From contig JAWKSK010000001.1 of assembly GCA_041389145.1 (NCBI GenBank), forward strand, positions 27,668-91,667: a DNA stretch of 64,000 nt, given 5' to 3'. The notes under the pieces are model-generated. The model searched no databases, was not told the DNA's origin, and was given only the letters and a program-made list of their open reading frames with translations. Origin of the DNA: Patescibacteria group bacterium. GTDB lineage: Bacteria > Patescibacteriota > Kazan-3B-28. The translations under genes and the position numbers were made by a program. Shown piece by piece: positions 1 to 64,000 of the stretch (positions within the stretch are counted from its first letter, which is position 1; every line of letters starts with the position of its first letter).

Positions 1-3000
1 GACTTTGTTGAGTATAGAGCTCGATTCTTGAAATGGCGAAAAAAATCCAATCGGCCCAAGTAATTTATTTGCGTCTCTAATGGTTATAGCAACTCCTCCG
101 GGTATGCTAATGTTTGGGAATATTTTGCTTGAATCTTGCTCAAACAATATTATTCCTAGGTGTTCATCATTCAGCATTTTTTTGTTCCAATCTTTAGGGG
201 TTTGACCAGCATCAAATAAAAATCTAGCAGGAGTAATAAGACAAACCACATCCGAGATTTTAAACGATTCTTCCATGAAATAAGGATAAATAGGGTTGTC
301 TCTGCCATTGCCCGTTTTCTCCTGGTATGAGGGTTCCAACAATTGCTGTGAATCTCATGGTTTTATCCTTATTGAATTTACACTTAAATCTTTCTGGATG
401 TCATATTCTTTGTGTTTTCCCTTGTGTTGAAGTTTAGTGGTTAGATCCTCGATATAAATTATATTTGTCTTTGCATTCTGATTGTAACCCGCAAGGGTAC
501 GTTTAGTGATACTCTGTGCCATGGGGCTTTTGCAAAGCACATATACATTCTCTTCCAATACCTCATTCCATAGTTTTTTGTGAATCTTGAATTCAGACTC
601 TTTACGATTTCGTTTTAACTTCCGTGAGTATATATTATAAGCCACCAAGAGAGGGTAAAGTCCTGATTTAGCATTAATTTCTAATATCTTCGTGTCTTCT
701 TTCTCCCATATACTTGTATCTAAGTCTTTACTTATCCATACAGGTTTGCCGGATTTACCGTCTACTTCTCCACTGCTAAAGTTATGGCCTCCAAATGCTT
801 TAGTTAAATGCAAGTTAACTACATTCCACGGAGTAAGAACCGTTTCTTTATCTGGGTTTTTAAAGGTGTTGAATATTTCTGCGATTGCATTTATTCTTTC
901 CGTCGGCAACAAGTTATCACAATCAAATGCTTTTGCGCGAATACTGTGTGCAACTCCTTTAAAGACGTCCTCGTCATAGTATTTAATAAAATCTCTAAAT
1001 TTATCTTTGGTGAGGCCTTTCGGCATAAACTCATTCCAAGACTCGTTATCAATAAGTTTGATAAACTTTTGCAGTGTAATATCTTCACGAATCGATACAT
1101 TTGCGCCATAAACGAGCATTGGCATACGAATGCTTACTGCTCGCAAGATACTAATAGCATCTTGTTTCTGCTTGCGAGCTTCCTTAAGCTTTTTTATTGC
1201 TTCTACCTCCTCGGTCGACAGATCCTTGTTCTGTTTTAATTTTTTCTCTGCTGCTTCGGCGACTTTTTCAAGAGGGCTGTCTAGGCCTATTTCGTTTACT
1301 TTAATTTCATTTATTCGCTCAGAAGTTGCAGAACCTATGACAGACTTGAGGTCATTGAACTTAATAATGTCAACTTCTTCAAGTTTTAATAGTTCGTCGT
1401 TGTATAGTTTCGGATCATCAAACCCATTACGACTAACCCGTTCGATAATTGCTTTCTTGAGTTGCCCAAGCATGCTTTCAACGTCATATTGCTTCATCCT
1501 TCCCTTTCTGCTGCAAGAATTGGACAGAAATTAGAAACTGTTCCATTGCATCTTTTTGAGCTGGAGAATTTGTTTTGCCTGATTTGTGGTTGAGTTCAAC
1601 CGCTTCTGCTATGAGCCGGAGGGTGCGATCCGGTGCAAAATCAAATACATAACCTTGCTTTTAGTTTACCGCTTATTCTAGCTGGTGTTTGGCAGCGAAA
1701 TGCGGTCTGGAGATACGTTGTTGCTGATGCTGTGTCCGACATCATAAATACAGCTGTCCACTGTGGAATAGAGGCAATCCAGTGGTAAGACGCTGACCCG
1801 TTAAGGTGATAGTATAGTCGTGATCACTGATAGCTCTTAAAACGCGGCTTTTTGCATCCGTATCTTGTTCATCGTCGTGATTGTTTCCAGAAATATTGAC
1901 TACCCCGAATTTACCAAAACGGCGTGGTCTTTAAGCAACTTCTCCATAGCTTCTATTACCATAACCCTATTTGGTAGCAGCCAAAGTGAATGTTTATTGT
2001 AATCCCGGTACTTTTCTATGGAGTAAGAGAATTTAGTTTTCGAGAGCTGTTTGCGAGAAGATCCAAAAACTTTTTTACCATTGGTTCGTGAACAAATTCT
2101 GAAACATCATTCCCTTCATTATCCTTACGAACTCGGAAGAACTCGTGGAATTTAAACGCTCCATCTAACGAATCATGAAAACTATCTCCTAGGCTGCCAA
2201 TATGATTAGAAAAAGTGTCGATGTCATATGTAAGAATACTTAGAGAGGGAAGATCCGCGTATGGATTTGGGGTGCCAGGATTTAGCTTATCCCAGTTTAC
2301 TTTTGCCTCCTGTTCCATTACATAGTCCCAAGTGTAGATGTCCTCCTCCTCGTGTTTATGGAGAATATTGAAAGGTGTCCCAGAAAGCTGGAGAGTAAAT
2401 TTGGTGTGTATTTTTGACAGGGTAGTGTCACCCAATTGGCTTTGAGTGCCTTCGTGAGCTTCGTCAACAATTAGCATATCCCAAGTTGTATCAAATACTT
2501 CTTCATTCTTATCAAACCCCTTTGCATCAGTTCCTGACATCTTATCCACGACTATTAGTTTAGAAAGTCGCAGGTCTTGTAGTGAGGCAAAATAAACAAA
2601 TGGTTTATTTATTTTGGTAAGTCTACTTATTTTTTCACCTTGCTCCTTAGAAGAATACTCGTAATTTTCGCCGGCCAGTACCTTGTTAAAATCATCAAAC
2701 CAGTCTGATCGTACGCTTGGGCGATGAGTTACGATTAAGACTTTTTTCATGTTATTGTCTTTTGCAACCTGCATTGCTGCGGAAGTTTTACGCAAAACGC
2801 ATTTTTGCATTCCAGAGGAAGTGCTTGCGATTCTTCCTAATCGCCTTGGTAGTCTGTTGGATCGCATCTAACTGGTTTGGGCGGAAAACAAAGGGTCTTT
2901 CAGCTGATATTTTTCTCTCTTGTGTAGTTAGAGCTGCTCTACCTTCTTTAACAGCTTGAATGGCGTGTTTGACAATTTCCAAATCTATCTCAAACCATTC

Positions 3001-3332
3001 TGAACGAGCATTATTAGTTTCAGATTTTCGCTCGAAACCTGAACGAATCAACACATTGTGGACGTCTGTATCTGAAAAATAGTCGTTATTGTTTGTTACT
3101 GCTAGTTCAGCGTGTTCCAAGACAAATAGAACGTCCGCTGTCTTGGTCTGTTGATTAATTCTGGTACGAGCGGCTAGATTAATGTCATCTGTGCTTGGAT
3201 TATCAGACTCTAATGTGGCACTACCGATTTTTAACCTTCCTTTTAGGAATCTCCGGGGATTGAATATACGTAAACCACACCGTAAGAGAAGGTGTTTGTT
3301 ATCGATCTACTAGACTCAGGTCGTGTATTCAT
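1..3332 (-). pseudogene. Decayed multidomain defence-type enzyme: GIY-YIG/T5orf172-like N-domain, SF2 DEAH helicase, helicase-C and an N6-MTase-like C-region. At least 5 frameshifts or stops. Runs off the left edge.
   Basis: Own minus-strand translation. ATG at 3332 gives MNTRPESS..YGVVYVYSIPGDS*, then a frame change to LKGRLKIGSAT..SEWFEIDLE. RPNQLDAI is followed by FLWNAKMRFA*, and the Walker-A remnant (..RKTSAAMQ) is readable only in the next frame (1-nt insertion near 2795). MLIVDEAHEG and LSGTPF are present. Region 1500-2015 has no ORF but reads TAVFMMSDTASATTYLQTAFRCQTP across stops. An in-frame TGA at 355-357 is followed by LLEPSYQEK..ITPARFLFDAGQTPKDWNKKML. Confidence 0.8.
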
Positions 3333-3392
3333 AGTCAGCTGGGTAGTCCATTATGGATTCAAGTATTCCCATTATACCCCAGCACTAGACTG

Positions 3393-3791
3393 TTATTTGT
3401 TTATCCTTTTCTCCACTGCAATCTTCTCGTTCTTGAGAAATTTGTATTGGAGGGATTCTGGGTCAAAGTTCTTAGAGGAGAGTTCTTTTTCTATGTATTC
3501 TAGATAGGTTTGAAGGTTTAGGGTGGTTAGTTCTTTGGTTTCATCTACGGATAAGGCCATGATATCTAAGCTATTAGTAGCATTATCCATTTGGATAACT
3601 GCATTTCTAATAGTATAGGTATCGGTATGGGTACCGGCCATGATTCTCATTTCTCCAAACTGAGCAGAAGTTACCATGGTGGCATGGTGATTAAGGATGG
3701 AGATTGGTCCCGCATCTGTTTGAACCCAAACACCATCGATTTCCTTATTATCGAAAAGTTTTACGTCTGGAGTGGTGAGTGTGAGTTTCAT
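3393..3791 (-). CDS. atpC: F1 ATP synthase subunit epsilon
   Basis: 132 aa, last gene of the atp operon directly after atpD; typical epsilon length and beta-sandwich/helical layout. Confidence 0.85.
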   Translation of the reverse strand: MKLTLTTPDVKLFDNKEIDGVWVQTDAGPISILNHHATMVTSAQFGEMRIMAGTHTDTYTIRNAVIQMDNATNSLDIMALSVDETKELTTLNLQTYLEYIEKELSSKNFDPESLQYKFLKNEKIAVEKRINK

Positions 3792-3799
3792 GGTATTTT

Positions 3800-3823
3800 A
3801 ACGGCTCATTTTAGTGAGCCGTT
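3800..3823. repeat. REP-like hairpin AACGGCTCA-N6-TGAGCCGTT, copy 1, in the atpD-atpC intergenic gap
   Basis: 9-bp perfect stem. The same 24-25 nt recur at 14391-14414 and 45549-45572. No U-tract on the minus strand here. Confidence 0.8.
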
Positions 3824-3827
3824 GATT

Positions 3828-6109
<2,282 letters not shown>

Positions 6110-6110
6110 G

Positions 6111-6701
6111 TTAAAGCGTTCTAAATGATGACCAAAAGTCTTTAAATGTGGTGTCTACGTCCAGACCTGCCTCTGCATTGCTGGACCCAGTAATAACGTA
6201 GGTAGTTTTCCCAACCGGAATAAATACTTCAACCCATTTAACTGATTCCCCTACAATTTCGGTGTTTTGAACTTGTGCGTTCATGCCGTTTACAGTGATT
6301 GGGAAATTGGTCTGCATTTTTTGATTGTCATCAAATTGATTAAACGAATTTCTCATTAGGCTGACTTGGCTTTGGTTTTCATAGACATCTACGGTCCAGC
6401 CAGTTACTGCGTTAGGATTTGCAGTGGATGGATATGAAAAGTTGAATGAATAGTGTAGAGGATCACCTATTTGAGCACCAGTTGACTCTACGGTCCAAGG
6501 CGCATTGGTCGGTGGAAGGGATTTAGGGTATTTGATTTCAAATCCGAGATCAGTGTTTGTGTATGTCTGCCAAGTACTGGGTGCAGAATCAACAACTTTC
6601 ACGACACCGTCTGGACCTGAAGAAAAGCCATTCTGGTTAAATGCAATATAGAGGGCCCCAATAATCACCACTAATCCAATAAATAGATATTTTTTCTTCA
6701 T
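6111..6701 (-). CDS. Membrane-anchored or secreted hypothetical protein inserted between atpA and atpG
   Basis: 196 aa; N-terminal MKKKYLFIGLVVIIGALYIAF anchor. 1-nt gaps to the atpA stop (6703) and the atpG start (6109). Backbone-like composition. Confidence 0.75.
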   Translation of the reverse strand: MKKKYLFIGLVVIIGALYIAFNQNGFSSGPDGVVKVVDSAPSTWQTYTNTDLGFEIKYPKSLPPTNAPWTVESTGAQIGDPLHYSFNFSYPSTANPNAVTGWTVDVYENQSQVSLMRNSFNQFDDNQKMQTNFPITVNGMNAQVQNTEIVGESVKWVEVFIPVGKTTYVITGSSNAEAGLDVDTTFKDFWSSFRTL

Positions 6702-6702
6702 C

Positions 6703-8214
6703 TTATTTTGTTAGCACGGCTTCAATATGAGTTTTAAGCATGTCTTCTGCTTTGTCGGTAAGTTCCTTTTCGAGTTCAATAATTTGAATTAAGTCCTTAC
6801 CTTTCTGGGCAACATGACGGAAGAGTTCTTCAATTTTGGTAGGAATCTCTTTGGAGTCCACGGGATCGAGATAGCCACGGGAGGCGGCGTAGAGCACGAC
6901 TACTTCCTGCCAGAGGTTATAGGGTTCTCCAGCATCCTGGTTGAAGGCAGTAACGATACTTTTACCACGGTTTAAGGTAGCTTTGGTGGATTCATCTAAA
7001 TCAGAGGCAAACTGAGAGAAGGATTCCAGCTCGTAGTACTGAGCAAGGTCCAACTTCACGGTACCGGCCACCTTTTTCATGATTTTGGTCTGAGCTGCAC
7101 CTCCTACACGAGATACTGAGATTCCCACGTCGATAGCTGGACGAATACCCTTGTTGAACAAGGTACCGTTTAAGAAGATTTGACCATCGGTAATGGAGAT
7201 AACGTTGGTAGGAATGTAGGCAGAAACGTCTCCGGCTTGAGTTTCAATAATAGGCAGAGCGGTAATAGAACCACCACCGTAATCTTTGTTTAACTTTACG
7301 GCACGTTCCAACAAGCGGGAGTGAAGGTAGAAGACATCTCCAGGGTAAGCTTCACGTCCTGGAGGACGCTTCAAAAGCAAGGAAATTTCACGATAGGAAA
7401 CAGCATGCTTGGAAAGATCATCGTAAATTACCAATACGTCTAAGCCTTTATCAGCAAAGAATTCGGCAACAGCAGCACCAGCGTATGGAGCTAAGAACTG
7501 CATCGCTGCAGATGAGCTGGCAGGAGCAGAAACGATAATGGTGTAATCCATAGCTTCGGCATCTGCTAACTGCTGGTAGACCTGAGCAAGTTTGGATTCA
7601 CGTTGACCAATAGCAACATAGACACAGACAACCTTGCTACTCTTCTGGTTAATGATGGTATCAATAGCTAAGGTAGTTTTACCAGTCTGACGGTCACCAA
7701 TGATGAGCTCACGCTGACCTCTTCCAATTGGAACCAAGGCATCGATAGAGGTGTAGCCGGTTTGGAGTGGCTGGTTAACGGATTCACGAGCCATTACACC
7801 TGGGGCAATCTTTTCAATTGGATAGTTGTCGGTAGTCTTGATAGTTCCTCTACCATCTAGTGGGTTACCCAAAGGATCGATAACACGAGAAACTAATCCT
7901 TCTCCAACTGGAATGTTTAACAAATTACCAGATGAGGTAACAAAAGCACCTTCGGCAACTACGCTGGCATCTCCTAAAATAAGAGCTTTAGCAACACCTT
8001 GCTCTAGGTTCATGACCAGAGCTTTTACATCGGTATCTTTTATGGAAATAATCTCACTCATCAACAGCTGGGGCATGCCTTCAATGGTGATAACACCATC
8101 GGCTACGGAAGTAACGATACCGTGATGTTGTTTACCAGAAGTTGTAGCCTTGTCTTTGACGAGCACGGCTTCGACTTGGCGTAAAAATTCAGTTAGTTGT
8201 TTGTCTTGAGCCAT
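6703..8214 (-). CDS. atpA: F1 ATP synthase subunit alpha
   Basis: 503 aa; Walker A GDRQTGKT; strong alpha-subunit motifs throughout. Confidence 0.97.
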   Translation of the reverse strand: MAQDKQLTEFLRQVEAVLVKDKATTSGKQHHGIVTSVADGVITIEGMPQLLMSEIISIKDTDVKALVMNLEQGVAKALILGDASVVAEGAFVTSSGNLLNIPVGEGLVSRVIDPLGNPLDGRGTIKTTDNYPIEKIAPGVMARESVNQPLQTGYTSIDALVPIGRGQRELIIGDRQTGKTTLAIDTIINQKSSKVVCVYVAIGQRESKLAQVYQQLADAEAMDYTIIVSAPASSSAAMQFLAPYAGAAVAEFFADKGLDVLVIYDDLSKHAVSYREISLLLKRPPGREAYPGDVFYLHSRLLERAVKLNKDYGGGSITALPIIETQAGDVSAYIPTNVISITDGQIFLNGTLFNKGIRPAIDVGISVSRVGGAAQTKIMKKVAGTVKLDLAQYYELESFSQFASDLDESTKATLNRGKSIVTAFNQDAGEPYNLWQEVVVLYAASRGYLDPVDSKEIPTKIEELFRHVAQKGKDLIQIIELEKELTDKAEDMLKTHIEAVLTK

Positions 8215-8219
8215 AGTAG

Positions 8220-8768
8220 TTATTTAGTTAGAGATGCAATTGCTTTTATCTTACCAAGCCAGGATTTATCAATAAGCTGACCATTCTTGTACACCAGGAT
8301 GCCACCTAGTAAGGAGGTGTCTGTGATGAAGACGGCAAAATCCTGTTTAAAGTGTTTACGTACCTGAACTTTTAGTTCAGGGGTTAAATCAGTTGGAGTT
8401 TTAACCACCACACTACCTAGCTGAGGAGCTAGTTTTTTTACCAATGCAGAAAGGGCAGATTGAACCTGGTGAGTAGTGCTAGTTTCCAAGAGATGAGCAA
8501 GCCACTTGGTAGCTGGGCTTTGCTTTCTTAAAACGTCCAGCACTTGATCTTTGTCTTTGGTAGACATCAGATTAAGTTCAGCTGGAAGGTTATCAAAAGC
8601 TGGTAAGACTTCGGTATTCAAAAAAGTAACGAAGTTTTTGGCTAGCGATTTTGCAGGGGTAGATAAATGATATGTAGAACCAGAAGTAACTCCACCAATA
8701 AGTTCAGCAACTGCTTGGGTGGAAGCTCCTGTATCTGCAGCGTAAGCAACTAAGAGTCCGGCAATCAT
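8220..8768 (-). CDS. atpH: ATP synthase subunit delta (OSCP)
   Basis: 182 aa; position between atpF and atpA; C-terminal LLGGILVYKNGQLIDKS motif. Confidence 0.8.
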   Translation of the reverse strand: MIAGLLVAYAADTGASTQAVAELIGGVTSGSTYHLSTPAKSLAKNFVTFLNTEVLPAFDNLPAELNLMSTKDKDQVLDVLRKQSPATKWLAHLLETSTTHQVQSALSALVKKLAPQLGSVVVKTPTDLTPELKVQVRKHFKQDFAVFITDTSLLGGILVYKNGQLIDKSWLGKIKAIASLTK

Positions 8769-9274
8769 GATGCGACCTCCTCTCTGGCTTCAGACCAGGC
8801 TTGTTCAACACTGGCTTTGACATCTGCAGGGTCTACTTTATCACTTAGAATTTTCACCAAAACGCGTTGCATCATGGCAATCATTTCCCCTTCAGTATCG
8901 GCAATTAGCCGGTTCTTTTCTTCACGGATTAACTTTCTGGCTTCTTGAATAAGCGCATCTTTGCGTAACTCTGCTTCTTGCAAGAGTTCTGCTTTAGCTT
9001 TCGCCATATCTGCTTCTAGAAGTTCTCGATCTGAATCAAGCTTGGCTTCTAGCTCCACTTTTTCTTGCTGACTACGAGTTAAAACACCTTCCAATTCAGA
9101 TTGGAGTTTTTCTGCAGTTTGAAGGTTGTTTTCAATCTGGGATCTACGTTCATCAATTGCTTTAATTAGCTTAGGAAATACAAAGTAAGCCAATACAGCC
9201 CACAATATTCCAAAGTTAATAATGTAGATAACTAGTCCCCAAAGATCGATTCCTAGCTTAGCAAGACTTTCCAT
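8765..9274 (-). CDS. atpF: Fo ATP synthase subunit b
   Basis: 169 aa; one N-terminal TM helix then a long charged coiled coil; operon position. Confidence 0.85.
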   Translation of the reverse strand: MESLAKLGIDLWGLVIYIINFGILWAVLAYFVFPKLIKAIDERRSQIENNLQTAEKLQSELEGVLTRSQQEKVELEAKLDSDRELLEADMAKAKAELLQEAELRKDALIQEARKLIREEKNRLIADTEGEMIAMMQRVLVKILSDKVDPADVKASVEQAWSEAREEVAS

Positions 9275-9337
9275 ATAGATAATCCGTTAATGATTTGAGG
9301 GAGAACTAAGAAGTGTTCTACCCTCGATGCATGCGCC

Positions 9338-9568
9338 TTAGACAGCGAATAGAATGATAAGAGAAACAACTAAACAGAAAATAGCGATGGATTCGATAAT
9401 AGCCATCGACACAATCATGTTAGTGAAAATCTTATCGGCTGCTTCTGGGTTGCGTCCAATACCTTCAATACCACGAGCTGCAATCATACCTTCGGCAAGA
9501 GCAGGGCTAATGGAACCAACGGCCATACAACCAGCGGCTGCGATCAACTTAATAGCTTCAATTTCCAT
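9338..9568 (-). CDS. atpE: Fo ATP synthase subunit c
   Basis: 76 aa hairpin proteolipid; GIGRNPEA loop and a carboxylate (E) in helix 2. Confidence 0.93.
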   Translation of the reverse strand: MEIEAIKLIAAAGCMAVGSISPALAEGMIAARGIEGIGRNPEAADKIFTNMIVSMAIIESIAIFCLVVSLIILFAV

Positions 9569-9652
9569 AATGTTGATTGATAATATTTTTCTTATATATT
9601 TCGACCAAATGCAGACCCACTAGTCTACTAGCAGATCCAAACTTGATCAAAA

Positions 9653-10435
9653 TTAATGGTGCTTGGCAGCGGCAGCGTTAGCTAGCCTGGATAGATACTG
9701 AATAGATAACAGACTGAAGACTACTGCCTGAATTAATCCCACAAACATCCCCAACGCATAGAGCGGTATGGGGACGATAAAGCTAGTATAGGTAGAAATA
9801 CCAATGACCACAATAGCCATCAGTTCACCGGCAAAGATGTTTCCAAAGAGACGGGCAGAGATGGAAATGAGCTTGGCAATTTCATCGATAATCTCAAGAA
9901 GTCCCAAGAATGCCTGAAGAATGAAATTCATAAAGTCTGGGAAGGATCTAATCTTAAAAAAGTCCTCTACTTTAAAGTAGTGACCTAAGTGGGTTCTGGG
10001 AGAGATAGATAAGGCAATTAAATGGGAAGTGACAAGCACTAAGGCACCTAGGGCAATAGTAAAGGCAAAGTGAGTAGTTGGGACTCTAAAGATAAATTCA
10101 TGATCCAGAACCACGTTTAGAAATGGGAGGGTCATGAACTGGTTCGAGATAAAGATTGCAAAGAATAAGGTAACGATGAGTGGAAGTATCCGTTTTGCCA
10201 TTTGGGGATCGTTGAAACCCAGATCAATTCGCTCCTTGAACCATAAAATTACACTCTCTACTGCAACCTGAGCTCTGGTGGGAACAATCTTTGACTGATT
10301 GGCGATTAATACCCCAGCTACCACCATAAGGATACTGATAAACAAGAATGCCAAATGAGCATTGGTGATATCAACTGGCCCAAGGTGGAATATTACCTCA
10401 GGTTGGAGTCCTAAATGATGACCAGATTCTGCCAT
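9653..10435 (-). CDS. atpB: Fo ATP synthase subunit a
   Basis: 260 aa polytopic protein; SISARLFGNIFAGE contains the conserved Arg motif. Confidence 0.92.
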   Translation of the reverse strand: MAESGHHLGLQPEVIFHLGPVDITNAHLAFLFISILMVVAGVLIANQSKIVPTRAQVAVESVILWFKERIDLGFNDPQMAKRILPLIVTLFFAIFISNQFMTLPFLNVVLDHEFIFRVPTTHFAFTIALGALVLVTSHLIALSISPRTHLGHYFKVEDFFKIRSFPDFMNFILQAFLGLLEIIDEIAKLISISARLFGNIFAGELMAIVVIGISTYTSFIVPIPLYALGMFVGLIQAVVFSLLSIQYLSRLANAAAAKHH

Positions 10436-10438
10436 TGA

Positions 10439-10684
10439 CTAGAGTTTAAAGCGGTTTTTGAGACGTTTATAGATAATAAACTGGCTAACTGGGAATGCAA
10501 TCACTACTCCACCTATAAATAACCAGGGGGTAGTAGAAAATTGATTATCTAAATATTTACCAATAACTGCAAATATAAAAACTACTACTAGAATGGTTAG
10601 GGTTGCTTCAATCCAGCGTTTGGGTGCATCTGCAACGAAGCGGTGTGCTTGATCCTGAATTTCTTGTGGAGTTTTGTTTTGCAT
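10439..10684 (-). CDS. AtpZ/AtpI-like small membrane protein, first gene of the atp operon
   Basis: 81 aa with 2 predicted TM helices, immediately upstream of atpB. Confidence 0.6.
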   Translation of the reverse strand: MQNKTPQEIQDQAHRFVADAPKRWIEATLTILVVVFIFAVIGKYLDNQFSTTPWLFIGGVVIAFPVSQFIIYKRLKNRFKL

Positions 10685-10717
10685 ATGACAGCCTCCAAGT
10701 TAGCACAGTTACTCGAG

Positions 10718-10754
10718 AAATAAAAGAAAAAGAGTGGCCAGGGGACGGCCACTC
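10718..10754 (-). terminator. Intrinsic terminator after the 10808-11320 gene
   Basis: Minus strand GAGTGGCC-gtcccct-GGCCACTC followed by TTTTTCTTTTATTT. Confidence 0.8.
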
Positions 10755-10807
10755 GGAGGGTTGAGATGAAAGGGGATAGCTTATTTACCCCCTCCATGGG
10801 GTGCAAG

Positions 10808-11320
10808 TTACGCAGAAGCGGACTGAGTAGCAGCAGAATCCATTCTGCGGCGTTCAACCACTTCCGTGACGAATCCTGGCTGGTTGGCCTCAATTCGTCG
10901 AGTGATGGTAACGAGGATGGGAAGTTCCTTGATCTGAGGAAAGACTTCTTCGAGCTCGTTAACCATGCGGATGACATCAATTCGATGCTGCTCCAGGTCA
11001 CATGGGTGTCCAGCACACTCTTCGTGGACATCCAGATGAAGGCAACAGGTTGGGTGAGCAGTCATGTAGATGCTCATATCAGCAAGGAAAGATGCCTTGC
11101 GATGTCCTTTGGTGACTCCAAACTGAGGGTCGCCATGAGGAGCTTCGGGGTCAAAATCTGCCTTGAAGTAGGCATCCGGACCAGGTGCGGTAAGAGTATC
11201 GAAGTTGATAACTTCAGGAAACTCTTGTGTACGCAGCTCGTCAGTTGGATCCTGTACGCGACCGTCACCACAGGTGATGGTAAGACCGATTGAACCGTCT
11301 AGTCGTTGATCGTAAGCCAT
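10808..11320 (-). CDS. Hypothetical Cys/His-rich protein (GC-richer unit)
   Basis: 170 aa; TCGDGR plus AHPTCCLHLDVHEECAGHPCD, a possible metal site loosely like the CxDxR/HxxC pair. Followed by its own terminator. Confidence 0.65.
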   Translation of the reverse strand: MAYDQRLDGSIGLTITCGDGRVQDPTDELRTQEFPEVINFDTLTAPGPDAYFKADFDPEAPHGDPQFGVTKGHRKASFLADMSIYMTAHPTCCLHLDVHEECAGHPCDLEQHRIDVIRMVNELEEVFPQIKELPILVTITRRIEANQPGFVTEVVERRRMDSAATQSASA

Positions 11321-11393
11321 ATTTCCCTAACCTGAATTGAATAATATTCGCCTGAGCGACAATATTGAAGTTACTCCTAATTTAAAAAACTGT

Positions 11394-11876
11394 CTAGAGG
11401 ATGGCTGAGAGAATAAAGGCGATGAGGAAGGTAAAGCCTAGAAGTAGGTTAGTAATTACACCTGCTAAACTGCCAATCACTCCCCCAACTCCAGCCCTTA
11501 AAGCAAGATGATCGGGCTTGTAGTCGTTGATTTCTGAAGCTACTACCCCTAAGAACATCCCAATAACCCCTCCAAAGGGTGGGAAGGTAAAGATTCCAAT
11601 CATAAGTCCAACCATTCCCCAACCAATAGATTTAGCTGAGGCACCTCCTAATTTGGCTCCCAGTAATCCAGAGAAGTAGTCGACGAAGAGAGAAAGGATA
11701 AGAATGATGGTAAGGATAGCCAACTCTCCCCTCTCTATTACGTTAAAGCTGGTAGTTAAGGCATAGATAACACCTAGTACCCACATATATGGGATACCTG
11801 GGAACATGGGAAGAATAATTCCAGCTAGACCTGGAAGCATAAGGGCTAAGGTGATAAAGAAAAATAAAATATCCAT
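11394..11876 (-). CDS. DUF456-family membrane protein
   Basis: 160 aa, 4 TM helices; N-terminal LPGLAGIILPMFPGIPYMW pattern. Confidence 0.7.
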   Translation of the reverse strand: MDILFFFITLALMLPGLAGIILPMFPGIPYMWVLGVIYALTTSFNVIERGELAILTIILILSLFVDYFSGLLGAKLGGASAKSIGWGMVGLMIGIFTFPPFGGVIGMFLGVVASEINDYKPDHLALRAGVGGVIGSLAGVITNLLLGFTFLIAFILSAIL

Positions 11877-11879
11877 AGA

Positions 11880-12659
11880 TTAGTAGAGGGCAATTCCCTC
11901 TTGGCGCATTAGTTTACGAGATTCTTTATAATTAGGAATAGTTTCGGCAACTAGTTTCCAGAACTTTGGCGAGTGATTGAATTCCTGAAGATGACAGATT
12001 TCATGAACTACCAAATAGTCGACAAGACTGGGTGGCAGGAAGGCAACCCGATAGTTAAAGGATAACACTTTAGTAGCAGAACAACTCCCCCATTGAGTTT
12101 TGGTGTTGTTAATTCTGATCCTGGCATAACGGAACTGATAGTGATCATTGAAATACTCTACCCGCCGGGTTACCAACCTTAGGGCTGCTTCTTTATATGA
12201 AGCATAACTTTTCTTGTCATCGACATGTTGGGTGGAGGTTCTAGATTTGGCATAGGTTTCTTGCTGTTTTTGGATCCAGTCGGCTTTTTCTGCCACAAAT
12301 TTATCGATATCAGATTTAGCTACTCGTTTTGGAGCAGATACATTTACGGAACCATCTGGTTTAACGGTAATACGAATGTGTTTAGAGTTACGATAGTGGC
12401 GAAGGTTGTATTTGGGTAAATCAATGAGGTCTTGTTTTTGACCCCTCCTCCAGCTTTTAATCTCGGCTTCTCGCTTAAGGGCTTCTGATTTAGTGTCATA
12501 TTGTTCACTAAAAACCAGTTCTACAGGTCTTCTAGAACGAGTGTACTTAGCACCAGCTTTGGTTTGATTGTGTTTGGCTATTCTAGCTTCAAGATTGTTA
12601 GTGCTACCTACATAGTAGGTATCATCTGCACATTTTAAGATGTAGACAAAGTAAGGCAT
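11880..12659 (-). CDS. Fusion protein: N-terminal GIY-YIG nuclease domain plus C-terminal YgjP/DUF45-type zinc metallohydrolase
   Basis: FVYILKCADDTYYVGSTNNLEARIAKHN..EAEIKSW (GIY-YIG), then WGSCS and HEICHLQEFNHSPKFW (HExxH, DUF45-like). Confidence 0.8.
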   Translation of the reverse strand: MPYFVYILKCADDTYYVGSTNNLEARIAKHNQTKAGAKYTRSRRPVELVFSEQYDTKSEALKREAEIKSWRRGQKQDLIDLPKYNLRHYRNSKHIRITVKPDGSVNVSAPKRVAKSDIDKFVAEKADWIQKQQETYAKSRTSTQHVDDKKSYASYKEAALRLVTRRVEYFNDHYQFRYARIRINNTKTQWGSCSATKVLSFNYRVAFLPPSLVDYLVVHEICHLQEFNHSPKFWKLVAETIPNYKESRKLMRQEGIALY

Positions 12660-13606
12660 TACTTAGATTTGGGGACCAAGGCAGACCCCAGTTTTTCTAA
12701 TTGAGAGATGAAAGGCAGGGCAAGTAGAACAGAACCAACGTTTACTAAAATGTGAGCATTAGCAAGCAATCTGGCAGGGTTGGCGGTTTCTGGGGTAATA
12801 GCTAGCATAAAGGAAGTGAATTGCGGTAACGTGCTCATGATAATAAGGCCAACTATGAGACTAAAGACAAATGAGGCTCGAGCAACCACCTTTCCAGGCC
12901 TTTTGGTTAGTAGTGAGGCGATGTTTTCAGTAATAGTGGTTCCAATATCTGCTCCCAAGAAGAATGGGATGAGCGATATTGCAGGAACCACACCTGAAAT
13001 AACAAGTGCAAGGGCAATTCCCGTGGAGGCAGAGCTGGACTGAATGACAGCGGTGATGATAATACCGGCCAAAAAGACTGACCAAGGGTTTTGAATTAGA
13101 TCAACAATCTGGAGTTGGAAGGATAGATCCCAAGCGGAAGAAAAGGCATGTGACATGAGAAAGATTCCTAGAAATATCATCCCAACAGTTATAGTTACCA
13201 AGCTTGCGAATCTTAAGGCGTGTCTTTGTTGGCTAAAAAGAAACAGGATAACACCAATAAAGAGAATGTATGGTCCCCAACCAAGGGCTGGTGAGGCAAT
13301 AAACTGATCTAGGATTGTGGTACCAATATTGGCTCCTAAAAAGATTAAGATACCGGATCTGATGGTGATTAGTTTTGAACCTGTAAGAATTACTGCCAAT
13401 GAGGAAATTAAAGAACTGGATTGGACAATAGCAGTTGTCAGTAAACCAGAGCCAAGCGCCACCAATGGGCGCCCGGTTATGTTTTGAAGTCGCTCACGAA
13501 CATGGTCTTTTGCCAATGCTTCTGCGTGTCTAGATAATAGGTAGACACCTAATAGAAAGATGGCGAGACCACTAATTAATATCGGAAGCGGACTATCGAA
13601 TAACAT
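12659..13606 (-). CDS. Na+/phosphate cotransporter family protein
   Basis: 315 aa polytopic protein; duplicated QSSSA/GANIGTT-type motifs (IVQSSSLISS, GANIGTTILD, IQSSSASTG, GADIGTTITE). Confidence 0.85.
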   Translation of the reverse strand: MLFDSPLPILISGLAIFLLGVYLLSRHAEALAKDHVRERLQNITGRPLVALGSGLLTTAIVQSSSLISSLAVILTGSKLITIRSGILIFLGANIGTTILDQFIASPALGWGPYILFIGVILFLFSQQRHALRFASLVTITVGMIFLGIFLMSHAFSSAWDLSFQLQIVDLIQNPWSVFLAGIIITAVIQSSSASTGIALALVISGVVPAISLIPFFLGADIGTTITENIASLLTKRPGKVVARASFVFSLIVGLIIMSTLPQFTSFMLAITPETANPARLLANAHILVNVGSVLLALPFISQLEKLGSALVPKSK

Positions 13607-13640
13607 AGGATGGTTTTTTGGTTATGGCTTTATTATACAT

Positions 13641-13671
13641 TGAAATGAAAAGCAGACCCCGAAGGGTCTGC
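13641..13671 (-). terminator. Intrinsic terminator after 13689-14240
   Basis: Minus strand GCAGACCC-ttcg-GGGTCTGC followed by TTTTCATTTC. Confidence 0.8.
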
Positions 13672-13688
13672 CGGTTTAAAAATTCTGC

Positions 13689-14240
13689 TTAACGCAGATA
13701 ATCCTCCCACTTCTCGCGAAAGCGCTTGAAGTTGAAGTGCTTGACGATGATCAGGCTGGCCTGGTTGTCCACCAAGCGGTAGATAACCAGTGGACTTGTG
13801 GTGCACTCATTGTTGTCGAGGAACCATTCCCCAACGTTGAGGTCTGGGAATTCTCCACCCATAGCTTCGGATGAATAATCCCGGGCTACAATACCGTTTG
13901 CCAGTTTAATCGTGCCTCGATGATCAAGCTCAATGCGCTCATACAGGGGTACGGATGTCCAGAAACTATCGGCGAAATTGACGAACATCCCATCGGCGTG
14001 GTCGCCGGGTTCGTTTTCCACAACACCAACCAAGTTCTCGATTGGCTCATGGAAAGCAACGATGAAGTCTTCTAGCCTCACTATCTCGGAAGGCAGAACC
14101 GTGTCATCTCGATAGATGGTGCGTTCAACGCCTCCACCAATAAGTCTTGAGAAGTATTCCGGCATCGGAATAATCCTCATTGCAGGAAAATCTCTCACAA
14201 GCTTTTCCCACTGCTTTTTTGAAGTAATATGAACCATCAT
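13689..14240 (-). CDS. Hypothetical protein (GC-richer unit); weak SUKH/SMI1-like pattern
   Basis: 183 aa; strong SD GGAGGGGGAG; own promoter and terminator. WEKLVRDFPAMRIIPMPEYFSRLIGGG loosely resembles the SMI1/KNR4 N-terminus. Confidence 0.7.
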   Translation of the reverse strand: MMVHITSKKQWEKLVRDFPAMRIIPMPEYFSRLIGGGVERTIYRDDTVLPSEIVRLEDFIVAFHEPIENLVGVVENEPGDHADGMFVNFADSFWTSVPLYERIELDHRGTIKLANGIVARDYSSEAMGGEFPDLNVGEWFLDNNECTTSPLVIYRLVDNQASLIIVKHFNFKRFREKWEDYLR

Positions 14241-14336
14241 ATTCTCCCCCTCCTGATTTGTACGACGCCTCAGGAAGCCAACGATATACCTCGTAGGAAG
14301 GTGTAATTAAAAGTACGCCCTTACGGGACTGGTAAC

Positions 14337-14365
14337 AATTTACCAATAAATGATGATATGGTCAA
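14337..14365 (-). promoter_or_regulatory. Sigma70-type promoter for 13689-14240
   Basis: Minus strand TTGACC-N17-TAAATT, leaving a roughly 100-nt 5' UTR. Confidence 0.55.
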
Positions 14366-14390
14366 TATTATCCGCTCTGGATGTACATTT

Positions 14391-14414
14391 TTAACGGCTC
14401 ATTATTTTGAGCCG
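14391..14414. repeat. REP-like hairpin, copy 2 (AACGGCTCA-ttattt-TGAGCCGTT), overlapping the dus stop codon
   Basis: Same arms as the copies at 3800 and 45549. Encodes the last codons ..SNGSK* of the dus remnant. Confidence 0.75.
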
Positions 14415-15391
14415 TTGGAGTAAAGGAAGTTTTCTACGATCTGAGAAAGTTGCTCATAATCTGTTGCTTCCATAAGTTCTGCTCTGACCTTAGCGGCACC
14501 ATCAAAGCCGTTAACGTAGGCTTTGTAGTGCTTTTTCATAATATCTAAAGGTTTAATCTCCCCTAATAGATCTATGTAGAGTTTGGTGTGTTCTAACATT
14601 ACACGCAGTTTTTCAGCTACTGGGAGGTTTTCAACATCTACCTCTTCGTTATACAGCCAAGGATTACCAAAAATACCACGGCCAATCATAACTCCATCAC
14701 ATCCAGTCTCCTCTACTCTGGCCTTAGCTTCTTCTAAGTTTTGGACATCCCCATTGCCAAAGATAAGGGGTCGGTCTTTGGGGTCTGGGAAGAGTTCATG
14801 AGCGATTTCTACAGCTCGTTTAATGGTGCCCCATCTTGCAGGAACCTTAGACATTTCATTACGAGTACGGGCATGAATAGTTAATACGGCAGGTTGGGCT
14901 TCAATTAGCATTCTAATCCAGGTTTCGGTTTCGTCTTCACGGTATCCAGATTCAACATAATGTAACGGATACTGTAGATCACCAGCACCTGCCTTAGTAG
15001 CTACAACAACTTTTACTAGTTGTGTAAGTGCTTAATCAATCCAGCTCCAGCTAATGACTTTTCAATATCTTTAGAAGGACATCCTATATTGATATCAATT
15101 CCATCAAAACCAAGCTCTGCTATTGAGAGTTCTGCGGCTTTAGTAAAGTTTGGTTTACCACCAAAGATTTGAGCTACGATAGGTCGCTCTGATTCATCAA
15201 CCAAAGATCCGGTAACAGATTCTTTCCACCCCTCGGCCATCATAACAGACAAATTCGTCCATAAAACAGCGGTTTGCTAGTATTTGGCAATTAATTATCA
15301 ATGCGGCGTCGGTGACATCTGCTATAGGCGCTTGCACCATAATTGGTGTTGGCAAAATTGGCCCAAAATCCTTTGTGGATGCTATTTTCAT
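14402..15391 (-). pseudogene. dus: tRNA-dihydrouridine synthase, disrupted by at least 2 frameshifts
   Basis: Three fragments in different frames: MKIASTKDFGPILPTPIMVQAPIADVTDAA.. (15391 downward), ..ERPIVAQIFGGKP..IDINIGCP.. (15252-15016, ending in TAG TAA), and VKVVVATKAG..LTIHARTR..MIGRGIFGNPW (from about 15010 to 14402). Confidence 0.8.
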
Positions 15392-15412
15392 CCCAAATAA
15401 CCAATATATACT

Positions 15413-15454
15413 ACGGAAAGAAAAGAGGGTCGCTGCGGTGAGCAGCAACCCTCT
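15413..15454 (-). terminator. Strong intrinsic terminator closing the candidate RNA
   Basis: Minus strand AGAGGGTtGCTGC-tcacc-GCAGCgACCCTCT followed by TTTCTTTCC. Confidence 0.8.
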
Positions 15455-15881
15455 GACTTAAACCTTTAACAGGTGTAGCTTGTGGAAACACCTGCATAGG
15501 TAGATCCCCTGGGTATCCCTTAAGTCTATGGAGGAAGCAAGGTATGATACGGTATCTGCTAGAGAAGCTACCGACCGGCAAGCCCGCAGCTTTGCCTTGG
15601 GAGGCGAAGGGGGTTATGGGAAAACGGGAAATTGGAGTAGTTGGTAGCCAAAGCTTGAGTAAAGCCCGGGAGTTGATGACGGGATCACGTTGAATTTGTT
15701 CACCAACTCCCTAGACCTAAGCTTTTGAGGTAGCTTGCGCCCACCAGATACGGGATGGATGACCCGGTGGGGTATTTGTTGATAACTCACTTCAGGTTAC
15801 ATTTGGGGAATGAGTAAAGGGCAGGCTCCAGGTCATGCCTGGTTTATCTTTTTCCTATTTTCCAATCAAGGTTCGTGTGTT
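15455..15881 (-). ncRNA. Candidate structured RNA of unknown class (about 430 nt)
   Basis: No ORF on either strand. Many local helices, e.g. CCAGG/CCUGG, CCCACC..GGUGGG, GGGAGUUG..CAACUCCC, GGCAA..UUGCC, CAGGUG..CACCUG. Extended -10 (TGGTATATT, plus-strand 15888-15896) upstream and a terminator downstream. G-U pairs favour the minus strand. Confidence 0.5.
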
Positions 15882-16540
15882 ACCGGCAATATACCACAAA
15901 ATTATGAGAAAATAAAGACATGAATAAAAATCAATATTGGAATAGGGATTGGCGCATATTGGGAATTATAGTTTGTGGGGTAAAATAAAGAGTAATTCAC
16001 CAGTTGCAGAAATGTTAAAGAAAAGCTTGCCGCAAGTAGTGAGTGGTGAGCAGAAAATATACACTGCACAATTTCCAGGAATAGATAATCATTATAATTT
16101 TGATCTGTAATACCTTCTAGTTGGAAAGCAGAAGCAGTACCTGCGATAGATGCAATTAATTTCTACGATCCAAGAACAGAAGGAAGTAACTTAGAGCAAT
16201 CTCTGAATATTTGTATGTATTTTACAGCAAGTAGATTCCTAACTCACCACCGTGGATATTTTGGAACCAAAGAGAACTTGAGGTAGGAAGACCAGCGGTG
16301 GAATATGAGATTAAAAGCAGCTGGGATTGCTAACTTTGCAAGCTAGCCTAGCTGAGAAGGAACAACATATAGTTATAGATGTTCTAAAGTAACAGCAGCA
16401 ATAGCACATTCTATGTAATTGCAAAAACCCACAGTTAAGTGATGTTGTGTATCAAAGTTTTTAGACAACTTAGATTTAGATCCAAGTGAATGAAATTAGT
16501 TGGGCAGATCCAATTGCAGATTGGAAAAGGAGTGACCAAG

Positions 16541-16975
16541 AAACCGTTTGGAATTTACATCACACCTGCTACGTCCCCAGTTCAACCGAAAGTTTTGAAG
16601 GATATCACACGGCTATCGAGCAGAGTATGAAGATGGTGATGACCTGTCCCATATGTAATTGCTAATGGGAAACAGTTATTGCAAAAGCTGCTCAGGGATA
16701 TGGTAGTGATTGTGATAGACTACAGACCTTGGGCTGAAGTATATTCCTATATGCATATACAACAATCGATGTACTACTGACCAAGGGCAGGAACTATAGT
16801 TGGAGCAGGTGAAGAGATAGGAACATTAGCAGAGGGCTTTACACGCGCTTCTGGTGGTGAGAGAAAGCATCTGCATTTTGGAATGATAACAAATACCCAA
16901 CCACTATTGGCTGGGTATGTTGCAAATGAGTCAGAACTTACAAGCTGGTTAGATCCAGCAACAATTTTAGACTAG
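16541..16975 (+). pseudogene. M23 (LytM) family metallopeptidase remnant
   Basis: Own translation gives ESFEGYHTAIE (HxxxD-like), ..VIVIDYRPWAEVYSYMH.., an in-frame TGA at 16778, then AGTIVGAGEEIGTLAEGF..GGERKHLHFGMI. Several stops and frame changes. Region 15900-16540 is also ORF-free and probably the decayed N-terminus. Confidence 0.7.
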
Positions 16976-17215
16976 GTTAAGTTCAACGAGTCGATAAATT
17001 GTAATTGCTCCCCAGGCAAATTGCATAGCCAACACTCCGTAGGCTTTTTTGCGATAGACAGAAGCCCCAATTAAGACTGGAGGAAATAGATTCATAATCC
17101 AGTAGCCTTGATCCTGAGTGGTAAAGAAACTAGAGGCGAGTAAGAAATATGCGGAGAGGGCAATAATGGCCCCAATCCAATCAAGATGAGGCACTAGTTT
17201 GTTAATGGTTTTCAT
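16967..17215 (-). CDS. Small 3-TM membrane protein
   Basis: 82 aa hydrophobic protein, immediately downstream of the ABC transporter gene. Confidence 0.6.
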   Translation of the reverse strand: MKTINKLVPHLDWIGAIIALSAYFLLASSFFTTQDQGYWIMNLFPPVLIGASVYRKKAYGVLAMQFAWGAITIYRLVELNLV

Positions 17216-17229
17216 GAGCTAATTATACC

Positions 17230-19011
17230 CTAACTTTCAGCAGATTGCTGACGCCAGAGAGCTTGGTATAGCCCTTGTTTATCAATGAGTTGTTGATGGC
17301 TTCCGGATTCAACCACTCTTCCCTTCTCCATAACGTAGATTGTGTTGGCATGAGAAATAGTAGAAAGGCGGTGAGCAACCATGATGGTGATGAGGTCTGG
17401 ATGTTGGGTGGTTACATGTTTAATGGTTTCAGTAATTTCTGATTCGGTAATGGAATCAAGGGCTGAGGTTGCCTCATCAAAGATTAAAACTTCTGGGTTG
17501 CGGAGTAGAGCTCGAGCGATGGCTAAGCGCTGTTTTTCACCACCAGATAGTTTAACTCCCCCTTCACCAATCTTTGTATCAAGACCATTGGCACCTTCTT
17601 TAGAAATAATTGGCATAGCTTGGGCAGATGCCAACACTTCTAAACACTGTTGGTCGGTAGCGGCAGGGTTTACGAATTTAAGGTTTTCTCTAATGGTTCC
17701 GACAAATAGCTGTGTTTCCTGGGAGACAAATCCAACTTTACGACGGAAAATATCTAAATCAATTTGAGAGGTTGGAATGTTGTTAATCAGAATTTGACCG
17801 GTGGTTGGCTGATAGAGACCAACTAGGAGTTTTACTAAGGTTGATTTACCAGAACCTGAAGGACCAACTAGAGCAATTGTCTGACCGGCATTAATATCAA
17901 TAGAGATATCTTTAAGAGAAGCTCCAAGTTCTGGAGAGTAGGTAAAGTTGAGGTCTTTAATTTGGATATGATTTACAACACCAGTTTCTTTGGTATCGGT
18001 AGGCTTTGGTTCTGGCTCTTTGTTAAGAATAGTCTCCAACTGCTCAAGACTAGCTTTAGCTTCCTGGTACTGGGAGGAAACATTTCCAAGTTCAGCTAAT
18101 GGACCAAAGATGAAGAAGGAGTAGAAGAGCAAGCTAAAGAGCTGTCCGAGAGATAGATCTCCAGTTGAGATAAGCCAAAGCATGAGGAATAAAATAGAAC
18201 CACGGGAGGCGTTGATAATAGTTCCCTGTAGGAAGCTTAGAGTTCTAATAACTCTAATCTTGTATAGTTCTAGGTCTAAGATTTTGGAGTTAACCGTGTT
18301 TAGTCTGGTTACCTCTTGGTTTTCTAAACCAAGACTTTTTACCAGTTCTACGTTTCTTAAGGTTTCGGTAGTGGATCCAGAAAGTTCTGCGGTTTGAGCA
18401 ACGATAGTTTTTTGAAGTGTTCTAATCCTCCTAGTAAGCAAGAAGGTGGAAACTCCAAGAACCGGAATAAGCAAGGTGTATGCAGCCCCTACCCGCCAAT
18501 CTACATAAAAGGCATACCCCAGAACAAAAACGATACCAACTAATGAGAGGAACATGACGTTGACGAAGTTGGTGATCATGATCTGTACATCATTTCTGGC
18601 CTTTTGGAGCTTTAATAAAAGTTCACCAGAGCTATGATCTTCAAATTCACTGTAGGCTAAGGAGAAGGCATGGGCTACCGAATACTCATAGAGCTGTGTG
18701 GATACCTTCTGAGTAATAAAGTTGACGTAGTAGTCTTGGAAGTTCTTGGCGAGTCTTGAAACAAATGCCACACCAACAGATGCAAGCATCAACCAAAGCA
18801 CACCTCGAAGAAAGACCTCAGGTGTTAGTTCGTTAGCCTTAGTGGCATAGTTGTCGACCAACAGTCTAAAGATCTGTGGGTCAAGCAAAGAAAATACTTG
18901 GTTGATGGTGGCTAAAACTAGGGCCAGCACCATGTACCACTTATATGGCCTTAAAAATGAGAAGATTAATTTCACAAAAGGATTATATGGTTTGAGATAA
19001 GGGTTTGGCAA
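17230..19011 (-). CDS. ABC transporter, fused permease/ATP-binding (MsbA-like exporter)
   Basis: 593 aa; Walker A GPSGSGKST, signature LSGGEKQR, Walker B LIFDEATSALD; 6 N-terminal TM helices. Confidence 0.93.
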   Translation of the reverse strand: MPNPYLKPYNPFVKLIFSFLRPYKWYMVLALVLATINQVFSLLDPQIFRLLVDNYATKANELTPEVFLRGVLWLMLASVGVAFVSRLAKNFQDYYVNFITQKVSTQLYEYSVAHAFSLAYSEFEDHSSGELLLKLQKARNDVQIMITNFVNVMFLSLVGIVFVLGYAFYVDWRVGAAYTLLIPVLGVSTFLLTRRIRTLQKTIVAQTAELSGSTTETLRNVELVKSLGLENQEVTRLNTVNSKILDLELYKIRVIRTLSFLQGTIINASRGSILFLMLWLISTGDLSLGQLFSLLFYSFFIFGPLAELGNVSSQYQEAKASLEQLETILNKEPEPKPTDTKETGVVNHIQIKDLNFTYSPELGASLKDISIDINAGQTIALVGPSGSGKSTLVKLLVGLYQPTTGQILINNIPTSQIDLDIFRRKVGFVSQETQLFVGTIRENLKFVNPAATDQQCLEVLASAQAMPIISKEGANGLDTKIGEGGVKLSGGEKQRLAIARALLRNPEVLIFDEATSALDSITESEITETIKHVTTQHPDLITIMVAHRLSTISHANTIYVMEKGRVVESGSHQQLIDKQGLYQALWRQQSAES

Positions 19012-19088
19012 ATTTTGTTTAGTTTTGATAATCTGATAATTATCCGCCTAGTGGCAAATATTTACGGTTTTTAATATTAATCAAAGAA

Positions 19089-20486
19089 ATGAAACAATTT
19101 ATGTTAAAGGCATCCCTCTGGATGGGTTTAGGGTTAGCCTTGTTCCCAAATGTCAGTTTTGCAGCAGAAGAAGCAGTGAATAGCCATGGTGGCGATTTCC
19201 CACTGCTATTTTTATTTTTGATTATCATGCTGTTGTTTGCTCGAATTGGAGCACTTGCTGAAAGAATGCATCAACCAGCGGTATTAGGTGAATTGGTGAT
19301 GGGAATTGTGTTAGGTGCGTTAGCATTTATCCCTTGGTTTCATCAGATAGAGTTGTTTAAAACCAATGAGTTTATTAAGGATATTGCTGAAATTGGAGTA
19401 ATTTTACTGCTATTTAGAGCCGGCTTGGAATCAAATATTGGAGAGATGAAGAAAGTAGGACTAAGGGCTACAAGTGTAGCATTATTGGGAGTAGTAGCAC
19501 CATTTTTGGGAGGTTGGTGGATTAGCAAACTATTGTTACCCGAATTAGACAACACCACTCACCTATTTATTGGAGCTACGTTAACTGCTACTTCAGTAGG
19601 GATTACTGCTCGTGTATTTAAGGACCTAAACTTCATGAAAGCCTTGGAATCAAAGATCGTATTAGGAGCTGCCGTAATTGATGATGTGTTAGGTCTTTTA
19701 ATCTTGGCAGTGGTAAGTGGAATTGTGTCAGGAGGTGGCTTAGGAATTGAAGCAATTGGCATCTTATCCTTAAAGGCGCTTGGGTTCTTAGTGGGTGCAA
19801 TTATCTTGGGTCAGTTATTAACACCGGTAATTGGAAAACTTTTATCATCCATTCACACAGGGGTGGGAATGAAGATTGCCATGGCACTCCTCTTCTGTGC
19901 GGTATTTGCATATGGTGCCTCTGCTCTGGCCGGTCTAGCCCCAATTATTGGTGCATTTGCAGCAGGTTTGGTGCTAGACCCAGTTCACTTTAGAGCATTC
20001 TCGGCACCACATATCGTGCATAAGGTACGTCAATGGGCAGATGCGAATGCAGATGTGACTGTAAGAGAAGAGATGCATCTACTAGCTACCCATGAAGAAC
20101 ATGCTCATGTTGAAAACTTAATAGATGGTATTTCACATTTCTTCGTTCCAATCTTCTTTGTCTACACAGGAATGCAGGTGAACTTAGCTGCATTTGCTGA
20201 TGCCAAAACATTAATGTTAGCAATGGCTATTACTGTAGTAGCCGTGGTTGGAAAGATGATTGCTGGTTGGGTAGCTGGAAAAGGAGTTGATGCTAAGATT
20301 ATTGGAATTGGAATGGTACCCCGCGGTGAAGTGGGATTAATCTTTGCCAATATTGGACGCGAACTGGGAGTGGTTAACGATCAAGTATTTGCCATGATGT
20401 TAATTGTGGTTGTTCTGACGACGTTAGTGACTCCACCACTTCTTTCAGTAATGATAGGAAAGAAACATAAACTCGCAACAGCTTAA
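19089..20486 (+). CDS. Cation:proton antiporter (CPA family)
   Basis: 465 aa polytopic protein with a Na+/H+ exchanger-like helix pattern. Confidence 0.8.
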   Translation: MKQFMLKASLWMGLGLALFPNVSFAAEEAVNSHGGDFPLLFLFLIIMLLFARIGALAERMHQPAVLGELVMGIVLGALAFIPWFHQIELFKTNEFIKDIAEIGVILLLFRAGLESNIGEMKKVGLRATSVALLGVVAPFLGGWWISKLLLPELDNTTHLFIGATLTATSVGITARVFKDLNFMKALESKIVLGAAVIDDVLGLLILAVVSGIVSGGGLGIEAIGILSLKALGFLVGAIILGQLLTPVIGKLLSSIHTGVGMKIAMALLFCAVFAYGASALAGLAPIIGAFAAGLVLDPVHFRAFSAPHIVHKVRQWADANADVTVREEMHLLATHEEHAHVENLIDGISHFFVPIFFVYTGMQVNLAAFADAKTLMLAMAITVVAVVGKMIAGWVAGKGVDAKIIGIGMVPRGEVGLIFANIGRELGVVNDQVFAMMLIVVVLTTLVTPPLLSVMIGKKHKLATA

Positions 20487-20530
20487 TTGACTTAACAGGT
20501 GAATTCTCATAAGATTCACCTTGTTATTAA

Positions 20531-20605
20531 TGGGGCGTAGCCAAGTGGTAAGGCAATCGGTTCTGGTCCGATGATGCGTAGGTTCGAATCCTTCCGCCCC
20601 AGCCA
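20531..20605 (+). tRNA. tRNA-Gln (anticodon CTG), CCA encoded
   Basis: Hand-folded cloverleaf: acceptor TGGGGCG/CGCCCCA, anticodon stem ATCGG/CCGAT, loop TTCTGGT, T-loop TTCGAAT, 3' GCCA. Confidence 0.9.
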
Positions 20606-20613
20606 AAAGCAAG

Positions 20614-20640
20614 AAATCCGCTATAGTAGCGGATTTTCTC
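20614..20640 (+). terminator. Terminator after tRNA-Gln
   Basis: AATCCGC-tatagta-GCGGATT followed by TTCTC. Confidence 0.6.
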
Positions 20641-20657
20641 GATGTTATAATGTAATC

Positions 20658-21104
20658 ATGAAGAATTTGTTTAAATTTATTTTTGTTGCAACCCCACTTG
20701 TTCTATTACATATACTTATCCCTTTCTATGTTACAGATTCAAGCGGGAGTCTCTTTGGTTTATCTATGCCTGGTTCTATATCTACAGTATTAACATTTAT
20801 TGTTTACCTCTTGTTGGCATTTCTCGTTTCTTTTTACCTTTTTAAATGGTTAAAACACAAGACCAATATCAGCAAGACTTACCCTAAAGCATGGTGGTTG
20901 CTCATGACTGGTTCTTTGATTATCGGGTTCTTATTAACGGCAATGACTAGCGGAGCTGCTCTTGCCTTGCTATTCTTTGGTGCAAGCGGAGCATCCACAT
21001 CAGCGTTATACTACTTTCTTATAATTATTGAGAGTTTATTGTTCCCAATTCAATTAGGAATTATTGGTGGTGCTTTCATTGCTTATAGGTCGAAGTCGAA
21101 TTGA
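20658..21104 (+). CDS. Hypothetical membrane protein
   Basis: 148 aa from the ATG at 20658 (MKNLFKFIFVATPL..). The longer ORF start at 20571 overlaps the tRNA. 4 TM helices. Confidence 0.65.
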   Translation: MKNLFKFIFVATPLVLLHILIPFYVTDSSGSLFGLSMPGSISTVLTFIVYLLLAFLVSFYLFKWLKHKTNISKTYPKAWWLLMTGSLIIGFLLTAMTSGAALALLFFGASGASTSALYYFLIIIESLLFPIQLGIIGGAFIAYRSKSN

Positions 21105-21129
21105 TGATTGATAAATAAATTCTTTCCTG

Positions 21130-21152
21130 ACTTCCTCAACCAGCCCCAGCCA
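21130..21152. repeat. 23-nt direct repeat ACTTCCTCAACCAGCCCCAGCCA, copy 1
   Basis: Identical to 21471-21493. Shares GCCCCAGCCAA and CTTCC with the 3' end of tRNA-Gln. Confidence 0.85.
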
Positions 21153-21159
21153 ATAAAAG

Positions 21160-21186
21160 TATCTGCTCTGAGAGCAGGTATTTTTA
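21160..21186 (+). terminator. Terminator after 20658-21104
   Basis: CTGCTC-tga-GAGCAG followed by GTATTTTT. Confidence 0.65.
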
Positions 21187-21230
21187 GTATAGGGGTGGAA
21201 GGATTAGAACTAGGAAAGTACACTTAAATC

Positions 21231-21452
21231 ATGAATGATGCGATTTTATTAGATTTGTTTTACAGCAATCCAGTTTTTATTATCGTTAGTGTCCTTGGCC
21301 TACCAATTTTAGGAGCTTACTTACTTTGGTATGGGAAGCGTAAGAAAATAGAAGTAGCTCAAGGATGGGGTAAGTTATTACTACTACTAGGCGGATTGGT
21401 AATCCTAATACATGTATTTACAAGACTTGCTTGGTTAACTGTATTTAGATAG
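21231..21452 (+). CDS. Small 2-TM membrane protein
   Basis: 73 aa, two hydrophobic helices. Confidence 0.55.
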   Translation: MNDAILLDLFYSNPVFIIVSVLGLPILGAYLLWYGKRKKIEVAQGWGKLLLLLGGLVILIHVFTRLAWLTVFR

Positions 21453-21470
21453 AGTTTCTAACTTCCTCAA

Positions 21471-21493
21471 CCAGCCCCAGCCAGTAATTGAAA
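21471..21493. repeat. 23-nt direct repeat, copy 2
   Basis: Identical to 21130-21152. Confidence 0.85.
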
Positions 21494-21499
21494 AGCCCC

Positions 21500-21533
21500 A
21501 CCATATAGGTAGGGCTTGTTGAGCTATGAAACG
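21500..21533 (-). terminator. Terminator after 21539-22456 (family shared with 24017-24050)
   Basis: Minus strand AAGCCCTACC-tatat-GGTGGGGCTT followed by TTC. The single non-WC pair is G-U on the minus strand but C-A on the plus strand. Confidence 0.7.
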
Positions 21534-21538
21534 TACAG

Positions 21539-22456
21539 TTACTTCTGATTCAAGTGGTCAGAAGCAATTCCGATGATAAGGGCCAGATCATCAAGTGTGT
21601 TCGCTGTGCTTGTTTCTCCAGCAGCCCTTTCTCGAACAGCTGCCTCATTGATCTGACTCAAAATACCCCAGTTTGGATCTCTTGCCTTTTTCAGAACAAC
21701 TCTGGATGGGTTATTCTCCATGAGATGGTCCATGAGATCATTCCTAAGATCTCGCATTGAGAATAAACCCGCCTTGAGTTTGAGCACTTCCATCCAACCT
21801 ACGATAATTGGACGATCGATCCTCCATCCCGGAAGGGATTGAGTTAAACTTGATTCGAGTTCCAAGTATCTATCAATTGACTCTATCTGACTGTAAAATT
21901 TATATCCAATCACCCAGTCACTGCATTGACGCATGAGCACCGATGAACCGGCATGCCGATGACGTCTGATAAGTTCCATGATTGCAGATGCCTTATGGCA
22001 CATCATGGACGAAAACGTTCTGTTGCCCCAATATGTGTTGTGGACGTAAGAACCAAATCTCCAGTAGATTTCATTCCCCATACAATTAGGACACATCAGA
22101 TCGTGTTTGATGACTAATGCCATCTCGAACTCATCCGGACTTCCCTTGAACCCACAGGTTTTACACTTGGGATTGCAATGTGCAGGAGAAAGGTAGAATA
22201 TTTCCGGGCGATACGACTCCCCTGCGAAAAGCCCTTGTGCTTCTGTTCGTCGAGGAACTGGTTTGTACTTGACCAAACCTATCGCCTTGAGAAAATCTTC
22301 CTCGTATACATCCTTCATTCTACCCATATCGGCGCGAATAAGGATTAGGGGGTACTGAACATCTTGGCCTCGAAAGTAGTAGTCTTCTGAGAAATCCGGG
22401 CCAAAACACCAGTCTACGCCAAATTTGGGGCGTTCGTGTAAAGGTTCATGGTCCAC
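21539..22456 (-). CDS. Hypothetical zinc-ribbon protein (GC-richer unit)
   Basis: 305 aa; GTG start 6 nt after AAGGAGGTGA; CNPKCKTCGF..CPNCMG cysteine pairs. Confidence 0.75.
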   Translation of the reverse strand: MDHEPLHERPKFGVDWCFGPDFSEDYYFRGQDVQYPLILIRADMGRMKDVYEEDFLKAIGLVKYKPVPRRTEAQGLFAGESYRPEIFYLSPAHCNPKCKTCGFKGSPDEFEMALVIKHDLMCPNCMGNEIYWRFGSYVHNTYWGNRTFSSMMCHKASAIMELIRRHRHAGSSVLMRQCSDWVIGYKFYSQIESIDRYLELESSLTQSLPGWRIDRPIIVGWMEVLKLKAGLFSMRDLRNDLMDHLMENNPSRVVLKKARDPNWGILSQINEAAVRERAAGETSTANTLDDLALIIGIASDHLNQK

Positions 22457-22564
22457 AGTTCACCTCCTTAGGATGAGCTATCAGAATAAAAAACCAGATA
22501 ATCTCTTTTAGCATAGATATTTTTCTCTGTCTATAGGTAAGATATGATTTTTTCTAGTCTAGGA

Positions 22565-22593
22565 TTGACAAATCCTAACTTTTAACCTATAGT
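22565..22593 (+). promoter_or_regulatory. Promoter for the DEAD-box helicase
   Basis: TTGACA-N17-TATAGT. Confidence 0.6.
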
Positions 22594-22724
22594 ATTACCA
22601 CTTGCCTACTAGTTAGGTAACGGATGAATGCCGAGTTCATAGGAATTGCATAGTGCAATTTGTAACCAACATAATCTCGCTATTCATATGTCGAGGTTAT
22701 ATTCCTATAGAACGTAAGGTATTT

Positions 22725-23996
22725 ATGCGTAGATCATTTTCTAGTAGAAGAACAAATAGCAGTGGGGGTTATCGTGGTAGATCTAATTCAGGTCGGCCAG
22801 CTTTTAGAGGTAGTGCAACACCTAGAAGAGGTGGTGGAAGAAGTAGAAAACCAGCCCATAGAGGTGCATACATCAATCCGGCTAAGTACGTAAACAAGAT
22901 AGACAGCGCTAGAGTTGAAGATGTGTTTACTCCAAAACATAGATTTGAAGAGTTTGGGTTTAGCGACAAGTTGGTTAGAAACCTACTGGATAAAGGATAT
23001 GCAAATCCAACTCCGATTCAGGACGAAGCCATTCTACCTATTAAGGAAGGTAGAGATTTAATTGGGTTAGCAAATACTGGTACTGGTAAAACAGCTGCTT
23101 TCTTGTTACCAATTATTCATCAATTACAAACCAAACCTGCCAGAGAAGCAGTGTTAATTATTGCTCCCACTAGAGAGTTAGCAGGTCAGATTATTGATGA
23201 GTTTAGAATGTTTACCAAAGGACTCAACTTATCTGCAACCCTAATTGTTGGTGGCTCTCCTATGAAAAGACAGGTCCTGGCGTTGAAGAAACAACCAAAT
23301 GTCATCATTGGGACACCTGGAAGATTAAAAGATCTGGCTAACCAAAAGAAGATGTATCTGGGAAACATCAGAACATTTGTACTTGATGAAGCAGATCACA
23401 TGATGGATATGGGATTCTTGCCTGATGTTAGATTTATCATGGATCAGATTCCAACCAGACGTCAGTCACTTTGCTTTACCGCCACCTTGCCTAATGAAGT
23501 AGAGAAACTGATGAGAGATCTGTTATCTGACCCAGTTACCGTGTCAGTAAAAACTGGTAACACTAGCGACAACGTGGATCAAGATGTATTGTATGCCAAT
23601 AATGCAACAGAAAAAATTGACCAGTTAATTGAACTATTCGCTAAAGAAGATTTCTCTAAAATCTTAATCTTTGGAAAGACTAAACATGGTGTTCAAAGAC
23701 TGTCTGATGATTTGAGAAAAGCTGGCCTTAGGTCTGAAGCTATTCATGGAAATAAATCTCAAGCCCAGCGACAGAGAGCTTTAGACAACTTTAAGAAAGA
23801 TAGATCTAATATCTTAGTAGCTACTGATGTGGCAGCGAGAGGAATAGATGTGCCAAGCGTTAGTCATGTAATTAACTTTGACCAACCTAGTTCATATGAA
23901 GACTACATTCATAGAATTGGAAGAACTGGACGTGCAGGAAAATTGGGCAAGGCCTTAACCTTTGTTCCTATTGGAACTAAGATTGAACCTAATTAA
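22725..23996 (+). CDS. DEAD-box ATP-dependent RNA helicase with an R/G-rich N-terminal tail
   Basis: Q-motif PTPIQ, Walker A ANTGTGKT, VLDEADHM (DEAD), TAT (SAT position), HRIGRTGRAG. The ATG at 22725 is preferred over the GTG at 22653. Confidence 0.93.
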   Translation: MRRSFSSRRTNSSGGYRGRSNSGRPAFRGSATPRRGGGRSRKPAHRGAYINPAKYVNKIDSARVEDVFTPKHRFEEFGFSDKLVRNLLDKGYANPTPIQDEAILPIKEGRDLIGLANTGTGKTAAFLLPIIHQLQTKPAREAVLIIAPTRELAGQIIDEFRMFTKGLNLSATLIVGGSPMKRQVLALKKQPNVIIGTPGRLKDLANQKKMYLGNIRTFVLDEADHMMDMGFLPDVRFIMDQIPTRRQSLCFTATLPNEVEKLMRDLLSDPVTVSVKTGNTSDNVDQDVLYANNATEKIDQLIELFAKEDFSKILIFGKTKHGVQRLSDDLRKAGLRSEAIHGNKSQAQRQRALDNFKKDRSNILVATDVAARGIDVPSVSHVINFDQPSSYEDYIHRIGRTGRAGKLGKALTFVPIGTKIEPN

Positions 23997-24016
23997 TATT
24001 TAGAAAAATTAGGTTG

Positions 24017-24050
24017 AGAAAAGCCCCCGCATATAGCGAGGGCTTGTTGA
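24017..24050 (-). terminator. Terminator after 24068-25189, homologous to 21500-21533
   Basis: Minus strand AAGCCCTCGC-tatat-GCGGGGGCTT followed by TTTC. Two compensatory base-pair changes relative to the other copy. Confidence 0.7.
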
Positions 24051-24067
24051 GTTGTGAGTTGTTGAGA

Positions 24068-25189
24068 TTAGGTTCTAGGACCTCCATTCATGCACTGCTT
24101 CAGAGCATCCAGGATGCCGTCTTCAACTACTCCGGTCTCCTCCAGGTTGACCAGAGGGGTAAGCTCGGGGTCCTTCTCGGCGAGGAATTCGAGGAGACGA
24201 ACCTTGATATCTTTGAGCTGGTCAGAGATTTCATCCAACTTCTCATGCTCGAAGCGTGAGAGTTCCTGGCGAGTGTAGTCGATCCTCCTGAACTCTTCGC
24301 AGAGCTTGTAGGGCTCACCGCGAGTGTCAGTGAACATTTCCGCGAGTCGCCGGACCTTCTGGAATACCTCATTCGCAGCAAGGTACAGCTTGCGGAAGGC
24401 ATCAAGCTCCGAATGATCTTTTACCACGACCTTGAAGTGTCGTGTGGATTTGTAATCGACCTGAACCACCCGCTGCTCCACCACTTCCCTCAGCTCTGGA
24501 TCGTAGCAGAGGTAGGGGTCCCTACCTGATACCTGAACCCGGTCACTGAGAGTGGAGAGGGTTTCTCCTGAAATGCGAGTAGCGAACTTGATGAACGCAT
24601 ACTCGCGGTTGTTAACCTCGAAGTTGGTCGCTTCACCGATGACCATGTCACTCCCTGCCATCGGTGCATCGAACCCTAGACCAATTTCGTCCAGGTAGTA
24701 ATAGCCTCCGTAGCTGGGCTTCACAACCCCCGGAGTGCATATACAGAACGACGACTTGATCTGTTCGTCGAGGTAGAAAATGTCCTTCAGACCCCCGACG
24801 AGAACAGGTAACAGGTCTGCCGTGGTAGCCACGGAATCGTTGCCCACCTTGTAGTACCCCATCAGGGGAACCACCAGACCGTCAATCCATCTCAAGGTGC
24901 TGAGGTCAACCTCAACGCTCTCGAACCTGAATTCACTGCTCTGCCCAATCCAGAAACGATAGATCTCCATAAAGAAGATCAGTTCTGAGAAGTGGGTGTT
25001 GACGTCGTAGCCGATCTCTACCGCTATTCTGCGGAATCTAGCGCCCTTACGGACGATAGTCTTGGTGGAACGCATGATGACAGCCATGACAATGGCCTCA
25101 AATCCAGCGTTGTGCTTGATTCCAACCTCAATCATCCTGATGAGTCTAGGAGTCAGTACATCCTTAGGATTAAAGGATCTTGAAGACAT
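24068..25189 (-). CDS. Hypothetical protein (GC-richer unit)
   Basis: 373 aa; SD GGAGGTGG; own promoter and terminator; no recognisable motif. Confidence 0.75.
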   Translation of the reverse strand: MSSRSFNPKDVLTPRLIRMIEVGIKHNAGFEAIVMAVIMRSTKTIVRKGARFRRIAVEIGYDVNTHFSELIFFMEIYRFWIGQSSEFRFESVEVDLSTLRWIDGLVVPLMGYYKVGNDSVATTADLLPVLVGGLKDIFYLDEQIKSSFCICTPGVVKPSYGGYYYLDEIGLGFDAPMAGSDMVIGEATNFEVNNREYAFIKFATRISGETLSTLSDRVQVSGRDPYLCYDPELREVVEQRVVQVDYKSTRHFKVVVKDHSELDAFRKLYLAANEVFQKVRRLAEMFTDTRGEPYKLCEEFRRIDYTRQELSRFEHEKLDEISDQLKDIKVRLLEFLAEKDPELTPLVNLEETGVVEDGILDALKQCMNGGPRT

Positions 25190-25295
25190 AATCCACCTCC
25201 GAAATCTGGACCAGATAGGCCCAGGTGAGATTACTGATACTCACAACAAATTATATGGGTGCATCCTCGATGTTTTGGATTTGAGGATTCAAATA

Positions 25296-25324
25296 AGTGT
25301 ATAACAGTTTTACATTTTTGTCAA
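25296..25324 (-). promoter_or_regulatory. Promoter for 24068-25189
   Basis: Minus strand TTGACA-N17-TACACT, preceded by the mini-hairpin GCTC-tca-GAGC and a T-rich tract. Confidence 0.6.
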
Positions 25325-25371
25325 TAAAATACGCTCTGAGAGCCTATTTTATATGATATACAATTCTGTTA

Positions 25372-26508
25372 CTAACTCCTTCCGAGCGAATGGCGGTATA
25401 TTTCTTCTACCTCCTTAGCCATATTCTTGGCCGAAAACTTTCGAAGAGTTTCTGCGTAATGACTAACAATCTTCTTCTGAAGCTTCTTATCATTTAGGAG
25501 CTTTAGCATGGTAGCGCTAAGGTTTTTAACGTTCCCTGATTCAAATAGTAGTCCATTGTAGTTATCGGTGATTATTTCTGGGATACCCCCTACCCGACTA
25601 GCAATAATTGGGACTTGTGCCCGCATGGCTTCAAGGATAGATATTCCAAAGGCTTCAGAACGGGATGGAAGGATAAATAGATCCATACTAAATAGAGCTG
25701 TGTTTACATCTGCCAATGCACCTGCAAATCTCACTGAATCTTTTATATCAAGTTTTTTAACAAGGTTTTGAAGTTCTCTCAGTCGCTCCCCTTTTCCAAT
25801 AATCAGTAGTTTAGTGTTGGGCCATTTGGTGTGCATGTTGGCAAAAGCTTTTATAAGTACATCGGTATCCTTTTGTTTGTTTAAAGACCCAATGGTACCA
25901 ACTAGTAGATCCCTTGGTGATACATCCAAACTGGCACGATACTTTTTGATTGCTACTTCACTTGGCTTGGACTTGAGTGAATCAATTCCATTGTGAATAA
26001 TTGAAACTTTATCTGGTTTAGTGATACCTGAGCTGACCAAGAAAGTTCTTACAGAATCACTAACTGCAATAGTGTGATTGGTGAGACGATCCAACACTTT
26101 CATTGCCCGTAGATGAGTCCAGTGGAGAACGGGATTATTGAGTTTAAAGTTATCAGTATAGGTGTGTTCGGTATGGATATTGATTAAAGACAATCCACGG
26201 CTTGCTACTCTCCCCAATAAACCTGCTCTTTGACCATGAGTGTGGACAATATCTGGTTCATACTTTTGTAATAGTTTATGAATCGCTGAAGAAGCAGAGA
26301 GATCCGTCATCCCTTGCATGGGAACGGTGAATACTGGCACTTTCAGCTTCTTTAGCTCATCAACTAAATCGCCTTCGGGAAGGATAACAGAAACAACAAA
26401 CTGAGAACGGTCGATATGCGATAACAGAGCCAATAAATGTCTTGGGGCGCCGGTTAAAGAGCTGTCGGCGATGATTTCAAATACACTGATTTTAGATGTT
26501 CTTGGCAT
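25372..26508 (-). CDS. GT4-family glycosyltransferase
   Basis: 379 aa from the ATG at 26508 (MPRTSKISVFEII..). C-terminal E..FGISILEAMRAQVPIIASRVGGIPEII motif. The upstream 107 codons of the ORF overlap the neighbouring gene. Confidence 0.88.
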   Translation of the reverse strand: MPRTSKISVFEIIADSSLTGAPRHLLALLSHIDRSQFVVSVILPEGDLVDELKKLKVPVFTVPMQGMTDLSASSAIHKLLQKYEPDIVHTHGQRAGLLGRVASRGLSLINIHTEHTYTDNFKLNNPVLHWTHLRAMKVLDRLTNHTIAVSDSVRTFLVSSGITKPDKVSIIHNGIDSLKSKPSEVAIKKYRASLDVSPRDLLVGTIGSLNKQKDTDVLIKAFANMHTKWPNTKLLIIGKGERLRELQNLVKKLDIKDSVRFAGALADVNTALFSMDLFILPSRSEAFGISILEAMRAQVPIIASRVGGIPEIITDNYNGLLFESGNVKNLSATMLKLLNDKKLQKKIVSHYAETLRKFSAKNMAKEVEEIYRHSLGRS

Positions 26509-26527
26509 GACTTCATTATAACATTTT

Positions 26528-26557
26528 GAAAATAAAAAACGGCCCAGAAACTGAGCC
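26528..26557 (-). terminator. Terminator after 26582-26893
   Basis: Minus strand GGCTCAG-ttt-CTGGGCC followed by GTTTTTTATTTT. The wobble pair is valid only on the minus strand. Confidence 0.75.
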
Positions 26558-26581
26558 ATTTGGAATGGATTAGACCGGTGC

Positions 26582-26893
26582 CTAACCAGGGCAGATTCGT
26601 GGGAGAAACCGACTGAAGCGGCCAGGTTCTTTGCTGCTATCAGCATCCCTCTCCTTCTGGTATTTATCACGGGGTTTACCGCTCCCAAAAATGCGAGAAT
26701 CCTCATGGATTCTTGTGATACAGTCTGGAATTGGATTGAGCCCATCAAAGGGAACGAATTCGATGATAACACAACCAGTCTCGTTGCAGTAACCACACGG
26801 AAATCCAAAATGATCAGGGAATGATCCATCTTGTGTTATTCCTGTACCGTTGCATTTGAAACACACAGCACTGACAGTGCGGGTTCGATACAT
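26582..26893 (-). CDS. Small DnaJ-type zinc-finger-like protein (array module 5)
   Basis: 103 aa; CFKCNGTG (CxxCxGxG) and CGYCNETG; SD GGAGGG. Confidence 0.7.
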   Translation of the reverse strand: MYRTRTVSAVCFKCNGTGITQDGSFPDHFGFPCGYCNETGCVIIEFVPFDGLNPIPDCITRIHEDSRIFGSGKPRDKYQKERDADSSKEPGRFSRFLPRICPG

Positions 26894-26963
26894 ATTGCCC
26901 TCCAGGGTTCATTGATATCTGAATGTCAGACCACCTGGGTATATCCTCAGGAATTCAGGGGAA

Positions 26964-26992
26964 GTATATGGCTTGATGTGGCAAAATGTCAA
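26964..26992 (-). promoter_or_regulatory. Promoter for 26582-26893
   Basis: Minus strand TTGACA-N17-ATATAC. Confidence 0.55.
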
Positions 26993-27071
26993 ATCTAGTA
27001 TAGAAAAAACGCCCATTCCTTGATGCAATCGCAGTTTGGGCATTAGTGTTTCTGACAGGAAGTCTGGGATG

Positions 27072-27419
27072 TTAGTCGCAAGGCGGACAGCAAGGAAGTG
27101 TGACGGGTTCGTAGAAAGAATCACCATCATATTTTCCTTTATCACGACCCTCCCAATCCAAATTTTCTTTCATTCTCCGATTTATGTCCCCACAAAGCAG
27201 GCGGACATTGTTGGCACCGTACTTGTCCGAGAGTTCCTCAAGAGTGCAACCCATCAGTTGATCCATCTGCATGCGATCGACCATATTGATGTCAGGTATA
27301 TTGTCGACCATTTCTCGGTTAATGATACCTGATTTCATCAACGACTCGATAATACCGTTAGGGATAAATTCCACCTTTTCATCTTTGTTTAAACGAAGTT
27401 GCCTATCATAATCGATCAC
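27072..27419 (-). CDS. Small protein with a sigma70-region-4-like HTH pattern (array module 4)
   Basis: 115 aa; GTG start 7 nt after TAGGAGG. CTLEELSDKYGANNVRLLCGDINRRMKE parallels TLEEIG..FGVTRERIRQIE.KA. Cys-rich C-terminus LPCCPPCD. Confidence 0.65.
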   Translation of the reverse strand: MIDYDRQLRLNKDEKVEFIPNGIIESLMKSGIINREMVDNIPDINMVDRMQMDQLMGCTLEELSDKYGANNVRLLCGDINRRMKENLDWEGRDKGKYDGDSFYEPVTLPCCPPCD

Positions 27420-27507
27420 GTGATCACCTCCTAATGTACATTCTCAGATTGCTGAGTATCCTACTTCTTACGAAGTGACCTGCCGAGGTCGGTCAGGAAT
27501 TAGGCCT

Positions 27508-27537
27508 ATACTACCTTCAAAATACCGTGGGTGTCAA
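27508..27537 (-). promoter_or_regulatory. Promoter for 27072-27419
   Basis: Minus strand TTGACA-N18-TAGTAT, with the mini-hairpin CTCCT-ttac-AGGAG plus an AT tract just upstream. Confidence 0.6.
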
Positions 27538-27570
27538 ATTAAAATTAGCTCCTGTAAAGGAGATTTAGCT

Positions 27571-27608
27571 GGTGGCATCTTAGATGAGGTTGGAACTTAT
27601 CTAAGAGA
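27571..27608. repeat. Array spacer repeat, copy A (variant)
   Basis: GGTGG--CATCTTAGATGAGGTTGGAACTTATCTAAGAG; the palindrome core is 27579-27605. Confidence 0.9.
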
Positions 27609-27615
27609 GTTTGGG

Positions 27616-27669
27616 TATAAAAATAACCTCCTGGCATCTACCCGTATTTCAGGGTGACACCGGGAGGTT
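27616..27669 (-). terminator. Terminator after 27694-28089
   Basis: Minus strand AACCTCCCGG..(25-nt loop)..CCAGGAGGTT followed by ATTTTTATA. Confidence 0.65.
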
Positions 27670-27693
27670 TCTTCTGAATGCGATCCCTTCGGT

Positions 27694-28089
27694 TTAGACG
27701 AGCTCACACATCGCTTGGAAGAGGATCTGTTTGATCTGCTTACCCTTAGCACCAGAGTAAGCCTTTCCCAGTTCCTTGAGAGAAGGGGGCGGACTCAGTT
27801 TGGTAAGGCGGGCAGACAGAGCTGTTACCTCTCTGTCGGCTTCTTCGTATGCCTCAAACGCATAGATGAGGTCTTCTAGGTTGGTTGCTGAATTAGCAAG
27901 TTCACCTATTACCAAGATGAAGTCTTCATCCTTCTTGTCCCACTCCAAGTACAGATCCTTCCAGCTGGAAAAACCGTTTATACCGGGAAAATCCTTAGGC
28001 AAGTACTCGTGTGTGGCGAAGTAGAGCTTGACCGCAGTTGCTACTCCGACTGCTGCCACAGTAACTTCTGGATTATTACGTTCTGACAT
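27694..28089 (-). CDS. Hypothetical protein (array module 3)
   Basis: 131 aa; SD AAGGAG 5 nt before the ATG; own promoter and terminator. Confidence 0.7.
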   Translation of the reverse strand: MSERNNPEVTVAAVGVATAVKLYFATHEYLPKDFPGINGFSSWKDLYLEWDKKDEDFILVIGELANSATNLEDLIYAFEAYEEADREVTALSARLTKLSPPPSLKELGKAYSGAKGKQIKQILFQAMCELV

Positions 28090-28145
28090 CCATACTCCTT
28101 TATAAAGAACTCCACAGAGCCCCTTGTGGTAAATTGACTAGGTAT

Positions 28146-28175
28146 ATAGTAGTTCCAAATATCCGCAAGTGTCAA
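28146..28175 (-). promoter_or_regulatory. Promoter for 27694-28089
   Basis: Minus strand TTGACA-N18-TACTAT. Confidence 0.6.
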
Positions 28176-28208
28176 ATAAAAATATAGTCTCACAAAGGTG
28201 ATTTAGCT

Positions 28209-28250
28209 GGTGGAGCATCTTAGATGAAGTTGGAACTTATCTAAGAGTGA
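28209..28250. repeat. Array spacer repeat, copy B
   Basis: GGTGGAGCATCTTAGATGAAGTTGGAACTTATCTAAGAGTGA; palindrome core 28219-28245; identical to copy C. Confidence 0.95.
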
Positions 28251-28262
28251 ATAGGTTAGATT

Positions 28263-28297
28263 TTAAAATAAAAAAGGTCGGAATTTCACCGACCTTT
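28263..28297 (-). terminator. Terminator after 28336-29058
   Basis: Minus strand AAAGGTCGG-tgaaatt-CCGACCTTT followed by TTTATTTTAAAA. Confidence 0.85.
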
Positions 28298-28335
28298 GCC
28301 CTATGATCCGGGCGGAATTGTTATCAGGGGAAACT

Positions 28336-29058
28336 TCAGTTAACCTCAAGACGAACCAAAAAGGGGTCCTCCTGGAAGGGGAAACCTTGATTGTATGCGA
28401 TTACGTAGTTACCAGGCGTAACCCACAGAGTAGATGTGCCGAGATACCCTTTATCGTGATGCTCTCTCTCGTAATCAGGAACGGCGTGGAACTTAGCGTA
28501 GACCCCACTTGGTCGTCCTGACTCATCCTCTCGAAAGATGATGGCACAGGAGTTGTTGCTGTAGGCCAAGTTATCCACTGTCGAGAAGCCATTGAAGTAG
28601 AAGGTCAACAGACAGCCTCTGACCTCTACTGTGGGGACCTTCTCAATATCATAGCTGAAGTCCCACATTGAGATCCAGCTTGCCATCTGATCTGCTCTCT
28701 CCAGGTCTTCGTTAAGGCTGGGGAGCCTTGTGATTGTGGTCTGGGGATAAGAAGAGCAGATGTAAACGTCCGGGAACAAGTCCGAAATGAGACCTAGACC
28801 TGACAGCACCTCCACAACCATTGGGTCCTGTTGTTCGATTGTCTGATCGACGTAAAGCCAGGGTGGGGTTGGTGGGTATCTGTAGAGATCCCAGAACTTC
28901 TCGTAGTCCAACTGATCACTCTTGTTTGTGATAGTAAGACTGAAATTCAGGAGATCGCCCCCGTCTCCCTCTTCTTCGGCTGAAGCCACGGAGGTGCAGA
29001 GGGGAATGCTGAGCATAGCAAGCAGCAACCACAGTGCCACTCTAACGATGTGTTTCAT
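28336..29058 (-). CDS. Secreted hypothetical protein (array module 2)
   Basis: 240 aa from the ATG at 29058 (SD GGGAG). Signal peptide MKHIVRVALWLLLAMLSIPLCTSVASA. The ORF-track start at 29082 lacks an SD. Confidence 0.75.
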   Translation of the reverse strand: MKHIVRVALWLLLAMLSIPLCTSVASAEEEGDGGDLLNFSLTITNKSDQLDYEKFWDLYRYPPTPPWLYVDQTIEQQDPMVVEVLSGLGLISDLFPDVYICSSYPQTTITRLPSLNEDLERADQMASWISMWDFSYDIEKVPTVEVRGCLLTFYFNGFSTVDNLAYSNNSCAIIFREDESGRPSGVYAKFHAVPDYEREHHDKGYLGTSTLWVTPGNYVIAYNQGFPFQEDPFLVRLEVN

Positions 29059-29135
29059 AGTTTTCTCCCTGTAGAAGAGCATTGTTGCTTAGAAAGGACT
29101 AAGCCACCCGTATTTTGGATTTCGGGAATTAATTA

Positions 29136-29164
29136 TATATTACTTTTATTTACTAAAAAGTCAA
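29136..29164 (-). promoter_or_regulatory. Promoter for 28336-29058
   Basis: Minus strand TTGACT-N17-AATATA. Confidence 0.5.
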
Positions 29165-29183
29165 TCCAGGACTGTATTTATAT

Positions 29184-29225
29184 GGTGGAGCATCTTAGAT
29201 GAAGTTGGAACTTATCTAAGAGTGA
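29184..29225. repeat. Array spacer repeat, copy C
   Basis: Identical 42 nt to copy B; palindrome core 29194-29220. Flanking AGTGAAyAGGTTwGATTTTA is also shared with B. Confidence 0.95.
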
Positions 29226-29242
29226 ACAGGTTTGATTTTAGT

Positions 29243-29274
29243 ATGAAAATGCCACCTGGAGAGTGCGTGGTGGC
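29243..29274 (-). terminator. Terminator after 29334-29828
   Basis: Minus strand GCCACC-acgcactctcca-GGTGGC followed by ATTTTCAT. Confidence 0.65.
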
Positions 29275-29333
29275 TACGCATAACATTGCTGTCTTGGTCA
29301 GGATGACCAACTCTTGATGAACACGCTGGGTGG

Positions 29334-29828
29334 TTAGTCGAAGTTCTCTGTTTCAGATTCAGCTTTCGCTTTCATCGACTCGTACTTGAGCCTGGACCTC
29401 TGCCTCATCTTGGCAACCCAAGAGCTGATTGTGAAACTCTTGGGCGGACCGAAGAGCCTTACTTCAGCAACCTCGGTTGTCCTGTGACCCTGCGTTGCCT
29501 CTATGACCAATACGTAATGGACGACGTCATCCGCAAGGTTTCGCAGACTCTCTCCGACGGTCATACCTTTGAGATCCGTGTAGCCGTCTGTGATCTCATC
29601 CTGGCTGACGGTCTCAATCCATTCACCTTTTTTGTTGAACAGGTAAATGGATCGGGAAAATGAGAAACATCCTACCTCTTCAATCTGGGGGATCATCTCC
29701 AGAAGCTGCTCGTCTATTCTCTGGTAGAGAAACTTGATCTGATAGCCCTGTAGTCCTTTCAAGAACGGCTCTATGAAAGGATGCCTGACGAGAAACTCGT
29801 CATTGTCGAAGTGATTTGTGCGACACAT
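29334..29828 (-). CDS. Hypothetical protein (array module 1)
   Basis: 164 aa from the ATG at 29828 (MCRTNHFDNDEF..), 7 nt after AAGGAG. The ORF-track start at 29966 lies upstream of the predicted -10 (29957-29962) and is therefore unlikely. Confidence 0.65.
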   Translation of the reverse strand: MCRTNHFDNDEFLVRHPFIEPFLKGLQGYQIKFLYQRIDEQLLEMIPQIEEVGCFSFSRSIYLFNKKGEWIETVSQDEITDGYTDLKGMTVGESLRNLADDVVHYVLVIEATQGHRTTEVAEVRLFGPPKSFTISSWVAKMRQRSRLKYESMKAKAESETENFD

Positions 29829-29956
29829 TTGATTCTCCTTTTCGCATTCCACGAAAACCGAGGCCAGCATTCCACTGTAGGCCTCAGAGAACAATCCAGA
29901 CGATTTGTTGAGATTTATCATCTGGAGAATAATAGAAAGAACAATTTTATGTGTGT

Positions 29957-29985
29957 ATTCTATCAAAACATACTATACTTGTCAA
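29957..29985 (-). promoter_or_regulatory. Promoter for 29334-29828
   Basis: Minus strand TTGACA-N17-TAGAAT, with the mini-hairpin CTCTG-tcc-CAGAG plus a T tract just upstream. Confidence 0.6.
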
Positions 29986-30016
29986 TCAAAAATTAGCTCT
30001 GGGACAGAGTTTTTAT

Positions 30017-30027
30017 GGTGGAGCATC
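30017..30027. repeat. Truncated copy D of the array repeat at the gltX boundary
   Basis: GGTGGAGCATC matches the left flank of copies B and C. The sequence diverges exactly where the palindrome would begin and continues into the gltX terminator hairpin TTGCAC..GTGCAA. Confidence 0.7.
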
Positions 30028-30054
30028 GGGGAATTGCACCAGATGTGCAAAAAC

Positions 30055-31359
30055 TTAATTTCCTATTTTAGCGAGTGCTAATTCTAACCGCGATAAGGAT
30101 TCTTCCTTACCCAATGCCTCTAATATCTCAACAGGACTTGGACTACCCATAAGACCAGAGAGTGCGACTCTAATTGGCCAGAATAAATCCCCTGGGTTTA
30201 AGGCTTCTGCATCAAGAGTGTGGTCTAAAATCTGTTGTAGTTTATCTTGATTCCAGTCTTGATGGTTTATTTCCTTTAGGACTGAATATCCTGCCTGGAG
30301 TCCTTTTTGGGTTTGGTCTGGACTGGATTTTTTAAAGACTAACATACTTGCTTCATAGTCTGGGAGGTCAAAGAAGAAGGAGATGAGCTCTGGAAGTTGA
30401 TCGAAATACTGTGCACGATCTTGAGTTAACTTAAGAGCAGATTCGAGTAACGTTTTATTTCCTTCAAATTGTTTAACAAATGGGTGGGCTAATTCCTGGT
30501 ACTCTGTAAATGGGAGCCTGGATAAGTAGTGATGATTGAGGTAATTGAGATGTTTTAGGTTAAATACTGCACCCCCTTTTTGGACACGTTCTAAAGCAAA
30601 CTTATCCACGAGTTCGTCTAGATTAAATATTTCTTGACCATCTTTATCGCTCCAACCAAGTTGGACTAGAAAGTTAATGAGAGCGGGTTGAATATAACCC
30701 TTATTGATGTATTCAGTTAAAGAGGTGTCACCGCTTCGCTTGCTCATCTTGGAACGATCTTCATTAAGGATTAGCGGCATATGAGCAAAGGTGGGAACTT
30801 CGGCACCCAATGCTTGGTATATCATGATGTGCTTTGGAGTGTTGCTTAAGTGATCTTCTCCTCTAATTACATGAGTAATACCCATAGTGATATCATCGAC
30901 AACATTGGCAAAGTGGAAGGTAGCGTTGCCATCTTTTTTCAAGAGCACAATATCGTCAAAGTCTTTGGAGTTGAATTCAACATCTCCACGGATTAGATCG
31001 TGAACTACAATTTTCTGATCATCGGTTGGGATACGTAAGTAGAGCCCCCCGTCTTGTTCGTAGGTAAGTCCAGCTGTTGTGAGTTGATCAGCGTGAGCCT
31101 TATAAATATCGGCTCGTTCGGATTGACGATAGGTTTCATCTGGATTTAAACCAAGCCAGTTGAGACCTTTAATAATATCTTCGTAATAGACCTCTTCACT
31201 ACGTTTGGTATCGGTGTCTTCTACACGCAGTACAAAAACACCATTTTGCTTGCGAGCAAAAAGATAGTTAAACAAAGCAGACCTAGCTCCTCCAATATGG
31301 AGGGGGCCGGTAGGACTTGGGGCAAATCTAACTTTAATTGCTTGTTTCATAGTTACCAC
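30055..31359 (-). CDS. gltX: Glutamate--tRNA ligase
   Basis: 434 aa; RFAPSPTGPLHIGGAR (HIGH) and KMSKRS (KMSKS). Confidence 0.95.
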   Translation of the reverse strand: MVTMKQAIKVRFAPSPTGPLHIGGARSALFNYLFARKQNGVFVLRVEDTDTKRSEEVYYEDIIKGLNWLGLNPDETYRQSERADIYKAHADQLTTAGLTYEQDGGLYLRIPTDDQKIVVHDLIRGDVEFNSKDFDDIVLLKKDGNATFHFANVVDDITMGITHVIRGEDHLSNTPKHIMIYQALGAEVPTFAHMPLILNEDRSKMSKRSGDTSLTEYINKGYIQPALINFLVQLGWSDKDGQEIFNLDELVDKFALERVQKGGAVFNLKHLNYLNHHYLSRLPFTEYQELAHPFVKQFEGNKTLLESALKLTQDRAQYFDQLPELISFFFDLPDYEASMLVFKKSSPDQTQKGLQAGYSVLKEINHQDWNQDKLQQILDHTLDAEALNPGDLFWPIRVALSGLMGSPSPVEILEALGKEESLSRLELALAKIGN

Positions 31360-32242
31360 TTAGTTTAGCACGACGAACAACTGTCATGAATTTAATAAGT
31401 GCAGTTTTAACCCGTTCCTTACGCCATGGCTGGGTGATTAGACGCCACAGCCATTCTAGACTATGTTTCTGCATCCAAACAGGGGCACGCTTTGCAGGAT
31501 TTTCTGAGGTGGCTTCAGAATTAATAGCAGCAGTACCTGCAATGAAATCGAGCGCACCTCCAATACCCATCACGACTGTGTTATCTAGCTTTGGTAACTG
31601 GTCGCGTATCCATTTCATTTGTCCGGCTGCTGGGAATGCTAAGAAGATGATTTGAGGCTTAGTTTGTTTGATTACTCTAATTACTTCGTCTTCTGTTTCA
31701 TAGGGTGGACCCACCATGACTTCAACAACATTAAGTTTTGGATACATCTCTTGCATAATCTGGGCAGCTTTTAAAGCAACCCCTGGACCTGCACCAAGCA
31801 AGAAAACTTTCCATTCTCTTTTTGCTGCAAGCTTACTAATTTCCCAGACCATATCTGCACCGGTAATTCTTTCTGGTACGACGTTTAGGTATTTTGGAAA
31901 AAAGAGACTGGCCGCACCAGTGAATAGATACTGGAATAGTTCTTGGAGCTGTTTAATACCAGGAATGTTGATAAGTCTAAGGGATAAGTATTTAGCTGCC
32001 CAGACAATACCTGCACCATCTGCAAGAGAAAGGCTGGATTCATTTAAGACATCTCTAAACCATTGGTGGTCTCTGGCATACATTAACATCTCTGGATTTG
32101 GGGTAACGATGTAATGATTTCTGCGACTGCGAATTAACCCTTCTACAACAGAGAGGGCTTGGGGCATGGTAAGACGATTTACTTTGGTACCAAGGATAGA
32201 AACTGAGGGAAGGTTATCGATGTCCATGTGGAATTGCATCAT
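31334..32242 (-). CDS. WecB/TagA/CpsF-family glycosyltransferase
   Basis: 302 aa; GADMVWEI.., FLLGAGPGV, GIGGALDFIAG, EWLWRL motifs. Confidence 0.85.
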   Translation of the reverse strand: MMQFHMDIDNLPSVSILGTKVNRLTMPQALSVVEGLIRSRRNHYIVTPNPEMLMYARDHQWFRDVLNESSLSLADGAGIVWAAKYLSLRLINIPGIKQLQELFQYLFTGAASLFFPKYLNVVPERITGADMVWEISKLAAKREWKVFLLGAGPGVALKAAQIMQEMYPKLNVVEVMVGPPYETEDEVIRVIKQTKPQIIFLAFPAAGQMKWIRDQLPKLDNTVVMGIGGALDFIAGTAAINSEATSENPAKRAPVWMQKHSLEWLWRLITQPWRKERVKTALIKFMTVVRRAKLSGNYETSN

Positions 32243-33308
32243 TAACTAACTGTTTTATTTTAGAGACAAAGTTGGTAGCAGAAAATGTTTGGGCGTGATT
32301 TGAAATTGCCTGATAGTTGAAGTGGTCTGGATTCTGAAGATAATGGTGCAGAGCTGAGACAAGGGATTGAGTAGCTTGGTGTGGAAAAAAGATTCCAGTT
32401 TTACCATCTACTACAGTTTCCAGTAATCCACCTTTTCCAAATGCAATTACAGGCTTGCCTGCTGCCATTGCTTCAATTGGGACAATACCAAGGTCTTCTT
32501 CACCTGGAAAGATTAAGGCTTGGCAGTTTTCTAGATATTGGAATTTACCGATATCATCCTGCCATCCTAGAAACTCCACAGTGGGTCCGGCTAAACGTTT
32601 GAGGTTGTCTAGTTCTTCTCCAACCCCAATTACTTTTAAGGGAAGTTTTAATTCATTACAGGCTGTTACTGCTAGATCGATGCGCTTGTAGCGACTCAAC
32701 CTAGAAACTACCAGGAAATATCCCTGATGGTTGGGGGTTGGGGTAATGTGTTCTACATCAACTGGAGGGTAGATAACAGTAGCATCTCGACGATAGTATT
32801 TTTGGATTCGATTTGCCACGTTTTGCGAGTTAGCAATAAAGGTATCTACTCGGTTTGCCCCAAGAAAATCCCAAATCCGCATCCGATGAAGAATGCCACG
32901 TACCACCCACTGGACAAGCGGGTTTTTTGTACGATCTTGGAGGTAGGTATGCCAGGTATCCCAAAGTGGTCTCATGGGTGAATGAACATATGAGAGGTGA
33001 TGGGTAGTTGGTTTAGTGATGATGTTTTTAGCGTATGAGTTGGAGCTCGAGATAACGATGTCGAAATCATCGAAGTCGAAGGATTCAATAGCTTTGGGGT
33101 AAAGCGGAAACAACCAATGGGATGGAAGCCAGCTTAGCTTTTGCAGGTATGAGGTCTTGATTCTTTCCGGTGGAAAGAAGTTGGCTAACTTTGGATTAAA
33201 GGTGAGTGTGTAGATAGGAGCCTGGGGATATATTTTTGAAAGCTCGAGAGTTACCCGCTCGGCACCTCCCATGGTTTGAATAAAGTCGTGTACGATGGCT
33301 ACTTTCAT
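32214..33308 (-). CDS. GT4-family glycosyltransferase
   Basis: 364 aa; PGEEDLGIVPIEAMAAGKPVIAFGKGGLLETV motif. Confidence 0.88.
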   Translation of the reverse strand: MKVAIVHDFIQTMGGAERVTLELSKIYPQAPIYTLTFNPKLANFFPPERIKTSYLQKLSWLPSHWLFPLYPKAIESFDFDDFDIVISSSNSYAKNIITKPTTHHLSYVHSPMRPLWDTWHTYLQDRTKNPLVQWVVRGILHRMRIWDFLGANRVDTFIANSQNVANRIQKYYRRDATVIYPPVDVEHITPTPNHQGYFLVVSRLSRYKRIDLAVTACNELKLPLKVIGVGEELDNLKRLAGPTVEFLGWQDDIGKFQYLENCQALIFPGEEDLGIVPIEAMAAGKPVIAFGKGGLLETVVDGKTGIFFPHQATQSLVSALHHYLQNPDHFNYQAISNHAQTFSATNFVSKIKQLVNDAIPHGHR

Positions 33309-34390
33309 ACCCGATGAAATACTTCTAGTAGCTGTTTTGCGGATTTATCCCAACTAAATTGAGCTAACCGATACTGACCTTGAGTAACATAATTACGAGC
33401 AAGGTGGGGATCAGATAACACCTTATCTAGGCCGGTTGCGATACTAGTAATAGATTTTGGATCCACTAGTTCAGCTGCTCCATCAGCAACTTCTTCAGTG
33501 GCTGATCCTTCAGATGTAACAACTGGAATTTCAGCAGCGAAACCTTCAAGAACCGGAATACCAAAACCCTCATCTAACGAAACCAATGTCAAAGCAGTTG
33601 CGTTTTTATATACAACTCCAAGTTGCTGATGGTCTAGATGGCCCAGGAAAACTACTTTGTGATGAAGACCAAGCTGTTTGATCAAATCCTCTACTCGTTT
33701 TTGATAGTCTTGAGTACTAAAGAATCCGGCAAGATGAAGGGTGAGGTCTGGATGCTTTTCTGAAATTTTAGCAAATGCTTTGATAAGTCTGATTGTGTTC
33801 TTGCGGGGCTCAATTCTACCAACGGCTAAGATATATGGGGGTTGGCCTGAACTTCGCTTAGCTAACTTAATGCGTTGGAGTAAAACTGGTGAGAGAGCAT
33901 TGTAGACAACAGAGATCCGATTTGCGGGAATCTGGGCCATGGTCTGGAGGTCTCTTTTGATATTGTTGCTAACTGCCACAATATGGCTAGCTTTGTATTT
34001 AGCAAGAATTACGGTGAGAGTAGAGAGGATCCAGTTTTTTACTGTGTAGCTATATGGGTGTTTGAAAAATTCTAATCCATGGATGGTAACAACACTAGGG
34101 ACTTTGAGGTTAAATGGTGGCAAGTAGCTTGGTGAGAAGAAGATATCTAGCTCGTCTTGGTTGGCAGTTGGACCTAGGATGGTTTGGGTCCAGCGTTGCT
34201 TGGCAGGTAATACCTTAATGGTAACCTGTTTTGATTTGGCCCAGTCTGGTCCTAATGGAGATGGGGTGTAGAGAATAAAGTGGTCTTCGGTTGGAAGATG
34301 AACCAGGGATAGTAAAAGATCCCGGGTAGCAATTTCTACTCCGGTGGGCTTGGTTTTGGTAATGGCTGAAGCATCTATACCAATGCGCAT
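33305..34390 (-). CDS. GT4-family glycosyltransferase
   Basis: 361 aa; SLDEGFGIPVLEGFAAEIPVVTSEGSATEEV motif. Confidence 0.88.
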   Translation of the reverse strand: MRIGIDASAITKTKPTGVEIATRDLLLSLVHLPTEDHFILYTPSPLGPDWAKSKQVTIKVLPAKQRWTQTILGPTANQDELDIFFSPSYLPPFNLKVPSVVTIHGLEFFKHPYSYTVKNWILSTLTVILAKYKASHIVAVSNNIKRDLQTMAQIPANRISVVYNALSPVLLQRIKLAKRSSGQPPYILAVGRIEPRKNTIRLIKAFAKISEKHPDLTLHLAGFFSTQDYQKRVEDLIKQLGLHHKVVFLGHLDHQQLGVVYKNATALTLVSLDEGFGIPVLEGFAAEIPVVTSEGSATEEVADGAAELVDPKSITSIATGLDKVLSDPHLARNYVTQGQYRLAQFSWDKSAKQLLEVFHRV

Positions 34391-34474
34391 CTGTTTTACT
34401 TAATCCCCCGCTTTATCTATGATTGTTGATAGCTATGCTTAATATCATTAAGTAGTGCATAGTCATCTAGGATA

Positions 34475-35887
34475 TTGTATCGCGTAATGGGACGCAATCG
34501 AAACTGGCCTACAATCTTGGGTTACTCTATTGCCTTCACTGTATTTGTGGTGGTGGCAATTATTGTGCTTTCCTATGCTACCGGTTACCGACTTAATTTC
34601 AAGACTGGGCAGATAGAAAAGACTGGAGTACTGGCAATCACCACCAAACCTAGTGGGGCTAGTGTTTTAGTATCAGGTAAAAAGTACACTAGAAAAACTC
34701 CATTGGTAATCCGTAATATTCTCCCTGGAGACTATGTGGTGGAAGTAAATTATGAGGGATATCAGAAGTATTTAGATACTGCCACGATAAAGCCTGGGTT
34801 TGCTACTGAACTACAGGCATTAGATTTAGTATTAGAACAACCCAAAGAAACCAAGCTAGCAGAAGATGTGGCTAATGCATGGCAAGCTAATAATGAAGTG
34901 TTCTACAGGAACAGTGAGAAGCTTTGGTACAGAGTAGCCTCGGGAGCTCCGATTGAACTAACTTTTGAAAGAATCCCTGCCCATCTTCGAGATGCGCTAC
35001 TACGTGCTACAAATGTGAACTGGATGATGAAGCATGAAAACTCCAGCAACTGGGCAATTAATATAACAGTAGATGGAAAGAAATGGCTGGCGGTAGTAGA
35101 TCCGAATGGATATAGAGGGGCATTATTCTCCGCTCCATTAAATCAAGCAGATGAAGCAGATATTACATTTGTAGATAGTGATAGGTTGGTAGGGCTGGTA
35201 AATGGAACGCTGTACACCCTAGATTTAAATTCTAATAAATTAGTTACCTACCAGAAGGATGTAACTGGCTTTAGCTGGTATGACAACAAGGGATATTTCA
35301 CCAGCAAGTCCGCCAATGGTAAGCCGGCAGTAACAGTGGATAACAATCTATTTGATGGATCATTAGGTGAAGCGTTGGTATGGAATATGCCAACTGGGCA
35401 GAATTTGAGAGTGATTGCCAATACCAATGATTGGTGGCTGCTTGCAACCAGTACTGGAAACAGCCAGGTGTTATGGCTACTCACTAAAGATGAAGAAGGG
35501 ATATTTTCCAAACAAACTAGAATCGCTGGTGATTTGGATGGCTATGCATATGACAAGACCAAAGAAAGAATTCATTTTATTACCGGAAATAAGTTGGTCG
35601 AATACGATTTCAAAGAAATGGTAGAAAAGGATTTGAGAGACTTTGGGAATACCAATCCTCAACTTCTAGCCAGAAGAGATAACACCCTGTTTATCAAAAC
35701 AGTTGGTGATATTGCAGCGGTGAGTTTATCTGGTAGTAATGTATACAACTTTGCAAGTAGCAAAGATGTGGTTTTATTTGATGATAGCTCTAGAAGGGTC
35801 TGGGTCTTAAGAGATAATGTAATTACTAGCCTAGAGCTTAGAGCTGCTACTAGCATCTTTGGTGGACTGGTTAGAATCGGTGGATAA
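34475..35887 (+). CDS. PEGA-domain membrane-anchored protein
   Basis: 470 aa; N-terminal TM helix; PEGA-like TKPSGASVLVSGKKYTRKTPLVIRNILPGDYVVEVNYEGY. The start may instead be the ATG at 34487. Confidence 0.75.
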   Translation: MYRVMGRNRNWPTILGYSIAFTVFVVVAIIVLSYATGYRLNFKTGQIEKTGVLAITTKPSGASVLVSGKKYTRKTPLVIRNILPGDYVVEVNYEGYQKYLDTATIKPGFATELQALDLVLEQPKETKLAEDVANAWQANNEVFYRNSEKLWYRVASGAPIELTFERIPAHLRDALLRATNVNWMMKHENSSNWAINITVDGKKWLAVVDPNGYRGALFSAPLNQADEADITFVDSDRLVGLVNGTLYTLDLNSNKLVTYQKDVTGFSWYDNKGYFTSKSANGKPAVTVDNNLFDGSLGEALVWNMPTGQNLRVIANTNDWWLLATSTGNSQVLWLLTKDEEGIFSKQTRIAGDLDGYAYDKTKERIHFITGNKLVEYDFKEMVEKDLRDFGNTNPQLLARRDNTLFIKTVGDIAAVSLSGSNVYNFASSKDVVLFDDSSRRVWVLRDNVITSLELRAATSIFGGLVRIGG

Positions 35888-36120
35888 AACAAAAACTCGT
35901 GGGCAATCACTTGGGTAAGGTGGAAAACCAAAAAACCATCCTACCCAAATGACCAACCACGAGTTATGGCGACAAGATACGGGATTTAACGATACCTGTC
36001 AATACTTTTTAGGTATAGGAGCTAGTTTTTTAAATAACAACCAATCAATCCAGTATTCCTATAGGTTTCATTCAAATTTATCATTTATTTGTATTTTTGG
36101 CTCTGGGAGCGTATTTCTTC

Positions 36121-36149
36121 TTTACAGATCAGATAAAATAAGGTATTAT
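36121..36149 (+). promoter_or_regulatory. Promoter for 36195-37133
   Basis: TTTACA-N17-TATTAT, preceded by the mini-hairpin GCTC-tgg-GAGC and a T tract. Confidence 0.55.
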
Positions 36150-36194
36150 TATCAGGTCTGAAAGGCAATTTAAAAACAAGGTGAGGAGTTGGAA

Positions 36195-37133
36195 ATGAGG
36201 ATTTATGGAATCTTGCTGAGTATCGTCTCTGCCATCTTTCTGATGGCATGTAGCACCAGTGTCCAGATGGATACTGTTCGGAATAGCCCCGAGGTAACCA
36301 ACCCGGAGCTGATCAGCTACCTGACTGAGGAGTTGGGGAAGGAGATTGCCAACCTGGACACCTCCTTCGCTTCCCGTCCTCCGTCTGATCCCGTGATGCT
36401 GACAAGCATCAGCAACCACGTCAACGGCTGGTTGTATGTTTACTGGCAACACAAGATTACCGGCGACTACAACAACGACGGTGTGGTTGACCAGGCTGAT
36501 ATCACCCCGATTGCCAGCAACTGGCAACGAGTAGAGGGTGGCGCCAACTGGATGTTTGCAGAAAGCGCTGATGGTGACGGCAACGGCATCATCAACGCTG
36601 CTGACCTGGTGCCCATCGCTCGCCACTATGGCGAGAGTGTGGACCACTACCTGACCCAGTATCAGGATGCTGACGGCAATTGGTTAACGAATGGCCTGAC
36701 GTACTACTGGGACAGCGATGTTGTTCGTAACAACGGTGAGGTACTCAGTCACTGCACATCCCAGGTCAACTACGAAGGAATGGAAGCATTTCGAGTCGTA
36801 GCAGTGGATGACGAGGGAATCATTGGACCTGCAAGCAATGTTGTCACTCGTGAAAGCATTCGCCCAAAGCTACTTACGATTACCCCAGATCCAACAACTA
36901 TCTTCAAGGTTGGTGATGTGGTGGAGTTTACAGCCCAGTTCGAAGGCGTGGATCTGATTGAGGTTCGATGGGATCTGGTGATGGACAGTTTACACAACTA
37001 CAGCTATGGATTTGGGGAGAGTTCGACTCTACCGTCCACCATGTTCAGCCCTGGGACTTACCGGCTGACTCTGTCCTATGGCAATGACCTGGGACGAGAG
37101 TTCCTGGAATACGACGTTGTTGTCGAGGAATGA
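36195..37133 (+). CDS. Lipoprotein with two dockerin-type Ca-binding repeats (GC-richer unit)
   Basis: MRIYGILLSIVSAIFLMAC lipobox. GDYNNDGVVDQADITPIASNW and DGDGNGIINAADLVPIARHYG. ATG at 36195, 6 nt after GGTGAGGAG. Confidence 0.8.
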   Translation: MRIYGILLSIVSAIFLMACSTSVQMDTVRNSPEVTNPELISYLTEELGKEIANLDTSFASRPPSDPVMLTSISNHVNGWLYVYWQHKITGDYNNDGVVDQADITPIASNWQRVEGGANWMFAESADGDGNGIINAADLVPIARHYGESVDHYLTQYQDADGNWLTNGLTYYWDSDVVRNNGEVLSHCTSQVNYEGMEAFRVVAVDDEGIIGPASNVVTRESIRPKLLTITPDPTTIFKVGDVVEFTAQFEGVDLIEVRWDLVMDSLHNYSYGFGESSTLPSTMFSPGTYRLTLSYGNDLGREFLEYDVVVEE

Positions 37134-37166
37134 ACCTTGGCAGTCATGCCATAAAATGACAACACT

Positions 37167-37196
37167 ACAGGCTTTCTGCGGAGAGCCTGTTTTTAA
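37167..37196 (+). terminator. Terminator after 36195-37133
   Basis: ACAGGCT-ttctgcggag-AGCCTGT followed by TTTTTAATT. Confidence 0.8.
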
Positions 37197-37197
37197 T

Positions 37198-37220
37198 TGA
37201 GAAAAGCCCCCGAAGGGGCT
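37198..37220 (-). terminator. Terminator after 37252-37563
   Basis: Minus strand AGCCCC-ttcg-GGGGCT followed by TTTCTCAATT. Confidence 0.7.
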
Positions 37221-37251
37221 GAGTAAGCGAGTTTGGTTGTCACTTGTCGAT

Positions 37252-37563
37252 TCAGTACTTATCAATGTCTAGCACCAACAGCTTATCAAAAAGCTCGACG
37301 ATGCTATCTTTGTCTTCACCGCTAACCGGCGTTGAGACGTTAGCGAGAGTTGAAAACCCAGTAAGGGCCACAAGCACAGGGTCTGGCATACTTTCCTTGC
37401 CTAAAGGAGACATTGGCATGTTCACAAGACGCTCCTTCTGAATAGCCTTGCATAGCATCTCAAATGCCTTAAGGTCATCCGAACTGCCCCATTCGTCATT
37501 CAGGATTATGCCCGTCCGCATGTTAAGTGCCTGTGTGTGCAAATCAATTCCACCGTAAGTCAT
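37252..37563 (-). CDS. Hypothetical small protein (GC-richer unit)
   Basis: 103 aa from the ATG at 37563 (MTYGGIDLH..), after GGAGGT. The longer ORF overlaps the sortase gene. Confidence 0.6.
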   Translation of the reverse strand: MTYGGIDLHTQALNMRTGIILNDEWGSSDDLKAFEMLCKAIQKERLVNMPMSPLGKESMPDPVLVALTGFSTLANVSTPVSGEDKDSIVELFDKLLVLDIDKY

Positions 37564-37651
37564 TGAGCTACCTCCAGTTGATGTAAAGAACAAAGAAATC
37601 ACGGTTTGATAATAACAGAAAAGACTAAGAGGTCTAGCCCTCCAGTATTTT

Positions 37652-38452
37652 CTAGTAAAGAGGAAGAATGGAAGGCAAATCAGGCAGTTCAATGAAGCCT
37701 TTGAAGTCATCTCCGGAGACTGGAGGACTACCAATAAGGTCTGCTTTAACAATCAGACGTCTGAGATTGGTACCTATTGGAGTACAGGTCATGAGGGAAA
37801 GGGTTGGAGTGGCGGTTTGATCTAAGACATGGACATCAGTTGGGCTAACTACTTCGCTATTACTCATCTTGTAAATAAACTTATCGCCCTGGTAGTAGAC
37901 GTAAATTAGATCACCGGGCTCAAGATTATGTAGCAAAGCAAAGATCTGATTATATTCTCCCCCGCTCCACCAGTAGTAGGAACTATGACCAGTAAGGAAT
38001 GAATTTCCAATTCTACCTGGCAAAGCAGTTCCAGGGTAATGACCAACACCATTTTTAATAGCTTCTAAAATAGCATTGTTACTGTAGTCCTGGATGAAAA
38101 CCAAGGGAGCATCGACGTTTATTTTTGGAATAACAATACTATCCCTTCTTGGGGCGTCGGTGTTATCTACAAATGAAACTAAGTCATCAACATTAGCAAA
38201 ACTATCCCCGGATGATGGGAGGTTGTATTGATTGGAATAATCCTGACCTCCATTACTAAACCAGTATGAAATTGTGGTGTAGATGGTGGGACCCATTACA
38301 ATGATGGCTAAAAGAACAAAAAAGAATGCAAAAAGCCCAAGAAACTTCAGCACTTCCTTCCACCAAACAGACTTGGGGGCTGGTGGATGAGGCAGTGGGT
38401 GATAGATATGGGCGTGTTGCATATTAGCTAGTTGGGGCGGTTGGTCCAGCAC
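37652..38452 (-). CDS. Sortase-family transpeptidase
   Basis: 266 aa; N-terminal TM helix; FLTGHSS (His), LSLMTCTP (Cys), NLRRLIV (Arg). Confidence 0.88.
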   Translation of the reverse strand: MLDQPPQLANMQHAHIYHPLPHPPAPKSVWWKEVLKFLGLFAFFFVLLAIIVMGPTIYTTISYWFSNGGQDYSNQYNLPSSGDSFANVDDLVSFVDNTDAPRRDSIVIPKINVDAPLVFIQDYSNNAILEAIKNGVGHYPGTALPGRIGNSFLTGHSSYYWWSGGEYNQIFALLHNLEPGDLIYVYYQGDKFIYKMSNSEVVSPTDVHVLDQTATPTLSLMTCTPIGTNLRRLIVKADLIGSPPVSGDDFKGFIELPDLPSILPLY

Positions 38453-38852
38453 TATCCCCTGGTTCTGGGTAGCTTGAACGTTCTTTTAGCTCTCTTAGGG
38501 TTAATACGTCCTCCACCCGTTCACCGTCACCAAACTCCCAGGTTGGATACGCTGAAATACCGGCATCTTTACAGACCTGGGTTTGTTTACGATCTGGAGT
38601 AGAACATTCAATGTAATTTACTTTATTAAATGCATTACCAAATATCTTTTTCTGATCAGAACAGTGTGGGCACCACCAGGCACCGTACATAGTGACGTTA
38701 CTTTGAGTGAGCCATTCAGCTACAGCGGTAGCTTCGGCTTGGGCCTCTGAATTGTTATTGCTACAAGCAGTTAAGGCAAAGCTGGTGAGCAAAACTAAAC
38801 CAAGGACAGAAAGTTTTTTAAACATAAGAATGAAAGTTAATAACAGGGGCAT
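38424..38852 (-). CDS. Thioredoxin-fold lipoprotein (VKOR-associated type)
   Basis: 142 aa; LTACSNN lipobox; WWCPHCSDQK CxxC motif; YPTWEF. Confidence 0.75.
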   Translation of the reverse strand: MPLLLTFILMFKKLSVLGLVLLTSFALTACSNNNSEAQAEATAVAEWLTQSNVTMYGAWWCPHCSDQKKIFGNAFNKVNYIECSTPDRKQTQVCKDAGISAYPTWEFGDGERVEDVLTLRELKERSSYPEPGDSAGPTAPTS

Positions 38853-38905
38853 TATCTCATAAATTCAAGATGTAATTAAAAATACCCACACAGGGATATT
38901 TTAAT

Positions 38906-38990
38906 TGGTGGCTGAGGAGGGACTCGAACCCTCAAGTCTTGCGACACACGATTTTGAGTCGTGCGTGTATACCAATTCCACCACTCAGCC
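38906..38990 (-). tRNA. tRNA-Leu (anticodon CAA), long variable arm, CCA encoded
   Basis: Hand-folded: acceptor GGCTGAG/CTCAGCC, anticodon stem CACGA/TCGTG, loop CTCAAAA, T-arm AGGGTTCGAGTCCCT. Confidence 0.88.
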
Positions 38991-38995
38991 TAATA

Positions 38996-40213
38996 CTATT
39001 TGTAAATTGGGAACTTGGCACAGAGAGTTGTTACCTCCTGGGCTACAGATGATATTACGCTAGAATCAGGGTTTTTGACAACTACTTGGTTAATCAAGTC
39101 TGCAATTTGTTGCATCTCCCCTTCTTTCATTCCACGAGTGGTAAGAAGAGCTACTCCTAATCTAATTCCAGATGGATCCATTGGAGAGCGAAGGTCTCCA
39201 GGAACCATGTTTTTGTTGATGATGATTCCAACCTGGGTCAAAGCATCTTCTGCCTCCTGACCAGTTACACCTTTATTGGTGAGGTCGATAAGCATGAGGT
39301 GGGTGTCGGTACCATCGGTTACTAGTTTAAACCCATGCTCCATCAAGCGATGGGCTAAGGCTTGGGCGTTTAAGATAATCTGCTTACCGTATTCTTTAAA
39401 CTCTGGTGTAAGGGCTTCTTCGAAGCAGATGGCTTTAGCAGCAGTGATATGGTTGTGAGGACCGCCTTGGAGGCCTGGAAAGACAGCCTTATCTATTCTC
39501 TTGGCCAATTCCTCCTTACACATAATAATGGCGCTTCTAGGACCTCTGAGGGTCTTATGGGTAGTGGTCATCACTACATCGGCATGTGGGAAGGGGCTTG
39601 GATGAACACCAGCAGCTACAAGGCCTGCAATATGGGAGATATCTGCAAAAAGATAGGCGCCAACTTCTTTGGCGATTTCTCCAAACTTGGCAAAGTCGAT
39701 CTCACGAGGATAAGCAGAAGCACCACAGACAATCATCTTTGGCTTCATGATGCGGGCCATGGTGGCAATTTCTTCGTAGTTGAGTAAGCCCGCCTCTGGA
39801 TCTACGCCATATTGGGAGAAGTTGTAGGCGGCTCCAGAAAAACTAACCTTATGGCCATGGGTAAGATGTCCACCATGAGGAAGAGACATACCCATGACTT
39901 GATCACCAAATTCTAGTAGAGCAAAGTAGATAGCCATGTTAGCTGGGCTACCAGAATAAGGTTGGACATTGACGTGGTCTGCGCCAAATAGCTGTTTAGC
40001 TAGGTTTTGAGCCCGTTCTTCAATCTGGTCGACAATTTCATTACCTCCGTAGTAGCGCTTGTATGGGTAACCTTCAGAGTATTTATTAGTCAGCACCGAG
40101 CCAGCTGCATCTAGAACAGCTTGGGAGGTAGCGTTCTCTGAAGCAATCAAGCTTAAAGTGCTTTCCTGGCGCTGTTTTTCTGCTTTGATGAGGTCTTGGA
40201 TTGAAGTAGTCAT
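38996..40213 (-). CDS. glyA: Serine hydroxymethyltransferase
   Basis: 405 aa; TTTHKTLRGPR PLP-lysine motif and full-length SHMT pattern. Confidence 0.96.
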   Translation of the reverse strand: MTTSIQDLIKAEKQRQESTLSLIASENATSQAVLDAAGSVLTNKYSEGYPYKRYYGGNEIVDQIEERAQNLAKQLFGADHVNVQPYSGSPANMAIYFALLEFGDQVMGMSLPHGGHLTHGHKVSFSGAAYNFSQYGVDPEAGLLNYEEIATMARIMKPKMIVCGASAYPREIDFAKFGEIAKEVGAYLFADISHIAGLVAAGVHPSPFPHADVVMTTTHKTLRGPRSAIIMCKEELAKRIDKAVFPGLQGGPHNHITAAKAICFEEALTPEFKEYGKQIILNAQALAHRLMEHGFKLVTDGTDTHLMLIDLTNKGVTGQEAEDALTQVGIIINKNMVPGDLRSPMDPSGIRLGVALLTTRGMKEGEMQQIADLINQVVVKNPDSSVISSVAQEVTTLCAKFPIYK

Positions 40214-40385
40214 ACAGTCATTGTACCTACAGTTTGAAAAAGATTGAAAAAGTTTTTAACAAATACAGAAAAAGTTTGCCACTGGATAGGAAAAATTATA
40301 TACTGTGCGCAGAATTTGGGGGTATGTAATAAACCCCTCACGATTTAGTGACTATATTCGGGAGCCTTGGGGTAAGGCGAGTAAA

Positions 40386-41678
40386 ATGTCATCGATGAAG
40401 AAATACGCATTTTTACTGGGATCTCATAGCTTACTTAGCTATCTTGAGATTCTCAACATGGCGAAGGTGGAAAAGATTACCACCGGCGAACACTATCGCA
40501 TGGGCGATGACATTTTAGTTATCGAAATGAAGGCGGATAAGGATAGGTTGCAAAAACTCCAGGATCTACTCGGGGGCACGATTAAGATTATTGAAATTGT
40601 AGATGAGTATCACGGGACTATCTTCCAGTTAAATCGGATCCTTACTCCAGAAAAGTTAATAGAAGATTACTTTGCCCAGACCAAGTCAAAGGTGAACTTT
40701 GGATTTTCTGTGTACTCCACCAGTCACTTGGTGTATGCCGAGATTAATTGGTTAAGAAACTTTGCTTACCAGCTGAAGCGAAAGTTTAAGCCTGACTTTA
40801 GTATTAGATACGTAGATGAAAAGAACTTTGAATTAAGTTCAGTGATGGTAACCAATAACAGGTTGGTGGAAACGGGAGCTGAGATTGTGCTGATCAAACA
40901 AGAAATGAACTTCATGATTGGCAAAACCATCACAGTTCAAGACTTTAGAGCATATGTAAAAAGAGACATGGAAAAGCCAAGTCCAAATGCTAAGTCTGGA
41001 ATGTTACCTCCAAAGCTGGCCCAGATGATTGTAAACCTAACTAGGGATACAGATCACAAGCAAGTATATGATCCCTTCTGTGGTAGTGGAGTACTCCTAC
41101 AGGAAGCAATGTTGGTAGGGTTATCGGTAGTGGGTAGTGATATTGCAGATCATGCAGTGATTTCTACAAGAGAAAACCTAGAATGGTTGGTAAAGACATA
41201 TAACGTGGCTGCTCAGAAAGAAGGAAAAACAAAGATTAAGGAAATTAAGGCAGAGGAACAGATTAAACAACTAGATGCCACCAAGTCCAAATGGGCTAAG
41301 GTTAATACCGAAACTACCTTTGTAGCAGCAGAGCCATACTTGGGACCACCTCAAAGAAGCACTCTTTTAATCCACAATGCCAAGACAATAGCTACCGAAC
41401 TGGAAGAGCTCTATGTTGGGTTCTTTGAAAACATGGCAAAAAACTACAACAAGATTAATCGAATCGGCTTTGTATTGCCGGTACTAAAGACCAATGAAGG
41501 TCTGTTGTATATGAATGTTATCGAGAAGATTGAAAAGCTAGGCTATGCCCGGAAGGAGTTTCTTCCCGCAGAAGAATCCAAGAAAGAAGCATTAGCAACT
41601 CACAGAGGTTCTCTACTCTACTCTCGTCCTGACCAACATGTATTGCGTGAAATCTTTGTGTTTGACCGGGTAAAATAG
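40386..41678 (+). CDS. SAM-dependent methyltransferase (UPF0020/Trm11-like)
   Basis: VYDPFCGSGVLLQEAMLVGLSVVGSDI (motif I) and AEPYLGPP (motif IV variant). The ATG at 40386 is preferred over the GTG at 40305. Confidence 0.7.
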   Translation: MSSMKKYAFLLGSHSLLSYLEILNMAKVEKITTGEHYRMGDDILVIEMKADKDRLQKLQDLLGGTIKIIEIVDEYHGTIFQLNRILTPEKLIEDYFAQTKSKVNFGFSVYSTSHLVYAEINWLRNFAYQLKRKFKPDFSIRYVDEKNFELSSVMVTNNRLVETGAEIVLIKQEMNFMIGKTITVQDFRAYVKRDMEKPSPNAKSGMLPPKLAQMIVNLTRDTDHKQVYDPFCGSGVLLQEAMLVGLSVVGSDIADHAVISTRENLEWLVKTYNVAAQKEGKTKIKEIKAEEQIKQLDATKSKWAKVNTETTFVAAEPYLGPPQRSTLLIHNAKTIATELEELYVGFFENMAKNYNKINRIGFVLPVLKTNEGLLYMNVIEKIEKLGYARKEFLPAEESKKEALATHRGSLLYSRPDQHVLREIFVFDRVK

Positions 41679-41679
41679 C

Positions 41680-41708
41680 TTGTCAGGTTTGCGTTTAAAG
41701 GTTAAATT
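41680..41708 (+). promoter_or_regulatory. Promoter of the two-mini-ORF unit
   Basis: TTGTCA-N17-TAAATT. Confidence 0.5.
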
Positions 41709-41747
41709 ACAGGCAGTTTAAGTCTGTTCTTTTTAGGAGGTGGAGGA

Positions 41748-41846
41748 ATGAAAGGATTTGATTTCTTCATAGGAATGGCGGCTGTCTTAATGATAGGAGC
41801 CATCGGATGGATAATCAGTGAACTTATTCGTGCCCTGATGGTCTAA
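41748..41846 (+). CDS. Mini-ORF A, 32-aa hydrophobic peptide
   Basis: MKGFDFFIGMAAVLMIGAIGWIISELIRALMV; SD GGAGGTGGAGGA directly upstream. Not in the ORF track because it is under 60 aa. Confidence 0.5.
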   Translation: MKGFDFFIGMAAVLMIGAIGWIISELIRALMV

Positions 41847-41857
41847 AGGAGTGAATC

Positions 41858-41992
41858 ATGGAAATACTGGAATTCATGGAGATGTTACGGGTTTTATTCT
41901 TCTGTATTATCTCTATTTTCGTACTATGTGCCGCGTTATGCCTGTACCTGGTACTGCACTTTACCCTGCTGTGCTCCGGCACCAATACCTAA
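41858..41992 (+). CDS. Mini-ORF B, 44-aa Cys-rich hydrophobic peptide
   Basis: MEILEFMEMLRVLFFCIISIFVLCAALCLYLVLHFTLLCSGTNT; SD AAGGAG 6 nt upstream. Competes with the GTG-started 70-aa ORF 41851-42063. Confidence 0.45.
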   Translation: MEILEFMEMLRVLFFCIISIFVLCAALCLYLVLHFTLLCSGTNT

Positions 41993-42012
41993 ACGGGCAG
42001 TTTCACGACAGA

Positions 42013-42063
42013 ATCCCCTGGTTGTACCCGGCCATTTGGCTGGGCATAATCAGGGGATTTTAA
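42013..42063 (+). terminator. Terminator of the mini-ORF unit
   Basis: ATCCCCTG..(30 nt)..CAGGGGAT followed by TTTTAAC. Confidence 0.55.
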
Positions 42064-42066
42064 CTA

Positions 42067-42095
42067 TTGACCTCTGGGAGCAGGTTTGTTAGACT
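42067..42095 (+). promoter_or_regulatory. Promoter for rpmA
   Basis: TTGACC-N17-TAGACT. Confidence 0.55.
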
Positions 42096-42125
42096 GGCTC
42101 TTGTAACTAATAAAGATTTTTAGAT

Positions 42126-42386
42126 ATGGCACACGTCAAAGCTGCGGGTACAGCGAAAAACCTTCGTGATTCCCAATCGCAGCGCCTAGGAGTAAAGATA
42201 TTTGGAGACCAGTTTGCAAAAACTGGCGAGATTATCGTACGCCAACGTGGCCAGAAATACCGTGCTGGAGTTAATGCCGATATGGGCAAAGATCACACCA
42301 TCTTTGCTAAAGTAACTGGAAAGGTAAAGTTTGAAGTCAGAAGGGTGAAGAAGAATGAACCGGCTTTACCACTGCTAAGTTCGTGA
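42126..42386 (+). CDS. rpmA: 50S ribosomal protein L27
   Basis: [52 protein letters not shown] pattern. Confidence 0.9.
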
Positions 42387-42427
42387 GTGTGATTCCGGTT
42401 GAGGCAAAATAGAGAATAAAACAAAGG

Positions 42428-42452
42428 AACCAAGCGTAAGCTTGGTTTTTTT
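42428..42452 (+). terminator. Terminator after rpmA
   Basis: AACCAAGC-gtaa-GCTTGGTT followed by TTTTTTG. Confidence 0.85.
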
Positions 42453-42492
42453 GAATCTGTTCTTTATTCCAATCTGGGAGTGGTTGAAGTTA

Positions 42493-42642
42493 ATGCAACC
42501 AGACGAAAACATAATTAAGAGAATGGAAGCCGGGGAAGATTTCTCTGATGAGGAATTGTTTCCTGATCTGTATTCAGCTCCAACGTTCAATACTACTCCT
42601 CCCTGGGAGAGAGCTGCTAGTGCAATGAATGCAATAATGTAG
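42493..42642 (+). CDS. Possible small acidic protein (49 aa)
   Basis: ATG-started MQPDENIIKRMEAGEDFSDEELF..; weak SD; followed by the hairpin GCCCCTC-gtaa-GAGGGGC and TTTC. Confidence 0.35.
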   Translation: MQPDENIIKRMEAGEDFSDEELFPDLYSAPTFNTTPPWERAASAMNAIM

Positions 42643-42687
42643 TTTTCTCCGGGTTCAACCGAGGCCCCTCGTAAGAGGGGCTTTCAT

Positions 42688-44331
<1,644 letters not shown>

Positions 44332-45480
44332 TTATTTATAGGTGCGTTCAATATGTTCAGGAAGTCGGGTAACAATTTCATAGTTAATGGTTTCCGCCCA
44401 TTCACCCAGATCAGTTGCGGAGATTGATTTTGATTTCACCTTTCCAATTAAGGTAATTTCATCACCTACCTTTACACGGGCACTTTTACTAACATCAAGG
44501 ATAATCATATTCATACAAACCCTTCCAATAATTGGAAAAACTTTTCCAGATTTGTGGAGCGCAAACCCCATATTGGAAAGTGATCTTGGCATACCTTCAT
44601 AGTAACCGACAGGGATAACTCCAATTTTCATGGCGTTACGTGCTTGATATTCTGCGCCGTAACCAACATGACTACCGGCACTTATACGCCTAACATGCAC
44701 TAGTTTGGTTTTGTATGATAGGGCTGGTTTGAGTTTTAGAAATTTAGTAGTCTTATTGCGTTTAGCCCATGTTTCTAATCCCCTAGATGGCCAAAGTCCG
44801 TACATTCCGATACCAATACGGACACAGTTAAAATGACTTTCTAGATGCATGATAGTGGCACCGGTGGCCGCAATGGATACGATTGGGATTTCAATTCCGA
44901 GATCCTTAATTTTTTTAAGTGTACGTTCGAAGGTACGAATCTGGGTTTTAGTGAAACTCTGATTGAGTTCTTCAACGGATGCTAGATGAGAATAGATACC
45001 TTGCAGTTCAAAATTAAGTGGCTTTTTGACAACCTTTTGAACTGCTTTGATAGCATCACCATTTGCAAATCCTAAGCGAGATAGACCAGTATCTACCTTT
45101 ATGTGGACGATTGCCTTTTTCTTTAACATAGTAGACATTCTCTGAACCATACGAAGACTCTCTTCGTTGTAGATAGAAATACCTACTTTGTGTTTGATTA
45201 GTTCTTTAACTTCTTCCTTATCGACTGCTCCGAGCATCATGATGGGTTGTAGAATACCCCACTTGCGAAGCTGAATGGCCTCATGAGCACTAACCACCCC
45301 TAAATAGCTAGCACCAGATGCAAGAGCTTGTTTGGATACTTCAAAAAGGCCATGCCCGTAGGCATTACCTTTAACTACAGCCATGATTTTAGTGGTGGGA
45401 GCAACCAGACGGGTAAACTGTCTGAGGTTGTGATCTATTGCTTTGAGATCGATTACAACTTTACTAAGCGTATCTCCCAT
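44332..45480 (-). CDS. alr: Alanine racemase
   Basis: 382 aa; AVVKGNAYGHG PLP-lysine motif. Confidence 0.92.
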   Translation of the reverse strand: MGDTLSKVVIDLKAIDHNLRQFTRLVAPTTKIMAVVKGNAYGHGLFEVSKQALASGASYLGVVSAHEAIQLRKWGILQPIMMLGAVDKEEVKELIKHKVGISIYNEESLRMVQRMSTMLKKKAIVHIKVDTGLSRLGFANGDAIKAVQKVVKKPLNFELQGIYSHLASVEELNQSFTKTQIRTFERTLKKIKDLGIEIPIVSIAATGATIMHLESHFNCVRIGIGMYGLWPSRGLETWAKRNKTTKFLKLKPALSYKTKLVHVRRISAGSHVGYGAEYQARNAMKIGVIPVGYYEGMPRSLSNMGFALHKSGKVFPIIGRVCMNMIILDVSKSARVKVGDEITLIGKVKSKSISATDLGEWAETINYEIVTRLPEHIERTYK

Positions 45481-45548
45481 AAAATATAAAAAAATGAATT
45501 ACCGTTTGGGCCCATATCCCCAAAGCCTTACTTATCTTACCAAAAATT

Positions 45549-45572
45549 AACGGCTCATTTTAGTGAGCCGTT
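45549..45572. repeat. REP-like hairpin, copy 3; here a functional-looking terminator
   Basis: The stem extends to AATTAACGGCTCA/TGAGCCGTTAATT, followed on the minus strand by TTTTGG. Confidence 0.8.
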
Positions 45573-45575
45573 AAT

Positions 45576-46013
45576 TTAGATTAACTTCTGAGCCTCTAAT
45601 ACCTTCCTAACGTGTAGATTCATAAAAATAAACCGTCCGGCCATAACTCCGGCAACCGTTGCAAAGGTAAAGGCAAGTAGGGCTGGTCCGTGAATCCAGA
45701 TACCAGCTATATATTTACGAGAAACTGAGAAGGCAATGTAGACTGCTAGTATCCAAAGCCCAGTTTTGTCCAAGCGGGATACTACTTTGGCATCATCTTC
45801 ATGCCAGAAGATGGTAAGCATTCGTCCGGCAAGGATACCACCCCCAAAGCCAATCAGAAGCCCCAGAAGAGCCAACCAGGGTGAGAGGATACCAACTATC
45901 ATGTCATATCCAACAACGCCTAATAAAACGATGCTAATAATCATAAATAGGCGAAGCTGGATGAGCAGTCGCCTATCGATATGTTTGTGGTTTTTAAGAT
46001 GTGAGAGATTCAT
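45576..46013 (-). CDS. Hypothetical 4-TM membrane protein
   Basis: 145 aa, hydrophobic. Confidence 0.65.
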   Translation of the reverse strand: MNLSHLKNHKHIDRRLLIQLRLFMIISIVLLGVVGYDMIVGILSPWLALLGLLIGFGGGILAGRMLTIFWHEDDAKVVSRLDKTGLWILAVYIAFSVSRKYIAGIWIHGPALLAFTFATVAGVMAGRFIFMNLHVRKVLEAQKLI

Positions 46014-46032
46014 TAGAATTTAATTATACATT

Positions 46033-46061
46033 ATAAAAAAACAGCCGGCTGGGAAGCCGGC
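46033..46061 (-). terminator. Terminator after 46084-46854
   Basis: Minus strand GCCGGCT-tccc-AGCCGGC followed by TGTTTTTTTAT. Confidence 0.85.
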
Positions 46062-46083
46062 CGCGTTGAATAGGGTGCTTGAT

Positions 46084-46854
46084 CTAGTGTGCAGATGCAT
46101 GGCAATTCAAATTCCGAATCACCAGCTGCGAAGGAGTCTTACCCTCCAGGTCGATGATCTTCGATGCCATTGAGACCAAGTTCTTTCCGATCAAGAGATT
46201 AAACATAGCATGGAGGTTAGCGGTAGGATCCGCATGCTCTATCCAGAGTGGATAGGGAGAGATGTTGAATGAAGGCAGAGGATCATCCTCCTCACTGTTA
46301 CCGAGATAGGTGTGGAAGCAATATCCAGTACCAGGTTCGGTAAGAATGGTTTCGAAGAAGTCTCTTGCTTCCTCGCCATCGTTACCTCTGCGCTGGGTCA
46401 GAAAGTAGGCCGTGCGTGACCCAGCCACGATAGCACCCGTAATTCTGGGGGTGTGGTTAGGTGCATCTGGCTCATAGGTAATCCCCCTCTGGTGGAGTTC
46501 GCCCTCAATGTCGTAGTTAGCCCGAATAGCCTCTAGTACCACCGGGGTTTGAATGCCATTACTTACGACATAAATACCATCAGACTCCGCCATTGCCTGG
46601 TAGATTATCAGGCTAGGATCTTTGACCTTGCTGGGGTCGAAGGCGTCGGTGTGCAGGTCACCATGAGCTTCTTTGTCAGCGACAAAGATGCGGTTGCGGC
46701 TGTTATCGCTCCTACCCATGATGGCGTAGAACTGAAATGCGTACCTTGGATCTGGACACAGCCCCTGAACGATAAGACGTCCAGGGTAAGGATTGGCTCT
46801 CAAGCATTTTGTGTTGCCTTTAAGCATGTCCTGCATAAACTGGGGTGCTGACAT
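46084..46854 (-). CDS. purO: IMP cyclohydrolase-like protein, archaeal PurO family (GC-richer unit)
   Basis: NPYPGRLIVQG..YAIMGRSDNSRNR..DPSLIIYQA..YVVSNGIQT..YEPDAPNHTPRI matches the PurO-family pattern recalled from memory. Confidence 0.65.
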   Translation of the reverse strand: MSAPQFMQDMLKGNTKCLRANPYPGRLIVQGLCPDPRYAFQFYAIMGRSDNSRNRIFVADKEAHGDLHTDAFDPSKVKDPSLIIYQAMAESDGIYVVSNGIQTPVVLEAIRANYDIEGELHQRGITYEPDAPNHTPRITGAIVAGSRTAYFLTQRRGNDGEEARDFFETILTEPGTGYCFHTYLGNSEEDDPLPSFNISPYPLWIEHADPTANLHAMFNLLIGKNLVSMASKIIDLEGKTPSQLVIRNLNCHASAH

Positions 46855-46953
46855 CCTTCTCTCCTTCTCTAGATTTAAAATAACAGCCCATGACTAGGTC
46901 ATGGGACTGATGGTATTAAATCAAATTGTAGATATTTTGTCTATCTGGAAGCC

Positions 46954-49044
<2,091 letters not shown>

Positions 49045-49112
49045 TCAGAAGAACTAAAATACGTTCCTACTAGCTATATTATAGGAGAATTTGGGGTTTT
49101 GAACAAGCTGAT

Positions 49113-51383
49113 TTAACCCCGATATTTAGCCTGGAATTTGGAAGCAACTAGATCGATTATTGCTTTCTGGACAGTATCTCTATCTTCCTTAGTAAGGGTA
49201 CGTTCTGGAGAACGCAGGGAGATATGGAAAGCAGTACTTCTACGTAAGTCTGCCATTTCATAGATGTCGAAGAGCTCTACGTCTACAACTAAGTCTGAAA
49301 CTTCAGTAATGGCGTCTTGCATCTTACCGATTCTAATACCAGAGTTTATTTCAAAAGCGAGGTCGAATTTAACAACTGGGTATTTGGCAAGTTCGGTAAC
49401 AGGCTTGGACCAGTTGATAAGAGGAACTAGTTGATCGAGATTAATTTCAAAACCGGCAGTAGTTGGAGTGTGGTAGATGATCTCCCCTACGGTTTCGCCA
49501 TTGACTACTACTTCAAGACCAAGGCCAGATGGTAGTTCACGGTAGTCGTCATTAATTCCTAGCTCACTAAATAATTTGGTTAGAGCACCTCGGGCTGCAG
49601 AGTATGCGTTAGGGGCTTCAAAACGGGCTGCAACCTGAGTAAGCTCCATTGGTTGGCCTTTACCTTGCTTAGCAAACACTTTATTGATTTCAAAGACACC
49701 GAGCTTTGCGTCTTGGTATTCAAAATTGATGAGAGTTGGAAGAAGTCTGGTTTTTAAGTGACTCCAGTTTTCATTTAATGGATTTTCTAACGCAATGGCA
49801 TTAGCATCTGCATCTTTGGCAATGAAAGGATGAGTTTTTACTTCCACTAACCGCATCCGGGACATAATGTTGGCAACCTTGTTAGCAAGGTCGAATAAAG
49901 CAGGAACGGTAGTTGGCGCCATGGTCATCATTGGGAATCTGGCTTCAATTTTATCGAGTCCATGGATACGGATAATCTCTTCGGCAATGTCTGCCGCTTC
50001 TTGAATATCTGAACGGTAGTTTGGAACACTGACCTTAATTTTATCCTTGGTAATTTTAGAAGGAAGATCTATGAGTTCTAGAAGTTTGGTAATTTCTGTA
50101 TTTGAAAGAGAGAGGTCAATTAGTCTCTGGATTCTAGTTAAATCAAAGGTAATTTCTTTGCGTTTAGGAGGAAGAGTTTTGTGCAAATCATATTCCCCTT
50201 TAGCAATGACAGCTTTAGGAGAAAGGTCCTCGATTAAGTTAAGGAGGCGTTCTAAAGCTAAATCAATAGCGTAGACATCAACTCCACGTTCAAAACGGCT
50301 ACTAGCATCGGTACGCACACCAAGGCGCCGGCTACTTAAGCGAATTGTTTTGCGGTCAAAATTAGCTAACTCAATTGCAATATCGGTGGTGGCGGAGGTA
50401 ACTGCAGATTCTTCACCACCAATAATTCCAGCAATAGCTAAAGCTCCCTTGCTATCGGCAATGACAATATCATCTCCGGATAGCTTGCGAGTTTCTTCAT
50501 CTAAGCATTTAATGGACTCCCCGCCTTTACCCATACGAACGGTAACGGAATGGCGGTTGATTTTGTTGAGATCAAAAATGTGGATTGGCTGCCCAGTTTC
50601 TAACATTACTAAGTTGGCAGCATCTACTAGGTTATTGATTGGTCTGATACCAGCTGCCTGAAGAGTATCTTGAAGCCATTGAGGGGAAGGTACCACGGTT
50701 ACGTTGGTGACAACTTTTGCTAAATATCTAGCACACAAATCGGGCTTAACGGTCTGCTTTACCTTTAACAGTTTGGTGGTATCAGTGGTTCTGGATTTTT
50801 TGTAGGTAGTAGGTAGTTGGTAGCTAAACTTCTCTCCCATGCTGGCTGATACTTCTCTGGCAATGGAGAGGAATGACATATAGTCTGGACGGTTTGCTAA
50901 TACCTTTAGGTCATATGCTAATCCAGAGTTGGAATCAAAGACCTGGGAGAGTGGAGTACCTGGAGTAAGGTCTGAGTCTAAAATCATGACTCCGTCTACT
51001 TTCTGAGGGAATCCCAGTTCGGCATCACTACAAAGCATACCTAGAGAATCTTCACCTCTAATAGTTGAGGCTTGGATTTCGATACCATTTGCTGTGGTAC
51101 TACCAGGAAGTGCGACTGGTACTTTTTGTCCTACCTTAATATTCTTGCCACCACATACAATTTGGAAAACTTCTTCTCCTACTTTGGTTTTGGTGATTTG
51201 GAGGCGATCGGCATTAGGATGCGGAAGAATCTCTAAAATATCCCCTACCACCATGTTTGCATAGGTGCCGGATTCCACTACCTCCTCTACCTCGGTGATG
51301 TGAAGATCAATTAAAGACTTAAGCTCTTCTGGTGAGCCTTTGAATTTAGTCCAGCTTCTGATAATACCGTAAGGAATTTTCAT
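49113..51383 (-). CDS. pheT: Phenylalanine--tRNA ligase beta subunit
   Basis: 756 aa; follows pheS; tRNA-binding, B3/4, B5 and FDX-ACB-like layout. Confidence 0.9.
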   Translation of the reverse strand: MKIPYGIIRSWTKFKGSPEELKSLIDLHITEVEEVVESGTYANMVVGDILEILPHPNADRLQITKTKVGEEVFQIVCGGKNIKVGQKVPVALPGSTTANGIEIQASTIRGEDSLGMLCSDAELGFPQKVDGVMILDSDLTPGTPLSQVFDSNSGLAYDLKVLANRPDYMSFLSIAREVSASMGEKFSYQLPTTYKKSRTTDTTKLLKVKQTVKPDLCARYLAKVVTNVTVVPSPQWLQDTLQAAGIRPINNLVDAANLVMLETGQPIHIFDLNKINRHSVTVRMGKGGESIKCLDEETRKLSGDDIVIADSKGALAIAGIIGGEESAVTSATTDIAIELANFDRKTIRLSSRRLGVRTDASSRFERGVDVYAIDLALERLLNLIEDLSPKAVIAKGEYDLHKTLPPKRKEITFDLTRIQRLIDLSLSNTEITKLLELIDLPSKITKDKIKVSVPNYRSDIQEAADIAEEIIRIHGLDKIEARFPMMTMAPTTVPALFDLANKVANIMSRMRLVEVKTHPFIAKDADANAIALENPLNENWSHLKTRLLPTLINFEYQDAKLGVFEINKVFAKQGKGQPMELTQVAARFEAPNAYSAARGALTKLFSELGINDDYRELPSGLGLEVVVNGETVGEIIYHTPTTAGFEINLDQLVPLINWSKPVTELAKYPVVKFDLAFEINSGIRIGKMQDAITEVSDLVVDVELFDIYEMADLRRSTAFHISLRSPERTLTKEDRDTVQKAIIDLVASKFQAKYRG

Positions 51384-52373
51384 CTAGATTTGATTTAAGA
51401 ATTCAAGATTTCCGGAAAGTAACAAGCGGATATCCTTAATGTTGTGTTTGAGCATTACTAAGCGATCGATACCAAGTCCAAAAGCAAGTCCAGAATATTC
51501 ATCTGGGTTAATGTTGGCGTTACGTAAGACCTGGGGGTGAACAATTCCAGCACCACCCATTTCTAACCATTGCCCTCTAAACCAAACATCTACTTCAAAA
51601 CTTGGTTCAGTGAACGGGAAGAAACTTGGACGCAGGCGCAGCTTAATATCGTTGCCTAGGATTTGTTGATAGACAGTGGTGAGGAGGGCTTTTAGATGGC
51701 CAACGGTAATATCTTTATCTACAACAAGCCCCTCTAGCTGATTAAACACCGAACTATGAGTTGCATCCTCTGCTTCAAATCTGAAGGTTCTACCAGGAAC
51801 TACAACTCTAATTGGTAGTTCATGATTCTGCATGTAACGAAGTTGAACCGGTGAGGTGTGAGTACGCAAGAGAATACTTTGGTTAGGATCTGACTTGCGA
51901 TTGACCCAGAAGGTGTCCCATTCGTCTCGAGCTGGATGGTCGGCTGGAATATTTAAGAGATTAAAGTTAAACTCTTCAGTTTCAGCTTCAGGACCTTCGG
52001 CAACAGAAAAACCTAAACCTCTAAAGAGGGTAACTAGTTGATTGGTCATCTGAGTCACTGGATGGGTGCGACCAATCTGGAATCTAACACCTGGTACGGT
52101 TGGGTCGAAGAAGGTTGGGCCGGCACTGGCTAGGAGTTTCTCCTTAGCCTCATCTAACAGTTTAGTAATAACAGTTTTAACTTCATTTCCCTTTTTCCCA
52201 ACGTCGGCACGAGTGGATTCGGGTAGATCCTTAATTCGAGAGAGTAGTTCGTTGAGTTCCGATTTGCGGCCTAGGTATTTGATTCTGACATCATCAAGAG
52301 TATCGGCAGTGACTTTGCCGATATCTTGCTTGGCGCTAGCTAGAATCTGATTTAATTCTTCAGTTAATACCAT
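51384..52373 (-). CDS. pheS: Phenylalanine--tRNA ligase alpha subunit
   Basis: 329 aa; HPARDEWDTFW, class II motif 2 FRFEAEDATHS and motif 3 GLAFGLGIDR. Confidence 0.95.
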   Translation of the reverse strand: MVLTEELNQILASAKQDIGKVTADTLDDVRIKYLGRKSELNELLSRIKDLPESTRADVGKKGNEVKTVITKLLDEAKEKLLASAGPTFFDPTVPGVRFQIGRTHPVTQMTNQLVTLFRGLGFSVAEGPEAETEEFNFNLLNIPADHPARDEWDTFWVNRKSDPNQSILLRTHTSPVQLRYMQNHELPIRVVVPGRTFRFEAEDATHSSVFNQLEGLVVDKDITVGHLKALLTTVYQQILGNDIKLRLRPSFFPFTEPSFEVDVWFRGQWLEMGGAGIVHPQVLRNANINPDEYSGLAFGLGIDRLVMLKHNIKDIRLLLSGNLEFLNQI

Positions 52374-52384
52374 GATTAATATCT

Positions 52385-52750
52385 CTATTCTACCCTAAGT
52401 CTAAGGTAGATTTCCAGGAGCAGGACTGCAATTAATCCGGCTGGGAAATACCACCAGTATAGGATATTGAAATAACCGAGAATAAAACTACCAATAACAA
52501 TCAGCGATACAAGAGCGCCTTGGCGAATAGAAAGTAACAACCAAGACATTTCTACCACCCGCTTTCTAGTGTGAAGCCAAAGAAATCCTAGAGACAGCAA
52601 CCCTGTAAGAGAAAAAGTAAGTGTGGCTAAAACTAAAGACAGTCCCAACCCACCTGAGGTAGCTGGATCGAAGTACCAGAGAACAAGAGCCAAGGCAGCC
52701 AGACTACAGAGAGTAGCAATGGTAATGCCAATAACGATTGGTTTTATCAT
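52385..52750 (-). CDS. Hypothetical 4-TM membrane protein
   Basis: 121 aa, hydrophobic; 4-nt overlap with the upstream gene. Confidence 0.6.
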   Translation of the reverse strand: MIKPIVIGITIATLCSLAALALVLWYFDPATSGGLGLSLVLATLTFSLTGLLSLGFLWLHTRKRVVEMSWLLLSIRQGALVSLIVIGSFILGYFNILYWWYFPAGLIAVLLLEIYLRLRVE

Positions 52751-55137
52751 AGTTTATTGAGGGTGTCGCTAAAGTTGGTTGGAGCAAGTTCCCAACCTGC
52801 AAGTGAAGATGTAATATCTCGACCGTAATCTTTTTGAATTAGACGAGGGTCTAGAAAAACGATTGGAGCATGAGTGTGGGCAAGGTAATCAAGGTTTTCT
52901 TTGAGTCGGAGAGTGGTTTTAGGCAAAGTGTATGCCCCAAAGCTAGTACTATCACCACGGTATAGTTTTGCGATTGGTTTATTGCTGGATTCAAATGCAA
53001 GCTTTGATAATACTACTGTATCAAATGTGGACAGAGATGCAGCAGCACGCTCCAACCAAAACATAGGAACAACTAAAACGTGTGCTGTATTTACAGGTAA
53101 GATGTCTGGTAATTTGTCTGCGTGACCGATAGTATCCAGACTACTAATCTGGGATGCAAGTTGTGGCAGTCGTTGATGCAGATCGTCAAATAACATTCGT
53201 GAATCGAAGGCAGAACCATGAACTATGAGAAGTCTTCTATTTTGCTCTAAGCTAGTCTCTACAATTCGAACCAAGTCTTCTAGATTATCGGCTGGGTTGA
53301 TGTCATTTGGCATCATAATTGTCTTGGTTTTGGTAGGGTCGATGATTAGCTTAGCAGATGCGTCAGTAAATAGATTTTTCCAATATTCAAAGGTTTTCTT
53401 GTATGCCAATCCAGCAGAAACTACAATTACTGACTTTGCGGCGGTAAATATTTCGTGAATCTGAGTAAAGGTGGTGAAGTCGGGAATAATTTGAAGATAG
53501 AACTTAGTTGATTCGGCAAATAAGAAGTATTTAAAGCTAGGCTCAAACTGGCGAAGAGCTTTGAGGTGATCTATTAACTTTTGAGTACGCTCTATCTGAT
53601 GATGATCATCTGAAATACCAAATTCGGTAAGCCTAGTGAGATATTGGGTAAATAGGTCAGCAATTGCCCCAAGCACTTCTTCAAGCTCGGATGGAACTAT
53701 GGCTCTAGTAAGTTCAATATCTTTTTCGTAAACATTTGTAGGTGGATTGTCGAAGTAAACCTGGCTCATAATTTCTGCCACCCGGTTAAATTTAGGACCA
53801 ATTTGGCTTAGAATTTTGAACAGATCATCCCCAGCCTTACTGTCTTTAGGAGCGACTTCACGATGAACGAAATCACGTCGAGCACTAATAGAGGCGTTAA
53901 AGTATGGAATGGAAAAGGTTCTTATCTGGGTATTAAAGAATGCCTCCTCTAAGTTATGAGGGTGTGAGGTAATAATGGAGAAGTCTTGGAGGTTGGTGAT
54001 GGTAGTAAGGGTTTCTGCCGGAACCACCCAAACTCCTTCCGGCTTTAGGGCAAAGTTGATGGTCGCTTGTGAAGTGATGAAGTTTTGTTCCCATTCATAA
54101 CGTTCATCTGAGGTAAAGAATAGTGCCTGGGGCTGTGAATTGTATTCTTGCTTCCAGATGGTTAGCTTGATTGCTGTTTTAAGGGTAGAAACTGTAATAT
54201 CAGCAGCTGAACGAACAATGTTTAGAGGAGTATCGTCTAAGGTAAGATGAGAGACTTCACTAACAACCTGAAGTACACCAGTGCTTAACTGGTCCCATTT
54301 AACCTGGCGGATTAACCCGTTAGGAACTACTAATAGTGCAGGTGAGCGATGCTGGGCAAGACTAATAGCTTGTGCCACTGTATCTACTCCTAGATGGGTT
54401 TCGATCAGATTGATATGGCCTGTAATAGCTGTATCAAGTTGTGGGAGATAGTCTGCTTCCGCCTTAAGCTGATGGTTTAGGTAGTCGGTGTATTCAGATG
54501 GAGTTTCGTGATTGGTGGCAACAGAGTTAAAGTTGAGTTCGGTTTTCCAGAGCCATCCCCACTCCCATTCCTGACCATCTAGGATTTGTGAAATTTGTTG
54601 ATTGGTATCACCCTTAAAATCCGTGACCATACCTATTAGCGCTAAGAATAGATCAGCGGTTGCGAGCACATCATTCATAGCACGGTGTGACGGCTGATTA
54701 GCAAAACCTAAACGGTGTGATAACTGTTCTAAACTATATCCTGGTTGGGCTGGGAGAATGGTTTGGGAAAGGGTGAGAGTATCTAAACAGTCACCAGGTA
54801 GGTTCACACCTTTGGCGGTTAAGAAGTCCACATCGAAACTGATGTTGTGACCAACAATAGGAAGATTACCCACAAAGTCTTCGATTTGAGATTTTACCTC
54901 GTCTAAGTGAGGAGATGAAGCAATCATTTGTGGACTAATCCCGGTTAAGGATTGAACCAGTGGAGAAATGGATTGCTTTGTAGAAAGCAGAATATCTAAT
55001 TCTCCAATCTTAGTACCGGATGCATCCAATTTGATTGCTGCAAATTCAATAGCATCGTCGACATTAGGATCGAAACCAGTAGTTTCGATGTCGAGAACAA
55101 TATATCCAGAATATGGTGAATTAGGGGATGTGTTCAT
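52747..55137 (-). CDS. DnaQ-type 3'-5' exonuclease fused to a DinG-like helicase scaffold with a degenerate Walker A
   Basis: DEDDh motifs VLDIETTG, GHNISFDVDF, HRAMNDV. At the DinG Walker-A position the sequence reads LIETHLGVDTVAQAISLA, with no GxGKT/S. C-terminal DinG-like VVLSKLAFE..FLDPR. Confidence 0.7.
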   Translation of the reverse strand: MNTSPNSPYSGYIVLDIETTGFDPNVDDAIEFAAIKLDASGTKIGELDILLSTKQSISPLVQSLTGISPQMIASSPHLDEVKSQIEDFVGNLPIVGHNISFDVDFLTAKGVNLPGDCLDTLTLSQTILPAQPGYSLEQLSHRLGFANQPSHRAMNDVLATADLFLALIGMVTDFKGDTNQQISQILDGQEWEWGWLWKTELNFNSVATNHETPSEYTDYLNHQLKAEADYLPQLDTAITGHINLIETHLGVDTVAQAISLAQHRSPALLVVPNGLIRQVKWDQLSTGVLQVVSEVSHLTLDDTPLNIVRSAADITVSTLKTAIKLTIWKQEYNSQPQALFFTSDERYEWEQNFITSQATINFALKPEGVWVVPAETLTTITNLQDFSIITSHPHNLEEAFFNTQIRTFSIPYFNASISARRDFVHREVAPKDSKAGDDLFKILSQIGPKFNRVAEIMSQVYFDNPPTNVYEKDIELTRAIVPSELEEVLGAIADLFTQYLTRLTEFGISDDHHQIERTQKLIDHLKALRQFEPSFKYFLFAESTKFYLQIIPDFTTFTQIHEIFTAAKSVIVVSAGLAYKKTFEYWKNLFTDASAKLIIDPTKTKTIMMPNDINPADNLEDLVRIVETSLEQNRRLLIVHGSAFDSRMLFDDLHQRLPQLASQISSLDTIGHADKLPDILPVNTAHVLVVPMFWLERAAASLSTFDTVVLSKLAFESSNKPIAKLYRGDSTSFGAYTLPKTTLRLKENLDYLAHTHAPIVFLDPRLIQKDYGRDITSSLAGWELAPTNFSDTLNKL

Positions 55138-55163
55138 AGTTTCTGGGTCCCCAGCACGATTGC

Positions 55164-56354
55164 TTATAACCTGCTTAGAATAACCTCTAAACTGGCTGGG
55201 GTAAAGCTTCCGACGGTTACCCCAGGCGGAAGTTTAAACATACCAGCATTGATGGAAACCGTATTACTACCAGTTAGGAGACCCTGTAGGTCTACGTTCA
55301 TTTCAATATCTGTACGTTTTAATTGATCCAATACAGTGCTTTCCCCTACTACCACTAGATTAATGGTACGTGGGGTCGAGGCAGTGACACTTAACCCATC
55401 GGTTGGATTGACAAACTGTGGAGTAATTACAAATTCACGGGAAGATTGAGCCAATTGAATATCTACTGTGACTGAAAGGAGATTGGTAGTTGCAGTAGCG
55501 ATACTGGTTGGGAGTTCAATGGCAGTATCGACGGTGAAGGGACCTCTTTTATTATTGAGATTAATGGGGGTGGATTGGAGAATATCTAGTTGATTAAGGT
55601 CGGAAAGACTTCCGGTTACTGACATGACTGGTGGATTAAATTTTACTTCCTTTATGAAATACCCGGCTGGTAGGTCTCCTGTAAAATTAGGTTGGATACC
55701 AAGAGTTCTTGAATTGCTACCAGCCTCTACTACTACCTCTCCACTAATAGTGGTGGGGTCGAGGGTGACAGGAAGATATGAATTGGGGTCAGTCCAGGGT
55801 AGATATGACGTAGATTGAAAGTTAAAAGATTGTGTTTGGTTATTGAGTTTGATGTCGATGTAAGCAGAATCTATTAAAGCCAGGAGCGATGCAGAACCGC
55901 TAACCTCCAATTGATTAGGAGATAGATTGATAGTTGCAACCCTATAACCATCCGTTAGACTGCCAGTGTATTGTGGTTTAATCTGAACTAACTTTGAGGT
56001 AATTGGGGATGTGGTAATCGAAAGTTGCTGTGGTTGAAAATCAATAACAGTAATTCCAACAGGTGAAGATAGAAGAGAAATAGGAAGATTGGCAGTTTGA
56101 TTAGAACGAACATCATTCCAATTAACACCAAATACTAAATTAGATGAGTTCAGTTTAGCAATCTGATTACGTCGTCCAGAGACTTGGATTTGCAGATTAG
56201 GTAGTGCTTGGTCTAGGGCATAGCTTAAATTATCTGGTGGGATAATAGGAAGCTGGATAGTGGTGGTCTGAACAGCAAAGGCCTGGACGTTGGCCCAGAT
56301 TAAAATGGCTGCAAGCAGGACTAGCCCCCTCATGATGGGCTGAGTTACCCGCAT
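55164..56354 (-). CDS. YbbR-domain protein (CdaR-like)
   Basis: 396 aa; N-terminal anchor and repeated YbbR-like beta modules; directly downstream of cdaA. Confidence 0.75.
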   Translation of the reverse strand: MRVTQPIMRGLVLLAAILIWANVQAFAVQTTTIQLPIIPPDNLSYALDQALPNLQIQVSGRRNQIAKLNSSNLVFGVNWNDVRSNQTANLPISLLSSPVGITVIDFQPQQLSITTSPITSKLVQIKPQYTGSLTDGYRVATINLSPNQLEVSGSASLLALIDSAYIDIKLNNQTQSFNFQSTSYLPWTDPNSYLPVTLDPTTISGEVVVEAGSNSRTLGIQPNFTGDLPAGYFIKEVKFNPPVMSVTGSLSDLNQLDILQSTPINLNNKRGPFTVDTAIELPTSIATATTNLLSVTVDIQLAQSSREFVITPQFVNPTDGLSVTASTPRTINLVVVGESTVLDQLKRTDIEMNVDLQGLLTGSNTVSINAGMFKLPPGVTVGSFTPASLEVILSRL

Positions 56355-56356
56355 AC

Positions 56357-57202
56357 CTAAACCTCTTTGTTATAGATGAATATATTTTGTAATAGCTTTC
56401 GTAGATCTTGTGGAGAAAGATTCTTATAGGTATTTTCTCCATCTAGGAGATTGATGTCTCCAATGGTTTTATTGGATACAATAACAACTGCTTTGAGGTC
56501 TTTTGCTGCCCGCATAACGGAGGGGTTAGTGGTACTAAATAATACCTTAGCGTTTGGTTTAAACAGAGTTGATCCAGAAGCAACGATTTGGTTACCATCA
56601 ATGACTACAGCTCCCTTGCTTAAGGCTGAACCTGAATCGAAGAGATCGATAAGTAGGTCAGGGGTGAGTTGAGTGTTCATCTTATTACCGTTATCGATAA
56701 GACGGTTAACGTTTTTCCCCTTCTTGATAATGATTAACACGGGTTTTTGGGAACGAAGCAGAACTGCCATGGCTTCAGAGACAGATTTGATCATAGATTG
56801 AACATCGGCAGTGGACACGGGTTGAGCTTTATGGGTATGGGCCCGGCGTTTGAATTGAACTTCTAATAAGCTCTTAACCTCAGGGGCATAGAGGGTGGCA
56901 AGAGAAAGTAAACTAATCACCATTAGGACACCACCGAAGTAGAATAAACCCCAAAGACCCAAGAGGCGGGCAATGAGAATAGCGATAAGTAAAAAGATAA
57001 GGCGAGGGAGTACTTTGATAAGGTCAGACCTTCTAAGTTTTCTTACCAGCCAACCCAAGAGTAGAGCAATGGCAATAATGTCGATTATGCCAATTAGACT
57101 TAATTGGGTCGTGATAGAGTTCAAAAAAAGCTGCGCGGTGGTAGCAGCTTGATCGTATCCTGCCTTAAAAAAATCGACCAATGAAGTGTAATCGTTCATC
57201 AA
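56357..57202 (-). CDS. cdaA: Diadenylate cyclase
   Basis: 281 aa; 3 N-terminal TM helices plus a DAC domain (..SALSKGAVVIDGNQIVASGSTLF..). Confidence 0.85.
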   Translation of the reverse strand: MMNDYTSLVDFFKAGYDQAATTAQLFLNSITTQLSLIGIIDIIAIALLLGWLVRKLRRSDLIKVLPRLIFLLIAILIARLLGLWGLFYFGGVLMVISLLSLATLYAPEVKSLLEVQFKRRAHTHKAQPVSTADVQSMIKSVSEAMAVLLRSQKPVLIIIKKGKNVNRLIDNGNKMNTQLTPDLLIDLFDSGSALSKGAVVIDGNQIVASGSTLFKPNAKVLFSTTNPSVMRAAKDLKAVVIVSNKTIGDINLLDGENTYKNLSPQDLRKLLQNIFIYNKEV

Positions 57203-57209
57203 CTATTAA

Positions 57210-57602
57210 TTACCGATTAGTACTCTGATATTGCATGATAGCGGAGAGAATCTTTGAATCATCCTGTAAGGTCTGCATGAAGAGGACTTGGGGACGAGAT
57301 ATCTCTATTTGGTTTGTTGGGCCGTGGACTTCCCTACCAGCTCTAATGAGAGAAACATCACCTGTGGTATCGGCATTCTCAAGGTCTTGTTTGTCCTGAA
57401 TATAAAAGACGTTTTCAAGGGTTATGTAGTTTTGATTCTGGCCTACCATCTTTCCGAAAAAGACTTGGTTGTTGGTGAGAAACACTGCTCTGTATGAGTT
57501 ATTAGATGCTTGCCAAGAGTAGAAAAGAACACCCAAAGCCACCACAAGCAGAGCTCCTGCTAGATAGAGATAGAGTTGGTTTTTGGCTTCTGGTTTAGGC
57601 AT
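57210..57602 (-). CDS. Membrane-anchored hypothetical protein
   Basis: 130 aa, single N-terminal TM helix. Confidence 0.6.
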   Translation of the reverse strand: MPKPEAKNQLYLYLAGALLVVALGVLFYSWQASNNSYRAVFLTNNQVFFGKMVGQNQNYITLENVFYIQDKQDLENADTTGDVSLIRAGREVHGPTNQIEISRPQVLFMQTLQDDSKILSAIMQYQSTNR

Positions 57603-57605
57603 AGG

Positions 57606-58409
57606 TTAGTTATTGGTAGAACCAACGATAACAACCACTTCAGTACTGGCGGAGGTTTCTCCTTCAGGTAAGGACTGAACGACCGTCGCACTAAGAGCTT
57701 TTTGGAGTTGTTCTACGTAGCTTGCTTTGCCTTCGGAAAGGTCAACAATAGTAATGCCAGAGTAGTTAGAGTTAGCAGCTTTGCTTAAACGAGTAACGTT
57801 AAAGGCATAGTTAGTGCTCAGGTTGTCACGGACTGGAACAGTTGCGTTTGGCTGAGATGAGCCATTACGAAGATCAATAGTAATCCTATCGGTTTGAGTG
57901 GTTGGAGGCTGAGATGTACCGTCTGCATTGTTATAGAAAACAGGACCAACGTTTACAACTCTATTGTTGTCTTCATCAAAGATGATGGCCTTACGTGAGT
58001 TTTGGTAAATGATGAGCTTGTCGCCATCATGAGCATCCTTGTAGAAATCTTGGTTGGATGCCAGTAGCTCAACGTCGTTGATAATAGCTACAACAGGATT
58101 CTTTTCTTGTGGAAGTACTAAAATCTTACCCACCTTTTTAAGTAGTTCTTGGGTTTGCTCTTCATTTAATCTCTGAGCAAGACTAGGATCTTTGAGTACT
58201 TCTACCTCCTTCTTTACTGACTGATAGTTAAAGAAAGACCAAGCAAAAGCTCCGAGTGCTAGGACTAATAAAGAAATAAGCAGAATATTGCTGCCATTCA
58301 TGGTTTTTCCCCCGGTTCTAGAGTTGGTTCTTGCGGCCATAGTATTAAAATTAGTCGTTAGTTGATACAAGGTGATGATAGCAGAAAAAAAGACAAGGAA
58401 AAAGGGCAC
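57606..58409 (-). CDS. LytR_C-domain membrane-anchored protein
   Basis: C-terminal ITIDLRNGSSQPN..ITIVDLSEG..VVVIVGS pattern. The true start is probably the ATG at 58340 or 58301. Confidence 0.65.
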   Translation of the reverse strand: MPFFLVFFSAIITLYQLTTNFNTMAARTNSRTGGKTMNGSNILLISLLVLALGAFAWSFFNYQSVKKEVEVLKDPSLAQRLNEEQTQELLKKVGKILVLPQEKNPVVAIINDVELLASNQDFYKDAHDGDKLIIYQNSRKAIIFDEDNNRVVNVGPVFYNNADGTSQPPTTQTDRITIDLRNGSSQPNATVPVRDNLSTNYAFNVTRLSKAANSNYSGITIVDLSEGKASYVEQLQKALSATVVQSLPEGETSASTEVVVIVGSTNN

Positions 58410-58465
58410 CCCGCAGGGTGCCCTTGTGTCTCATTAGAGACTTTGGTTTCTTTCACATGGAAGTA

Positions 58466-61132
58466 TTAGAGACTGCCACAGAACAGCTTTGCATCGTAGG
58501 TTGCTGACGCCCCGTCCCAGTCCAGGACCGTGTCCATGTAGGAAAGCTTACCGCCGGCACTGCTAAGGACTGACCTGTAACCAAGAGCAGTTACAGGAAT
58601 TGACCTGCTAAGGTCGGTTAGCTTCCATACACCTTCACTCGTCGTAGCATCAATGAAGTTCTGCTCAGCATTCTCTGTGTCGACTCCAGTCACGTGACCG
58701 GTGCTAAGACAGTAGACATACCAAGGAGCAGAGCCTGATGCGCGAACAGCGTAGGTGAGGATGGGAATATCGGAGCCTCCGACTGATGCCACTTCCATCC
58801 CAGGATACCCGTACTGTGGGCCACTGGTAGCAGTAAGGTTGATGGTTGTCCATTCGCCTACTGTTGGATTGGAGTTGGCTGAGTAGGAGAACTGAAGCCG
58901 TTGATTCTGTGCTGAGAAAAGCCACAGTAGATCATTACCCACAGCAAGCCTCGTAGAACCACTTATGCCCGTTGGGACAGTAATGGTCCAGTTGCCACTT
59001 CCCGAAGGGTTAGCGGTGTTGGCGCAGGCCACCGAGAGCTCCCCGCCTACCATGTAGGAAAGACGGGGTTCGTAGGTGCTCAGGGCATTGAGACACAGAA
59101 GACCCACCGAGCCAGATGCAGTGATAACCGTATGGCTTCCACCACCTACCTCATAGTATTTCAGGTCCGCATTGCCTGTTCCAGAGCTGTAGATGATGGT
59201 AACGGTTCCGTTGATGACCTTGATATCAGTTGCATTGCCGGGCTGGTATACCAGGTTCTCACCTGAGTAGCTGCAACCTTCAATCAGAGTTTCTGAAATC
59301 GATCCATCACTGGTGTCGTAGGCGTACAGTCTCAGACCCTCGCTAGCACTACCTGTATTGGTTGACAGGAAGTACAGGGTGCCACTATCAAATGTAGCGG
59401 CAACGAGAGTACCAGTATCAAGCGTTACATTGTCATCAGCAGTACTTGAACCGTTCGTCCAGGCATAGACGTCATAGTTGGTCTCATCGCTAACGACCAT
59501 ATAGACGTTGTTACTGGAATCATTGGCTTGAATACTGTTGATGTGACCCGTAACCGATCCTGCATCCGCAAGCGGAGCAATGAACAGGTTACAGTACGCC
59601 CACTGGCTTTCTGAACTAAACACCTCAGAGTCGTTCGGGTTGGTATAGTTCGCAACCAGCTTGTAGACCAGGTGTGGATCAGTAACCGCAGACACATCAT
59701 GAGTGTATGTGGCAACGTCGCCAACGTTAACGTCAACCCATGTTGCACCGCCATCATCTGAGATCTTCAGGGTATAGGCGTCAACAGGCTGTAGACTCTT
59801 GACCCAGGCCACTACGACTTGCTGGTTTGCATCGTCATAGACCGCGGTAATGCTAGTAGCAGGCAGTAGACTGTCCTGGTGTGCAGGCTGATCCGTCTCT
59901 ACCCACACGCTAAGCCCATCATTGTTCAGGCCTTGTACGTAGTAGTGAGTAGTACCGGCCTTAGGTGGCACAGACTGGAGAGCAACGTTGTCGATGCTAT
60001 CCATGTACTGTTCCACTTCAGCTGCCTTACCTCCAATGAAAGTGCTATCCCCCTTGACATAGGTCTTGGTGTTCGGATTAGCATCCAGATCGAAGTCCCA
60101 TTCCACAAGGGTCGATGGACCCTCATAGACCTCAGCGCTGGCAGATGCTGACTTAACAGCAGTTGATCGAACATTGAACATATATCCGCCGGTTCCGCCG
60201 AAGTAGGGTAGGTCCTGATACCTAGGAACGACTGTGAAGCGAAGCGCTTGGTCAATGCTTTCACCATCAACTATCTGGTCCTTGATAATCGCAGTGTCAT
60301 TGGTTACTAGCCAGTAGCGACCAACCGCACCGAACATCATAGGCGAAAACCGTCGCTGGTTCCCCACCCAACCTTCCAGTTCTTCAAGAGTAGCAGGAGG
60401 TTGGATGAAGGGATCATTGAGTTTCACGGTATACTCAGATCCCGCAGTAAATACCTCGCTGATTCTCTTAGGAGGCACAAAATCGTTGACCGATTTTGTG
60501 CTTCCAAGATATACCCACTCGGTGATACCGGAGGCTGACTTGCCGGAAGACCCGAACCAGTCAACGCGTAGGGTCTGGAAGTTGGAAACTCCAAGATAAG
60601 CAACACCTACTCCGCCGACCTCGAAACTCACATCAATGGCGCCGTTGGCACCCCAGGGCGAGTTATATGCTCGCATGATATAAGTCGGATCGGAGGAAAG
60701 TGGTCCTGACTCCATAGGACTTGCCCATACGCTATTGATGAAGCTGGATGTGCCCTTGCTGACTAGCCTGGCGACTTCCTCTGCTTCATAGATCTCGTAG
60801 GCATCCTGGTCGCTCATAGAGCTCACGGTACGGTAGTCGTCCGGGTTGAAACTCGGTCGACCTTGATCGTTGAGGCCGTTGTTGGCCATCAGATTACCAG
60901 GGTCGTAAAGATGGTTCTTCATCTCCCTGTAACTCAGATTTGCGAGCCCTTCGTAAAGACCATCGTCAATCTGAGGCGAAGTTGACTGCTGGCCTTCGCT
61001 GCCAGTCATCTGAGGTGTGAGTTCCGTGCTGATGCCAGTGGGAGAACCACCGCCACCGCAGGAAGCCAGTCCCAGGATCACGAACAGAACCAGAGTCTTG
61101 AGACTCCAATTCTGAATCCAATTGCGTGTCAT
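58466..61132 (-). CDS. Large surface lipoprotein, hypothetical (GC-richest unit)
   Basis: 888 aa from the ATG at 61132, 8 nt after GGAGG. Lipobox LGLASCGGGG. Beta-rich repetitive sequence. Confidence 0.8.
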   Translation of the reverse strand: MTRNWIQNWSLKTLVLFVILGLASCGGGGSPTGISTELTPQMTGSEGQQSTSPQIDDGLYEGLANLSYREMKNHLYDPGNLMANNGLNDQGRPSFNPDDYRTVSSMSDQDAYEIYEAEEVARLVSKGTSSFINSVWASPMESGPLSSDPTYIMRAYNSPWGANGAIDVSFEVGGVGVAYLGVSNFQTLRVDWFGSSGKSASGITEWVYLGSTKSVNDFVPPKRISEVFTAGSEYTVKLNDPFIQPPATLEELEGWVGNQRRFSPMMFGAVGRYWLVTNDTAIIKDQIVDGESIDQALRFTVVPRYQDLPYFGGTGGYMFNVRSTAVKSASASAEVYEGPSTLVEWDFDLDANPNTKTYVKGDSTFIGGKAAEVEQYMDSIDNVALQSVPPKAGTTHYYVQGLNNDGLSVWVETDQPAHQDSLLPATSITAVYDDANQQVVVAWVKSLQPVDAYTLKISDDGGATWVDVNVGDVATYTHDVSAVTDPHLVYKLVANYTNPNDSEVFSSESQWAYCNLFIAPLADAGSVTGHINSIQANDSSNNVYMVVSDETNYDVYAWTNGSSTADDNVTLDTGTLVAATFDSGTLYFLSTNTGSASEGLRLYAYDTSDGSISETLIEGCSYSGENLVYQPGNATDIKVINGTVTIIYSSGTGNADLKYYEVGGGSHTVITASGSVGLLCLNALSTYEPRLSYMVGGELSVACANTANPSGSGNWTITVPTGISGSTRLAVGNDLLWLFSAQNQRLQFSYSANSNPTVGEWTTINLTATSGPQYGYPGMEVASVGGSDIPILTYAVRASGSAPWYVYCLSTGHVTGVDTENAEQNFIDATTSEGVWKLTDLSRSIPVTALGYRSVLSSAGGKLSYMDTVLDWDGASATYDAKLFCGSL

Positions 61133-61236
61133 AGACACACCTCCTGTACAGGTATTGATTGTAAGTACTTACATCCTCGAAAACTTCCATGTTCTCAAGG
61201 TTCGCATCTGCTTTTAAGGCAGACTTATACACTACT

Positions 61237-61278
61237 TTTATATCACAAAAGAGCAAATTTGTCAAGTAATTTGCTCTC
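61237..61278 (-). promoter_or_regulatory. Combined terminator and promoter: the terminator of 61295+ carries the -35 of the next gene in its loop
   Basis: Minus strand AGAGCAAATT-acTTGACA-AATTTGCTCT followed by TTTGTG. TTGACA-N17-TATAAA reads into 58466-61132. Confidence 0.6.
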
Positions 61279-61294
61279 AGATTGATAAATTAAA

Positions 61295-64000
61295 TTATTC
61301 TTCCACATGAGGTTCTTCGGCAGGAGGTGCTTCTTCCTCTCCTTCATCTGGCCCACCTTCAACTATGGTTTCCTCTTCGGCTGGTAGTTCTTCAGTTATT
61401 TCTTCCTCTACTGGGGGTTCTTCAGTAATTTCCTCTTCTGTTGGTGGAGTTTCTTCCTCGGGTATTTCTTCTATGCTTTCTTCTTCTGTAGGAGTTTCCT
61501 CAACTACGGGCTCATCCTCGATAATAATTTCTGGTTCTTCATCGACTGGTTCGTCTTCTATCACGATTTCTGGTTGCTTTTGAATTACAGGGTCTTTGAC
61601 TTTAACGTTTACCTCTAGAGTAGTTCCATCTGAGATGAAAACCTTAGCACCCTTAGCAGAGAAAGCATGCCAGTTGAATTGCATTGGTACATTTTGGGCT
61701 ACATCTAATCTGATTTCAAAGCCTTTTGTGGATTCGTTAAAGACAGCGTATGGAACTTGATGACTAAGTGCGGTGATACCGCGTGGGGTTACTGTCACGA
61801 TTGGTTGGTATTTGTATTCTTGATCGAAGGTAACTTCAACAGTGTCGTCTCCTGGCAAGATACTTACTTGTCCAACGTTGTCGGAAGTAAACTCACCAGT
61901 GCCAATTACATTTACGTTGCCGGTGCTAGGTGCACTAATAATAGACACATTATTATTGCCTTGTACTGGGGCTGGAACATTAAGGCTCGTCATAATGTTG
62001 TCTATCAGAACCTGCTGTTCTTGAATAGCCTTGGTAAGTAGAACTGAAAGTAGCTTGTAGCGAACACCTTCAACCTGACCATCCTTAAAGAAGGCAAGTT
62101 CAGGTGCAACTTCTGCTACTTCTTCTGCAATGAAACCGAAGTCCTGTTCACCAGTGTTCTTCCAGGTGAAGGTATGTGGTTGGAGTTTATTAAGATCAGC
62201 TAGTGAGAAGGTAAGTCCACCAACGTCTGTCTTGTATCTAATGCTTGAATTGTTGGCATCGGCATAGGATGTTCCAACAAATATCATGATTTCATCTGAT
62301 GGGTTATCTGGATCCCATTCTTGCAACGCTCTACCAATAGTTTGGCCTGGTTGGGTTGCTTTCATGGCACGTCCAGGTTGAGTTGAGGTGGTGAGCAAGT
62401 CTCCTGGTTCGATTGGGAAGGAATTGGTTGCGATTTTTACCAATACACGACCAACAAGTGCAACCGGCATTGGATTGTCTTCTTCTTCAATATTTAAACC
62501 GATAACAGAACCATCGTCTGTGTTGCGTGATACTACACCAATCACCTTACCATCATAAGCAATTTCTGACCGGACAAGCTGCTTGATAACATCGCCATCC
62601 TTGGTGGTTACATTCTGAGTTCCAATGGATACTAATTCACCGGCTTCAATACCTTCTGCTAGTGGATACATTTCGGCGTAGTCAGCTCCACCTGATGAAC
62701 AGTCACCAATTGCAACGTCGGTCTGGGTTGCGCCATCCGATCCATTGAAACATAGTCTTTGACCATACTGAGTGGTTGATGAAATAAATATTTGACCAGG
62801 AGTTCCATCTCCTCCACCACCAGAACCACCTGCACCTGGCTGTAGGTATATGTTTCCACCATTTCCTCCTGAACCACCACTAGAAGCACCACCATCTCCA
62901 CCTACGATGGAGAGTGTACCTCCAACACCTCCTCGGTCTGCACCTGAACCACCAGTTCCACTTGTAACGGTAAATGCCCCACCTGTACCTCCCCAGTTCT
63001 GACTTGTTGCAACAGATGTTGAATCACCCCCTGAACCACTGGTAACGGTTACAGCACCACCTGCACCACCTGCAAAGACGCTTGTTGCGCCTCCGCTTGA
63101 ACTTGTGTTATCTCCTCCGGCACCTGTTGTGATCGTGAGCAAAGCGCCAGCCGAACAAGCTGCGCTATCACTTCCAATCGCAGATGCAGTACAGGATAAT
63201 CCTTTTTGACCGGTTGCATCAATAACAGGAGTACCTACACCTGAAGTTGATGCTGATAAGTTTACAATCATTAGATTTGCAGTTGGAGCTGCAGTACCAA
63301 TACCGACAAGTCCGTTAGGCACTACTAATCCATAGTTATTAGTAGCTCCACTTGCGCTAAAGTAACCAGCAATGTTTGTTGAAGTGGTCCCGGTATTGGT
63401 AACGGTTACGTAAGTACCATATGCAGTATGTGATGCATTTGAGTTGGTACCAGATCTGGTAATTTGTTGAAGGATTGAACTCGAGGACGTACTACCTGCT
63501 GTTGATGTGCTGGTGATATTTACAAGCCCATTGGTGGTACCATTACCGGTCCAGGTGTTTCCTGAAGTTGCGATATCTGCTAGGCGACCTGTGGTGACGG
63601 AGTCTGAAATCAGGTAGAGGCCAGTACCGGTAGTGATATCCCCCGCATCTACAACAAAGGCAGAGGTGGTAGTGGTACCTGTTGCTACGGTAGAGGTCAG
63701 GGTAATACCACCAGTGCCTCCATTGATTGCAGTAGATGAGGATGAAGTAGCAGCACCGATTCGTAATGTTTTGACCGCGGAACCGTTGGTGGTATATCCC
63801 AAATCGATACTCTGAGATGAGCTACTACCAACGGTAATGGTTGCAGTACCGGCATGAAGGGTAATTGCCTGGTTAATTGAGTTGTTAACCGACAAGGCAC
63901 CTCTAACATTCAGGGTGTCAGCTCCGTTGGTGTCACCAATATTGATTGTATCTCCGTCGGTTGCAGTTCCAATGTTGATTGTGTCACAGCTAGCAGATGC
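61295..64000 (-). CDS. Tail-fibre-like surface protein with Gly-rich repeats, a Peptidase_S74 (intramolecular chaperone) domain and an acidic E/P-rich tail; 5' end is outside the window
   Basis: The ORF is open to 64000 (..DTINIGDTNGADTLNVRGALSVNN..). SSIRYKTDVGGL..FGFIAEEVAEVAPELA..VRYKLLSVLLTKAIQE (S74 pattern). C-terminal EEPEIIIEDEPVVEE.. repeats. Confidence 0.8.
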   Translation of the reverse strand, partial: ASASCDTINIGTATDGDTINIGDTNGADTLNVRGALSVNNSINQAITLHAGTATITVGSSSSQSIDLGYTTNGSAVKTLRIGAATSSSSTAINGGTGGITLTSTVATGTTTTSAFVVDAGDITTGTGLYLISDSVTTGRLADIATSGNTWTGNGTTNGLVNITSTSTAGSTSSSSILQQITRSGTNSNASHTAYGTYVTVTNTGTTSTNIAGYFSASGATNNYGLVVPNGLVGIGTAAPTANLMIVNLSASTSGVGTPVIDATGQKGLSCTASAIGSDSAACSAGALLTITTGAGGDNTSSSGGATSVFAGGAGGAVTVTSGSGGDSTSVATSQNWGGTGGAFTVTSGTGGSGADRGGVGGTLSIVGGDGGASSGGSGGNGGNIYLQPGAGGSGGGGDGTPGQIFISSTTQYGQRLCFNGSDGATQTDVAIGDCSSGGADYAEMYPLAEGIEAGELVSIGTQNVTTKDGDVIKQLVRSEIAYDGKVIGVVSRNTDDGSVIGLNIEEEDNPMPVALVGRVLVKIATNSFPIEPGDLLTTSTQPGRAMKATQPGQTIGRALQEWDPDNPSDEIMIFVGTSYADANNSSIRYKTDVGGLTFSLADLNKLQPHTFTWKNTGEQDFGFIAEEVAEVAPELAFFKDGQVEGVRYKLLSVLLTKAIQEQQVLIDNIMTSLNVPAPVQGNNNVSIISAPSTGNVNVIGTGEFTSDNVGQVSILPGDDTVEVTFDQEYKYQPIVTVTPRGITALSHQVPYAVFNESTKGFEIRLDVAQNVPMQFNWHAFSAKGAKVFISDGTTLEVNVKVKDPVIQKQPEIVIEDEPVDEEPEIIIEDEPVVEETPTEEESIEEIPEEETPPTEEEITEEPPVEEEITEELPAEEETIVEGGPDEGEEEAPPAEEPHVEE

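Follow-up and report, generated by a model that had tools for sequence, protein, structure and literature searches.

Palindrome-bearing junctions with a tmRNA 3' end at their core bound single-gene cassettes in a Patescibacteria lineage

A cassette array beside gltX

The window, by which we mean the whole 64-kb stretch of Patescibacteria DNA under analysis, carries next to gltX a short array of minus-strand genes separated by a repeated junction (Table 1). The original prediction had singled out a 27-bp palindrome, CTTAGATGAAGTTGGAACTTATCTAAG, which we recovered in two exact copies and one copy with a single substitution, all three on the + strand; in 100 dinucleotide-preserving shuffles it was matched 0 times, and no match is expected by chance. 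The block that is identical around the two exact copies measures 44 nt (28208-28251 = 29183-29226), instead of the 42 nt first given. On the gene strand, each copy follows the terminator of the upstream gene and precedes the next sigma-70-like promoter, and the -35 box lies 41, 43 and 29 nt from the edge of the palindrome (~42-56 nt from its centre), so that both the placement and the variable spacing described earlier were borne out.

Table 1 Features of the gltX-side array, in the direction of its genes, and of the parallel tRNA-Gln array (window positions).
Feature	Position	Strand	Description
First (attL-type) junction	30016-30040	-	25-nt tmRNA 3'-end relic, 14 nt downstream of the gltX stop codon; no palindrome
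Class c right flank	29957-30015	-	Hairpin and T-run 29997-30009 (CTCTGTCCCAGAG then CTAATTTTTG); promoter TTGACA-17-TAGAAT 29957-29985 of cassette 1
Cassette 1 cargo	29334-29828	-	164-aa ORFan; terminator hairpin 29251-29274
Junction C, universal 38-nt segment	29183-29220	-	Palindrome 29194-29220; AT 29192-29193; core 29183-29191 (GCTCCACCA on the gene strand)
Junction C flanks	29221-29241; 29137-29182	-	Class II left; class b right with promoter
Cassette 2 cargo	28336-29082	-	ORFan; probable start 29058 after GGGAG ribosome-binding site; terminator 28273-28297
Junction B, universal 38-nt segment	28208-28245	-	Palindrome 28219-28245; AT 28217-28218; core 28208-28216; class a right flank with promoter 28146-28207
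Cassette 3 cargo	27694-28089	-	131-aa ORFan
Junction A	27570-27605	-	Palindrome 27579-27605 (one substitution); AT 27577-27578; core with 2-nt deletion (GCCACCA, 27570-27576)
Junction A, downstream	27549-27562; 27508-27537	-	Hairpin, followed by T-run; promoter
Conserved distal unit	26537-27419	-	115-aa ORF 27072-27419; promoter 26963-26992; 103-aa CxxC ORF 26582-26893; terminator 26537-26561; no palindrome after it
tRNA-Gln(ctg) array	20531-21483	+	Intact tRNA 20531-20605; no palindrome

The repeat bounds discrete gene cassettes, as had been proposed, each consisting of one ORF with its own promoter and usually its own terminator (cassettes L001-3 and L002-2 of related arrays have none), 0.4-1 kb in length. 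The 164-aa product of cassette 1 has no PADLOC or PHROG match, a longer reading of its frame (29334-29966) has no Pfam match, and in the related locus L004 the same slot is filled by an unrelated 127-aa gene. Cassette 2 encodes a protein with a hydrophobic N-terminus which, judged by eye, resembles a secretion signal, whilst the 131-aa protein of cassette 3 has only two homologues among 5.8 billion protein clusters and its gene shows a dN/dS of 0.32. The distal unit (dN/dS 0.36 and 0.88) adjoins a GT4 glycosyltransferase gene (25372-26508) and is kept in L004. Its 115-aa ORF had been taken for a helix-turn-helix (HTH) protein, a reading that found no support: the protein has no match in Pfam, PDB sequences, PHROGs or PADLOC, and its AlphaFold2 model (pLDDT 39) is unusable. 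Searches of the cassette proteins against the same four resources returned no HTH, recombinase, defence or phage signal, the only matches being a SET domain (L002) and a weak 2'-5' RNA ligase (L001).

The three palindrome copies all fall inside one 1.7-kb array, and at related loci the palindrome occurs in arrays only. A dispersed extragenic palindrome of the REP/BIME type was rejected on account of this confinement, and a hairpin element of the IS200/IS605 or REP type because there is one hairpin per junction and dispersed copies are absent. A transposon with a 9-bp target-site duplication was rejected since the cassettes have no terminal inverted repeats, and so was a reading of the palindrome as a tRNA-like T-arm, for which the loop is far too long and both ARAGORN and Rfam were negative. 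Searches with two patterns gave 0 matches among GTDB representative genomes and IMG/VR, the latter offering no viral source; judged by these sequence searches, the element is confined to a narrow lineage.

The tmRNA 3' end in the junctions and a parallel tRNA-Gln array

Read on the gene strand, the 9 nt beside every palindrome (the core, GCTCCACCA) are the terminal 9 nt of tmRNA. Full-length tmRNA genes (ssrA) were detected by Rfam, and missed by ARAGORN, on two related metagenome contigs, L002 (147 bits, E 9e-60) and L010 (150 bits). Both genes are intact, end in ...CCCCCCA-GCTCCACCA and lead directly into cassette arrays with junctions of the window's type; the palindrome half is absent from them, and the adjacent GCTCCACCA is all that they have in common with the junctions.

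In the window, the array starts at a displaced piece of the same gene. Aligned with the intact ssrA 3' ends of L010 and L002, the gltX-side relic reads on the gene strand as GGTGCAATTCCCC (T-loop and 3' strand of the T-stem, 30028-30040), G-AT and the core GCTCCACCA (30016-30024); written as the + strand, 30028-30040 is GGGGAATTGCACC, the reverse complement of the tmRNA T-loop and T-stem 3' strand. The match to L010 ssrA extends from GGTGCAATT through the downstream flank, except for 3 nt before the core, and the class c flank that follows the relic is also found directly after the intact ssrA of L010 and at the gltX-side junction in L004. On this alignment, the partial copy beside gltX is a 25-nt ssrA 3' fragment with its native downstream flank, which gives it the anatomy of an attL site. 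The original prediction had described it as a fourth copy, GGTGGAGCATC at 30017-30027, that abuts the gltX terminator. The copy does stop where the palindrome would start, as expected of an att-type hybrid junction, but its neighbour is the ssrA fragment and not a terminator of gltX.

A second array in the window uses a tRNA gene in the same manner. The last 10 nt of tRNA-Gln, GCCCCAGCCA, are repeated at 21143-21152 and 21474-21483, each time with TTTCYNACWTCCWYAACCA before and a strong terminator hairpin after, and small ORFs (20639-21104 and 21231-21452) lie between the junctions. In L004 the same tRNA is followed by different cassettes, homology breaking exactly at the tRNA 3' end (20605). 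An array of this kind can evidently do without a palindrome, as this junction shows. Neither the tmRNA connection nor the tRNA-Gln array figured in the original prediction.

Exchange at the junctions and its possible mechanism

Across at least five related genomes we found 17 distinct junctions, which have a 38-nt segment (palindrome, AT and core) in common; all 17, and all cassette ORFs, are co-oriented. The segment is identical between genomes whose flanking genes have dS values of 0.25-1.4, which argues that it is under constraint. Beside it lie flank modules (classes I and II on the left, a-d on the right, up to the -35) that occur with unrelated cassettes. Left flanks were similar in 23 junction pairs, and just one of these also had similar right flanks, which places the breakpoints within the shared 38 nt; what lies to the left of a junction, flank and cargo gene alike, assorts independently of what lies to the right.

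One check proposed earlier was whether the genes between copies differ in related genomes, and they do. Identity between L002 and L010 is 94-99% as far as the smpB stop codon and as far as 10 nt beyond ssrA, yet their cassettes are entirely different. The window and L004 differ only within 27626-29978, homology ending at 29979 (at the -35) and resuming at 27625. Furthermore, the 131-aa cassette is present in two arrays at different chromosomal sites, the gltX-type array of the window and the ssrA-smpB array of L002, with 84.6% nucleotide identity over 688 nt bounded by the two junctions. More distant loci anchored on smpB or the glycosyltransferase (GT) gene (L009, L014, L016 and L020) had no arrays and no junctions. 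Among L015 and L025, one contig ends inside the palindrome and another in a junction-like repeat, and such arrays are therefore probably under-assembled in MAGs.

The junctions at the array ends bear on the role of the palindrome. At three terminal junctions (L002-1, L010-4 and L003) it is present with no promoter after it, whereas first junctions have a promoter and no palindrome. One could regard it as a control site of the promoters downstream (operator or upstream activating site), or as a transcribed RNA element (3'-UTR stabiliser or small RNA), which would suit its invariably intergenic position and the two cassettes without their own terminator, where it would be transcribed as a 3' UTR. 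The end junctions, the variable spacing to the -35 and the usual location after an intrinsic terminator make this very improbable, in agreement with the earlier argument against a phase-locked operator. The earlier argument for a plus-strand RNA from G-U pairing fails, as a natural variant (A9G in L010-4) is wobble-paired on the opposite strand only, so that wobble-compatible variants favour opposite strands. Covariation offered no support for a structural hairpin among the palindrome junctions (unpaired cells numbered 13 and compensatory cells 1, a score equalled or exceeded in 79 of 500 shuffles), and Rfam at permissive thresholds gave no meaningful family over the array.

On balance, we consider it somewhat probable that the repeats are att-type junctions of integrase-less single-gene cassettes inserted at the 3' ends of tRNA and tmRNA genes, the palindrome being the cassette-side half. 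This reading is favoured because Rfam-confirmed ssrA genes directly head the arrays of L002 and L010, because content turns over between L002 and L010 and between the window and L004 with one cassette present in two array types, and because the tRNA-Gln array uses the last 10 nt of its tRNA likewise. A tRNA or tmRNA target gene together with direct fragments of it is the mark of integrase-mediated islands, for which ssrA is the most enriched target (PMC4383910), and tandem accretion of integrase-less elements is known (PMC5704250).

Cassettes of this Patescibacteria lineage are stacked head-to-tail, in the direction of the target gene, at three targets: the ssrA 3' end, the relocated 25-nt ssrA fragment beside gltX in the window, and tRNA-Gln with its different junction. 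Each palindrome junction runs from the upstream cassette tail through the 27-bp palindrome, AT, GCTCCACCA, a small hairpin with T-run and the -35 to the next cassette. In the proposed scheme, a circular cassette would carry a putative attP of the form palindrome-AT-GCTCCACCA-hairpin-promoter. The partner of this attP may be the 9-bp stretch of identical sequence that ends ssrA, or any resident junction. Insertion would regenerate the tmRNA 3' end and a terminator on one side and leave palindrome plus core as the distal junction, and repeated insertions would build the array. We infer site-specific catalysis by a recombinase supplied in trans, whose predicted binding site is the palindrome, chiefly its core-proximal arm (...TTCATCTAAG-AT), strand exchange presumably starting immediately 3' of the AT. 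The terminal junctions L003 and L024-2, where the core is truncated and the break lies directly after ...CTAAGATGC, point by their sequence to exchange at the palindrome-core boundary.

Of the original cassette idea, the part that located the crossover in the palindrome fared less well. Array-heading ssrA genes have no palindrome half and only GCTCCACCA in common with the junctions, hence crossover was probably beside the palindrome, in or at the core. In the alternative, the palindrome itself would be the crossover site, either a dif-like tyrosine-recombinase core or an attC-like single-stranded hairpin, with cassettes exchanged from palindrome to palindrome. It can be read as 10-bp arms, CTTAGATAAG and TTCATCTAAG, around a 7-bp spacer (TTCCAAC), a 10-7-10 layout that suits tyrosine-recombinase core sites. 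Folded as single-stranded DNA, it forms the one-bulge stem described earlier (-6.0 and -6.3 kcal/mol, z = -4.3 and -3.8), and this hairpin with one extrahelical base is stable on both strands; the internal junctions allow any breakpoint within the 38 nt. Against this, the array-proximal junctions at intact ssrA and gltX are without the palindrome half, and it would remain unexplained why the neighbouring 9 nt and the flank after them match the ssrA 3' end. The left arm is also about twice as variable as the right, changes go uncompensated, all copies are co-oriented unlike those of pdif modules, and GTT and AAC lie at the hairpin tip instead of at the base as in attC. We thus regard crossover within the palindrome as quite improbable.

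The att-type reading itself meets several difficulties. No recombinase was found in the cassettes or the Pfam-tested ORFs of the 64-kb window, whose remaining ORFs look by eye like housekeeping genes, nor in the genes called on either side of the L002, L004 and L010 arrays. The cassettes contain no tyrosine integrase gene; the available flanks have no intI or other integrase beside the first cassette, the neighbours being gltX (window, L004) or ssrA (L002, L010). Neither a circular cassette form nor a precise empty site was observed. Displaced tRNA and tmRNA gene fragments usually show an identity block of ~20-50 nt, longer than the 9-12 nt here. Moreover, conserved modules reach well past the core, the first variable base on the gltX side lying at the -35 and not at the core, the window array is not attached to an intact ssrA, and the tRNA-Gln junction is palindrome-free.

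Homologous recombination could exploit the conserved flank modules. In its fullest form, this alternative holds that a regulatory module (terminator tail, palindrome, pseudo-tDNA end, hairpin and -35) is shuffled by RecA-type exchange, like the promoter/stem-loop (PeSL) cassettes of T4-type phages, the palindrome acting locally as back-up terminator, insulator or protein roadblock. The modules are indeed ~100 nt long, belong to few classes common to unrelated cassettes and end at the -35, and cassettes come with a promoter and terminator of their own, as do PeSL-flanked ORFans (PMC2839356). The lack of a recombinase among the ORFs tested would fit as well, and the five-fold difference in dS across the array (0.25 in gltX against 1.4 in GT) suggests frequent homologous replacement at this site. 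We nevertheless judge it unlikely. The cassette junctions at ssrA and tRNA-Gln have 9-10 nt in common with their targets, a length too short for RecA seeding and typical of an att core; no breakpoints lie outside the 38-nt segment, though left and right modules are equally long; the truncated cores of L003 and L024-2 resemble secondary-site integration; and orientation is 100% uniform.

Comparison with known systems

Genomes in the CPR/Patescibacteria are tiny, the bacteria rely on host cells, and to our knowledge the acquisition and turnover of strain-specific genes in them is poorly understood. The arrays amount to a compact route of gene turnover, in which promoter-equipped single-gene cassettes of almost unique ORFans are swapped between close strains at three loci.

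The closest parallels are islands placed in tRNA and tmRNA genes by tyrosine integrases (Islander, 'Traffic at the tmRNA gene', Dehalococcoides ssrA islands and Prochlorococcus tycheposon islands). These likewise consist of an intact target gene followed by direct-orientation units, each with a copy of the gene's 3' end at its boundary; the arriving DNA supplies a new 3' end and a terminator, ssrA is preferred, and close strains differ in content (PMC4383910, PMC3146451, bioRxiv 10.1101/2020.12.28.424599). Here, by contrast, the units are single genes of 0.4-1 kb without integrase or mobility gene, the identity block is 9-12 nt, a 27-bp palindrome abuts the core and the platform of one array is a relocated 25-nt ssrA fragment. 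The arrays run to 4-5 units, whereas Islander lists only four tandems of at least three among 3919 islands. Cis-mobilizable elements (CIMEs) formed by accretion are also att-bounded, integrase-less and tandemly arranged at a target gene's 3' end, their recombinase coming from elsewhere (PMC5704250), and the cassettes resemble them in having attL/attR-type repeats at their bounds and no integration or transfer genes. CIMEs are, however, decayed ICEs or IMEs of several kb, while we see uniform promoter-ORF-terminator units with a conserved junction, no decay remnants such as pseudogenes in the cassettes, and no known helper. None of three JGI metagenome matches to the palindrome lies on an integrase-bearing contig.

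In the PeSL cassettes of T4-type phages, ORFans of hyperplastic regions are flanked by a stem-loop joined to a sigma-70 promoter, a conserved composite that mediates modular exchange (PMC2839356, PMC4122927). Our arrays contain promoters and terminators, and exchange between their copies is evident; the palindrome, though, lies after the terminator and is not the terminator itself, the host is bacterial and the DNA a cellular chromosome, and the arrays start at tRNA/tmRNA genes and have copies of their 3' ends in the junctions.

The original prediction had likened the repeat to attC and pdif in organisation, not in sequence, which is fair as far as it goes. Like the dif sites of Xer recombination, the palindrome is close to 28 bp long with two arms and a central spacer and bounds small gene modules; it bears no obvious resemblance to the E. 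coli dif sequence. The inverted pairs that pdif modules require (alternating XerC-XerD and XerD-XerC) are absent, all 17 copies pointing the same way, and the crossover here probably lies outside the palindrome.

In integrons, attC sites have R''/L''-L'/R' boxes with crossover at G|TT of GTTRRRY at the hairpin base, and intI and attI lie beside the first cassette. We found no intI, and RYYYAAC/GTTRRRY motifs are not at the cassette boundary, which reads AT|GCTCCACCA, with GTT and AAC confined to the hairpin tip; every cassette brings a promoter, a tRNA or tmRNA 3' end serves as the platform, and the palindrome is conserved as sequence without covariation. The likeness to integrons and to their integrase-less attC clusters (CALINs) lies in co-oriented arrays of mostly ORFan single genes with high cassette diversity, an imperfect palindrome with an extrahelical base, a boundary at the hairpin foot and a first junction that is a hybrid with a fixed platform site. 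Tentatively, and with some doubt, we suggest that the arrays may form an integron-like gene-capture platform, in which tRNA/tmRNA 3' ends and the relocated ssrA fragment would be the fixed 'attI' and palindrome-plus-core the 'attC', one chromosomal trans-acting recombinase inserting, excising and reshuffling ORFan cassettes with their own promoters at several sites in a minimal genome. Should a trans-acting recombinase be the driver of the arrays, the 38-nt site would be a candidate engineering tool and a metagenome marker for the flexible gene pool of uncultured CPR, and the system a gene-capture machinery convergent with integrons that works on a small and well-defined recombination site.

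Junctions of the gltX array and their distribution

The genes from gltX to the GT4 glycosyltransferase gene (GT), with four or five small ORFs between them, all lie on the minus strand (see table). The 27-bp imperfect palindrome CTTAGATGAAGTTGGAACTTATCTAAG occurs among them exactly at 28219-28245 and 29194-29220 and with one substitution at 27579-27605, and with no match to the 27-mer in 100 window shuffles, the repeat of the original prediction is real. The identical block around the two exact copies exists as well, although it measures 44 nt (28208-28251 = 29183-29226) and not 42, and GGTGGAGCATC is indeed found again at 30017-30027, where the palindrome is absent. On the gene strand, the intergenic order is the intrinsic terminator of the upstream gene, 12-20 conserved nt, the palindrome, AT, a 9-nt core GCTCCACCA, a small hairpin with a T-run and a sigma-70-like promoter; palindrome, AT and core form a 38-nt segment, and the single-gene units between such junctions are termed cassettes.

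Features of the window around the gltX and tRNA-Gln arrays
Feature	Position	Strand	Remarks
tRNA-Gln(ctg)	20531-20605		array through 21530, two small cassettes, no palindrome; counterpart in L004 at 10700-12350
GT4 glycosyltransferase	25372-26508	minus	
small ORF	26582-26893	minus	
small ORF	27072-27419	minus	
small ORF	27694-28089	minus	cassette, 131 aa; locus tag R3B38_00315
small ORF	28336-29082	minus	cassette, about 240 aa
small ORF	29334-29828	minus	cassette, 164 aa
gltX	30055-31359	minus	

Neither the GTDB representative genomes (one per species) nor IMG/VR contained the palindrome; no Rfam family matched it, and it was present on three contigs of a single JGI metagenome. With the glycosyltransferase and smpB as anchors, further loci were retrieved from ENA and Logan assemblies, which brought the total to 17 distinct palindrome junctions from at least five related genomes; the search of related metagenomes proposed earlier thus returned additional copies with different genes between them. 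Relatives of the glycosyltransferase include ‘candidate division Kazan’ genomes. A REP-type dispersed element was rejected, as the copies are not dispersed in the window.

Some related loci (numbered L001-L025) deserve separate mention. A TATAAT-like box lies only 6-7 nt before the GT ATG in the window (26508-26540), L003 (2795-2825) and L004, suggesting a glycosyltransferase mRNA that is leaderless or has a very short leader. In the more distant relative L025, whose glycosyltransferase shows 65% identity, GT is preceded by a small cassette that ends in a terminator, a perfect palindrome of different sequence (TTCCGAAC TTTCGGAA) and ACA-ATCACCA (560-640), a single full instance of what may be a diverged junction family. 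The L025 contig begins within similar, junction-like repeat sequence (1-40; ...GTTCGGAA...GTGCACCA) and L015 stops inside the palindrome (12474-12502), which suggests that assemblers break at the junction repeat and that MAGs probably contain fewer arrays of this type than the genomes do.

The tmRNA 3′ end at the junctions

Full-length tmRNA (ssrA) genes are present in L002 (147 bits) and L010 (150 bits; Rfam RF00023). Both end in ...GGGGGTGCAATTCCCCCCA-GCTCCACCA with a cassette promoter directly after, and the junctions of the arrays behind them are the palindrome-AT-GCTCCACCA of the window. This shared end identifies the 9 nt next to each palindrome as a copy of the tmRNA 3′ end, comprising five acceptor 3′-strand bases plus ACCA. 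The truncated fourth copy, which had been described as abutting the gltX terminator, reads GGTGCAATTCCCC-G-AT-GCTCCACCA and then TAAAAACTCTGTCCCAGAGC... on the gene strand. From the T-loop on it aligns with the ssrA 3′ end and the flank found after the intact ssrA in L010, so that the abutting sequence is not a gltX terminator but an ssrA 3′ fragment, which starts 14 nt past the gltX stop codon. Judged by this alignment, the copy is an attL-type junction on a relocated ssrA fragment. In L002 (6699-7067), where the Rfam model scores its 147 bits, ARAGORN called no tmRNA, and ARAGORN-based annotation may overlook the tmRNA genes of this lineage; the L010 gene (6163-6531) was scored with Rfam, the ARAGORN run covering L002.

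Cassette exchange in gltX, ssrA and tRNA-Gln arrays

The window is collinear with L004, whose glycosyltransferase is 87% identical, save for 27626-29978, where the window holds three cassettes (164, about 240 and 131 aa) and L004 has two, of 127 and 122 aa, that are unrelated to them. Similarly, L002 and L010 share 94-99% identity as far as the smpB stop codon on one side and 10 nt past the ssrA 3′ end on the other, whereas the arrays between ssrA and smpB are wholly different (two cassettes in L002 vs. four plus an extra gene in L010). The repeat thus bounds cassettes of variable content between conserved flanks, as originally predicted. The 131-aa cassette occurs both in the window gltX array and in the L002 ssrA-smpB array, with a homology (84.6% over 688 nt) that starts and stops at its two bounding junctions, and its dN/dS of 0.32 means that it holds a real gene. 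Only 2 of the ~17 cassettes are common to more than one of five arrays. Cassette genes are almost all ORFans; one protein with a SET domain (L002) and one that weakly matches 2'-5' RNA ligase (L001) are the exceptions, and there were no defence or phage matches. A search of 5.8 billion protein clusters gave two homologues for the 131-aa protein.

Flanks fall into two main classes plus one outlier left of the palindrome and about four right of the core, and of the 23 junction pairs that resemble each other in the left flank, only 1 did so in the right flank as well. Such independent assortment indicates that the exchange points fall within the shared 38 nt. The chief alternative, modelled on the PeSLs of T4-type phages (PMC2839356), is that conserved regulatory junctions of ~100 nt undergo RecA-type exchange. 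This accounts for the shared flank classes and for the break at the -35; however, it leaves unexplained the 9-10-nt junctions with tRNA/tmRNA genes and the confinement of the breakpoints. Genomes whose genes next to the array differ by a dS of 0.25 (gltX) to 1.4 (GT) have the same 38-nt segment without a change, and since about ten substitutions would be expected even at the lower rate, the segment is either under constraint or subject to continual exchange. A few copies are decaying (L002-2, L004-1, the suffix denoting a junction within a locus). The more than five-fold difference in dS against L004, from 0.25 for gltX (30055-31350) to 1.40 for GT4 (25372-26508), implies that the array separates segments of different histories.

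A second array of the window lies behind tRNA-Gln. Its distal cassette boundaries repeat the last 10 nt of the tRNA gene, GCCCCAGCCA, at 21143 and 21474, each with a conserved 19-mer before and a strong terminator hairpin after (z -2 to -5). Window-L004 homology ends exactly at the tRNA-Gln 3′ end, beyond which L004 carries different cassettes (53 aa, NUDIX, 145 aa), with terminator classes swapped between cassettes. The array shows that the stacking of mini-cassettes without an integrase behind the 3′ ends of tRNA/tmRNA genes is general in this lineage. As one metagenome assembly yields both L005 (gltX-type) and L011 (ssrA-type), a single population probably holds all three arrays.

Several features neighbour this array. 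The terminator of one tRNA-Gln junction class is closely followed by a reverse-complement tRNA T-arm and acceptor 3′ half (window 21192-21210, GTTCTAATCCTTCCACCCC on the minus strand; L004 about 12205-12232), possibly the remnant of a convergent tRNA gene that has travelled with this junction flank. A 40-nt terminator-like repeat, GAAAAGCCCC...GGGGCTTGTTGAG (85% identical), follows the array (21490-21529) and a DEAD-box helicase gene (24018-24057), bracketing this gene and a 305-aa ORFan (21539-22456). Neither that ORFan nor a 373-aa one (24068-25189) matched Pfam or PHROG; the latter lies in a locally GC-rich stretch (0.52 vs. about 0.41), and L004-L007 have a 372-aa gene at the same position beside the glycosyltransferase. 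At the window start (355-2867), ORFs whose ResIII/SNF2 helicase matches look split (283 aa) adjoin a 380-aa ORF without a match, and may represent a fragmented restriction or defence helicase.

Role of the palindrome and comparison with known systems

An operator for the next promoter was rejected, because the terminal junctions L002-1 (palindrome 16 nt from the smpB stop codon), L010-4 and L003 keep the palindrome with no promoter behind, and first junctions have a promoter without a palindrome. Nor is the palindrome demonstrably a structural hairpin, given 13 unpaired cells vs. one compensatory change among 17 copies, a score reached in 79 of 500 shuffles. The 9-18 pair variants A9T, A9G and T18C lack a compensating change, and those that allow wobble pairing do so on opposite strands, which removes the G-U pairing argument for a plus-strand RNA. 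Variation is about two-fold higher in the left arm than in the right arm, which lies nearer the core, and the AT never changes, an asymmetry that fits a putative sequence-specific protein site abutting the core. As single-stranded DNA the palindrome folds with one bulge on both strands (z about -4), so that it may also act in an attC-like mode.

The original interpretation is supported in part, namely that the palindrome marks a cassette junction or recombination site. Crossover inside it, as first proposed, fits its 10-7-10 architecture but conflicts with the palindrome-less first junctions and leaves the tmRNA identity unexplained; from the junction sequences, crossover probably takes place in the adjacent tmRNA-derived core. 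Two terminal junctions, L003 (adjoining GT) and L024-2, are cut off directly after ...CTAAGATGC, the expected leftover of secondary-site events if strand exchange begins where palindrome and core meet. In the most economical reading, we infer a circular cassette whose attP would be ‘palindrome-AT-GCTCCACCA-hairpin/T-run-promoter’ and would recombine with the same 9 bp in ssrA or in a junction already present. Integration would restore the tmRNA 3′ end and terminator and leave palindrome and core distally, with the palindrome, chiefly TTCATCTAAG-AT, as putative recombinase-binding arm. The cassettes, the Pfam-tested window ORFs (the others were classed as housekeeping by eye) and the available flanks of related loci yielded no recombinase gene, and neither circular cassettes nor empty sites were seen.

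A regenerated tRNA/tmRNA gene with direct fragments is the signature of integrase-mediated islands, with ssrA the most enriched target (PMC4383910), and tandem accretion is known for integrase-less elements (CIMEs; PMC5704250). Literature searches returned no description of such arrays in Patescibacteria. The window arrays are of the same kind as site-specific accretion at tRNA/tmRNA genes, and resemble integrons in organisation. What is new relative to known accretion is this integron-like layout of single-gene, promoter-bearing, co-oriented cassettes with a conserved palindromic junction, on several platforms and with no integrase in cis.
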